From contig MCFE01000435.1 of assembly GCA_002104905.1 (NCBI GenBank), forward strand, positions 1 through 64,000: a DNA stretch of 64,000 nucleotides, in the 5' to 3' direction. The notes beneath the pieces are model-generated. The model searched no databases. It had not been told where the DNA came from and was given only the letters and a program-made list of their open reading frames with translations. Position 1 is the stretch's first letter. Each line of letters starts with the position of its first letter. This stretch comes from Basidiobolus meristosporus CBS 931.73. Taxonomy: Eukaryota; Fungi; Basidiobolomycota. This document shows positions 1 through 64,000 of this stretch, in pieces. The translations under genes and the position numbers were made by a program.

Positions 1-297
1 CTGAAAGAATTAACCAGATCCGGGACAATACTTCAAGTGCTATATTACCTATCACCATGGCAACTGGACCCAGCTTCTACCACTTGCAAAGTTGTTTACA
101 ACATATCATATCATAGTGCAACTGGTCTTACCTCACTATTCAAATTATGGCTTTCATCTGTTGAAATATTGGACCATTTAGTGACTTTCAGTGGCTTAAA
201 ATTTACTAAGCAACTCTAGACTAGTCTTGGTCACTGTAGTACTAACATACAGCTCTAACTTTGCCAGTTTCTTCAGATCTATGATCCTTTGGTTATT

Positions 298-655
298 AGA
301 CTTGTTCTGTTGGATAGTGCCACATTTAGCCATGATTGCCAAATAGTACCATTGTGTGCCAGAAAGGCATAGCAGACCAAAACTTGGCAACAGAGGGTGA
401 AACATGACTCTTCATTTTCATGCAAAGCAGCCCCTGTGTTTCACCCATTGTGCTGGAGAATATCCATTTTTTGACCTTTTTTTTGGACCAATGTTGTGCA
501 GGATTTGAAAGAGCACAAAAGGATTGAAGACATGCATCTGGTACCCAATACCCATGGCACTCTGAGTCTAGCTCCTGAGGCTTGTATCACATCACAAAAA
601 TGCATGGTATTATCTTAGTCCACTGGTACTATCTGGCACTATATTTAATTATTAG
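298..655. mobile_element. Truncated PHIS-family MITE (one arm only)
   Basis: Starts AGACTTGTTCTGTTGGATAGTGCCACA, the PHIS terminus also seen at 12190, after an ATT flank. The following ~350 bp align with both arms of the MITE at 1632-2357. Confidence 0.6.
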
Positions 656-659
656 CCCT

Positions 660-2880
660 AAAGTAAGCATAGTATTCAGGCAGATGAAAATATAGCAAAT
701 GCAGTACCTTTAATTGAAGTCCAGCAAGTGGCTGTTATAGCACCACCAATGCCTGTAATAGCAAGTATGCTGTCAGCTCAAACTAAAGCATTGGTAACAC
801 AAACAGGTAGAATGGCTGATAGAACAGATGCTATGGCCCAGAGAAGTCAGAAAATTTCCAAGAAACAGGTTGAGTGGAGAATATGTGTAGAGAGCAAAGC
901 ATCATCAAGTTGCTAGGAGATTGCTGGCAAGGGACAAGCAAGAAAAGTCTGATGCATCAGTGCAGCATTTATCAGGGAGATAATGAACTACTATACAACA
1001 AACATTCAGTAATATAGCGGTGATAAAGGTATAGGTAAAGAGAGAAAAGCCCACCCAAGCCAGAAACAGGAAAGCATGGGAAAATTTAAGCAGCATACAC
1101 TAATATACTCTGTCAGCCAAAACAAGCTGAATTCCATAAGAGCCAGGCAGAGTTATCAAGAGGAAGCTGTTGTTTTCTTACAGGTCAGAATTGGAGCCAT
1201 TGGGCCACACTCTGAAGTTACCATACAGTGCCAGTAAGGGACAAGCAGGTGAAAACAGAGGCATCAGGGTGGTACTTATGAAGGAGAGAATGTAGTTGGA
1301 TATAACAAGCAGTCAGGCAAGGTAGCAGTGAAACACCTGGCAAAGATAAAGGAAAGGTAAAGCAAGTAAATTCTACCAAGCAGAGCAAGTATAGGCATAA
1401 GCCAGCAACAGGTTCAATCCCCAAATAGCCAAGAAGGGTTACTATGAAGACAGCTTTTGTCTTTACAATAGTTAGAAGTGCAGCCAGTTGAGCTACATTT
1501 CATCAAGGCCAATAAGCTTGCAGAGGAAGGCAATTTATCAGTCACAGCCTTCTGGTCCTCTATTGTAGACTGAGTGGAGACCTTACTGTCATAAAAGCAA
1601 TAACACTAAGAACTCAAAAGACTATCATAATAGACTAGTTCTATTTGATGGAGCCATATTGTGCCATATGTGCCAAATGATGATAAAGTGTGCCTACAAG
1701 GCCAAGTGGACCTATCTTTGATCATGGCATGGAAAACGTATCCATCATCCTCATACAAATCAGCCCCTGTGCTGGACTCATTGTGCTAGAGAAAATCCAT
1801 TTTGCCCTTCTTGTTGGGATCAACATTATTCATGATATATAAGAGCACAGAAGTACTGAAGAGACACATCTGGTACTCAATATTCATGGCACTCTGAGTC
1901 TAGCTCCTGAGGTTTGCAACATCTCACAAAAATTTGTGGCCCTATATTGGTCCCTAGGTACTATCCAGCACTGTGAGTACTCTACATGGGTTTTTTTAGG
2001 GCAAATACTTAACTATTGTGCCAGATACAACTAGTTGACTAAGATAGTGCCATGCATTTTTGTAACATGTGATAAGCCACAGGAGCTAGATTCAGAGTGC
2101 CATAGGTATTGAGTCTAGAAGCATGTGTTCCGTACTTCTGACCTCATACACATTATGCACAACATTGATCCCAAAAAATCATCAAATATGAATTTTCCCT
2201 AGCACAAAGGATGAAACACAAGGGCAGCATTGCATTATGATGAAGAACTATGCTCCACACTCTGTGGCTAAGTTTAAGCCTGCTTTACCTGTCTGGCACA
2301 CAATGGTAATATTTGTCTCACATTGCTCAATGTGGCAATATCCAACAAAACAGGTCCAATGCCTGCTGAGAAACTTTGGGGCAATAATAAGCACAGCAGA
2401 TCCCACTGACAGATAAAGTAACCATGTCAAGAGTTCAAAAGGCGGTCACAATGCCTTTGGTAGAATTTTAGAACATAAATAGGTACACCAGGTGGTTGCA
2501 GCAATTTTTCAAGTGCAGTCCTCCAGAAAACATACTAGAATATTACAAGGATGTAATGCATAGACTAGCATATGAGATATTAAACTTTGCAGGGCCAGCT
2601 GAATACCAGGACATGTGGGAGTCAGTGAATGAACAGTTGAACAAGGCTGTAGGGTTCCTGCTGCAGTCATGGAAAATGGAAGTCATAGTAGAAATACTTA
2701 TTCAATGGTCAATTGAAATGGAGCTACTTGTTGAGTGTGGGATTAGGCTAAATGTTAGTGTTTGGCATAGGGACTTATATAGGTTAATTCATTTGGCAAT
2801 TGAGGTTCAACTGAAGCTTCAATGGATATAAATTGATTGTATTTATGAAAAGTACAAGAAACGTTCACGTCAGATGGCAT
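660..2880 (+). pseudogene. Decayed ORF2 fragment of the EnSpm-like element, interrupted by the MITE
   Basis: ORF pieces (APPMPVIASMLSAQTKAL; EWSIEMELLVECGIRLNVSVWHRDLYRLIHLAIEVQLKLQW) match ORF2 of the copies at 12673 and 23588; many stops. Confidence 0.7.
1632..2357. mobile_element. 726-bp foldback MITE with PHIS-type termini, TSD AAT
   Basis: AAT|AGACTAGTTCTATTTG...CAACAAAACAGGTCC|AAT. The host sequence rejoins cleanly when compared with 17301-17350. Arms ~1632-1975 and ~2040-2357 are diverged inverted copies. Confidence 0.75.
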
Positions 2881-4743
2881 GCATTTTTATGACAAGTTAT
2901 AAACCTCTGCAGCTGGATTCATGATGCTATGGACATTTAGTACCAAATGCATCCTTCAGATCTTTTATACTCTTACAGATAGTCTTTAACCCCACTTCCA
3001 AAATTGGTCAAAAGTTGTATTTCCTTCAGTGCATTTCCACTGGAGTATGTCTAGTATTATTGCTTCAAACAAGGACCTCAAATAGCACAACATCACAAGC
3101 AAGTATTAAGTCATTTCCCAATATAAAAGTAGAGGGAATGGTAAAGTGTTTGAAATACTATAACAGTACCCAATGATGAAGTCATTATAATATCTTATCA
3201 CAGCATGGGAAGGAGAGACTTTATTATAAATGCTAATCCCTAAACATCAAAGAAACTGAGGTTCCATGAAGCTGTTATGTGCATTGATGAAGAGTGAGCT
3301 AGTATTGAAGAGGCTGTAGGATGTAGAGCATGCCATCACCCTAAGGTGAGTATACCAAAGGACCATTAGGAATTTGAGGCCAAGCCAAATGAGCTTGAGC
3401 TGTTCCATGAGTATTATCATGGATTCAATCAAGGCATCAAATTTTTGGCCAGCATTGACATCCTAAGAGAATATCTCAAGAGTAACAACAACAGCCAAAG
3501 GTACAACAACCATGGTGGCCTGGCTGGAAACCAGTGGCAATAAAGCATTGGGCAGCTAGAAGAGTGTTTGCAAGTAAGCTGGCAGAAAAAGATGCACCAG
3601 CGCAGCATCAATTAAGGGAAGAATACAGTTCAACTCAAGATGTACTCAGTCAAAGTAGCAGTGAAAGACCTGGCAGTAATAGAATATGGTAGCTCCCTCT
3701 GGAGCAACTCTAAGAACATCACCTTTTCACACAGATAATGTATGGAAGTCAGCATGCAATTGCGGAAAGGTTGGCAAGCTATAAGCCATTGGCCAGAATA
3801 TGGAGTTAACTGGAGACCAGAGATACTTAACATGGGGGTATCTGTTAGAGCAAAGGCTCTCCACTGCAAGCAATGCATTTGCTTTTCAACAATATCCCTA
3901 TATCTATGATCAAGTTATACATTGGGGACTAAAGGCAAATGAGCCCTGTGAGCTACTGGAGAAATCTGAAAGAGTTTGCAAAATATTACCAAGTAACTAC
4001 TAGACTTGTTCCATTGTACTGTGCCAGGGTGTGCAGCACAATCCGCGGCCTCCAAGAACAATTGGGTGCAATATTGTAGCTACCAGTAGGCAGGATTGCT
4101 CTTGGACAATTTTGCAACATGTGAGACAATCTTGCACGCTATGGCACAATCCGACACAATGAGGTTGGCACAAATGATTGCACCCACTTGTAATGTTTGC
4201 ATCATGTGCACAATTGGATACTGCTATTATGGTAGGTCAAATCTGGTATTTGGTTATGTTTCTTTAATGTAAATGGAAAAAATGCGTATCACACTATAAA
4301 CTACACTGATACTTACCATTTTGGCTACCATCACTCCAATTGGATGGTATCTTAGTGGCTAATTGGTCCAGAAGTATCCTGAAGCTTTCAGCGCCCAATT
4401 GGCTCTTTGATCAATACACAAGCTACCTGATTTGCCATCAAATATCCCATTTTGCCCATTAAGCAAGTAAATCCCTGATCCTAGTGATTGGACAAGGTGT
4501 CATAGCTAGCATGCAACCTATTGTATGGGTGCAATCAGATCAAATGGCTGCACTGGTGCCACAGATGATATATGCTTATACATGGTGTTTATTTATAGGG
4601 GTCCTGTCTTAAATGCAAGATGACCCTAATATTGCTTATATCAAAAATTTAGTGAATACTGATTTGTGATGGCTTGATGCGGATAGCAAAAGAAAATGCA
4701 TTGTTTGGATCTTTACAAATAATAGCAATGCAATGCAATTGCA

Positions 4744-5991
4744 TTATCTTCTTCTAGGCTTTTTCCTCACAGGGATTACTACTGAAGCATTTGGTAGTGA
4801 TTCACTTTGCACACCTAAACTACTTTCTTGTTGACTATCCTCTTGGCTACTTGTGTATTTGTAGTCAGTATTTTGCCTCCTAGTTGATAAGTGCAAGGCT
4901 GCAGCTTGGCCACGCTGAATGGCTCCAGATGATGCAACTGAGCCAGCCTGCAGTGCTACACACTGACACGTACTTTTACTTGCCAAAGGCTCTGGTGGTG
5001 GAGGCATTTCATGGGTGTCATCATCTGTCAGTTCACCAGAAGAAACTTGCTGATGCCCAGGTGTAATGATACGCATAGACGCAACTTGATGCGCTGGCAT
5101 GACCCTTCGCTGAGTTTGATGTGATGCCCCTTGTTGACGCAGCTTGGCCTGCTCCAATGGACTTGTCTCTTTTCAAGCAGTTTGGCAGGTTCTGGTGGTT
5201 TTGCTCTGAGGTGCATAGGTTGACCCGGCATGCATTGAGTCGATGTGGGGCACTCTAGTGAAGGGTGCTGGTGTAGTTTGGACTGACATGCACCGGCATG
5301 CTGAAGTTGCAAGGGATGGTAAGGAATCCAGCAAGGTGTGCTGGTGCAATCATGACAATGTTGCTCTTGGTCTGTATTCCTCCTCTTGAAGATCACCTCC
5401 TGATTCCTCAAGGTACTCAATTACCCTCTTTAAAATACTTTGCAACTGTGGCCTAGATGAGTCCTGTGTATATTGCTCTTGGAAGCCACTTAGCTCTACT
5501 AATATATCACGTGATACATTAATCATTTGAGGCAAAAACTCATTCAAAATCTCTTTGGTTGCCAAAGTCAAGGCCAAAACAGATGCATCTGGCTTGTACT
5601 GCGCAAGTTGTGTGCAAAATTGTTCCCGCACAGCTTCTTTGTCAAATCCCCTCACTCTCAGCTCATTCTTGATTTCAATACTTGTCTTGTTATATATCTT
5701 CTTACATACATCTGTTGGCATCTTAATGTGGAACTCATGCCACATCTTTCTACTCAGGTTCTTCCATCTCTGTTGACTCTCTGAGGTATCTAGTTCTGCT
5801 AGATTAATGAGTAGTGCGCAAATATCTGTATGAAGGCTCATCAAAGATACTTGGGTCATACTGAAGTCATTTGGTGAGAACTTGAACAGATCCAACATTG
5901 CCTTTTCTGGTCCTGACTGCACTGGTGACCTGGGGGATGGATTTTGTCTGGGTTGAACTAAAGATGAGTTGAGAATTGGTATAGGGACCAT
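4744..5991 (-). pseudogene. PHIS partner ORF (unrecognised; weak Myb/trihelix-like WKNL motif), frameshifted
   Basis: Three overlapping ORF-track pieces (5350-5991, 5028-5420, 4744-5157); homologous to 19771-21000 in copy P2. Confidence 0.6.
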
Positions 5992-6369
5992 AGTGACAGA
6001 TTTGGATACTTATACAGTGGTGTATTGGCATCAACCTGGTCTTGTATGAAATATTTATGAAAACTAATGTGATTGTTGAATTTTCCATCTATTAAGCATT
6101 ATGCATCTTGGATTGCATTGACACAGATCAGGTCACATCAACTGCAGATTTCCTATTTGATCATAGACCTGTGAGTAAAACATCAATAAAAATACCCAGT
6201 CATTGTTTGGGGATGATTTTTGCAACACAATGATGGGATACATGGCAATTGATGGAGATTTAATTATAATGCATGCAAAAAAGTATAAATAAAACTGATT
6301 GCACCAAATGAATCAAATTAACTCTGTGCAATCCTACCAATTTTATTATGACTTACACATCTGAATGCT

Positions 6370-7230
6370 CTTTTCTCATTGATTCCATCCTACCGCTGGA
6401 CTACCTTTTGACACACTAGAGGAGTTCTATACCAGGTACTGTGGTCCATCTACCCAAATCTACTCAAGGCAATCCCTTGGCAAGCTTCTCTGCTCCTGCA
6501 AGAACTATTGCCCTCAAGGTTTCATCCCACCTCCCATGGCAACAAAAGTCCTGGAAGCTTTCATTCTCAGCTGACAGCAATGGAGAACCACCTTGCTGAG
6601 GGTATGAATGACTTAGAGCAAGCATAGAGTACTAGGTTTAGAAGCTCCAAAAGACTTCCATATCCCTGATTGTTCAGCAGCAGGTTCCATATAAGGAGTT
6701 TTTTGGATACCTTCCCAGTCAGGATTATCAGACCTTCTAAAGAGCAGAGGCACTTTTATACTGGCCAGTACAAGGCACACTGTGTGAAGTTTCAAGCACT
6801 GTCTGACATAGAGGGTAACATCATCTGGCTTAGTGGGCCTTTTGCTGGAAATAGACATGACAAAGCACTCTGGGTAGAGAGTCATATAGAATTCAGTGAA
6901 GGGGAGAAATGTATGGCAGACTTAGCTTATACAGGAGAGGATTGTCAGAGATTAGGATGTATTACAGCTTATAGGAAGCCAAGGAATGGTGTGCTTAGCA
7001 GGAAGCAGAAGCTCTACAATGAGATATTTAATCATTTCAGAGTGAGGGTAGAGCATACATTTGGATATCTGAAGGGATTCAGCATATTGGCAGGTAAAAA
7101 CAGAGGAAAGTCATATGCAGGAGAAAACAGCAGAATAGGCAAAATAGTTAAGATACTGATCAATGCACAGTATATTAATAGAAGAAGACATCCACTGCGA
7201 GAAATCTGTCTGGAGCATTATGAAGAGTAA
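6370..7230 (+). pseudogene. DDE_Tnp_4 (Harbinger/IS5-like) transposase; open frame 6670-7230, N-terminus disrupted
   Basis: Catalytic motifs LDTFPV, GNRHD, MADLAYTG and RVRVEHTFGYLK. Confidence 0.85.
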
Positions 7231-8210
7231 ATAGAGCAAGGAAATCACTACTCTGAGCAACATAAGTAAAATTGAGTAAAATTACCAGTAACTATAACCT
7301 ACCACTGGCATAATGGTAGAAATTATAGTGCCAGATTGATCCGGCACCATCAACAGGCTGGCATTATGTGGGACTATCCAACAGGACAAGTCTACTACCC
7401 TAAGTACTTCTCATGGGCACCAATCAAAATTTATATGCATATGCAACAATACTTGAGCAAGGACTGGATGAACTGGATATTTATTTATTCAAGTGGCCTT
7501 GTGAAGCCATTTCCTGCAATAGTATATTGGAAGCATTGGGAGTCATGTTTGGACATTGTAGGAGTATTTATTCAGAAGTGGATCACCTATGCCAACTTGA
7601 CACATCTGGAGCTTTTGTGCAAAGAGTTTGTGACAGGATTTCAGCAGCTATACACAAATATAAAGCTGAATGTGTAGATTTCTGCCACTACTGTATCCAT
7701 TTGCTACTCCATCTTGCCTGGTGTGTCAAGAATATTGGACCTTGCTTCCCTTCTTGTGAGTTTCCTATGGAGAATATGTGTAGGGGACATAGGAAGACAA
7801 GTCAAGGTGCAGGTACTACCATATCCCAGTCTCATCAAGAATATTACCTTCAAGTCTATCATGAATGTGATGAGTTAGCACATGAATGACAGCCACAAAG
7901 AGTTAGAAGATATTGAGCACAGATGTTCACATGAAGACACCAATGTCTAAGGCATTGAGTAGCTAAGCAGCCCCAATGTATGGGTAATAAGTCAAGAAAT
8001 GCAAAGTTGGAATGGGTTCAACAGGTAACTAATTTTGATCAGGAAAACTTTACCAAAGTATGCTTGATTTCTCTTGGTTACAAGCCAATTTCTACACCAT
8101 TCAATATGGATTTCACACAAACAAGAGCCAAACGCACCTACCAGGGGAATTAGAATCTAACAGGGAGATGAATATATTGGCTAAATACCATAAGGTCCTT
8201 TGCAGATATT

Positions 8211-9760
8211 AGACTTGTAAAATTGGATAGAGCCACAAATTGCCAGATTGATCTGGCACTATAGCATCAACCATAATGCTAGTAATAGGATATAGTTACT
8301 GGTGATTCTAGTCAATCATACTATGTTGCTCAGAATAGTGCTTTCCTTTCTTTGTTTACTATTCATACTGCTCCAGACAGATTTCTCTCAGTGGATGTCT
8401 TCTTCTATTAATATACTGTGCATTGATCAGTATCTTAACTATTTTGCCTATTCTGCTGTTTTCTCCTGCATATGACTTTCCTCTGTTTTTACCTGCCAAT
8501 ATGCTGAATCCCTTCAGATATCCAAATGTATGCTCTACCCTCACTCGGAAATGATTAAATATCTCATTGTAGAGCTTCTGCTTCCTGCTAAGCACACCAT
8601 TCCTTGGCTTCCTATAAGCTGTAATACATCCTAATCTCTGACAATCCTCTCCTGTATAAGCTAAGCCTGCCATACATTTCTCCCCTTCACTGAATTCTAT
8701 ATGACTCTCTACCCAGAGTGCTTTGTCATGTCTATTTCCAGCAAAAGGCCCACTAAGCCAGATGATGTTACCCTCTATGTCAGACAGTGCTTGAAACATC
8801 ACACAGTGTGCCTTGTACTTGCCAGTATGCTGTGCTCTCACTCTGAAATGATTAAATACCTTATTGTAGTTCTTCTGCTTCCTGCTAAGCACACCATTCC
8901 TTGGCTTCCTATAAGCTGCAATACATCCTTATCTCTGACAATCTTCCCTTACATAGGCTAAGTTTGCCTTGCATTTCTCCCCTCTAGTGAATTCTGGATG
9001 ATTCTCTACCCAGCATGCTTAGTCATGCCTACTTCAGCAAGTGGCCCATTAAACCAGACAATGTTACCCTCATTGTCAGACAGTGCTTGAGATTTCTCAC
9101 AGTGTGCCTTGTACTTGCCAATATAAAAGTGCCTCTGCCCTCCAAAAGGTCTGTTAATCTGGACTAGGAAGGTATCCAAAATACTCCTTATATGGTATCT
9201 GTTGCTGAACACTCTGGCACATGGAAGTCAATTAGAGCTTTTGAATCTTGTAATCCAAGCTAGCTCAAACCAATTCATACTCTCTGTAGGGTGATTCTCC
9301 ATTGCTGTCAGCTGGAAATGGAAGCTTCTAGAAGTTTTGTTGCCATGGATGGTGGGATGAAACCTTGTAGTGCAATAGTTCTTGTAATAGCAGAGAAGCT
9401 TAACAAGGGATCCCCTTGAGTAGATTGGGGAATATGGTCCATAGCACTTGGTATCAATCTCCTCTAGTGTGTTAAAAGGAAATCTAGTCATAGTGATGGG
9501 ATTGCTGAGAAAAGACCATTCAGGCAAGTAAGTCATATCTAGATCAGTAGGCATCTGGCCTGATGTGATTTGAATGGATTAGGTGCAATCAGCTTTATTT
9601 ATTGGATTTTCCATGCATTATGATTAAATCTCCATCTATTGCCATGTATCCCATTGATATACTTCAAAAATAATCAGCAAACAATGACTTGATATTTTTA
9701 TTGATGATTTACTCACAAGTCTACACTCAAATTGGAGATCTGCAATTGATGTGATCCAAA
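8211..9760 (-). mobile_element. Truncated PHIS copy P3 with a tandemly duplicated transposase segment
   Basis: ATT|AGACTTG terminus at 8211. DDE ORF 8359-8892; a second, more diverged DDE segment 8830-9550; partner-ORF half missing. Confidence 0.75.
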
Positions 9761-10379
9761 CTATTTTATTGCACCCTAATCTCAACTACTGTTTAAAGAA
9801 CTTTCCATGCATACTATTAATATTGAAACACAAACCATTGCCTTTAAGAAACTTTGCACTCAAACTACTAATATTAAGCACAAACTACTGTTTTGAAAAA
9901 TTATATGCATATTATGTACACAAATGTTATAGCTGCTGACTAGAAAAGAAATCTTTGCTATATATGTACAATTAAATACTACCTACTTTAACCCATAACA
10001 TACACCATTTATCACCCAGCACACTCTTTGATTAAATTCCAAAATTTAAAAGTATTTATATCACATTTGTGCTTGTATGTCCCTCACTATTTTTCCAATA
10101 TGTCAGAAAGTTACCCAATATATACAGTCAAGGAATAGTTATCCAACATAACGGTAATTGCATGTATTCCAAGTTTGACAATTCAAATGCATTCCAATAC
10201 TTGTACCTTAATCTCAAACTAACTCAAATCCTCATTGCCAAAATTATTGGATCAGGCCCCCAAAAATTTTGACTAGATCTAGACAGTGACATCTCAGATC
10301 CCCACATCCTAATCCAAGATGTCCAAAACTTCCTCTACATTATTGGTCACAGCACCCCGCCAATTTTGTTTTACAACAT

Positions 10380-12153
10380 CTCCTCATCAGAAAAAATGTC
10401 ATACAAACTTATTATATCCTCCCATTATTTCTCTGACAACATCTCTTGCAAATTTATTCCAATTCCCTGATGCAATTTGCACAATACTCTCCCTGGACTC
10501 TACATGTCAATACTGACGTATACAAACTGGCTCAAGGTTTTTGTTGCAAAGGTAGCTCCAAATGTCAACAAAAACCATGGAAATACTTATTTGGCACCTG
10601 CATCTGCTTCTGCCATGAATAACTCCTTAATATCCACATAGAACTTTTTGGTATTCAGCCAATACATTCCTCTCCATGTTGGATTCTAGTCCCCTTTATA
10701 GGTGCATTCTGGCTCTGGTTTGTGTGGACTCTGTATTGAGTGGTTTAGTAATTGGCTTGTAACCAAGAGAAATGCTGCATACTTTGGTAGAGCTTTGCTA
10801 GTAAAAGTTAGTTACTTGTTGCACCCATCCCAGCTTTGCATAACTTAGCTGATTACCCATGCATTGGTGTCTCCATGTGCACATCTGTCCTCAGTATTTT
10901 CAAACTCTTCCTGGCTGTCTTCCATGTGCCAACTCATCTTGATGAGATTGGGATGTAGTAGTACCTGCACCTTGACTTGTCTTCCTATCTCCCTGCACAT
11001 CCACTCCAAAGGAAACTCCCAAAAGGTGAAGCAAGGTCCAATATTCACCGCACACAATGCAAGATGGAGTGGAGAATGGATACAGTAGCAGCCTAGATCT
11101 ACATGTTCAACTTTATATTTGTAGAATAGCTGCTCAAATCCCTTCACAAACTCATTGCACAACAACTGTAGATGCATCAAGTTGGCATTGATGATCTGCT
11201 TTTGGAAATGTACTCCTGCAATGTCTGCATATGACTCCCAAGGCTTCCAATGTACTCTTGGTAGGAATGGCTTCAGAACACCACTTGAATAAATACATAT
11301 TGAGTTCCTCCAGTCCTTGCACTTGTAATGTTGCATATGTGTATGAGTGTTGATTGAAGCCTGTGAGAAGTACTTAGGGTAACAGATACTTGGTGATATC
11401 TTGCCAACCCTTTCAGATTCCTCCAGTATCTTAAAGGGCTCATTTAGTATGAGTTCCCCCATACACAACTTGGTCATCAGTAAAGGCATACTGTTGCAAA
11501 GCAAGTGCATTACTCCCAATGGAGAACTTTTACTCCAACAATGACCCTCTTTCTCAAGTATTTTGGGCTTCCAATTAGTTCTGTAATTGGGCCAATGGCT
11601 TGTAGCTTGCCATCATTGACGCAATTGCATGCTAACTTCTGTATGTTCTCTCTGCCAAAGCTGTGGAACCAGAGCGTTTCAGCAGAAATACTTAATGAAT
11701 GGTGGATAGAGATGGAGCTACCTGTTGAGTGTTGGGTTGGGCTTAATGTTAGTGTGGGGTATAGGGACTTTTATAGGTCAATACAATTGACAATGGAGGT
11801 ACAACTGAAGCTTCAATGGAAGTAAAGCAATTTGTATGCATCAAATGTAGGAGAAACAGTTGAGTCAGGCAGTAAGAAGTGTGAAAAGAGGCAATAGCTA
11901 ATCAGTGCACACAAGCATAGGAGGTGATAGAATGTCTGGGTTCAGTAAGTGCATGAATTGGCAGGGAACCAATCAAAAGTATCTCATTAATTGTTGTAAT
12001 GAGAATTTTTGACCAGGTTTTTTTAAAAGCTGGGGTGCAATTGTTTTTCAGCAGTCTCTGGATGGTGACCTGATGTGATTAGTACCTCTTAGTCACAGGA
12101 CTTTAACTTTGTGATGGCCTTTTGCTGGATCATTACAATGATTTCTCATATGG
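10380..12153 (-). mobile_element. Internally deleted EnSpm-like copy (transposase 3' part joined at ~11665 to the ORF2 end)
   Basis: ORF 10845-11519 is DUF4218-like (HLALCAVNIGPCFTFWEFPLEWMCREIG). Right terminus TTTCTCATATGG at 12153 resembles TTTTTCATAGGG. Left end not found. Confidence 0.65.
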
Positions 12154-12672
12154 TGAGGAGTCTGCCTTATTCCCTTCAGTGGGCAAACTAGACTTGTTCC
12201 ATTGGATAGTGCCACATAGTTCCAGCCTGTTTATAGTGCTGGAGTAATCCAGCACTCTATGGCACCATCTGGCACTATAAATTCTACCATAATGCCAGTG
12301 GTAGAATATAGTGTCTGGTAATTTTACTCAATCTTACTTGTGTAGCTCAGAATAGGGTTTTCCTTTCTTTATTTACTCTTTGTAATGCCATAAATACACT
12401 TCTCTCAGTCAATGTCTTCTTGTATGAGTATACCTGCATTAATAAGTATCTTGAAATTCACTAATACTGCTGCTTACTCCAATATATGACTTTCCTCTGT
12501 ATTTACCCTCCAATATGCCAAATCTATTCAGATATCAGAATGAATGCTCTACCCTCACTCTGAAATGAATAGATGTCTCATTGAAGAGCTTCTGCATCCT
12601 GCTAAGCATACCATTCCTTGGCTTTCTATAAGCTGTAATACATCCTAATCTCTGACAATCCTCTCTTATATA

Positions 12673-15600
12673 CCCTAATGAACAATAATTTAGACCCACA
12701 GGTAGATCCAATCCCAATCAGCCATCAGGATACAATATAGAGACCATCATAATGCCAGCAGATTGGCAAAAGTGACCCTCTTGACAAGCTTATCATGAGA
12801 TCACAATTGCATTTTGCTTATTATATGGCCATGTGAAGTTATAAAACTTCACAAGATTAGTTTAGCGCTGAAACAATAATTGCATGGCATTGTTGCAGTC
12901 TTATTGCGCTCTACAATTATTATAAATAGATCCAACCTGCCAGGACACTAAATTGCCTCAGATGGCAAAATATATGATGGTATTTCAATGGCCTCACAGC
13001 AAGACACAGATGGCATTATAGTGGCAGTATGGTAGCCAACAGCAAGTCCTATATAATGCTGCCACACCAATTCACCAAATAGGAAATCCTTTTTCTACCT
13101 TCTCTTGTACAATTCATATATTCTACTGTAGAATCACTCCTCTTTACTTGCTTACCCACAACTACCTGGGGTATTCACATATAGTTTGAATCAAAAAAAA
13201 CATTGGCCTCCTACTTACCAACCTCTACAAACACACACACCTGCTACAATTAACATTCTTCTATCACCTCAACTTTACGGTTTCTTAGTATGATTCTTGC
13301 AAAGTTGCCATGACATCTTGTACTGCCTGTAACATATAAATCTTGTAAATGTATGCTCACTTGTTGCCACTTCTGCCATGAATACCTCCTAAGTATCCAC
13401 AAAAACCCTCTTGGTATTAAACCAATATATTCCTTCTCCCTGCTGTACTCTAGTGCCCCTTATATGTGCACTCTGGCTCTTGTTTGTGTGAATTCTGTAT
13501 TGAATGGTGTATTAGCTGGCTTGTGACCAAGAGAAATCTGGCATACCTTGGTAGAGTTTTCCTAATAAAAGCTAGTTGCTTGTTGCACCCAACCCAACTT
13601 TGCATTGCTTTACTGATTACCCATGCATTGGCTCAGCTCAGCATGTTAATGACATAGGCATAGGTGTCTCAATGTGCACATATGCCCTCAGTACTTTTCA
13701 TTTCTTCCTGGCTGTCCTCCATGTACAAACTCAACACATATATGACAGACTTGAAGGTAATATTTGTAATAAGATTGGGATATAGTAGTACCTGAAACTT
13801 GACTTGTCTTCCTATCTCCCCACACATCCACTGCATAGTAAATTCTCAGAAGGTGAAGCAAGGCCCAATATTCTTCACACACCATGCAAAATGGAGTAGA
13901 AAATGCATGCAGCAGCAGCAGAGATCTATGAGTCTGGCTTTATGTTTGCAGCATAGCCATTCAAACCCTGCCACAAACTCCTCTCACAACAGCTGTAGAT
14001 GTGTCAAGTTGGCATTGGTGATCTGCTTCTGGACAAATACTCCTATAATGTCCATGTAATACTCCCATTGCTACCAATGTACGCTTGGTAGGAATGGCTT
14101 CAGAGCACACATTAAATAAATATATATCTAGTTTATCCAGTGTTTGCATTTTTATTGTTGCATATGTGTATAAGTATTGATTGGAGCACATGAGAAGTAC
14201 TTAGGGTAGCAGATACTCTGCAAAATCTTGCCAATTCTTTCAAACTTCTCTGGTATTGTGAAGGACTCATTTAGCTTGAAATGCCCCATGAGCAACTTGG
14301 TCATCAGCATAGGGATATTGTTGAAAAGCAAATGCATTGCTCCTAGTGGAAAGCTTTTGCTCCAACATGTTCCCTCTATCTTAAGCATCTCTGGTCTTCA
14401 ATTGATTCCATATTCTGGCCAATGGCTTATAGCTTGGCAACTTTGCTGCAATTGCATGCTGACTTGTGTATTTACTCTCTGTGGAAAGATGATGTTCTTA
14501 GTGCTGGTGTTTGGGTATTAATAATGTGTGTAGGTTATGGAGTAAGTCCCCTGGATCTCACATATTTGACAGCAATACTGTTCATTGTGCCTGGAAAAAC
14601 CTGCTATCTTGCTGACAGATGCGGCATCCCCAATGCAGCTATTAATATGTGTTTTACATAATGGCCATTTACTATTATCCTGCTGGAAAGCATACAGAAT
14701 TAATCCAGCAATGGATACAGGTTGCTATCCAGGTTGGATGGTGATCTAGGCCCAGATATCAGGGAGACTATCATCATATTATTGCTCTGATACCAGAAGA
14801 TGTGTGGCCAATCAGGTTGATGAGAACTAGTAGCTATTGGGATTTGCTGGTAGAGTACTTGTTTAATGAGAGTCCATCAAGTGCTACAGCAAAGGCATGG
14901 TCATACATGCCCTCAAAGAAGCCCTTGCTTCTTAGCTGTTTCTAATGTTTACCATCAAATATATTGGATAGGTTTGCGCTTGAGTGATATTGAGTGCAGT
15001 GCTGTATAGCTATTCAATATTTGTTAGACTGCATTAGCTTCCTTAGTTGGGGTATGACTAGAATATATCCCAAGTGTGAATAATGTTTTCCCTCAATGGT
15101 GGTGGATTCCTGACCATTTGAACATGTTGCAATGGTAGCATTTATAAAGCCTAGAGGCAGCGCAAACTCACCTAACTCAATTTGCGTAAGGTGACATAAA
15201 TGGCCAGGTGCAAGTATAGAAGTTTCAACTGGCAGGCAAGATAATTTTGTACAGTAGTAACCAATGAGTGGTCAAATATGGCCTGAGTGGCAAAATACTG
15301 GCTGTGATCCTTGTAGCACTTCCTATGCTGCCTGCAAGCTTCAGGGCTGAGAGGCTTGCAACAATAGCCCCATGGATGTATTTCTCTTCTCTTATGGCAT
15401 TGAGTCATAGTAGTCTTGTTCATGGTACAAACAGTTTGACCTTCAATAATATAACACTATTATATCACTTTTTTGTCAATACTCATGTGAATTTAAGACA
15501 GTCTTGTATTTGAGACATTGCACCTACATGGATGTAAGATTCAATTTTGACCTGTCATAGTAAGCATCATAGATAAAGTTGTGAGACCACATGCATACAT

Positions 15601-18021
15601 ATATGTAATACTATTTCCTCATTGGTTTGACTCACTTCCATATATATGCCACCAAAAAACAAAGCAAAGCTGTCTGGTTTGTAACCAAATGCCACTGCTG
15701 ATGGTGGCAGAAGAACTGTTGGACAACAGCTTGCTTTGCCAATCAGTGCAACAAGCAGGGCTACATCCAAAAAAGGCCATGTTATTCGTGTGCCCACTGA
15801 AGATAATAATGCAGACTCCTCAGGCTCTCTGTCAGTTAGAAATTGAGAACCTCTGAGGAGCCACAAGCTGATGATTATGCTCAGGCAGATGAGAATGCAG
15901 CAAATGCAGTCGCATTAGTTGAAGACCTGCCAGTAGCCTTCATAACATCACCACCTCCCATATTAGCAAGTATGTTGTTGGCTCATACCAAAGCATTAAT
16001 AAAGCCATTAGTTGCAGTGGCTGATAGGATAGATGCAATGGTCCTGAGAAATCAGGAAATAGTCTAGAAACAGGATGAGTGGAAATACATGTATAGGAAT
16101 CAACATCCCAGGTAGAGAAAGCAGTATCTTTGCTGCAAGGAAGGAACTCAAGTAGCTCAATGTCATAGCCAAGAATTATGCCATTTCCCAATGTAATGGT
16201 AGAGGAACACTGTACAGTCTTGGAAGCACAACAACAGTGCCCAATGATAAAGGCTACAGAATAACCTATCACAGTGTGGGAAGGAGACAATGTGGTATTT
16301 ATACCTAAGCCTATAAATCAAAAGACATTGAAGATCAATGAGTCCGTTGAGTGCAATAATGAATAGTGGGCTAATATTCAAGAGGCCATCAGAAGTCTAG
16401 CACACCATGACCTTAAGGCCAGCATACCATGGAACATCAGGAGCTCAAGGCCAAGCAGAGTGCACTTGACTTGTTGCCTGAGCATTATCCTGGATCCAAA
16501 CAGGCAAACCAATTTTGGGCCAGCATTGGTATGCTAAGAGAGTATCTTAAGGATAGCAGAAACAATCAAAGGCAGAAGAACAAGGGTGCCATGGCCAAAA
16601 ACCAGCAGCTTCCTCAAGAGCCTGTTACAAGCAGGACCTAAAGCTCCAGACAAGCATCAAAGCGACAGCAGGTAGCTGGAAAAGTGCCAATTAGGGACAA
16701 GCAGCCAAACACAGATGCTCCAGCACAGCATTTTATCAAGTAAACAATGTGGTACCACTCAATTAGCACTCAGCCAAAGTAGCAGTGAAGGTCCTGTCAG
16801 TGATAAACGCCAGCAGCTTTTGCAGGAGCCTTTCACAACTACAATCCAGAGCTCTAAACAAATGGAGAACAAGCATCAGGCTGCCAGAAGAGGGCCAGCA
16901 TGGGACAAGCAGGCCAAAATAGATGTGTCAGAGCATAATTTATCATTAAGAAAATGTAGTTCAATGCAAGAAGCACTCCAACAAAGTGATAAATGAAAAG
17001 GTTAAGGGAAAGGTGTCTACACTGGCCCAAAACAAGGAGTCATGCAAGAAAAATTGCAGTTCCTACCAATCAACACCACAAGCCCAGAACAGACTGAATT
17101 CCATCATAGCCACAAAGAATATACCAACAAGAAAACATCTGTTTTCACAAGAGTTGGAAGCACTGCCGGTGGATCCACACTGCAGCAAGGTAGATGGTTT
17201 GCAGAAAAAGGCAATTCATCTATCACAGAATCCATATCCTCTGTTGCTGACAGAGTGGAGATCCCACTGACAGACCAGGCTACAAGTGTCAAGAGCTCAA
17301 AAGACTATCACACTGCCTTCAGTGGAACTTTGGGACATTAATAGGCACACCAAGAGGTTGAAGCACTACTTCAAGTGCAGTGCTCAAGAAGACACACTGG
17401 ATTATTGCAAGGATTGATTGAAAGACTTGCAAATGAGGTGCTAGACTTTGCAGTTCAGGCTGAAGACCGGGATGTGTGGGAACTAGTGAATAAACAATGC
17501 CATAAGAGCTGTTGGGTTCCCACCAAAGTTGTGGAACCAGAGTGTTACAGCAGAGATACTTATTGAGTGATAGATTTCAATGTAGTTACTTGTTGAGTGT
17601 GGGGTTGGGCTTAATGTCAGTGTAGGGTATAGGGACTTGTATAGGTCAATACAATTGGCAATTGAGGTACAACTGAAGCTTCAATGGAAATTAATCAATT
17701 TGTATGCATCAAAAGTAAAGAAATGGTTGAGTCAAGAAGTAAGGAGTGTGAAAAGAGGTAATAGCCAATCAATGTACACAAGCATAGGAGGTGATAGGAT
17801 GTCTGGGATTAGAAAGTGAGCAAATTGGCTGGGAATCAATCAAAAGCCACTAATATATCAATGTGATGAAAATTTTTCTCCAGGTTTTTTTAAAAGCAGG
17901 AGTGTAATTATTTTTCAACAGTCTCAGGATGGCATCCTGACAGATTAGTACTGCCTAGTCACAGGACTTTATCTTTGTGATGGCCTTTTGATGGGATCAT
18001 TATAATAATATTCCAGTAGGG
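12673..18021 (-). mobile_element. Full-length EnSpm/CACTA-type (CMC) element X1, 5349 bp
   Basis: CCCTAATG...CCAGTAGGG termini flanked by TATA/TATA, inserted in the P2 transposase. Transposase pseudogene ~13400-15570 (-); ORF2 ~15646-17695 (+). Confidence 0.75.
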
Positions 18022-18293
18022 TATATGCCAAGTCTGCCATATATTTCACCCTATACTGAGTCTGGGATGATTCTCTACCCAGAGTACTTTGTCATGCCTA
18101 CTTCCAGCAAATGACCCACTAAGCCAGATTATGTTGCCCTCAATGCAGGACAGTGCTTGATACTTCACACAGTATGCTTTGTACTTGTCAGAATAAAAGT
18201 GTCTCTGCTCACCAGAAGGTCTGTTGATCCTGACTGGGAGGTATCCAGAATACTGCTTATATTGAACCTGTTGCTGAACACTCAGGGATACGG

Positions 18294-19097
18294 TGTGGTG
18301 GGGTAAACATACCTCCCACAGACAAGTTTATTCATATAGTCATTATGATATACTTATCCATATTTTATCTTATCAGTATTATCCCATTCTTCTTTTGCCC
18401 ATATTATCAGTATTATCCCCATATGATGTTTACCCTGATTAGTTATTAGCATTAGTTTATCCCAGATGTTATTCAGCTTTGTGATCAGTAGATGTATCTA
18501 TATAAGGCAAGTACCCGCGTCAGTACCCGTGACACATGACCTAGGTCTGTGTTACCATCCCTACCATTTTAATACCATATATGGTATTTCTATGTTGCAC
18601 AGGTCTCAGACTACTGATTCCTGATTGGTTGAGGGTGCTGTGCCTTTTAGAACCTTCCAGGACATTCTTGGCATATTTTTAGCTCATAGTGATGTCATCA
18701 AGAATTCCACTGATACCTAGAATCTTCTAGAACCTTGTCATTAGTAATCACTTGGCCATCAGGAAAAGTATTTAGGGAATGCAATCCCTCATCAATAAAT
18801 CATCCCTTCTATCAGTAACACTTCTACCTTATTGATTAGCAGTTGATCACTGCACCTGCCTTCAACAGTACATCTCAGACCTGCAATCAAGGAGCTTTTC
18901 AGGGTAGTGCACAAGACACACAGAGGCCTTTGGAGACACTTGGAGCACCTAGGAAGCTAGAGAAGCAGGAGCTTTTACCATAGTGGCATAATGACAAAGA
19001 CACCAGCAGTTTAGACACATAGGTTATTGCACCCATCAGACACCTCACACACCTTGAGTTGTGTAGTTTCTCCCAGGAGTACCTCTACACCACCACA
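18294..19097. mobile_element. Solo LTR (804 bp, family C, probably Ty3/gypsy), 4-bp TSD
   Basis: TGTGGTGG...CCACCACA inverted ends; flanks ACGG/ACAG. The PHIS transposase rejoins when compared with 9201-9240. Confidence 0.75.
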
Positions 19098-19770
19098 ACA
19101 GAAGTCTATTGGAGTTTCTTTAACTAATATTCCAAGCATGCTCTAAGTCTTTCATACCCTTTGCAAGGTGGTTCCCTGTTGCTGTCAGCAGGGAATGAAA
19201 GCTCCTAGCATCTTTGTTGCCATGGATGGTATGATGAAACCTTGTAGGGCAATAACTCTTGTAAGAGCAGAGAAGCTTAACAAGGGATTTCCTTGAGTAG
19301 ATTGGGGTACCAGGTCCACAGTACTTGGTATAGATCTCCTTTAGTGTGTCAAAAGGAAATCCAGTGGTAGGATGGAATTGATGAGAAAAGAGCATTCAGA
19401 TGAGTAAGCCATATTAAAACTGGTCAATGCTTGGGGTGAGGTGCCTTGGGTTGGTTTAGTGCAATTAGCTTTATTTATCTGACTTTCCATGCATTATGAT
19501 TTAAAGCCCATCAATTGCCATATATCCTATCATTATGCTGCAAAAATCAACCTCAAACAATGTCTTGGTATTTTATTAATGCGTTATTGATAATTCTATA
19601 ATCAAATAAGAAATCTGCAATTAATGGGATCTGATCCATGTCAATGCAATCCAAGATCCATCATGCATAATATATGAAAGACTTGGCAACCACATTTGTT
19701 TTTGTACATATTTCATATAAGACCAGGTTGATGTCAATACACTACTGTATAAGTATGCAAATTGGTCACT

Positions 19771-21000
19771 ATGGTCCCCATACCAAGTCTTAACTCATCT
19801 TTAGTACAACCCAGACAAAGCCCATCCCCTAGCCCACAAGCATGGTCTGGACTGGAAAAGTTGATGCTGGATTAGTTTGAGTTCTTGCCAACTGACTTTG
19901 GTATGGCCCAAGTGTCTTTGATGACCCTTCATAGAGATATGTGGGTGCTACTCATTAATCAAGCAGAGCTAGATACCTTAGAGAGTCAACAGAGATGGAG
20001 GAACCTGAGTAGAAAGCTGTGGCATGAGGTCTACATCATGATGCCAATGGATGTATATAAGAAGATATATAAGAAGACAAGTATTGAAATCAAGAATGAG
20101 CTGAGAGTGAGGGGATTTGATAAGGAAGCTGCATGCAAACAATTTTGCACGCAATTTGCTCAGTACAGCCTGGATGTGTCTGTTTGTGCCTTAACTTTGG
20201 AAACCAAAGAGATCTGAATCAGTTTTTGCCTCAAATGAATAATGTACTATGTGATATATTAGTAGAGCTAAGTGGCTTCCAAGAGCAATATACACAGGAC
20301 TCATCCAGGCAACAGTTCCAAAGTATGGGACACAGGGTAAGTGGATACCTTGAGAAATCAGAAGGTGAGCTTCAAAAGAAAGAATGCCAACCACAAGCAA
20401 CAGCATTCAGATTGCACCAGCACACCTTGCTGGATTCCTTACCATCCTCTGCAACTTCAGCATGCCAGCACATGTCTGTCTAATCCATGCCAACACCCTT
20501 CACAAGGGCATCCTGCATCAAGTCAATGCACAAACTTCAGAGCAAAGCTACCAGAACTTGCCAAACTGCTCATTTAGACGCAAGTCCATTGGAGCAGGCA
20601 AAGATATGTTAGCAAGCAACATCATATTGAACTCAGCCAAGGGTCATGGCAATTCATCAAGTTGTGCCTGCATGTGCTGTTACTCCTTACCATCCGCAAG
20701 TTACTTCTGGTGAACTGACTAATGATGACCCACATGGCATGCCTTCACTGCCAGGGCCTTTGGCAAGTAAAAGACATATCAGCATGTAGCACAGCAGGCC
20801 AGTTCAGTAGCATCATCTGGAGCAATTAAGTGCAGCCAAGCTGTGCATTGCACTCATCAACTAGAAGGCAAAATACTGACTACAAGTACAAAAGTAGCCA
20901 AGATGATAGTCAACAAGGAAGTAGTTTAGGTGTGCAAAGTGAATCACTACCAAGTGCTTCAGTAGTAATCCCTGTGAGAAAAATACCTAGGAGAAGATGA
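19771..21000 (+). pseudogene. PHIS partner ORF of copy P2, disrupted
   Basis: SQQRWRNLSRKLWHEV...IKNELRVRGFDKEA, homologous to 4744-5991. Confidence 0.65.
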
Positions 21001-22129
21001 TGCAATTGAATGGAGTTCTTATTATTGTCATGATCCAAATAATGCATTTTTTTGCAATCCAAATCAAGTTTTTGCAAATTAGTGATCACCAAATTTTTGA
21101 TATAAGTAATATCAAGGTTGTCTCACATTTGAGACAGTACCCCTATAAATGAATATCCTACATAAATTTACATCATCTGTAACACCAGTGCAGCCATTTG
21201 ATCAGTTTTGCATCTACCCAATTGTTTGCATGCCAGCATTGACACCTTGTGCAATCACTAGGATCAGGGATTTACTTGCTCAATGAGAAAATTGGAATAT
21301 TGGATAGCAAGTCAGGTAGCTTGTATAATGGTCAAAGAGCCAATTGAGGGCTGACAGTTTCAGGATACTTTTGGACCAATTAACCACTAAGATACCATCA
21401 AATTAGAGTGATGGTAACATAAACATTAAGTATCAGTGTAGTTTATAGTGTTATATTCATTTATTTCCATTTACATTAAAGAAACATATTGTAATACTAG
21501 ATTTTACCTACCATAACATTGGTATCCAATTGCACACATAATGCAAACATTACATGTTGGTGCAATCATACGTGCCAACTGCATTATGTCAGATTGTGCC
21601 ATAGTGTGCAAGATTGTCCCACATAGTGCAAAATTGTCCAAGAGCAATCCTGCCTACTGGTAGCTAAAATGTAATTCTTGATTGTTCTTTACAACTGCAG
21701 ATTACACCATGTGCCCTGGCATGGTACAATGGAACAAGTCTATAGTCCACAGGGCCTTTTTTGGTTGTAGCCCTGCTTGTTGCACTGGACTTCAAAGCAA
21801 GCTTTGGTCCAACTGTTCTTCTGCTGCCATCAGCAGTTGGGCTTGTTTGGGAATCTGATGACTTTGCTTTATGTTTTGGCGGCATATAAATGAAAGTGAG
21901 TCAAACCAAAGGGGAAATAGTATTACATATACATGTGTATGTGGTGTCACAACTTTATTTATATTGCTTACTATGGCAGGTCATCATGGAATCTTACATT
22001 CATGTAGGTTCAATGTCTCAAATACAAAACTGTCTCAATTTCACATGAGTATTGACCAAAAAGTGATATAACAGCATTATGTTGTTGAAGGTCAAACTGT
22101 TTACCCCATGAACAAGACTAGTTTGATTT

Positions 22130-22476
22130 TGTTGTAAAAATTTGTATTTCCACCTAAATATTCACCTAACTTAGTCACTTAGATCATTACCTTCAAATCC
22201 TAGAGAATACTGACCAAATTCCTTGTTGGGATTTACTTGGAATATTTTCACCAAAATACCAGGTACCCAGAACATGAAAATTCCAAAGTTTCCAAACAGC
22301 CCCAAACTTTGCACACATGTTCTTAGGACCTTCCGTAACCTATTCTATGTGTTTGTAATGCCAAGACCAGGTAAAAGTATCTATACTACTTTTACATTCA
22401 ATAAATCATTAAGTGAGAACCACATAATCTACTTGTTCTCCCAATCACTTCCAATATCTCCAAGACTCTTATAACA
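22130..22476 (+). mobile_element. Solo copia LTR (family A, 347 bp), TSD GATTT
   Basis: GATTT|TGTTGTAAAA...CTCTTATAACA|GATTT; homologous to the LTRs at 31731, 32728, 36714 and 37524. Confidence 0.9.
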
Positions 22477-24044
22477 GATTTGACGCCATAAGAGAAGAGA
22501 ATTAAGTCCATGGGACTATTGTATCAAGCCTCTCAGCCATGAAGCATGCAGACAGCATAGGAGGTAATGCAGGGATCATGGCCAGTGTTTATACCACACA
22601 AGCCATGTTTGATCATTCAGCAATCACTACTGTCCCAACATTATCTTGCTGGCCAATTCATAGTTCTATACTGGCACATGTCCACCTTTGTAACCTTGCA
22701 CAAACTGAGTCAGTTGAGCTTATGATGCTTTTAGGCTCACATTAGCCTTCTGAATATGGCACTCAGAGTGGTAGCTCTGATAAATAAGGCTCACTGATGG
22801 ATTGTGAGCCTATCTCCCCTGACAACAGTACTATGCATGATACTGGTTAAATCCCAATATGCAATGAGACAACACCTGTTGAAACCATTGCTGAGGATAC
22901 TCTATGGAGCCAAGTGAGCCCAGTAATCCATCTACTGGTGAGTGATGTGATGTTGTGGCTAGAAAAGTAACACATTTCCACTAATATCAGAAATGGGAGC
23001 TTTGAGGATTTATTATTACTTCTTGCCAAAATGATTCCAGGATGGAACTTACCATGTACATGGTACAAGTGGACTACCATCGTGCAGCTGGCAACATATG
23101 ATCCAGAGACTGCCCTGATTCCAGGATATGTTCAAAGTTGAATTGCATTCACATCCAAAATGCTACCATGGCAACATGTCCAAATTGTCAGGAATCCACT
23201 ACCATTGAGGGAAAGCATTTTTCACACTCTGGATATATTCTTGTAATACCCCATCTGAAAGTAGCCTATGCAGTCTCACCACTATTGCTAAGCTATACAG
23301 AATTGCACTCAGTATCAATCAAGTGCAAATATATCTAATATATTTAATGCCAACCATAATAAACAGCTAAAAAGCATGGGCTACTTTGAGGCTATCTATG
23401 ACCATGCCTTTGCCTTGGCACTTGATGGATTCTCATTAAACAAGTACTCTACCAGCAAATCCTGCTGGCAACTGATTCTCATCAACCTGAATCTGCCACC
23501 CATCTCATGGTATCAGAGCAACAATCCAATTGTAGTCTCACTGGTATCTGGGCCTAAGTCACCGTCCAACCTGAATAGCTACCCATACCCTATGAAAAAT
23601 AATTTGTTCCTGCAGGTGGATCCAATCTACATCAGCTGTCAAGATGCTGTTTAGAGACGGTTATAATAGCAGCAGCTTGGAATTAGTGACCCTCCTACCA
23701 ATCTTATGACAAGATCATGATGGTGTTTTACTAATTTTACAACCAAATAAAGGGATAAAACTTGACAATATTTTATTTGCACTGACAATATTTGCATGAT
23801 ATTGTTGAGGTCTTTCAGCACTCCATAACTATTTTAAGTGGATCCAGTTGGCCAGGACATCCAATTGCCTTAAATGGCAAGAAACTTGACAATATTTTGA
23901 CAGCCTCATAGCCAGATTCTGATGGCATTATACCGGCAGTATGATGGCCTACTGCTTCTGCCATGAATACTTCCTGAACATCTGCAAGGAACTTCTTGGT
24001 ATTTAGCCAATATATTCCTTCTCCCTGCTGTATTCTAGTCCCCC

Positions 24045-26424
24045 TTATAGGTGCACTCCAGCTTTTGTTTGCGTGAATTCCATATCAAATGGTGTAGAAG
24101 TTGGCTTGTGACCTTCAGAAATCTGGCATATCTTGGTAGAGTTTTCCTGATAAAAACTGGTGGCTTGTTGTACCCCATCCACCTTTGCATTACTTAACTG
24201 ATTGCCCACACATTGAGGCTGCTTAGCTTCTAAATGCATAGGCATAGGTGTCTCCATGTGCACATTTGTCCTCATATTTTCAAACTCTTTCTGGCTGTCC
24301 TCCATGTGCCAACTCATCAGATTCATGATGGACTTGAAGGTAATATTCTTGATGAGATTGAAATATGATAGTACCTGCAACTTGACATGTCTTCCTATCT
24401 CCCCACACATCAGCTCCATAGGAAACTACCAAAAGGTGAAGCAAGGCCCAATATTATCCACATGCTGTGCAAGATGGAGTAGAAAATGGATACAGTAGCG
24501 GCAGAGATCTATGCATTTAGCTTTATATTTGTAGTATAGCCACTCCAATCCCATCACAAACTCCTCACACAACAGCTGTAGATGTATCAAGTTGGCATTG
24601 GTGATCTGCTTCTGGATATATTTTCCTTCAGTGTCCAAATATGACTCCCAATGCTTCCAATGTACTCTTAGTAGGAATGTCTCAAGAACTCCACTTGAAT
24701 AAATACATATCCAGTTCCACCAGTCTTTGCATTTGTATTGTTGCATATGCATATGAATATTAATTGGAGCCTGTGAGAAGTACTTAGGGTAGCAGATACT
24801 CTGTAATATCTTGCCAATTCTTTCAGATCTCTCTGGTATCTCAAAGGGCTCATTTAGCTTGAAATGCCCCATGTACAACTTGGTCATCAGTATAGGGATA
24901 TTGCTGAAAAGCAAATACATTGCTGCCAGTGTAAAGCTTTTGTTCCAACAGACACCCTCTATCTTGAGCATCTCTAGTTTCCAATTGATTCCATATTCTG
25001 GCCAATGGCTTACAGCTTGCCAACTTTGCTGCAATTGCATGATGAGTTATGTATGTTCTCTCTGTGGAAAGATGATGCTCTTAGTGCTGGTGTTTGGGTA
25101 TTAATAATGTGTGTGAGTTATGGTGTAAACCCCCTGGATCTCACCCATTTGACAGCAATGCCATCCATTGTGCCCAGAAAAACCTGCCATCTTGCTGATG
25201 GCTGGGGTATCCCAATGCAGATAGTAATATGCACTTTTACATGATGGTCATTTACCATTATCCCACTGGAAAGCATACAAGATTCATCCAGCAATGGATG
25301 CAGGTAGGTATCCAGGTTGGACGGTGATTTAGGCCCTGATACCAGTAAGACTACCATCAGATTATTGCTCTGATACTGTAAGATGGGTGGCAGATTCAGA
25401 TTGATGGGAATCAGTGGCTTACAGGATTTGCTGGTAGAGTACTTGTTTAATGAGAATCCATCAAGTGCTAAGGAAAATGCATGGTCATACATATCTTCAA
25501 AGTAGCCCTTCCTTCTTAGCTGTTTGTATTGTTTGCCATCAAATACATCTGATATGTTTGCGCTTGGTTAATACAGGGTGTAGTACTGTATAGCTTTGAA
25601 ATATTTGTTGGACTGCATCAGCTTCCTCAAATGGGGTATGACCAGAATATATCTGGAGTGTAAACAATGTTTTCCCTCAATGGTGGTGGATTCCTGACAA
25701 TCTGAACATGTTGCAATGGTAGATTTTTGGATGCAAATGCCATGCAACTGTTTACATATGCTGGAATCAGAACAGTCTCTGGATCATATGTTGCCAGCTG
25801 CATGACGGTAGTCCACTTGTACCATGTACATGGTAAGTTGCATACTGGTATGATTTTGGCAAGATGTAGTAATAAATCCTCAAAATCCCCATTACTAATA
25901 TTAGTGGAAACGTGCCACTTCTCTAGCCACAACATTACATCATTTACCAGTAGATGGAATACTGAGCTCACTTGGCTCAATAAAGTATCCTTGGCATTGG
26001 TTTCAACTGGTGCTCTCTCATTGCATATAGGGATTTGACCGGGCTTATATGTGGTACTGTTGTAAGGGGAGATAGGCTCAAAATCCAGCAGTGAACCTTC
26101 TTTGTCAGAGCTATCACTCTGTATGCCATATTCAGAAGGCTGAGGTGAGCCTAAAGGTGTAAGAAACTCACCTGACTCAGTTAGTGCAAGGTGACAAAGA
26201 TGGCCAGGTGCCAATATAGAAGTATCAACTGACCAGCAGGATAATGTTGAAACAGTAGTGATCAATGAATGGTCAAATATGACTTGGGTGGCAAAATACT
26301 GGCTATGATCCTTGTAATACTTCCTATGCTGTCTAAGTGCTTCATGGCTGAGAGGCTTGCCACAATAGCCCCATGGATTAATTTCTCTTCTCTTATGGTG
26401 TTGAGTCAAAGTAGTCTTGTCCAT
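24045..26424 (-). pseudogene. EnSpm/CACTA transposase (Transposase_21 + DUF4218 type), frameshifted
   Basis: LALDGFSLNKYSTSKS..LNLPP..SGPKSPSNLDTYLHPLLDE and HLAQHVDNIGPCFTFW..ELMCG motifs. Confidence 0.85.
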
Positions 26425-26645
26425 GAGTCAAACAGTTTGATCTTCAACAATGTAACACTATTATATCACTTTTTGGTCAATGCTCATGTGAACTTAGGAC
26501 AGTTGTGTATTTGAGACATTGCACCTACATGAATGTAAGATTCCATGTGACCTGCCATAGTATGCATTATAAATAAAGTTGTGGCACCACATACACATGT
26601 ATATGTAATACTATTTCCCCTTTGGTTTGACTCAATTCTGTATAT

Positions 26646-28723
26646 TTGCAGCCAGAAAATAAAGCAAAATTGTCCGGTTCTCAACCTAACCCCACCGCTG
26701 ATGGCAACAGAAGAACGGTTGGACAACAGCTTGCTTTGACGTTCAGTGCAACAAGTGGGGCTACATCCAAAGAAGGCTCTGTGGACAGTGTGCCCATTGA
26801 AGGTAATAATGTGGACTCCTCAGGCTCTCAGTCAAGTAGGCAGTTGAGAACCTCTGCAGTGCCACAAGCTGACCATTATACTCAGGCAGGTGAGAATGTA
26901 GCATACACAGTACCCTCAGTTGAAGATCAGCAAGTGGCCATGATAGCATCACCACCACCCATATTAGCAAGTATGTTGTTAGCTCATACCAAAGCATTAA
27001 CAAAGCAATTAGGTGCAGAGGCTAATAGGACAAATGCAATGACCCAGAGAAATCAGGAAATAGTCCAGAAACAGGATGAGCAGATAATACATGTAGAGTA
27101 ATCAGTATCCGAGGTAGAGAAAGCAGTATCTTTGCAGCAAAGAAGGAACTCAAGTAGCTCAGCATCACAGCCTAGAATTGAGCCATTTTGTGATGTAACA
27201 GCAGAGGAACACCAAACACTCTTGGAATCACAACAACAGTGCCCAAAGATTAAGCCCACAGAAAAACCTATCACAATGTGGGAGGGAGACAATGTGGTGT
27301 TTATACCAAGGCCTAAAAGTCAAAAGACATTAAAGATCTATGAAGTTGATGAGTGCAATAATGAAGAGTGAGCTAATATACAAGAGGCTGTCAGAAGTTG
27401 AGCATGCCATCACCTTAAGGCTGGCATACCATTGGACCATCAGGAACTCAAGGTCAAGCAGAATGCGCTGACTTGTTGCATGAGCATTATCCTGGATTCA
27501 AACAGGCAAACCAATTGTGGGCCAGCATTGGTATGCTAAGAAAGTATCTTAAGAATAGCAGAAACTATTAAAGGTAGACAGACAAGGGTGCCATGGCTAA
27601 AGTCCAGTGGCTTCCTCAACAGCTTGTAATAAGCAGGGCCAAAGGCTCCAGACAAGCGTCAAAGAGACATCAGGCAGCTGGAAGAGTGCCAATTAGGTAC
27701 AAGCAGGCAGACACAGATGCACCAGCATAACATTTATCAAGGAAAAAGTGCAGTACCACTCAAGAAGCACCCAGTCACAGTAGCAGTGAAGGATCTGGCC
27801 ATGATAAAAACCAGCCGCTTTTACAGGACCCTGTCACAACTACGGTTGAGAGCTCAGAACAAGCGGAAAAGAAACATCAGGTTGCCAGAAGAGTGCAGCA
27901 AGGGACAAGCAAGCCAAAACAAATGTGTCAGAGCAGAACTTATCCAGGAGAAAATGTAGTTCTTTACAAGAGGCACTCAGATAAAGTAGCAGTGAAAGAC
28001 CTGGCAGTGATAAAGGAAAAGATAGAGGGAAAAATGTCTACCCAAGCCTGAGACAGGGAGGCATGTAAAGAAAACTGCAGTTCTTGCCAATTAATACTGC
28101 AAGCCAGACACATACTGAATCCCATCATAGCCAAGAAGAATATACCAACAAGAAAACAGCTGTTTTCACAAGAGTTGGAAGCACAGCCAGTTGAGCTACA
28201 CTCCAGCAAGGTAGATGAGTTTGCCGAGAAAGGTAATTTGTCTACCACAGCCTCCACAGCCTCCACAGCCTCCGTTGTTGACAGAGTGGAGATCCCACTG
28301 ACAGACAAGGCTACAACATCAAGAGCTCAAAAGACTATCACAATTCCTTCAGTGGAATTTTGGAGCATTTATAGGCACACCAAGAGGTTGCAGCACTTCT
28401 TCAAGAGCAGTGCTGAAGAAAATGCACTGGAATATTGCAAGGACTTATTGCAAAGATTGATGGATAAGGAGCTAGACCTTGCAGTGCTGGCTGAAGACCA
28501 GGACATGTGGGAACCAGTGAATGAACGGTGGCATAAAGCCATTGGGTTCCCGCCAAAGTTGGGGAACCAGAGTGGTTCAGCAGAAATACATATTGAGTGG
28601 TGGATTTCAATGGAGTTACTTGTTGAGTGTGGGGTTGGGCTTAATATTAGTGTAGGGTATAGAGAGTTGTATAGGTCAATACAATTGGCAGTTGAGGCAC
28701 AACTGAAGTTTCAACAGAAATAA
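26646..28723 (+). pseudogene. ORF2 of the EnSpm-like element (unrecognised accessory protein), disrupted
   Basis: ORF pieces 26646-27101, 27132-27371 and 28175-28723 are collinear with X1 ORF2; WASIGMLRKYLKNSR motif near 27520-27570. Confidence 0.65.
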
Positions 28724-31700
28724 ATTGATAAATATGTACACATGAAAAGTAAGAGAAACAGTTGAGTTAGGAAGCCAGGAGTATAAAAAGAGGCAATAGC
28801 CAATCAATTCCCACAAATGTAGGAGGCATTAGAGTGTCCAGGATCAGAAAGTGAGCAAATTGGCAGGGAACCAATCAAAAGCAACTTATACATCATTGTG
28901 ATGAAAAATTTTGAGTAAGTTTTTTGTGAAATCTGATGTGCATTTATTTTTCAACTGTCTCTGGACAGTGTCCCAAAAAGATCATTACCTCTTAGTCATG
29001 GGACTTTAACTTTGTGATGGCCTTTTGATGGGATCATCTCAATAATTTTTCATAGGGATGTCCATTGCTGGATGAATTTTGTATGCTTTCCAGCAGGATA
29101 ACAGTATATGGTTGTCATGTAACAGCACATATTATTATCTACATTGGAGATACCCCAGCCTTCAGCAAGATAGCTGGCTTTTCTGAGCACAATGGACCGT
29201 ATTGCTGTCAAATGTGTGAGATCCAGGAGATTTATGCTGTAACTCACACACAATATTTTTACCCAAACACCAACACTAAGAATATCATCATTTCACCAAG
29301 AGAATGTACAGAAGTCAGCATGCAAATGCAGCAAAGTTGGCAAGCAATAAGCCATTGGCCAGAATATGAAATGAATAGGAAACTTGAGATACTTAAAATA
29401 GAGGGTATCTGTTAGAGCAAAAGCTTTCCACTGGGAGCAAAGTACTTCTTGCGGACTGCACTCAGTATTAATATGACTATGCAACAATACAAATGCAAAG
29501 ACTGGTTGAACTGGATATGTATTAATTCAAGTGGTGTTCTGAAGCCATTCCTACCAAGAGTACATTTGAAGCATTGGGAATTGTATATGAACAAAGTGGC
29601 AATATTTATCTAGAAACAGAAAACCAATGCCAACCTGATGGACATTGTAGGAAAATTTATCCAGAAGTGGATCACCAATGCAGTGGGTAAGCAAATAAAG
29701 AGGGGTAAGGCTATTGTTGAATATATGAATTGCACAATGGGAGGTAGAAAAAGGAAATACCACTTGGTAAACTGGTACGGTAGTATTATGCAGAACTAGC
29801 TGTTGGCAGCCATACTGCTGGTATAATGCCATCTGAGTCTTGCTGTGAGGCCATTGAAATACCATCATACTTTTTGCCATATAAGGCAATTGGATATCCT
29901 GGCCAGTTGGATCTATTTAAAATAGTTGTAGAGCACATTAAGACCACTGTAATTCCATGCAATTATTGTTACAGCACCAAGCAAACCCCACCAAGTTTTA
30001 AAAATGTATTAGGCAGTAAAATTAGCAAAATGCTGTTGTGATTCATCATAAGATTGTCAAGAGGGTGACTAATCCCAAGCTATTGGTATTAAGACATTCT
30101 CCAAACAGGATCCTGACAACTTATCTGGGTCAGATCCACCTGTGGGACCAAACTATTCTTCATAGGGAGCTCTAGGGGTCTTAAGCCATAGTGGAGAGAA
30201 AAACTGGTGAAAGTAATAATAAAGGTGCTCTGACAATGGTGAAGAATATACCTAAAAGCTCTTCACCCACTTCTGCAAAATATATGGGATAAAGTGAGTG
30301 ACTACAGCACAATACTTTCTACAGCAAAATGGAGTGTCAGAATATGCAAACAGATCAATAATGATATGGCAAGATTCATGATCCCTGATCAAAAAGTATC
30401 CTATGATATTTGGCATAATCAGTTACCACAGCTGCATACCTTAAAGATTGAGGTTATAACAGAATACTTTGTTATTCTGCTCCATTTGAGGCATGGTATG
30501 AATATGTAACAAGTGCAGAACATATAGGAAGATTTTGGTGTGCAGCATATGCCAAGAATCTGCCTGGAAATCAGTCAAGTTTAGAGCTAAAAAGCGTAGT
30601 ATGCACATTCTTGGGCTGCTGCAATGCAAGAAAAACAGGTAGACTCTACAATTCCAAAGCAAGAAGCTGATCAAGCCAGGGATTTGCTGTTTGCTGAATA
30701 TTTGTAATTTTTGCATAAGATGACATCAGATGATTACAAAAATCTGATCTCAGGTCAACCAACTGTCAGGATTGAACCAGAGCAAAACAATGAAAATCTG
30801 TTAACTCCAGAGGACTCCACAGCCATGGTTAAGCCTGAAGAAACAGCCTAAATTACAATATCAATGAGGGTAAAAACTTAGCCTATGTCTATTCAATCTT
30901 TATTGATGAGCCCCAGACTGTAGAAGATGCCCTAAATAGCCCTTAGACAAAGTTTTGGAGATCTTCAGTGACTGAGGAGTGTCAGGCCCTAATGGAAGTC
31001 AAACCTGGGATGTAGTCAAATTACATACCAACTGAAAATGAATAGGATGCGGATGGGCCTTCAAGACAAATACAAGGCTGATGGGACAGTTGCAAGATAT
31101 AAAGTACAACTTGTAACCTAAGAATACTTGCAAACAGAAGGACTGGCTTAAGCTGAAACCTTTGTACCAGTAGCCAGTTTTAATTTCATCAGACTAGCTT
31201 TGGATGTTACAACCAAGTTTTTCATTTATCCAATGGATGTCAAAACTGCATTTTTGAATGGAGAAACTGATGAGGATGGGCCTATGCACCATTCTGATGT
31301 CCTTACTGATCAAGATGACCCCTGTCCTGTCTGCAAGCTTGAAAAATCTCTATGCAGTCTCAAACAGGTACCAAGAGCATGGAGTTGCATGATTGACTCT
31401 TATTTGGAATCTTTCAGTTTCCAAAGAAGTACTGTGGAGTACAGTATCTACTCTAAGCCACATACAGCAAATCCAGCTCTATTAGCACTTTATGCAGCTC
31501 AAAATGTCTGATCTAGGATAGCTCAGTTCCTACTTAGGGATACTGCTCTCCATAAACAGAAATACCAAATGGATTAATGTAGCCCAGCAACTATCCCAAT
31601 GGAGACACACCTCAGCTTGGTCAAAACTCAACCAAGTCAAGAGAGTTTGGTGCCACCTGAGAGCCCAGAGCTCCTTTACCAGTCAGTGATCAGCAATCTG

Positions 31701-31967
31701 ATGTATAGAATGCTTAGAACATGTCCAGATTGTTGTAAAAGTTTGTAATTCCACCTAAATACTCACCTAACTTGGTCACTTAGATCATTACCTTCAAATC
31801 CTAGAGAATACTGACCAAAATCCTTGTTGGGATTTACTTAGAGTATTTTCACCAAAGTTTCAGGTACCCAGAACACAAAAATTAGAAATGTTGTTCAAAC
31901 AGCCCCAAACTTTGCACACATGTTCTTAGGACCTTCCTAAACCTATTCTATGTGCTTGCTATGCCGA

Positions 31968-32487
31968 TGTTATGAATAGACACAAGGCAGGAGGAAAAGC
32001 TAGGCACGGCAGGAAAGGACTTAGGTGTGGACCATCAAGGCAAGGCAGGATTCAAGGTAAGGCTGTTTATTCAAGACCTGTGTTTACCAGACTGAGGAAT
32101 ACTTAAGGGGGGATAGGACTATATATACTTTTTGATTATACTGATGCCAAGAGATATTGGCTAATACTAATGGGGTTGAGGGGTGAGGCACAGCAATGTG
32201 CTGGGGATAATAATATAGAAGGCAAGGCACTGAGACAGGATGGAGAAATGGATTGGGTCACCTGATAATGTGACTAAGTCATGTGACCTGGTATTTCCAT
32301 ATATGGTACTGGACTATGAAAAATACAAAGGGAAGCTTCCATGGAACGTTCCATTGTGTAACAAGGGTTTGGAATGGCCAGGAACTTTCTGGAAGGTGGT
32401 AGAAGGTTCTAGAAGGAATCTCTTAGAAATTGTGCTAGGAAGCTGAAACTTGGCATGGGTGTTCATGGTTGTAATGTGATCATGACT
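31968..32487. mobile_element. Solo LTR (520 bp, family B), 5-bp TSD
   Basis: TGTTATG...CATGACT ends; flanks GCCGA/GCCAA; LTR-A rejoins across it. Confidence 0.7.
32381..32415. promoter_or_regulatory. In-phase heat-shock-element array in LTR-B
   Basis: gGAAc tTTCt gGAAg gTGGt aGAAg gTTCt aGAAg: 6 of 7 alternating nGAAn units are perfect. Confidence 0.55.
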
Positions 32488-32727
32488 GCCAAGACCATGT
32501 AAAAGTATATCTACTACTTTTACATTCAATAGATAATTAAGTGAAAACCACAAAATCTACTTGTTCCCCAAGGTTACTTCCAATATGTTCAAGACTCGTA
32601 CAACACAGATATCTCATATTCTGTGTGAGTTTTCAGTCAGCAGATATGAATCTATGGATTGGGTAATACTGCCACAGCTAAGCTGCTTTTTAGATACCTG
32701 AAAGGTACTGCTGATATCTGTTCAAGG

Positions 32728-35700
32728 TGTTGTAAGAGTCTTGGAGATATTGGAAGTGATTGGGAGTACAAGTAGATTATGTGGTTTCACTTAATGATCT
32801 ATTGAATGTAAAAGTAGTATTTTTACTTTTACATGATCTAGGCATAAACACCATGAAGAATAGGTTTAAGAAGGTCCCAAGAACATGTGTCTAAAGTTTG
32901 GAGCTGTTTGAGCAACCTATCCAATATTTATGTTCTGGATACCTGATATTTTAGTGAAAATATTCTAAGTAAATCCCAACAAGGATTTTGGTCAGTATTC
33001 TCTAGGATTTGGAGGTAATGATCTAAGTGACCATGTTTGGTCAATATTTAGGTGGAATTACAAGCTTTTACAACACTCCCACTCAACTAAATGCACTTAC
33101 TTGCTAGTCCCAATTTTGACCTAAGATATTCCAACTTGTCTCTAGCTAATGGTTTAGTAAATATGTCTACAGTCATTTTATCTATATGACAGTAAGCTAA
33201 CTTAACTAAGTTATGTTCTATAACTTGACATATGAAAAGATGTCTAATATCTATGTGCTTAGTTCTAGTATAAAAGGTTGGATTTTTACTTAATTGTATA
33301 CATCCTTGATTATCTTGAAATAATGTAATAGGTGTTTTTTGACATAAGCCTAGATCTTTAAAAAGCTTCCTTAACCACATTGCTTCTTTTGCTACTTAAC
33401 AGACTGCCATATACTCTGCCTCTCTGGTAGAAAGTGCTATGGTTGGTTGCTTTCTCAATTTCATGAAATTTCTCCTTCACAGTAAAGAAAGGTGTATCCT
33501 ATGGTGGATCCTATGTCCTCATATTTCATCCCCAATCAGCATCAGGGTATCCCACAAGATTCTGTTCTGAATCATTATAGGTGTATCTTAAGCAGATATC
33601 AGCAGTTCCTTTTAGGTATCTAAAGATATACTCTACTGCTGCAATATGATCAGATCCATAGTTCTGATTATGCTGGGTACAACCCTCACTGAATATGAGA
33701 TATCTGGATGTTCTCCAAGAGTGCTATACTTCAGACTGCCAATCATGGGCTAATAAGGAAAGCCAGGGCTTTCAGATGGCACCAAGCTATCTTGATTTGG
33801 TTGAGTTTTGACCAAGTCAAGGTTTGTCTCCAATGGGATAGCTGCCAGTTTACAGCCTTCCATATGGCACTTCTTCAGTATGTCTTGAATATACTTGGAT
33901 TGGATTAGGGGGATATTCTGGGCACTCCTGTTTATGGAGAACTTTATCTCTAAGTAGTAACCAAGTTCTCCTAGATTGGACAAATTTAACTCTTTTGATA
34001 GGCTGGATTTAGTCTCTTCCAATGTCTTGAGGTTATTGGTGGCTATAATAAGATACTCCACATATAGAGCTAATAGAACTGGATTTGCTCTATCTGGCTT
34101 ATAGTAAATACTATAGTCAGCATTACTACTTCTCAAACTCAAAGATTCCAAATAAAAATCTATTTACAATTGCAGGCACATGGCAATTGTTTGAATCCAT
34201 ATAGTGACTTTTTCAGCTTGTAGACCAAATGGGGGTTATCTTGGTCAACAAACCCATCTGGCTGGTTCATATACATGTCCTCATCAAGTTCTCCATTCAA
34301 GAATGTAGCTTTTGCATCCATTTGATGAACAAAAATTTATACTTGGCTGCAATAGCCAATATTAATCTGATGGAATTAAACTTGGCTACCAGTGCAATGG
34401 TCTCAGTATAGTCAAGTCCATTTGTTTGAAAGTATCCTTTGGCCACAAGTCTTCCTTTGTATCCTTCAATTGTGCCATCAGCCTTGTATCTTGTCTTAAA
34501 GACCGATCTGCATCCAATTGATTTTTTGTTAATTAGTAATTTGAATAAGTCCTAAGTTTGATTTTCCATTAGGGCCTCATATTCCTCAGTCATTACAAAT
34601 CTGCAAAACCTTGTCTGAAGGCTATTTAGGGCCTCTTTTATAATCTGGGGTTCATCAATATGAACTGAATGGGCATAGGCTAAGTTTTTACCCTCTTTGA
34701 TACAGAAATTGAGTCTATTTTTTGTTCAGTTGGATCTCCAGGCATTTGATACTGGAATGATCACTTCTGGGATATTACTGGGCACTGCTTCAGGCTGAGC
34801 CATGGTTGCAGAGTCCTCTGGTGTGAAAAGATTTTCATTGTTTTGCTCTGATTTAATTCTGAGAATTGGTGGACTTGATATCAGATTTTTGTCATCATTG
34901 GAGGTCATTTTTTGTGAAAATTTAAATTTTCATCAAACAACACATCTCTGAACTTGCTCAACTTTGTTGCTTTGGTGTTGTAGAGTCTGTATGCTTTGCT
35001 TGCATTGCAGTAACCCAAAAATATTCATTTTACACTTTTTAGCCCAAATTTTGACTGATTTCCAGGCATAAACTATATACCCAAATATTCTTAGATGTTC
35101 TACACTGGGTCTGTATCCAAACCATGCCTCAGATGAAGTAGAATCACATAGTATTCTGTTAAAATGCCTATTTTTAAGGTATACAGCTGTGGCAACTGAT
35201 TCCACCCAAAATCATGGGATAAATTTTGCATAGGTCCACACAGATCTGAGTGAGTTAGATCTAATTTTTTCTTAGTTTTGATTAACCCAGAGCTCTTAAA
35301 CAGTTATCTGGCTTGTTTACCATATATGCAGGCTTCATGGTGCTCCAAATTAACAGGGGGATCAGTTTTTACTCCAGGAATTTGCTGATCTTTGATCATT
35401 TTGTGCAAATAATGAAAATTGATGTGTCCAAATCTCCTGTGACAAAGCATTAGTGTTTCTTCATTTAAAGTTACTTATATTGGCTTCCAGATATGATGGA
35501 ATACAAGTCAACATATACAGATTCTGATCTCTAATACCCAAAGCAATATGAGGACCATTTTGACTAGTGATCCTGAATCCAAAATTGTCAAAGCAGTGAC
35601 TAAGTCCTACTGCTGTGGCCTTGCTTACAGATAGTAGGTTCTTGGCTATTTCTGGTACATAGAGTACCTCTTGGAAGTCAGTGTATGGCTTCCTTTGCTG

Positions 35701-37062
35701 CCTCTAAGATTTACCTCATTAGTTCCTTCTCCCATTGCATCAAGCTTTCTATTGACACCCATGAAAACCTTCTTAACTGGAATTTCTTGATATTAGGTAA
35801 AAAGTTCTTTTTGGTGTGTAAAGTATTGAAATGCTCCAGAGTCAAAATACCCTGTTTGAGAATCCTTGTTTGTGGTCATATTTAATGTAGATTCAAATAG
35901 TCTAACTTCAGTAGTTGCAGCACTTCCTTATTCAGGCTTTTTCTGCTGACTATCTCTCTTCTTGAAGCTCCAGTCTGATGAGTGTTCCTTCCTTTTGCAG
36001 TAATTGCAAAACAGGTTGCTTGTGCCTTTAAAAGGTGTTGAGTATCTCCTTCATGGTTATCATTGCTTATTAAAGCATTTTTGTCTTCCTTCTCATTGGC
36101 ACTTGACTTTCTTAAATCTTCATCCACAAGCCTTCCACATATGTAATTTGAGGTCAAATCTTCAGTTCTGGACTCTAGAGCTGATACAAGGCCCTGAAGC
36201 TTGTCTAGTCAGGCTATGCAGAATGGGTATCTATCACATCCTCATCAGTAGCAGGTACACCTGCAGATTTCATCTCTTCCACCAGCTGGGTAATTCTCTT
36301 AATTAGGATTTTTCATTTGTTCTCCTGGCAGCATTTTCCAGTTAAGATTTTTGTCTAAGATACATTTTCTTGGCAGCTGAACATGCCTGGTAGGTGTCTT
36401 CCAATGTCTTCCCATCATGCTTTGCTGTTTTTGCTCTTGAGCATTGAATTAGTAATTTGTCTTGACATTGAGGCAAATGCAGTTAAAGGCACTTTGTTCT
36501 TTCTTCTGGTACTTTAAAAATTTCTCTCCCACAGTTTTAGGAGGGACTTCCTCTCACTTGACAATATCCCTGAGGCTTCTTTCTTTTAGCAGCGTCTTCA
36601 CCTTCACCTTCCACACTTAATAGTTAGATCCATCCAACTTTTCAGCAGAGGGAAAAATTGCAGTAATAGCAGTAGTAGACATTGCAGAGAGTGACAGCTT
36701 GGGGCTCATAACCTGTTGTAAGAGTCTTGGAGATATTGGAAGTGATTTGGAGAACAAGTAGATTATGTGGTTTTCACTTAATGATTTATTGAATGTAAAA
36801 GTAGTATTTATACTTTTACCTGGTCTTGGCATTACAAACATATAGAATAGATTAAGGAAGGTCCCAAGAACATGTGTGCAGAGTTTGGGGCTGTTTGGAC
36901 AACTCTGAGAATTTTCATGTTCTGGGTACCTGGCATTTTGGTGAAAATACTCTAAGTAAATCCCGACAAGGAATTTGGTCAGTATTCTCTAGGATTTGAA
37001 GGTGATGATCTAAGTGACTAAGTTAGGTGAATATTTAGGTGGAAATACGAATTTTTACAATA
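32728..37062 (-). mobile_element. Ty1/copia element with both LTRs (32728-33075, 36714-37062), decayed gag-pol
   Basis: PBS GGTTATGAGCCC after the 5' LTR; gag LDGSNY; RT/RNase H ORF pieces (33087-33380 TKHIDIRHLF, 33750-34151); PPT AGTTGAGTGGGAG before the 3' LTR. No TSD. Confidence 0.9.
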
Positions 37063-37898
37063 TTAGGGACAAAATATAGAAGACAGATGATCCACCACAG
37101 GATACACCTTTTTTACTGTGAAGGAGCAATTTCCTGGAGCATGAGAAAGCAACCAACTGTTACACTTTCCACTATAGAGGCAGAGTGCATAGCAGTCTGT
37201 GAAGCCACAAGAGAAGCAATGTGGTTAAGAGAGCTTTTCAAAAGCCAAGGCTTATGTCAAAAAATGCCTATCACTTAACTTCAAGATAACCAAGGATATA
37301 TACAATTGGATAGATACCCAGCTTTTCATGCTAGAACTAAGCACATAGACATTAGAGATTGTTTCATACAAGAAGCTATTGGGAATAACCATGTTTGCCT
37401 GTCTTGCTGTCCTACAGATGAAATGATTGCAGACATATTTACCAAACCATTAGCTAGAGACAAATCTGAATATCTTATGGCAAAATTAGGAATAGTCAGT
37501 GTGGGCATTTAGTTGAGCAGGAGTGTTGTAAAAACTTGAAATTCCACCTAAATGTGCACCTAAATTGGTCACTTGGATCATTCCCTACAAATCCTGAAGA
37601 ACACTGACCCAATTCCATGTTGGGATTTACTTGGAATATTTTCAATAAAACATTATGTACCCAGAACATGAAAATTATGTAACTTGTCCAATCAGCCCCA
37701 AATGTTTCCCGCATGCTCTTAGGACCTTCCTGAGCATATTCTACGCGTTTTTTAGGCCAAGATCATGTAAGAGTACAAATACCACTTTTACATTCAATAA
37801 ATCATTGAGTGAAAACCCCATAATCTACTTGTTCTCCCAATCGCTTCCAATATCTCCAGGACTCTTACAACAATTTCTAGTTTGTCAAAATGATAGCT

Positions 37899-38128
37899 CT
37901 CAATATCTCAGGTACTGGCTGTTGAGCACACCAGCAGATGTATTTTCCTGGAGGAGACTAGGCCAACTTGCAATCAGGCCAAACTTGGTAATCACCACTT
38001 CTGCCAAAAAATGCAACCGAAAATTTGAGGAAAAAACACCAGCTAGATACCAGTAAGATACCGCTGAAATGCCAGCGAAATACCAGCTGAAGATCAGATG
38101 GATTCCAAGTTTGAGATTCTCCATAGGG
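37899..38128. repeat. Dispersed ~230-bp repeat ending CATAGGG (second copy 46103-46340)
   Basis: Aligns with 46103-46340; the terminus resembles the EnSpm-like TIR. Confidence 0.6.
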
Positions 38129-38189
38129 AAAAGGAGTATAGTCCTGCCCTGAATATTTTAGGCAATAATGCGCAAAAATACCAGCTAAT

Positions 38190-38279
38190 GTATCCTACCA
38201 CAGGCATGATGGTAGAAATTATTTTGCCACATGGCGCCATAGAGTGCTGGATCAATCTACTATCCAATGGAACAAGTCT
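38190..38279. mobile_element. Isolated PHIS terminal fragment
   Basis: ...GCCATAGAGTGCTGGAT...CTATCCAATGGAACAAGTCT matches the P2 terminus. Confidence 0.7.
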
Positions 38280-38900
38280 ATGGTATCGCCAACTGAGAAG
38301 CAGCTACAAATAGGATGCCAAGTACGGTTAGTGCATAGGGGCATGAGAGGGCTCACCTTAAAAAGGCGAATAAACTATATGTGCATCAATGCGGAACAAT
38401 TCGGATGGTGAATATCGAGTAAGGACTTCACACAACCCTTTTCTTGGATGATCTTGATTTGCCAGAATCCGTATTCCCTCAAAAGACCCACAACACCGCT
38501 TCCTGGGACATGTCTAAAAATACCTCACGTCTGGACTTAGCAAAGAAGACAAACAAGCACTGACTTGTATGGTACGTATGTAACCGTAAAAAGGAGAACG
38601 GAAGGCCGGTGACGTCATCGACACTGGACACGTTTGCCATTTGAATCGAAGCCGAAGAGAACGGAGAATCGCTGCTTCAACGCAGAATGATTTGGATGAT
38701 TTTGAAAACGATGTGGAGTAACTAACAAACAAATCCAGGATCCAGCGGGCGATTGGCTGCAATGGCATGTGATGTTCGAGCAACAATTCATCGCGGATTC
38801 CCCGAAATATCCCTGGTTGGTGCGTTACAGAATGGGATCTCCTCATTGGCGCCACCACGGATCGTCAAATCGGGCTGTTGTGTCATATCGGCATTCAAAA

Positions 38901-38954
38901 CAAACAGCCATTCATGACATTTGTATTCAAACAGCCATTCATGACATTTGTATT
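38901..38954. repeat. 27-bp perfect tandem duplication
   Basis: CAAACAGCCATTCATGACATTTGTATT x2. Confidence 0.9.
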
Positions 38955-39333
38955 TTTAGCTCACCGATCTAGAGAATTGGAGAACAGTTTCTATGGATTA
39001 AGGTGCCTGGCAACCATCCAAACCCCCCAGAAATGGCGGTCGAAGTGCCACATGTGCCTAACCTGGCTCAAGAGAATGTTCATCGAACCGATTAGTAATC
39101 CTGTGGTTCAAATATCTTCCCTCTCAGAAGTGACGTAGTTGAGTGCCTCGGGCAAGCATAATCCCATTTGTGTTGCTTCACGATAGCGAGCAGTAAGCGG
39201 GATGGCCGAAGACGTTCTTTCCTTCTGCCATAGGGCAAGTGCATAGTATTCTTAGATAGAAGATCCGATGGGTTTTGCCCCTATATAAGCACAGTCGCTG
39301 GTACTGCACAATGCATTAACAATCAACGCAATC

Positions 39334-40968
39334 ATGCATTTCTCTCTTAAGCTTCTTGCCAGCCTTGCTGCCGCAATCGTCGTCGCTGCCGACGGATCGG
39401 TGGCCTTGAAACCCACCGGTACCGACATAGTTTCGGAGAGCCCAGTGACCGCCGTTACGGAATTTCCCACCCTTGAACCCGGACCCGTTATCCCTACCTC
39501 CATCAGCCTCTCGACTTCCCTCATTACAGAATCCGAAAAGAGTACTTCTGAGAAAGAAACAGAAACCGAGAGCAAGAGTTCTACCGAAACTGACAAATCC
39601 ACTGAATCTAAGCCTACTGAGGTCAGCACCACTACTAGTGACAAGTCTACTGAGAGTCACAAGCCCACCGAGACCGTGAAGCCCACCACCAGTGTCGAAT
39701 CTACTGAGAGCCACAAGCCCACCGAGACCGTGAAGCCCACCACCAGTGTCGAATCTACTGAGAGCCACAAGCCCACTGAAGCCGAGACCGACAAATCCAC
39801 CGAATCTCACAAGCCTACTGAGACCGTCAAGCCCACCACCACTGAGAGTCATAAGCCAACCGATTCTGACAAGCACTCTTCCACTGATGCTACTGAGACC
39901 GATAAGTCTACCGAGTCTCACAAGCCTACCGAGACTGAGACCGATAAGTCCAGTGAATCTCACAAGCCCACTGTGACCGTGACCGACAAGTCCAGCGAAT
40001 CTCACAAGCCCACCGACACCGTGACCGTGACCGACAAGTCCAGCGAATCTCACAAGCCTACCGAGACCGTGACTGACAAGTCCAGCGAATCTCACAAGCC
40101 TACTGAGACTGTGACCGACAAGTCCAGTGAGTCTCATAAACCCACCACCACCGACAAGTCCACCGAAAGTCACAAGTCTACCGAGACCACTACTGACAAG
40201 TCTAGCGAATCTCACAAGCCTACTGAGACTGTGACCGACAAGTCCAGTGAATCTCACAAGCCTACCGAGACTGTGACCGACAAGTCCAGCGAATCTCATA
40301 AGCCTACCGAGACCGTCAAGACTACCACCAGCGACAAGACCACTGAATCACACAAGCCTTCGGAAACTGTCAAGCCCGACACCACTCACAAGGTCACTGA
40401 GACCAACGAGGTCACCACCACTGAGAAGGTCACCGTCACTGACCACATTACCCAGACCAAGGTGACCACCGCCACCAACCAGGTGACCGAAACCGTGAGC
40501 CCAGTCACCACCGGTAAGGAAACCGAGACCCACTTGACCACCACCACCCACAAGGTCACCGATACTCACAAGGCCACCACCACCGAGAAGCACACCGAAA
40601 CCCATCTGACCACCGCCACTCACAAGACCACCGAGACCCACATCACCACCGAGGCCCATGAAACTCACAAGCCTACTGTGAAGCCCACCAAGCCTCACAA
40701 GCCCACCGTCAAGCCCACCAAGACCCACAAGCCCACCGTCAAGCCCTGCGTCCCAGTGACCGTGACCGAAACCAAGACCGTGACCGTCACCGCGGGAGCC
40801 GAGCCCACGCACGAGACCTCCTGCGTCAACGGCACCTACAAGTGCGTCCACGGCGGAAAATCCACCAAGTTCACCGTCTGCGCCAACGGCCGAGAGGTGA
40901 CCCAATCCTGCGCACCCGGCACCGTGTGCAAACCATTCCAAGGGTCCATCATCTGTGACTGGGCCTAA
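39334..40968 (+). CDS. Secreted Thr/Ser/Glu/Lys/His-rich mucin-like protein with C-terminal CBM19-like chitin-binding module, 544 aa, single exon
   Basis: Hydrophobic N-terminus MHFSLKLLASLAAAIVVAA; 16 ESHK repeats; C-terminal CVNGTYKC...FTVCANG...QSCAPGTVC...IICDW Cys pattern. Confidence 0.85.
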   Translation: MHFSLKLLASLAAAIVVAADGSVALKPTGTDIVSESPVTAVTEFPTLEPGPVIPTSISLSTSLITESEKSTSEKETETESKSSTETDKSTESKPTEVSTTTSDKSTESHKPTETVKPTTSVESTESHKPTETVKPTTSVESTESHKPTEAETDKSTESHKPTETVKPTTTESHKPTDSDKHSSTDATETDKSTESHKPTETETDKSSESHKPTVTVTDKSSESHKPTDTVTVTDKSSESHKPTETVTDKSSESHKPTETVTDKSSESHKPTTTDKSTESHKSTETTTDKSSESHKPTETVTDKSSESHKPTETVTDKSSESHKPTETVKTTTSDKTTESHKPSETVKPDTTHKVTETNEVTTTEKVTVTDHITQTKVTTATNQVTETVSPVTTGKETETHLTTTTHKVTDTHKATTTEKHTETHLTTATHKTTETHITTEAHETHKPTVKPTKPHKPTVKPTKTHKPTVKPCVPVTVTETKTVTVTAGAEPTHETSCVNGTYKCVHGGKSTKFTVCANGREVTQSCAPGTVCKPFQGSIICDWA

Positions 40969-43900
40969 ATGGGAGGTCTGGACTTTCCTGTAACATAGAA
41001 CACGTTTGACACCGCACTCCCACCCCCTGCTTGAAACTGGTTTTGATCTGTACCCCATGTTTGCCTTCACCCTTCCCTTGAATGTGAATCCTCAGTGAGA
41101 ACAATAAATGCATCGCATGAAATCCCGTCTCGTTGCGCACCGATCTCCCAAGTGGAAAAGGCTTATCTGTCCCCTCCTAGCCAGGCTTTTCCATGTATAG
41201 ACAGCCACGCCATCAATCCACCTGAACGTGTGATCAAATTGCCGAAGTTTCTACGTAGGAGGGGGGGGGCAGATCTTGGGGAAATCTATCAGCCTCCGAT
41301 CCAAACCAATCCGATCGGCCCAGTTCCTGAGATCCCGGAGAGGGAATCTCTAGCATGTGTTTAGTGGAGACTTGATTGGGGATGGAGTTCCCACCTTTTC
41401 GAGACCATAGTCACCGCCACCACCGTTTAGTACCGATGAGCCGATTAATCGTTGGGGGGGGGTCGGCCGAGGGTATTTTTAGAAATCCCGAGAATGGAAC
41501 CTACAGCGGAGAGGTTGTCTGGCGATGGAAGTTCCAGCCTGGAAATTCAACCACCATGCTGAATCCAAGAGCCAAACATCATCCATATCCATGTGATTTG
41601 GGACGAAACATCAATGAAATCTCGTAAGTGATCGAGATCCACTCAATTCCAGACTCCGGGTTGACGCCAATTATCCGGCACCATCCCTGCCCTTCCAATT
41701 ATGCCCACACACGATGGATTTACTCTCGTGGAGATTAGATTGGAACCGATGGAACCGGAATTCCTATTCGGGTTTAACTTTGTTCACTGCTACTGGGGGG
41801 GTGTGTGGATAGAAGTGGTCGGGACAGCCAATATATTGTTACACACGCGTATGTACTATGTTGTTGTGTTGGTTGTGATTTCATGTTGGGGCTTTGCTTG
41901 AGCTCGATATGATACTCTTGTCGAGTTACTGAAAACGTAGACCCTATCATCTGTCTTCGTCTTCCCATCAGGTTCGGCCCGTCGAGGTGCCGCAAAAAAG
42001 AGAGATTCGGGATTTCAACTCAACTTGACAAACCTGTCCTGCGTTTTGGACATTCCCTCGCCACTTCCAGGTCTTGATCCTGCGGAACCTTGGGCTTGCT
42101 TTCCGGCACTTTTACTTGTAACTGTTTGTTTCTTATGATGATTTGAATGGTGGAACTCGTCAGGTACGGGAAACATTGGTACCACTGTTGTCAATGTAAT
42201 TGGACTTGTGGGTAATGTCACTACTGTACAAGACATGCCAAACCAAAGTTGATGGGATACTTGGTCCCTGAGATTAATAGGTATACAATATGGCGTTGGC
42301 CCATAGGCACACTTTGAACTAGTAACCGGAAGGATGTAGGCTATCAACTCTACTTTGGCAAATGGCCTTGGAAAGTGCAACTGGGCACTACCTATAATAT
42401 GCAGTTGGTAAGGAAGCTACATCAAGCACAATTGATATGGTAGAGACACAACACATATAATCAAGTAGTGTATAATGAGATGAAACATACCAACTGAAAC
42501 TTTACAAGAAATCAGTGCTAATGCGCCATACACAAGAGTCTTTTATGCTTCCTGAGCCTGCTAAAAAGTAACTCTTATCAAGTGCTGTCAAGTTCAGATC
42601 CAAAAGCCAAAATTTGACCGTGTTGAAAGCCAAATTCTTCGAAATCCATGACTACACTTGTTTGGTAGGGGAAGCGATATACAGGGAGGCATCAAGTAAT
42701 GCATCCTGTAGATTTGGTATTTACACCTCAACATTCGCACTCGCTCAGTCACTTGGATCTTGGCCCATGAGCTGTTCTCTTTGTCAGGAGCTACCTGGAG
42801 TATTTTCACCAAAATGACAGGTGCCCGGAACTTGAAAATTCGGTCGGTCGTCCGAAAACCCACAAGCTTTACACCCATGCGATTGGGCCCTTCCTCATAA
42901 CCTGCAGTTCGGGTATTAGAATATTGTATACGTTGCCGCTCAACACTAATGAAACCTTTCACCGGGAATTCTTGGTTCCATATCACGTGACCACCGAAAC
43001 TTCTTGATGGACCCCGTAAGAATGCCACATCGTGATCAGCAAAAGTCCAACCTGGATCAAACCTCCAACATTCAAGGATGAGGATTTGCAGTCACACCCC
43101 GACACAAAACCACGTGCGACATATAGGCAATGGGTATGAAGCCTACCAAGTCGCTTACTGGAAGGCGCGGATCAATACAAAATTTGGGACCGTACCCGGG
43201 GGCGCAACCCTACACAAAGGCCGTACTGAAAAGCGTTGAATTCCATAAACCCCCAAGAAACATCGAGATTTACGAAACGGTGTTGGGATCACTTGGATCC
43301 ACCGATTACTCATTGTCCATACCATGTGAGAGAACCAGTGACTGGGTTTGGAATGTTGCATAGATAGGTAAGAGTGTGCATAGGTTAACACATCTCATGG
43401 TGTGCCATCCTCCAATATGACCCCCAACCCTGGTGTCTTTGATATTCGACAGTGAATCCAAAGTATTCCCGTTGGGAATTCCTTCGATGACCCCTGGAGC
43501 TCATATGATAGCCACAGTATGGTAGAGCGTCTAGAAATGATTTGGAGAGGCAAGCATTCCACTTTCACGTCCACTTCAACTTCCTTGAAATCAGCCTCGT
43601 GTGGATAAGTCTCTGGCGCATCTACATAACAGGGGTAGATCATGTTGAGGCCAAATTCTAGGGATCTTTCCAGCCTTTGTAGTTTCAATCCCCTTCAATC
43701 TGCAACACAAACCACAGGCCGGATGATCTATCTATTTCGATGGCATGTCTAGCCCATGGGGTTGGAAGCTCTTCTTGGATATCAGCCCTGTAGTATCTCG
43801 GGGAGGGGGCAACATTCAAGAGGATTTAATCCCCTCTCCCAGAACCTCCATACACTACACCCCACTCACCGTTATCGTCCGATCCAGTCACGCATCTTGG

Positions 43901-44408
43901 GGGATGTGAGCAGTTCCAGGTGTGCGCACGCACCAATCGTCTGTTTGATGGGTGTCAATGCGTACACCTGGGAGTAGGGTAAATATCGAGGAAGTATAGG
44001 AGTTGTGAGATCAACCGTTCCCTCATATAAGCGGCCGAGAGAGAGATCATTCGGGGCATAACCCGCACCAGCAATTGATGAAACCGAGGTCTGATGAGGT
44101 TGCAGTGTTACAGGATCGTCAACAGCACCACCACCATAAGCATAGATTCCTGGAGAAACGCTCCAATGGGATCCAGGAGCTGAGCGAAGTATACCTGCAC
44201 CTCGAACCGCTGGCCATGTTGCTCGCTCACTCCCGTTGGCACTAGGTGGAGAATATCGGCAATGGAAGTCGATTCGAGGAACGGTTGACGGGTGTCATGC
44301 TTGTTCAGCCATTGGAAAGGATTCGGAGAGTGCTAGGTTGCTGAGATATAAATATATGGAACTCGTCATTCCCCTTAATTTCGCACTGATCCATTCCCAC
44401 TTTGAAGC

Positions 44409-45341
44409 ATGAGAGCCGATATAGTAGTAGACATTGAGACCGAGAAGACCACCCAGAACTACCGTCTGGACACGGAGGACCCAGTCTTCGTGTTAACTCC
44501 TGTCCAGGTTCGTATCCGAAGCTTCGCCATGGGGCTTCGGTACAGATATCGCGAATACACCGCCGAGTTCGCTAGCATGGTCATCCTGATGGTGCTTGGT
44601 TTGGGGGTGATCCACACTTCCATCCTGTACCCGCACCAGCAGAACTTCTTTGGGATCAATTGGGGCTGGGGACTGGCCTTGACTATGGCGATCTATTCCA
44701 ACGCCGGGATGTCCGGGGCTCACCTGAACCCGGCAGTCACCCTGGCCCTTGCCATCTCTCGAGGGTTCCCCTGGGCCAAAGTCCCGGGCTACATCTTCAC
44801 CCAAACCCTTGGGGCGTTCTGTGCAGCTGGGATAGTGTACGGCGTCTACCATCGATCCCTGGACACGTTCGACGGCGGAATCCGTCAGGTGACTGGGGAG
44901 AAAGGGACGGCCGGACTCTATGCAGGCTACCCCCAGCCGTACCTCAGCAATGGCAACGCATTTCTCGTCGAGTTTCTTCTCACCTGCATCATGATGTTCA
45001 TCGTCCTGGCCATTGGAGACCGCCGGAATGCCACCCATTCGGCCATCATCCCACTGGCGATAGGGCTGATGTTAGTATGCATCGGAGTCACCATTGGCGG
45101 GCTCAATGGCTATTCCCTTAACCCGGCACGCGACATGGGCCCTCGGTTGTTCCTGCTGATCGCCGGGTGGGGGACAGAGGCCTTCAGCGCATTCCATTAT
45201 TACTTCTGGATACCTATGGTGGCACCCACACTAGGCGCCATAGTCGGGGCCATTCTCTTCGACTTCATCCACCTGGTAGATTCACCGGACCAGGAGTCCA
45301 GGGGAGAAAGCGACACAATGATTCAAAGACATCGTAGATGA
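44409..45341 (+). CDS. Aquaglyceroporin (MIP family), copy 1, 310 aa
   Basis: HLNPAVT and SLNPARD motifs (the D after NPAR marks the glyceroporin subfamily); hydrophobic helices. Confidence 0.95.
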   Translation: MRADIVVDIETEKTTQNYRLDTEDPVFVLTPVQVRIRSFAMGLRYRYREYTAEFASMVILMVLGLGVIHTSILYPHQQNFFGINWGWGLALTMAIYSNAGMSGAHLNPAVTLALAISRGFPWAKVPGYIFTQTLGAFCAAGIVYGVYHRSLDTFDGGIRQVTGEKGTAGLYAGYPQPYLSNGNAFLVEFLLTCIMMFIVLAIGDRRNATHSAIIPLAIGLMLVCIGVTIGGLNGYSLNPARDMGPRLFLLIAGWGTEAFSAFHYYFWIPMVAPTLGAIVGAILFDFIHLVDSPDQESRGESDTMIQRHRR

Positions 45342-46102
45342 CATCCACGCATGAAACACCGGGTGTCGCCATGTGATTTTCCACCTCAAATCGATCAGAC
45401 AATTTTGTGTTCAATAAAAAACGTGTACTCCAAACGAATGGCCACCAATAACCAATTGACAAGGCCGACTGCGTAACGTAGTTCCGGTTAGGAATCTGAA
45501 TTTAATGTAAACCTTGGCCTGCAGGATCCATTGAACACCATCCGTCGCGCATATCATTCCGAAATCTTCTTCTGGCCAACTATTCATTCGATTCTACGAT
45601 GTTCTGTCGAGACATCGATTCCGTATCTCAGTTCATGAAATCTACAAGCCCGCTGTAGCCACCACCAGAATGCTCGTAAACCTCGATCTTGCCAGTCTGA
45701 GTTGGTAAACAAGCCGAATCCAATGTCCCAACAAAAATGGGGACTTGACGATCTAGTCAATGGTGCTTATTGAAAAATGGCCAATATGACCTTTGGGATT
45801 ACTCATGGGTGGCCAGATTCCTACTCGAGCCCAAACCTGGAGCAGCCAGGAATCCATAAAAAGGCTGCTACATCCCATATCCTGTATCCAGCGCCAGATA
45901 GGCACTGGGACCCAGTGTTTGAGGGTTGGCTAACCATCAAACCTTATTTCAATCAGCCAAGAGTATGGGTGATTTTCTGGAACCACACACCATCCACACC
46001 ATTGGCTACACTTACAACTCCCTAAGAAAGAAAATCAACAAAAGGCCGGCAGAATACCATCACACCATCAGCTGAATTCCAAGTTTCTCTAAGCTTACAA
46101 CC

Positions 46103-46340
46103 CTCAATATCTCAGGTACTAGCTGTTGGGCTGACAAGCAGACATATTTTCTAGGAGAAGACTAGGCTAAATGGCGTTCATACCAAATTTGGTAACAAGC
46201 CGACCACTATTTACACAAAGAATTGCAACCGAAAATTTGTAGGAAAAACACCGGCTGAATGCCAGCAAAACACCATTAGAATACCGGCAGAAAACCAGCA
46301 GATTCTCAGACGAATTCCAAGTGTGGTATAACTCATAGGG
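46103..46340. repeat. Dispersed repeat copy between the aquaglyceroporins
   Basis: Homologous to 37899-38128. Confidence 0.6.
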
Positions 46341-47526
46341 AGTTCGAATGAATTCGGTTGTTCTTGTGAGATCCACAAAGCAAGCAAGCAAGGTGCTTTC
46401 ACTCGGTCAGTCAACAAGGGGCCCTTACTATGACCAACCGCTCTCACATGGTTTTCGCTGGTTGGTTGGTCTGGTAGGATACATGAACTCTTCCCTGTAG
46501 CAAAGCTTTCCAGAGGAGAGGGTGGAGGCACGACAGGGAAGGTCGTGGAAAGAAAGACGCCTATATGGGGATGGGAAATTTCGGGGCATCACCATGGATG
46601 CTATGTGAACTCCAGTGCATAGGCCTTCTACTGGAACCCGGCGATCCCACGGGCTTCGGCCTCCAATCCCCAAAACTCCCCACTTCATGCACGGCCCGGG
46701 AGATCGCGATGCCATACAACCCGGATACTGACTTGAAGCGGGGAGATATGCGCCCGGCCAATCACTGGCCATACACCGAGTCGTTCCCCTCACGATTTTC
46801 TCGTCTGGGGTTGGCAATCAACCTGAGCCTGGACGCCGATCCTGTAACTTCTCTCACGAGGACTCTTGGGAGCGTTGGGATGGTACAGGGAGGTGTAACC
46901 GCCAGCCAAAAACCAAAAGGTTCCCGGGGATACATGGCGGTGGACGGAGTCGGCCGAACTTAGGGCGGGAGCGATCGTAAATGTATAGGAAGCGACGGAG
47001 TTGTGGGTAAGATCCTCTGCCGGATAAGGGCTCAAGAAAGCGGGCAATCAGAGCATCTCCTGGAAGGACAAATGACCATTGGTAAATGGAACGTAGGCCT
47101 GGTGAGGTTGCAGAGGGATAGAATCTCGATTGATAGATTTATATACAAGGCCGCTCTGCGGAGGCCTAGTGGACAACGCCAACACTTTAGGCACCGATTT
47201 CTGGGGGATTACTTCACCATGATTCAGTCGCCAAGCGAAGCACACCTGCACCCCGTACCACTGGCCGCGTCGTTCGATCAGCCCCGTCGGCAGTAGGTGG
47301 AGAATATCGGCGATGTAAGGCCGATTCGAGGAATGGTTGGTGCGTGACATGTCGACGGAGCTCGACCATTGGAAAGGATCCAACGAAAGGCACGGATTGA
47401 TATGTGAAGAGGCCAGTGGTTTCAGATCCGAGTGTGTGGGAGGTGAGTTGTTTCGAGAGATGACGAGAGATAAATATGTGCGGTCTATCAGCCTGAATTT
47501 ACTCTAATCCCTTCTCACCTGTAAGC

Positions 47527-48423
47527 ATGGGAGCCGATATAGCAGTAGACATTGAGACGGCAAAGACTACCAAGAACTACCGTCTGGACACGGAGGACCC
47601 GGTCTTCGTGCTAACCCCGGTTCAGATTCGCATTAGAAGCTTCGCCATGGGGCTTCGGTACAGGTATCGCGAATACACCGCCGAGTTCGCTAGCATGGTC
47701 ATCCTGATGGTGCTTGGTCTAGGGGTGAGCCACACCTCCACACTATACCCGCACCAGCAGAACTTCTTTGGGATCAATTGGGGCTGGGGACTGGCCTTGA
47801 CTATGGCGATCTATTCCAACGCCGGGATGTCCGGGGCTCACCTGAACCCGGCAGTCACCCTGGCCCTTGCCATCTCTCGAGGGTTCCCCTGGGCCAAAGT
47901 CCCGGGCTACATCTTCACCCAAACCCTTGGGGCGTTCTGTGCAGCTGGGATAGTGTACGGCGTCTACCATCAATCCCTGGACACGTTCGACGGCGGAATC
48001 CGTCAGGTGACTGGGGAGAAAGGGACGGCCGGACTCTATGCAGGCTACCCCCAGCCGTACCTCAGCAATGGCAACGCATTTCTCGTCGAGTTCCTTCTCA
48101 CCTGCATCATGATGTTCATCGTCCTGGCCATTGGAGACCACCGGAATGCCACCCATTCGGCCATCATCCCACTGGCGATAGGGCTGATGTTAGTATGCAT
48201 CGGAGTCACCATTGGCGGGCTCAATGGCTATTCCCTTAACCCGGCACGCGACATGGGCCCTCGATTGTTCCTGCTGATCGCCGGGTGGGGGACAGAGGCC
48301 TTCAGCGCATTCCATTATTACTTCTGGATACCTATGGTGGCACCCACACTAGGCGCCATAGTCGGGGCCATTCTCTTCGACTTCATCCACCTGGTAGATC
48401 CACCAGACCAGGAATCCAGATGA
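47527..48423 (+). CDS. Aquaglyceroporin (MIP family), copy 2, 298 aa
   Basis: Same NPA motifs; near-identical core to copy 1. Confidence 0.95.
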   Translation: MGADIAVDIETAKTTKNYRLDTEDPVFVLTPVQIRIRSFAMGLRYRYREYTAEFASMVILMVLGLGVSHTSTLYPHQQNFFGINWGWGLALTMAIYSNAGMSGAHLNPAVTLALAISRGFPWAKVPGYIFTQTLGAFCAAGIVYGVYHQSLDTFDGGIRQVTGEKGTAGLYAGYPQPYLSNGNAFLVEFLLTCIMMFIVLAIGDHRNATHSAIIPLAIGLMLVCIGVTIGGLNGYSLNPARDMGPRLFLLIAGWGTEAFSAFHYYFWIPMVAPTLGAIVGAILFDFIHLVDPPDQESR

Positions 48424-48748
48424 TCCCACCCCTCCCCTTGTTATATAGCAATACGATCTCCTCCCATACCAATCACTTGATCCAGACATCACAAATGGCA
48501 GCAACGCATGAAACACTGGGGCGATACTCCACCTCAGATCAATTGGACAATTTTGTATTCAATAAATAACGTGTATCCCAAACGACTGGCAACCAACCGT
48601 TTGGAAGGACGACAGACTGCAAAGGAGGGGCGAGCGATTGATTGGAGAGAGGACGAGGTGGTGTGGCTCTAGTCGAGAGGGGATATGCTAGTTTATTCAC
48701 GGAAGGGGGTAACATGGATGTACAGGTGGTGGGGAAAGTGGCCAGAAA

Positions 48749-49680
48749 TCAGGGAACAATCACGTCGTCTACTTCAAACACGTCTCTCAAACCCATCTCC
48801 TTTAGCAGGCTGATGGCCAACTGCAGCTGCTGCGAGGTAGGCTTGTAATGGCCGCTGCTTCTACTGATCCATTTCAAGTGGCCCTTCTGAACAATGACCA
48901 TCCCAGCAGCACGGACCCTTCCACCGGCCAAGAAGGTGGAGTGGTGGAAGTAGCCGGGAAATTTCCGGGCCATATAGAACCGATTTTCCTGGTCGACCAC
49001 GAAGATTCCCTCCATCCCCTTGACGAAGAGTTTAGGCAGATGCACCAGTTGTCCGGAGGCAACGTAGACCAGTCGTCCCTTGTGGTCGCAGGTGATCTGA
49101 TACTGCATACGCTCCTCGGCTTTTAGAAACCTCACCCGACTAAGCTTCCCCTTCAGTCGGATGGCCCAGAGCCCCGGCAGCCCCCGGTACCCTTTGCTCT
49201 TGTCTAACCAAGTGAAGAAGTCATCGTCGGTCTTACTACGCACCCATTCCTTGTGAAATAGGTGGAGTACTCCACCCCAGCGGTGATTTTTGTCCAACGC
49301 TTCGAGCCAGTAGCTTTCGCATAACGGGGATGTGGAGTTGTTACCGTCGACCTGGATTGAGGAGAGAAGGGGACGCTGTTAAGCCAGAGAAGTCTTACCA
49401 ACCGAAAGAAACGCGAGGGGGGAGGTTAGCATACCTTCCAGATTAACTCCATGGTTTTCAACACCTTTCCGAACCGGGGAGAGAAGTAACCATTTAGAAC
49501 ACTCTCACGAACCCTTCCCCACCGCTCCAGCGTAGCAGCGGAAGTGACCACGGTCGGCTGGTTGTTCGTGGGGAGTATCTCATTCTCGACGTATTCCCGG
49601 TCGGTGATATCAATGGATTTCGCCCTGGGCCTTTGAAAAGACCTCTTGCGGATGTTCAGGTTGGGAAGTGACCAGTTCAT
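48749..49680 (-). CDS. IQM-family (IQ/calmodulin-binding-like) protein, 2 exons (49680-49435, 49351-48749), ~282 aa
   Basis: WLEALDKNHRWG, FFTWLD, FHHSTFLAGG..AAG and SGHYKP motifs; GT-AG intron in phase 0. Confidence 0.75.
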
Positions 49681-50077
49681 GACAAGTAGCGACGGGGTCG
49701 AAGGGGTTGCGGGAAATCGGGAATGTGGGAGCAGGGATCAAAATTATTTATGGTGGACAGAGAGACCAATCCCCATGCATAGCAGTCCGGTGCCAAGCGA
49801 AACAAAATAGAGTTGCTTCCAGTTACCGGATTTGGTGCGGATGGCGAACTTCAAGGACAAATCAATTTACAAACAAGCTGGGTGTACGACGTGCACATTT
49901 GAATCTCGGATTCTATTGATTTAGCCTATTGATATAGCCCACAGATACAGATTTCGATTTAGTTGGTTTGTACAGGATTGTTGGACATGCATTAGCGGAC
50001 CAGGGGTTAGAGGGAAGGTGGAGGTGAAGGGGTGCGGGTGCGGGTGCGAGTGCGGGGCGGGTGAAGCACTAGGATAA

Positions 50078-52279
50078 CTAGCATGTGGCCGTTGACTTCA
50101 CTAGGTAGTACCGGTTATGAAGCGAGGATAGCGATGTGACATCAACATCCAGCAGCTCTTCTGATTCCTCTGAAATTGGTAATGCTTGGGATAAGAATGG
50201 GCACCTCGGAGGTACAACTGATGAAGCACTTACCATGCTTTGGTGGGCTGCTGAATAGCTCGTCTTTCCGGTTGAACGTTACCTGCATACGCATGGTACC
50301 CGAGCAGTTTTGATTCTCCTGGTCAGAGAACGAAGAGAGTAGCCCACTCTCCTCCACCAGGCTGAGCTCCCAGTAACATGGCTCGAAGCTAAGGAAGGCA
50401 TCAGTTAGCAGCAAGCCAGCTTGAGTGCTCACGAAATACCAATCACAGTTACCTTCGCACCAGGCTGGTGAGTAGCTTGTCCGTCTCGTTGGAGAACCGG
50501 GGAAGATTGATGGTTGCGTGCAATGGCTGCTCAAACTCATAGGCCTCGGAATCCCCCAGGAACTGGGTGTAGTAAGTGATGGTATCTTGCACCAGCAGTC
50601 TTAGACTTTCGTAGGGGACCGCCAAGACATTGGTTTTCACAAGAGACCAAAGCTCCAGAATACGATGAAGGTAGCGGAGTCTTTGCAGTTGGTCTTCGAG
50701 CGGAATGGTCGGCTCGAGGAAGGGTTCCTATAGCAATGCTCTGTAAGCATCTACACATCTGACTAGCCCAACTCAGTGAACACTTACCAGCGTGTCCCAG
50801 GTTGCCAGGTCATTAGCCTATACAAAGTCGATCAATTATGATTCGAAGTTCGCCCAGATCTCCCAACCCCCACTTACCGATCAAATGATGACAGTAGTCC
50901 CGCTTCAGCTTCGATACGCCAACCTCCACCAAGCACTCCAATGGCTGTTCGAGCCAGTAGTCAAACGACCGGCTGATGGTTTCCTTCTGCTCCTCATAGT
51001 CCGCGGTGACCTGGAGCTTCGACAGCTTCAAACAATCGCGAATCAAGTTGGCCAAACTGGAATGGTTCCCCTTGTGCACCAAAGGCTGAAGCTTCCCGGT
51101 CTCCAGCTCATCGATGGTAGCCGTAAGACAGTCCACAATCTCGTCCGTATTGATGGCATCCTGGCAGTACTTCCACAGCTTCTCGGTGAAGTCCAGATCT
51201 TTTCTGACCGGGAGAGAGTTGAACATCCCGGCCTCTACCGCGGTGGTTTCCTCGCTTATGGCGATGCCGCCCTCGTTCTTGATGTCATCCAGGAAATCAT
51301 CGATGTCCGCCGCTATGCCTTTGCGACGGACTTTGGACTCCCAAGCCACGCCCTGAGTGCAGCAATCATACCAATCCACCAGCTGGTTCAGCTCTCGTAG
51401 CAGAGGCTGGGTGGAGAGATGGTTCTCATAGTCCAGATTGCCATCCACCGATTTGACAAGCAAAGTGACGAGGGCAGAGGTTGGAGGCGGAGACAGCATG
51501 CTGACCATTCCCTCCCATGCGGCTTCCATGACGACGGAGCTGATCTGGCCGGGGGCTTCCTTCGACATTGATTCCCCGAGGATCTCGTATCTGGCGTAAG
51601 CCCTGCCTTCGCTTGGCTCGTGGCTTGGGCTGCCGACCAGGTCTTGGAAATCCTCGACAGTCTCTTCAAGGGTGGGGATGGGCGACTTGGCGTCCTCCTT
51701 GGACCTCGCCACGGTCTCCTCATCTTTGAGCTGGTACTGAAGAAAGTTGACTTGGCTCCCGTTGACAACAGCCTCGATTCCGGAGTACATTTTCTCTTGC
51801 GAGTCGACGGTTTGATAGGAATAGGCAAACACTGCGGGCAGAGGGCTTTCGCTCGATTGGTCATGGGCCAGCGCATACTTCGATAGATAGTACCTGGCCG
51901 CATCTCTCGATATAGGCACCATGTTCCGCTGGGGCCAGTCACAACGCTGTGCGTATCTGCCGGAAGACAAGTAATTCTCCGTCCCGCCCAAAAAGGCCTT
52001 TTTCCCGGTAGGCAAAGGACCCACGGAGATTCGGCTGATGTTCTCTACGGCCACCGGGGTTGGCTGCTCGCCCTCGGTTGCCGCGGTGAAGAGAAAAAAT
52101 GGACGAGGGCCAAACTGAGCCTTCAGGGGATGATAAACATGGCCCGGGACATACCAAACCCAAATGTCCTCCAACACGGTGGGCACTAAGCTGTCGAGGG
52201 GCCCGTTGTCCTCCGACAGCCTCCCCAGCACTTCGCAAAGGTCCAAAGTCTCCTTTCTGGTGGTGTCGATATCTGGCAT
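50078..52279 (-). CDS. ZWILCH: Zwilch (RZZ kinetochore subunit); exons 52279-50878, 50817-50788, 50727-50453, 50388-50234, 50169-50078, with a 1-nt phase conflict at intron 1
   Basis: LDFTEKLW, ELETGKLQPLVHKGNHSSLA, GVSKLKRDY and QLQRLRYLHRILE resemble animal Zwilch as recalled; ~60-nt introns. Confidence 0.75.
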
Positions 52280-52525
52280 GGTGAATGATAATACGGAGTT
52301 CTACAACGAACAGTGCTTGGGTAGGTGTTTTGATGGGAAATGTTTTTGTTGATAACAATTGGCTTGTTTTGATGTTGCGTCAATTTCCAGGTGGATTTTT
52401 TTCTATGCATGATTGTCTAGCTACTCAATCGTAAATAAACACCATTCCAATCAGCCATCATCCCGCAGTCAGCCTATTTATGACTACCATTCCTGTCCCC
52501 TGACCACCCAAAGCTCCACTCCAGT
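52280..52525. promoter_or_regulatory. Putative bidirectional promoter between ZWILCH and FEN1
   Basis: Divergent start codons 246 bp apart. Confidence 0.5.
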
Positions 52526-54094
52526 ATGGGTATCCACGGCTTAACCAAGGTCATAGCAGATCACGCTCCAAATGCCATCAAGAGCTTCGAAATCAAACAC
52601 CTCTTCGGCCGCAAAGTAGCCATCGACGCCTCCATGTCCATTTACCAGTTTTTGATCGCGGTTCGACAAGACGGCCAGCAACTCCAAAACGAAGTTGGCG
52701 AAACCACCAGGTTGCTAACTAGCCTTCGAACTTGCGTTTTTCTTCTCCTATTCACCCGGTTTATTTCCAGTCACTTGTTGGGCCTATTCTACAGAACCCT
52801 GCGCATGGTGGAGCACGGTATCAAGCCAGCCTATGTATTCGATGGAAAGCCACCCACTTTGAAATCGGGCGAGGTACGTTCAAAGCCCCTCTGCCACTGT
52901 ATGGTTCTCCTAACTTAGCCACCTCCCGTACGTAGCTGGCCAAACGTTTGGAGAGAAGAAACGCAGCGAACAAGAACCTTGCCGAGGCACAAGAGGCTGG
53001 AGACGCTGCTGGGATCGATAAGTTCAGCAGACGTACCGTCAAGGTCACTAGAGAGCACAACGAGGAGTGCAAGAGACTGCTTCGGCTGATGGGAATCCCG
53101 TACATCGAAGCCCCATGTGAAGCTGAGGCGCAGTGTGCAGCGCTCTGCAAAGCTGGAAAAGTAAGGAAACCAACATTCTCGTGTAAGGGCCCACACATGG
53201 CTAACATGCCAACCGAAAGGTTTACGCCGCCGCATCTGAGGATATGGACACACTGACGTTCCAATCGCCGGTGCTGATGAGACATCTGACATTCAGCGAG
53301 GCTCGAAAAATGCCCATCGATGAGATCCATCTGGACAAGGTTCTGGAAGGATTGGAGCTCACCTATGACCAGGTACTCTGCTCAGGACGCTCTCTTCATG
53401 CGGTCAGACCGGCTTACCTTTTCTAGTTTATCGATCTCTGTATATTGCTGGGCTGCGATTATTGTGATTCCATCAAGGGGATAGGCCCGCATCGTGCTGT
53501 GAACCTCATCAAGCAGCACAAATCCATCGAAAACATCCTTAAAAATCTCGATTCTACGAAATATCCCACCCCTGAGGACTGGCCTTATGAGGCGGCCCGG
53601 GAGTTGTTCCGCAAGGCTGAAGTAGCCGATCCAAATGAGATCGAGGTAAGCTGTCTTTGAGATAAGCGTCGGGTCGTGCTAGCTCACGAGCCTCTCCTCC
53701 CCCCTCCCCGAAACAGCTCAAATGGGAGAAGCCAGACAGTGAGGGACTAGTGGAGTTTTTGGTGAAAGAGAAGGGATTCAGGTAACTTCCTACTCAAGCT
53801 TGTCATGGCCCGCTAAGCTAACCGTCGTCCAAGCGAGGACCGAGTCAAGAAAGGCATTGAGAAGTTGGAGAAGAACCTGAAGTCCGGCACACAGGGACGG
53901 CTAGATGGATTTTTCAAAGTTCTCCCATCCGCATCACCGAAACGCAAGGTAATTTTAGTCCGACCCCACTCCTGCTCCTCCTCCCCCCCCCCTCTGCCGC
54001 TGCTAAACATTCTTTATTCTCAAAGCCGGCCGATGAGAAGCCAGCCAAGAAGGCAACCAAGAAGGCCAAGACTGGCGGCAAGCCTCGCCGTTAG
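52526..54094 (+). CDS. FEN1: Flap endonuclease 1; 8 exons (52526-52710, 52771-52873, 52936-53160, 53220-53372, 53427-53645, 53717-53781, 53834-53948, 54026-54094)
   Basis: [57 protein letters not shown] and PIP-box QGRLDGFF; all introns GT-AG. Confidence 0.97.
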
Positions 54095-54298
54095 CATTCT
54101 ATAATTTTGTAGTCATTCTGTATTTCTTATAGATCTTTCCCATTATATTTAGAATAAAGAATAGTCCATCTGATTTATTTATTGGGTTCTACGAGATTAG
54201 TTTAATCATGAACTTAACTCCACTGATACATTTAAGTGGGGGGGGGGGATTTTCACTCCACCCAAGGCTACTGAAGCTCAGTACTAACTCTCGGCAAG

Positions 54299-55697
54299 AT
54301 GTCAAGACCACACACTCCTCTGATCGAACCTGATGAATACTTCCGTACTCATGCGGCCCCCGAGGAGCTCGCTGTCAACGAGAAGGCCATGGAACTATTC
54401 GTGGCCAAGCATCGAGCTGCCGGTCGAAGGATCGCCGTGGTCACGGTAAATTGGCGGCTTCGTTGCCCCCGGTTTCTTCCCCAACCTCCGGCCATTTCTT
54501 CTTCTAAAGCCCACCTTGATTCTTTCGATGCTAGAGCGGTGGAACTACCGTGCCTTTGGAGAACCAGACCGTTCGCTTCATCGACAACTTCAGCGCCGGT
54601 ACCCGTGGCGCCACCTCTGCTGAATATCCTTTTTACCGTTTTCTGTAGCGCAAACTCCTGGAGAGGCTGCTCTGTCCTTGACCCTCGAAGATACGTATTT
54701 TTTAGAGTTGGGTTACGCCGTGATCTTCCTCCATCGCCAGTTCAGCCTGCAGCCCTATAGCAGACACTACACTCACTCCAAGAACTGCTTCCTGGACTAC
54801 ATGGGCTTGGGGCCTGATGGGCAGTTGACTGGTAGGGTTTATTTTTGCAAGGCTTTGCTCACGTGAACCGTTTATTCATGCCTCCCCTTACCAGTGGACT
54901 CGCAGTATAGCCAGAAGATGAAGGAGGTGCTGACCAAGTATCACAAGGTAAAGGAAACCCCGGGTGGTTGGTTCGGCATTATTGATACCAAGTCTACGTG
55001 GAAAATTCCAGGCGAAGCAAGAAGAGACCCTTCTGATGATCAGCTTTGTAACGGTGACGGATTATCTGTTCCACCTTCGAAGCGCGGCTTTCATCGTGGG
55101 CTCCATGGGAGAGAAGGCCCTTTTCTACCTCGCGGCAGCAGTCAGCGATTTCTTCATCCCCGCCGAGAAAATGGTCAGTAAAAATGCGCCTTACCACCGG
55201 ACGTCTCCTCAACAACAAACCATATTCTAGGTGGAGCACAAGATCCAATCAGACGGTGGTGGCCTGACGCTTACGATGGAGCAGGTCCCCAAGGTTCTCA
55301 AGCCATTGGTCACTAAATGGGCGTCCCAGAGCTTCATCATCTCATTCAAGGTAAGGTCCCACTCGCTGAGCAGACATCCACCATCACTGACCCATTCATC
55401 TTCTCTCAACAGCTCGAGACCGATCCAGAGATCCTGACTACGAAGGCTCGACGTGCGCTCAATCGCTATGGCCACAAGGTCGTGATTGGCAACCTCTTGA
55501 CCACGCGCAAGCAGATCGTCTGGTTCATCACCAATGACACCGAGGAGACCGTCACCTTGACCAACGAGCAGCTAGCGCAAGGAGTAGAGATAGAGAGCAA
55601 GATCGTGCCTAATCTGATCGAGAGACACACCGCATTCATCGAATCCAGTGGCAGATTGCTCTCGGTCTCGCCGAAGCAGACCAATCTTGGTGTATGA
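54299..55697 (+). CDS. CAB2: Phosphopantothenate-cysteine ligase (PPCS/Cab2), multi-exon, one intron U12-type
   Basis: [66 protein letters not shown]. Confidence 0.92.
54624..54694 (+). other. U12-type AT-AC minor-spliceosome intron (71 nt)
   Basis: 5' ATATCCTTTT, branch TCCTTGAC at 54675-54682, 3' AC; removal restores SAE|YFL in frame. Confidence 0.9.
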
Positions 55698-56039
55698 AGA
55701 GAAATGCGCTGTATATTGTGGCCAAATAAATGCATTCAGGCAGCATGCCGATTTGGGCAGATGTGTGGGGTAGACGTGCGAGAGCGGTGATTCAGGGCAA
55801 TCAAGGTTATTTTTAGCGGGCGGTTGCTGGATATTAAAAGGAGGGGAATCGAGCGAAGCGGTGGATAATGAATTCCAAATCAGCCATAAAAATAGCGTTC
55901 TCAGTGCAGTTTGGATGGCCGACAGGTTAAAAATACGGTCGCTGGTTAATGAATCCGTGACTATTTAAGGGTCGACGAGGGCGAAGTCGAGGGATTTTCA
56001 AAGACTCCCACCTCCTGCTCTGCGGCGGTCTACAATCGG

Positions 56040-56920
56040 ATGCATCAGCTCCCTTCTCTATGGTCCTGCCAGGACTATGATCGGGGTTTCTGTGACGATA
56101 CCCACCAAGCCTCCTTTATCACCTCGAACCCCCCGCGCTTCAACACTCCCACATCGGTCTCCGCCTTACTCTCCCTTCAACTGTTGAAGCATCGGAACCG
56201 CTCTTCCGGGGCCAAGCCTCTCCCCATCTCCTTCACCAGAACACCAAGCCAACACTCTGAGGATCTGTTCACGTACCCTTCCGCCCCGTCGCCTACAATC
56301 AAGCGATCACATAGCATCAGCTACTGCCCTACCACCCCAGTAACCACCAAGCGAAGGGTAATTATCCATGGATCCTCGAAATTTGGCAATTGCCACGTTA
56401 CTGACATTTGCACTAGCCAACCGAGAGGCATTCGGACTTTCCGATGCCACTGTTGTCCCCCTGGGCTACTCCACCGATCTTCGATCGGCCTGGAATCGAG
56501 CTTTTTTCCCCGCTGGGGAGAAAGATGCGCAACCTTAGTGCGCCTTTGGCCAGCCTACACCTGCCAAAGCTAAACTATCATCCCGGCACCCCAAGTCAGA
56601 ATCGAACCCCAACCAAGAAGGTCTACGTCCAGAAGGCGTGCGTGAACTGCAAGTATTCGCATGTGGCCTGCGACACCAGTCGGCCGTGTCAGCGCTGTGT
56701 ACAGTCCGGAAAGGGAGATTCGTGCATTGATGCCCAACGAAAGAAGCGCGGAAGGCCAAGCTTGAAGCTGGACGCCAAGCGATATCTCCCTCCCCAGCTG
56801 AGCCGTCATGTCTCGCTTCTGGGTCGCCCGGGGTTTGATGCGGTGGAGGCAAGGGCAAGGGTGAACCTTCCTAGAAGTCGTACCTCAATCCAGTCCCTGC
56901 TTGCCGCGGCGGAATATTGA
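56040..56920 (+). CDS. Zn(II)2Cys6 transcription factor, Rds2/Ert1/Gsm1-like zinc cluster, 2 exons (56040-56357, 56417-56920), ~273 aa
   Basis: ACVNCKYSHVACDTSRPCQRCVQSGKGDSC followed by RKKRGRP; GT-AG intron joins the two ORF-track frames. Confidence 0.8.
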
Positions 56921-57998
56921 AGGTATCTGAGTTGAGTGGAACACTAGCGGTGGCCCCGTTGGATATCTCTACGGGCCAACCGGAAGATTCCACGCTGACG
57001 GTGTCCACGTCCTTGTATATATGAATCGGTGGACCTGCTTAATATCTGATACCTTTCCCCGTTAATTCCATTGATATCCAAGTCGCCCTTTCTAATCGGT
57101 CTGTAGGCGAGTATTTTGGTAGACAATTCGCAATAAATAAAGTGTAACTGATATGTGTTTATTTTCGAGGATTTACGAGCGGGTGTACCAGAAATAAACC
57201 ATCACGACGACCACCAGACCTATCAGCAGTGTTGGAGGAACTGTGAAAAGGAGGCAACGTGTTGATTAGACTATCCCTCGGGTTGCTGCTCGCTTATTGA
57301 TCTATTTGAAGATTTCAGCAACAAAGAGCGAAGATGCTCGAGAGAAAAGATTTACCTCCGGCTGGCTGCTCTCTTGGGCAAGTGCATCTCTGTTCGACGG
57401 GAACGTTCTTCATAACTTCAAGCAAGGTTAGTTGGGGTAAAGTAGCTGTTTAGCAGGAAATTACCAGAGTCAATATGCCTGCCACAGCCTTTCCAGGTGG
57501 TTTTTCCGCAAGTATTGCAAGTAGCTGGGAAACACATCTTTAGGAAGAGATAGAAATTGCGCTAGTGATGCGACTCTCTCAACCGGAACTGCATTTATAG
57601 TAAAAGAATCCAGCTCATCCGAAATCACCGATCCATATTAGGTTATCTCGAGAGTAAATTAACCCGATGTATCCACTGTTTTAGAAAGCGTTATATGACG
57701 CAATAGGGAAAAGGTTGATTTCAAATCCACGTAGAATGGTACAAAAACGAGTTGGGGAACTGTTGAGGATCTGCTGAGCATCCCTAATATGGTTCTGGTT
57801 TATGCTAAGGTATGGATTATAGATGACAGATGTTGTATAGGAACAGATTGTAGATATAGATTAGTTAGGTATAGTTTGCTTGGCAATACATATCGAGTTC
57901 CCACGCAGGGTTAAGGCTTAAGCGCTAAGAGGGGTTCAAACAAGAATGGGCTCCGCGTCTCAAAGGGTGGACTGAACAATAATGTATCTTGGATTACC

Positions 57999-60589
57999 TC
58001 AATGGTTCTTCGGCCCCCACCCCCATTCAGAGAATACGGACGACCTTACGATGGATGATCGTGCCTTGTTCTTCAAGAAATGCCCAACCGACCCAACCCC
58101 ATCAAACACCCCACCCACCACGCTGGAAACGCTCGACACGGAAGCGGGTCGGGTGACGGTTGGCTTTTCCTCAAGATCCTTCTCGTATTTACTGCACTCT
58201 CGAGGCGATTCCCCGAGTTGGCTATATTCTTTTTCTTCGAAATAGCCTCGTGCCAGTTTCAGTTGGGCCAGGACCTAGAAAATCATGAGTGGCCAATCAC
58301 CAGTGCGCCTTGGGCGAACCTACCTTTTCATGGAGCTCGATTTCTCTGTCCAATAGATGGATGGTGCTCTCCTTGAAGTCGGTCACCTTCTGCTCGTGGA
58401 CAGTCTCAATCTCAGCAAGCACAACATTGAAGACGGTTTCGCAGCGGGATTTGATGGTTTCGGCATCAATCACCTAGAGTAATGAACATCAGCGGAGGTC
58501 GATCGAAATCCCGGGGTAATTCCACTTACATCGCCCTCAACCTCCTCAGCATCAATATGCTTATCCACGGCCCCAGAATGGATATCCAGTAGTGGCTGAT
58601 TGGAATGTCAGTCTCTATTGGTTGAGCTAAAGAATGCGCTGGTGTAACTTACGGAGCACAAATTGTTCATTCCATTGTAGTCTCGGAGATTCTCCTCCCA
58701 TTCGATTAGGGTATCCTTGACCTGGTGAAATCTCCCATGAATCTTCTGGGAACTGTGCAATCAAGGTGGCATGCTTACATATGCTTCATGGAAGTCGGCA
58801 ATGGTTTGCATGGTCTCTGTGGTTTGCTGTATTGCCTTTGTCAATTTGAGGCATTCTTGTTGACCGGTTTTAGGGTTAAAGGCGAATTCTCTGCTTGATT
58901 CCATCTTGGGTGGTGGTTACCTTTGCAGTCTTCTCTCCAACACCAAGCTCCTTCCTCATTAACGCAGTCCAGGGACCCAGTTTTTGCTCCGGTAATGATA
59001 CGCAGAAGACCCAGGCTTACGGATCGGTATTTGTTCTTGAACTCTGAGGTAGAACGTGGTCAGGTAAAGGAGGAGAGATGTATCGAATGATTCCCTTTTC
59101 AATCACCTGTATGGGCCTCTGTGTAAGAGCGGAAGCTCTCCTGCAGCATTGGGACGTATCGGTCCATGGATTTAATGTGCTGCTGGAAACGCTCTACGTT
59201 TTCAGCATCTCTACATGAGAAGTCGAGGGATTAGATACAGGACGCCCAACAAAGATCCAACTTCGGTTACCCATCCTCCTCCACATTGAACTCCGGGTGA
59301 TATACATGCTGATAGAAAGCTGCACCAACTATGGGATCGGCAGAAAACTTTTCGTCCATATATTTCCATTCCTACGATTGGTGTGTACTTAGTACCGGTG
59401 TTAAGCCGGGTTCAGAGGGGCTAAGGTACCAACCTGATCGTCATTACAGCTGAGGAAATGGGTCAAGATTTCTGCGTAACGGATTACCGGATGGCGGGCT
59501 AGTCTATTCATATAGCGCTCGAGTGCGTGTCGACGACGTTCAATAAATTCGTTGCTGAAGCGGCCTTAAACCAAAGGGGTCAACCACAATCAACAATGCT
59601 ACATGCACTTGGAACGTACCGGCTATTTGCTTTCCTGGGAGCGCTGGCAGAATCAATGCACCAAATTTCTGCTCCAGCTTATTATGCAACCAAACAAACT
59701 GGCTGTACCGGCGTTCGGCTGTGACTGTAATGTTGTTGGGGAACTAACACATCAATTAGCTGAGTCGTGAGAGTCTACCACGCCAGGTATATATACATAC
59801 TATTGAGGTCACTTGGTATGTCACATACTCTTGTGTTCCTATGCCGCGAATTTTTGTGGGTGAATGAACCTCGATGATGAACTCGCCAGTTTTTTCTTGC
59901 CAGCTAGGTCCACTCTAAGAGACAGGCGTGGGTAAGCAGACACATAATCACAACGGGGAAGGGCTATATGTACTTGGATGAAATGCTTGTCCGACTCCGG
60001 CACAGTGTCCTTGGCATCTGGCTGTTCTTTGGAGCCTTTAAGGATAAACTCCTCAGTTCCAGAAGTTACGAAATAGGCAAAGCGGTTGAATTGCTTCTTC
60101 CCAAAGGCGGTGCTACTCCCGTTCCCCTGGTGGGAAACTGGACTTTCTTCGGAAGCATTGCTGACTTGGTCGTCGTTGGAGGAGTCCAGATACTTTGAAT
60201 GGAAAAAGAGCAAAACTTTGAATACACTGGCTCAGAGGGTGTGTGCGAATTCCACCTAGACAATTGTGCTATTCAACTACCTCAATGTACGAAGTTGGTA
60301 TCAGGCCTTTCGTTCCATCTTTCTCAGCCAGGCACCAACCATCTGCGACATAATCTCTGACGATGGCCAACTCATCTCCTTCAGAGAAACTAAGCTCGTT
60401 GTAAGAGGGGTTTCCCTCGAAATCGTAAAGACCTTTTGCTGGACGATATTTTGCGGAAGGGAATGGGGTGCTGGGGGTGCTCGAATCACTTACGCTTTTC
60501 TCCTCAACCGAGGGTTCCCTATTATTGTCTTCTAACATGAAAGCTGGTTCACTGAAAGCAGAAAGCCGAGCCCTAAGAAAACCACCCAT
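57999..60589 (-). CDS. SH3-PX-BAR sorting nexin, SNX9/18/33-like, ~13 exons
   Basis: SH3 (AKGLYDF..GW..GLIPTSYI); low-complexity FNRFAYFVTSGTEEFIL; PX (EYVTYQV, RRYSQFVWL, LPGKQ, FIERRR); BAR (RCETVFNVVLAEI). Reconstructed through GT-AG introns to TGA at 57999-58001. Confidence 0.85.
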
Positions 60590-60833
60590 TCGTCGGAAAT
60601 AACATGAGCATTAATAGTCACGGAATCTATTCTGCGCTCCAATTTAGACCACTTATATGCGCATGTCTCAATGATTGGCTAAATTTAGGCAACAGCCCCA
60701 TTATCAACATAGCCTCTATCCACTTTGGGAATATTGGCATTGCTGCAGGATTTCTGCGCAAAGAACAGGTGGTTTTGACGGTTTATTAACATAGTTTCGA
60801 TTGATAGAAATATAATTTACAGTACTCGAGGAG

Positions 60834-63341
60834 TTAGAAGATAAATTGGTTGTGGGCCATTGGCAATTCGGTGGCAGGAACACATGTCATGTGGACATCA
60901 TCGGCATACACTTCGTATGTCTCCGGATCAACTCTCATCTTTGGAAGCGCATCGTTAAGCTTCATGTCGGTCTTCTTGACGCTGCGGCAATTCTTGACGG
61001 CCTCGATGGTCTTGTTTAGGTTGTATCCCTTAACGACTCCCGAATCAACCGAGTCTTTACTGACGAGGGCTAGTGCACGTATACCCAAGCCGAACGAACC
61101 GAACATTTCACGGCCAATGATGGGCTCTGTGGTGGGGATCGATGCGTTGGCATCACCCATATTGGCCCAGGCAACAACTCCTCCTTTGATGACGATCTCA
61201 GGCTTCGTGCCAAAGAAAGCGGGGCTGTACATGACCAAATCGGCGTATTTTCCGGCCTCGATGGAGCCCAAAAGATGGCCACATCCGTGTGCAAGTGCCG
61301 GGTTAATGGTGTATTTGGCAACATATCGCCTGGCGCGGAAGTTGTCGTTCTCTTGCTTTCCTTTCTCGTTGGGGGCCGGCAAGTGGCCTCTCTGGACTTT
61401 CATCTTGTGGGCGGTTTTCCAAGTTCTGGAGATGACTTCGCCAATACGTCCCATAGCCTGGGAATCGGAGGATATGATGGAAATGGCCCCGATGTCGGTA
61501 AGAACATCTTCGGCGGCAATGGTTTCCGCACGAATTCTGGATTCGGCAAAGGCAACGTCTTCAGGGATGCGCTTGTCCAGATGATGGCAGACCATCAACA
61601 TGTCGACGTGCTCGTCTAATGTGTTGTTGGTGTACGGGCGGGTTGGACTAGTGGAGGAGGGGAGAACAGACGGCTCTCCGCAAACACGGATGATATCTGG
61701 GGCATGGCCACCACCGGCACCTTCCGAGTGATACGTGTGGATGGTTCTCCCATTAAACGCCTTGATGGAAGCTTCGACATAGCCGGACTCGTTCAGCGTG
61801 TCGGTGTGGATGGCTGCTTGGACATCGAACTCATCACACACGGTCAGACAGGCGTCAATGGCAGCAGGGGTAGATCCCCAATCCTCATGCAGCTTCAGCC
61901 CCAAAGCTCCCGCCCTTACTTGCTCTCTGATGGCATCTGTGTTGGAGCAATTACCCTTGCCCGTGAAGCCAATGTTGATGGGGAAGCTGTCGGTGGCTTG
62001 AAGCATGAACTTGATGTTGTATGCGCCTGGGGTACAGGTGGTAGCATTGGTGCCAGTGTTTGGTCCGGTGCCGCCACCGATCATGGTGGTGATTCCGGTG
62101 CCTAAGGCTTCGGCGCACAACTGTGGGCAAATGAAGTGGACGTGAGTATCGATTCCACCAGCAGTGAAGATGTGACCTTCCCCGGCAAGGGCTTCGGTCG
62201 AGGCGCCAACAATCATCCCTGGGGTCACACCGTCCATCACATCAGGATTGCCGGCTTTGCCAATACCGACGATCCTATCACCCTTGATACCAATATCAGC
62301 CTTGATGATGCCAGTGTAATCCACGATAATCGCGTTCGTGATCACCAGGTCGAGGCAGTCATCATCCGAGACGCCAGTATTCTGGCCCATGCCCTCACGC
62401 AGAACCTTGCCTCCGCCAAATTTACATTCATCGCCGTAAACGGTGTAATCCTTTTCGATTTCTATAAAGAGGTCCGTGTCACCAAGTCGGATCTTGTCAC
62501 CCACTGTAGGGCCGTACATGTCTACATACGTGGACCGCTCCAGGGCGAAGGGCTTCGGTGCAGGAAGTGGGGGCTGATCACGATGCTGGAAGCCTAGTTT
62601 TTTGCATTTCTCCACGATTTGTGCAGCCTTCGAGCGATCAACCTTTCCTGTGGCGATGTTGTTTCCTCCGGTGATGACCTGTTCGCCACCAATATCGACC
62701 ATTGTCACGGTCTTGGATTCGCCAGGCTCGAAGCGAACAGCCGTTCCGGCGGCAATATCCAACCGGCGGCCGTAAGCAACTCCACGGTCAAAGCACAGGT
62801 GGTCGTTGGTCTCAACAAAGTGGTAGTGGGAGCCGACCTGAATGGGTCGGTCTCCGTTGTTCGTTACCACCAAGGCCACACGCTCTCTGTCGGGCACAAG
62901 CGTGATCTTCTCCGTTCTGATCACGGTGCTGCCCGGAAGGCTGTGCTTGTCTATCTCGGTTGCAGGCGGGAAGATGTCCAACGACGGTATGGGCAAGTAG
63001 GAGCCATACAGCGCCAGCTCGAGATTGCCATCATCTGTACAAATGGGGTCGTGGACGGTAACCAAAAACGTGCTCTCCGCAAAGGTACCTTCGACCTGAA
63101 CTTCGTGGAGGGTAGCCAGCACGGCAGGTCGAACCTGTCGTCGCCCAAGGAGCTGCCGGCCGATATCCATCACCTCCGAGACAGAGTGCTTACCATCTCT
63201 CATCAGCTCGAGGGCTTGGGACGCGATAAGTGCACAGGCTTCGCTGTGGTTGAGTTGAACGCCCCTAGCTAGACGCATCTGAGCCAAGTAGCCAACTTGG
63301 TGAAGCATCAGCTTATCCATTTCTCTGGGAATTAACTTCAT
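60834..63341 (-). CDS. URE1: Urease, eukaryotic fused gamma-beta-alpha type, 835 aa, intronless
   Basis: [40 protein letters not shown] and SSDSQAMGR: nickel ligands and flap Cys present. Confidence 0.98.
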
Positions 63342-63741
63342 GTTGCAAACAGTGGTTGGTGGAAAGAGACGATCTGGACAGTTACTAGGCCTGAGCTATG
63401 CCAGCCCCAAATTTATAGAGAAACGTAATATTCACAATGCACCGGTGTCGATCGAGACTCGGGTGACGATAGGCAAATTCCGCCTCTTACCGCCTCTTGT
63501 GGTGTGAAATAGAGTCATGCTCCCATATTGTCTGGTTCATACACGTAATTGAGCTGCTCGCTGTGATACGCTGTCAAGGCGGCGGCTCTTGGATCTGCAT
63601 ATTATCTACCAATGATGAGATCCTCAATAGGGATTGGACAGTCCTGATCTCTAAACCTGTTTGGCTGTTCTTCATCCCAGATTTACCAGCTTTGATGCTC
63701 AAATTCTGAAGGTAGCCAATCTGTAGGCTTCAAGTAGAACA

Positions 63742-63821
63742 TCCAGGGTGTTGAGTGTGGCCTGGTCTTAATGATGCTAACTCCGGGGTGTTGAGTGTGG
63801 CCTGGTCTTAATGATGCTAAC
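63742..63821. repeat. 40-bp tandem duplication upstream of urease
   Basis: TCC(A/G)GGGTGTTGAGTGTGGCCTGGTCTTAATGATGCTAAC x2, one mismatch. Confidence 0.9.
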
Positions 63822-64000
63822 ACGTCAGACCAATGCTAATTAACGTAGTTTCAAATACTAAAGATTGCTTTGTCTCAACTCTTTCTAGAAATCGTGGTTA
63901 TTCACTTGACTAGTGGTTTCCATCCAAGTGGTTGCCAGCTACTCAAATCATTTCATGTTGTAAGACACTAGGGCCGGGAATAGTCTGAGATGGCGCATTT

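What the first reader, a model, noticed from the sequence alone, without database searches (positions are those of the whole stretch)
54624..54694. U12-type AT-AC intron in the CoA-biosynthesis gene PPCS/CAB2
Seen: intron starts ATATCCTTTT, has branch site TCCTTGAC with its A 13 nt from the end, and ends AC. Excising these 71 nt converts GCT GA|G TAT into the conserved ATSAEYFL; no GT-AG pair does so, and retention shifts the frame. Known: these are the minor-spliceosome consensus signals; that machinery is lost in Dikarya and retained in only some early-diverging fungi, and minor introns can be rate-limiting. Inference: this genome has a working U11/U12 spliceosome, standard annotation probably mis-models this gene, and CoA synthesis may be gated by minor splicing.
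Basis: partly seen in the sequence, partly recalled or inferred. Interest (0 to 1): 0.8.

Follow-up and report, generated by a model that had tools for sequence, protein, structure and literature searches.

The report
Mis-annotated minor-spliceosome intron in Basidiobolus PPCS
A 71-base AT-AC intron of the rare minor-spliceosome (U12) type very probably sits in the coenzyme-A pathway gene PPCS of the fungus Basidiobolus meristosporus. The public gene model splices it wrongly, but this fungus is already known to be rich in such introns, so it is one more member of a known kind.

Summary
Window 54624-54694 starts ATATCCTTT, carries TCCTTGAC with its A 13 nt from the end, and ends AC. The composite pattern occurs once in the window and in 0 of 100 shuffles. 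Removing it joins GCT GA|G TAT into ...GATSAEYFLELGY.

The window is Basidiobolus meristosporus CBS 931.73, contig MCFE01000435.1. The public protein (336 aa) instead uses a weak GT-AG pair, 54638/54690, which inserts YPFYHT. Of 287 fetched orthologues with both anchor motifs, only this public model has that spacing.

An intron at the same codon position and phase, with the same signals, is present in:
- B. ranarum, Conidiobolus and Neocallimastix;
- Ambispora, Rhizophagus and Geosiphon;
- the sea anemone Nematostella, as a U12 GT-AG intron.

The intron therefore probably predates the fungus-animal split. Most Glomeromycota models and both Basidiobolus models are mis-spliced here.

A working minor spliceosome in this fungus is already published (249 minor introns, the highest density in fungi), so that inference is not new. 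Gating of CoA synthesis by minor splicing has no support. No RNA reads could be obtained.

This scan already holds 17 notes on U12 AT-AC introns elsewhere in this genome. Two were followed up and reached the same verdict.

The parts
54299..55697 (+). PPCS / Cab2 gene (phosphopantothenate-cysteine ligase), ATG to stop; 7 exons, 330 aa in the corrected model
   Evidence: Public called gene has the same span, with Pfam DFP. Public protein P0389 matches human PPCS 1P9O/7EDZ at E 1e-77 to 4e-78.
54535..54623 (+). Exon 2, ends with GA of the split Glu codon; encodes [29 protein letters not shown](E)
   Evidence: Translation. Aligns without gaps to yeast Cab2 residues 86-114 and human PPCS residues 44-72.
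54624..54694 (+). U12-type AT-AC intron, 71 nt, phase 2
   Evidence: Same position, phase and signals in 7 other fungi and, as the GT-AG subtype, in Nematostella.
54624..54632 (+). 5' splice-site box ATATCCTTT (expected U11/U6atac recognition sequence)
   Evidence: In the six-fungus alignment, columns 11-25 (GCTGA|ATATCCTTTT) are invariant while the intron interior is not conserved.
54675..54682 (+). Branch-site box TCCTTGAC (expected U12 pairing site), branch A at 54681, 13 nt from the 3' end
   Evidence: TCCTTAAC / TCCTTAAT / TCCTTGAC lies at the equivalent place in B. ranarum, Ambispora, Conidiobolus and Nematostella.
54693..54694 (+). 3' terminal AC
   Evidence: Terminal AC is invariant in all six aligned fungal introns.
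54695..54831 (+). Exon 3, begins with G completing GA|G (Glu), then [15 protein letters not shown]...
   Evidence: Translation. Its second residue F aligns to yeast Cab2 residue 117, which leaves exactly two residues (E, Y) after Cab2 residue 114.
54638..54690 (+). GT-AG 'intron' of the public gene model (GTTTTC...TCGAAG, 53 nt); judged wrong
   Evidence: It is the only canonical pair that gives 336 aa. The model built with it is identical to public protein P0389. It inserts YPFYHT where human PPCS shows a 6-residue gap, and it is the only one of 287 orthologues with that spacing. The sites are not conserved in B. ranarum.
54446..54534 (+). Intron 1, ordinary GT-AG (GTAAAT...CTAG), 89 nt
54832..54894 (+). 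Intron 3, ordinary GT-AG, 63 nt
54948..55011 (+). Intron 4, ordinary GT-AG, 64 nt
55174..55230 (+). Intron 5, ordinary GT-AG, 57 nt
55351..55412 (+). Intron 6, ordinary GT-AG, 62 nt

Best explanation
Window 54624-54694 is a genuine U12-dependent (minor-spliceosome) AT-AC intron in the second exon junction of the Basidiobolus meristosporus PPCS/Cab2 gene. By analogy with characterised U12 introns, U11 and later U6atac recognise the ATATCCTTT box. U12 pairs with TCCTTGAC and bulges the A at 54681. The 3' site is the AC 13 nt downstream. Excision joins 54623 to 54695 and produces a 330-aa enzyme with the universal ...[27 protein letters not shown]... motif. The intron is old: it sits at the same codon position and phase in Basidiobolus, Conidiobolus, Neocallimastix, Glomeromycotina and a cnidarian, so it most likely predates the fungus-animal split and was lost in many other fungal lines. 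What is shown here: the signals, the frame, the orthologue spacing, the positional conservation and the mis-annotation. What is inferred: the actual splicing by the minor spliceosome, since no RNA was seen.
For: Signals are at the stated coordinates. The composite pattern is unique in the window and found in 0 of 100 shuffles. Only this excision restores the motif. Exon 2 aligns to yeast Cab2 86-114 and exon 3 from residue 117, leaving exactly E and Y between them. Homologue proteins laid on the DNA stop at 54627 and resume at 54696 on the same residue. Of the fetched orthologues with both anchors, 286 have the 10-residue spacing of the AT-AC model, and the only one with 16 is the public model of this gene. 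Same-position AT-AC introns starting ATATCCTTTT and ending AC occur in B. ranarum (L008 1800-1878), Conidiobolus coronatus (L011 774-849), Neocallimastix lanati (L010 1154-1361), Ambispora leptoticha (L002 1833-1911), Rhizophagus irregularis (L005 1142-1217) and Geosiphon pyriformis (L006 1163-1269). All but Neocallimastix also have a U12-like branch box near the 3' end. The 5' box and terminal AC are invariant while the interior is unconserved. Nematostella has GTATCCTC...TCCTTGAC-12 nt-CAG at the same position (L009 2317-3292). The correctly spliced Neocallimastix protein also occurs in 57 index blocks whose longest contig is under 2 kb, although the gene spans 2.6 kb, which suggests cDNA-like contigs. 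Literature: B. meristosporus has 249 minor introns (PMC10639083), and a putative divergent U4atac is reported for it (PMC11347168).
Against: No minor snRNA gene lies in the 64-kb window, so the machinery rests on published surveys. An in-frame GT-AG alternative exists (54638/54690) and could be used at some level as a cryptic site.
Confidence: 0.9

Rival explanations
1. The public gene model is right: a 53-nt U2-type GT-AG intron (54638-54690) is removed, and the enzyme carries a lineage-specific YPFYHT insertion.
For: It keeps the frame and gives the deposited 336-aa protein.
Against: The donor GTTTTC and acceptor GAAG are unlike the five other introns of the gene, which read GTAAAT/GTAGGG/GTAAAG/GTCAGT/GTAAGG ... 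YAG. The insertion falls in the most conserved motif, where human PPCS shows a 6-residue gap. It is unique among 287 orthologues. The sister species B. ranarum has no equivalent GT-AG pair, and its annotators chose a different one that deletes 13 conserved residues. The inserted YPF is simply the translation of ATATCCTTT, and the same SAEYPF/SAEYPL read-through appears in eight mis-modelled Glomeromycota proteins.
Confidence: 0.04
2. Both junctions are used: minor splicing gives the active enzyme, and cryptic U2 splicing or retention gives inactive forms, so that PPCS output, and through it CoA synthesis, depends on minor-spliceosome activity.
For: The intron has been kept at this position from cnidarians to fungi. 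Retention would shift the frame, since 71 nt is not a multiple of 3. A cryptic in-frame GT-AG pair exists.
Against: No expression data were obtained here. The intron has been lost without replacement in Thamnocephalis, Bifiguratus and two intronless relatives, and, by established knowledge rather than any test here, in all Dikarya, so it is dispensable. In Rhizophagus, minor-intron retention differed only modestly between cell types, and the authors' overall reading is that neutral processes may explain much of minor-intron evolution (PMC10639083, section 35 and title).
Confidence: 0.05
3. It is an AT-AC intron removed by the major (U2) spliceosome.
For: Rare U2-type AT-AC introns exist (established knowledge).
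Against: By established knowledge, those introns lack the ATATCCTT box and the TCCTTRAC branch box close to the 3' end. Both are present here and conserved in seven species.
Confidence: 0.01

Closest known systems
U12-type (minor-spliceosome) AT-AC introns in general (Hall and Padgett 1994; Tarn and Steitz 1996, as cited in PMC10639083)
   Same: The 5' box /ATATCCTTT, the branch box TCCTTRAC 10-15 nt from the 3' end, the terminal AC and a non-zero phase.
   Different: Nothing in the signals differs. The intron is short (71 nt), as are all introns of this fungus.
The published minor-intron complement of Basidiobolus meristosporus (249 introns, 0.554%, PMC10639083; 237 introns, PMC11347168)
   Same: Same genome and the same class of intron.
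   Different: Those surveys classify annotated introns. Here the annotated intron is a GT-AG pair lying 14 nt inside the true 5' end, so this intron was probably not counted. That is an inference: the per-gene lists are not in the held supplements.
PPCS intron of Nematostella vectensis (L009 2317-3292)
   Same: Same codon (Glu of SAE|xFL), same phase 2, TCCTTGAC branch box 12 nt from the 3' site.
   Different: It is the GT-AG subtype (GTATCCTC...CAG), 976 nt long, and correctly annotated.
PPCS AT-AC introns of Conidiobolus coronatus and Neocallimastix lanati
   Same: Same position, ATATCCTTTT start, AC end.
   Different: Their public models are spliced correctly. The Neocallimastix intron is 208 nt long and has no clear branch box near its 3' end.

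Membership tests
U12-type (minor) spliceosomal intron | 5' splice site /RTATCCTTT directly at the exon end | tested here: met
   ATATCCTTT at 54624-54632.
U12-type (minor) spliceosomal intron | Branch box TTCCTTRAY about 8-20 nt upstream of the 3' splice site | tested here: met
   TCCTTGAC at 54675-54682, with the A 13 nt from the end. The composite pattern occurs in 0 of 100 shuffles.
U12-type (minor) spliceosomal intron | Termini AT-AC or GT-AG, with excision that preserves the reading frame and the conserved protein | tested here: met
U12-type (minor) spliceosomal intron | Positional conservation with U12-type introns in other species | tested here: met
   Seven other fungi and Nematostella.
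U12-type (minor) spliceosomal intron | Host genome encodes U11, U12, U4atac and U6atac | not testable with these tools
   Only the 64-kb window is readable, and its Rfam scan found none. Published: a putative divergent U4atac in B. meristosporus, and high-confidence U11, U12 and U6atac in several fungi of the zoopagomycote lineage (PMC11347168).
U12-type (minor) spliceosomal intron | Junction 54623/54695 present in mature RNA | not tested
Phosphopantothenate-cysteine ligase (PPCS / Cab2; Pfam DFP PF04127) | Full-length similarity to solved PPCS enzymes and the DFP domain | tested here: met
   P0389 against human 7EDZ/1P9O, E 4e-78 and 1e-77, and against yeast Cab2 6AI8, E 3e-69. PF04127 is recorded on the called gene.

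The most novel reading that the evidence does not exclude
The PPCS minor intron is kept at one codon from cnidarians to early-diverging fungi because it couples CoA biosynthesis to minor-spliceosome activity, through regulated retention or cryptic GT-AG use. On this reading it is more than a slowly decaying ancestral intron.
Probability: 0.05. Interest if true: 0.6.

Novelty: new member of a known kind. Interest (0 to 1): 0.3.

Why it matters
The finding has three practical consequences.

1. It corrects a gene model. The deposited B. meristosporus PPCS carries a spurious 6-residue insertion in its most conserved motif. The deposited B. ranarum protein lacks 13 conserved residues. About 17 of the 19 Glomeromycota PPCS models fetched are wrong at the same junction.

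2. Annotation-based counts of minor introns in these fungi are probably underestimates, especially for the AT-AC subtype. This includes the record value for B. meristosporus.

3. It adds one well-documented case of a minor intron shared between fungi and animals, with an AT-AC to GT-AG subtype difference. That is useful for reconstructing ancestral minor-intron content.

It does not change what is known about the presence of the minor spliceosome in fungi.

Tried and rejected
- Rfam gathering scan of the window: no minor snRNA. The only hit is a spurious 5_ureB_sRNA match on the urease gene.
- GTATCCTTT at 34432: no branch box and no coding context, so rejected as an intron.
- A second ATATCCTT in the Rhizophagus PPCS gene (L005 1728): it lies inside an ordinary GT-AG intron.
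- Pfam on single exons: too short to score.
- First homologue search with P0072: it turned out to be an animal-like protein and returned mostly animals. The Basidiobolus proteins were reached only with an alignment of a homologue plus the exon peptides, each given by reference.
- Other in-frame excisions starting at 54624 or nearby (for example to 54682, or 54626-54690): they destroy the motif or end inside the branch box.
- Paper searches for PPCS or phosphopantothen* together with minor or U12 introns: no paper found. Per-gene intron lists are not in the held supplements.
- Joined model: the joined 330-aa model was never sent to a search tool. Searches were made exon by exon, by reference. 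The joined translation was computed only inside scripts, to count its length and compare it with P0389.

Full report
**Where the window comes from.** The 835-aa urease ORF of the window (60837-63341, minus strand) is found exactly once in the public collection. It lies on contig MCFE01000435.1 of assembly GCA_002104905.1. The protein later recovered for the gene in question is named 'DFP-domain-containing protein [Basidiobolus meristosporus CBS 931.73]' and sits on a contig of the same length, 75607. So the window is B. meristosporus, phylum Basidiobolomycota in the current NCBI taxonomy. The minor-intron papers list it under Zoopagomycota. Two earlier follow-up notes of this scan had said the same, and I verified it independently.

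**The observation.** One search shows ATATCCTTTT at 54624-54633. TCCTTGAC lies at 54675-54682, with its A at 54681, 13 nt before the last base. The stretch ends in AC at 54693-54694 and is 71 nt long.
- Upstream, 54535-54621 translates to [29 protein letters not shown].
- Downstream, 54696-54830 translates to [21 protein letters not shown]....
- The two bases GA at 54622-54623 plus G at 54695 make the Glu codon between them. This is a phase-2 intron.
- Each short motif alone is no more frequent than chance. The composite ATATCCTT-N30-60-TCCTTRAC-N6-16-AC occurs once in the window and in none of 100 shuffles.

**Gene model.** The gene runs from 54299 to 55697. With the AT-AC intron and five ordinary GT-AG introns (54446-54534, 54832-54894, 54948-55011, 55174-55230, 55351-55412) it gives an open frame of 330 codons.
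- The gene is PPCS/Cab2. The public protein matches human PPCS (7EDZ, 1P9O) at E 4e-78 and 1e-77, and yeast Cab2 (6AI8) at 3e-69. It also carries Pfam DFP.
- The neighbours are FEN1 upstream and a zinc-cluster gene downstream. The order FEN1-PPCS-Zn_clus is the same in B. ranarum.

**Which junction is right.** GT at 54638 and AG at 54690 (53 nt) would insert YPFYHT between SAE and YFL. The public called gene has 336 residues, and the model built with that pair is identical, residue for residue, to public protein P0389. The deposited annotation therefore uses the GT-AG pair. Five lines of evidence say it is wrong.
1. Yeast Cab2 aligns to exon 2 over residues 86-114 and to exon 3 from residue 117. 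That leaves exactly two residues, E and Y, as in the AT-AC model.
2. Human PPCS aligned to P0389 shows a 6-residue gap exactly opposite ypfyht.
3. Homologues laid on the DNA by tblastn stop at 54627 and resume at 54696 on the same residue.
4. Of 287 fetched orthologues that hold both anchor motifs, 286 have 10 residues between RG and GY. The only one with 16 is P0389 itself.
5. The donor GTTTTC and acceptor GAAG are unlike the other five introns of the gene, and the pair is not conserved in the sister species.

**Comparative evidence.** I fetched the PPCS loci of relatives and looked between the two exon peptides.

| Species (locus) | Intron at the SAE/YFL Glu codon | Signals | Public model |
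|---|---|---|---|
| B. ranarum (L008) | 1800-1878, 79 nt | ATATCCTTTTT ... TCCTTAAC, 12 nt, AC | Wrong: a different GT-AG pair, 1775/1895, deletes [13 protein letters not shown] |
| Conidiobolus coronatus (L011) | 774-849 | ATATCCTTTT ... TCCTTAAT ... AC | Correct |
| Neocallimastix lanati (L010) | 1154-1361, 208 nt | ATATCCTTTT ... AC; no clear branch box near the 3' end | Correct |
| Ambispora leptoticha (L002) | 1833-1911 | ATATCCTTTT ... TTCCTTAAC ... AC | Wrong |
| Rhizophagus irregularis (L005) | 1142-1217 | ATATCCTTTT ... TCTTTAAC ... AC | Wrong |
| Geosiphon pyriformis (L006) | 1163-1269 | ATATCCTTTT ... TTCTTAAC ... AC | Wrong |
| Nematostella vectensis (L009) | 2317-3292, 976 nt | GTATCCTC ... 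TCCTTGAC, 12 nt, CAG (U12 GT-AG subtype) | Correct |
| Thamnocephalis sphaerospora (L007) | None | - | - |
| Bifiguratus adelaidae (L012) | None | - | - |
| Two intronless relatives of unknown origin (L003, L004) | None | - | - |

- For Neocallimastix, the exact spliced protein also occurs in 57 index blocks whose longest contig is under 2 kb, although the gene spans 2.6 kb. This suggests transcript-derived contigs.
- An alignment of the six short fungal introns shows GCTGA|ATATCCTTTT and the terminal AC invariant, a branch box in register, and no conservation in between. This is the pattern expected if the U12 signals are under selection and the interior is not.
- The simplest history is an ancestral minor intron present before fungi and animals split. 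It was kept in several early-diverging fungal lines, switched subtype on one side, and was lost elsewhere.

**Annotation consequences.** Of the 121 fungal orthologues checked, 21 failed the motif pattern.
- Two chytrid proteins were false negatives of my pattern, and one Podila protein differs at its N-terminus.
- The rest are almost all Glomeromycota models broken exactly here.
- Eight of them read ...SAEYPF or ...SAEYPL, which is simply the translation of GA|ATATCCTTT. Others start at MGYAVIFMHR.
- The surveys that reported 249 (PMC10639083) or 237 (PMC11347168) minor introns in B. meristosporus classify annotated introns. PMC10639083 itself notes that minor introns are unannotated by some pipelines. 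This intron was probably missed. That is an inference, because the per-gene lists are not in the held supplements.

**Mechanism.** By analogy with characterised U12 introns (established knowledge), recognition would run as follows.
- U11, then U6atac, recognise ATATCCTTT.
- U12 pairs with TCCTTGAC.
- The AC 13 nt downstream is chosen by distance.

The machinery itself could not be checked here. The window holds no snRNA gene and the rest of the genome is not readable. The literature reports a putative divergent U4atac in B. meristosporus, and high-confidence U11, U12 and U6atac for several fungi of its lineage (PMC11347168). It also reports complete absence of minor introns from Dikarya (PMC10639083).

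**What remains untested.**
- The idea that CoA synthesis is gated by minor splicing has no support. The intron has been lost repeatedly without replacement. [quoted passage not shown]
- No paper in the searchable library links PPCS with minor introns.

**Verdict.** This is a real, textbook U12 AT-AC intron (confidence about 0.9 without RNA). It is ancient and mis-annotated in public records, but it lies in a fungus already known to be rich in minor introns. This scan holds 17 notes on such introns elsewhere in the genome, and two were followed up with the same conclusion. It is a new member of a known kind, of modest interest.

Noticed in passing
window 62108-62402 (+): The Rfam gathering hit to 5_ureB_sRNA (101.5 bits) lies antisense inside the 835-aa eukaryotic urease ORF (60834-63341, minus strand). 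It most likely reflects urease coding-sequence conservation with Helicobacter ureB and not a fungal sRNA.
   Followed up: partly
window 1-40000 versus 40001-64000: G+C steps from about 0.40 in the first 40 kb to about 0.50 in the rest. The long ORFs in the low-GC part (39334-40968, 25627-26424, 10845-11519) have no Pfam match. This may be repeat or transposon-rich DNA.
   Followed up: no
window 44409-45341 (+) and 47527-48423 (+): Two tandem single-exon MIP/aquaporin genes (Pfam MIP, E about 2e-50 each), apparently a local duplication.
   Followed up: no
L008 1775-1895 (B. ranarum); L002, L005, L006 (Glomeromycotina): Public PPCS models of B. ranarum, Ambispora, Rhizophagus, Geosiphon and at least eight further Glomeromycota species are mis-spliced at the same AT-AC intron. 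A SAEYPF or SAEYPL read-through string in a deposited protein marks the untranslated ATATCCTTT box.
   Followed up: yes
L010 1154-1361 (Neocallimastix lanati): The orthologous AT-AC intron is 208 nt and very AT-rich. Its only TCCTTAAT box lies about 75 nt from the 3' end, far outside the usual U12 distance, yet the spliced protein seems transcript-supported.
   Followed up: no
other pieces of the same genome (notes s1-190881 and s1-212436): Earlier notes describe a diverged U6-like gene with a shortened core, and a four-copy ~179-nt RNA family with an snRNA-type promoter. These could be U6atac and another minor snRNA, but I could not read those pieces.
   Followed up: no
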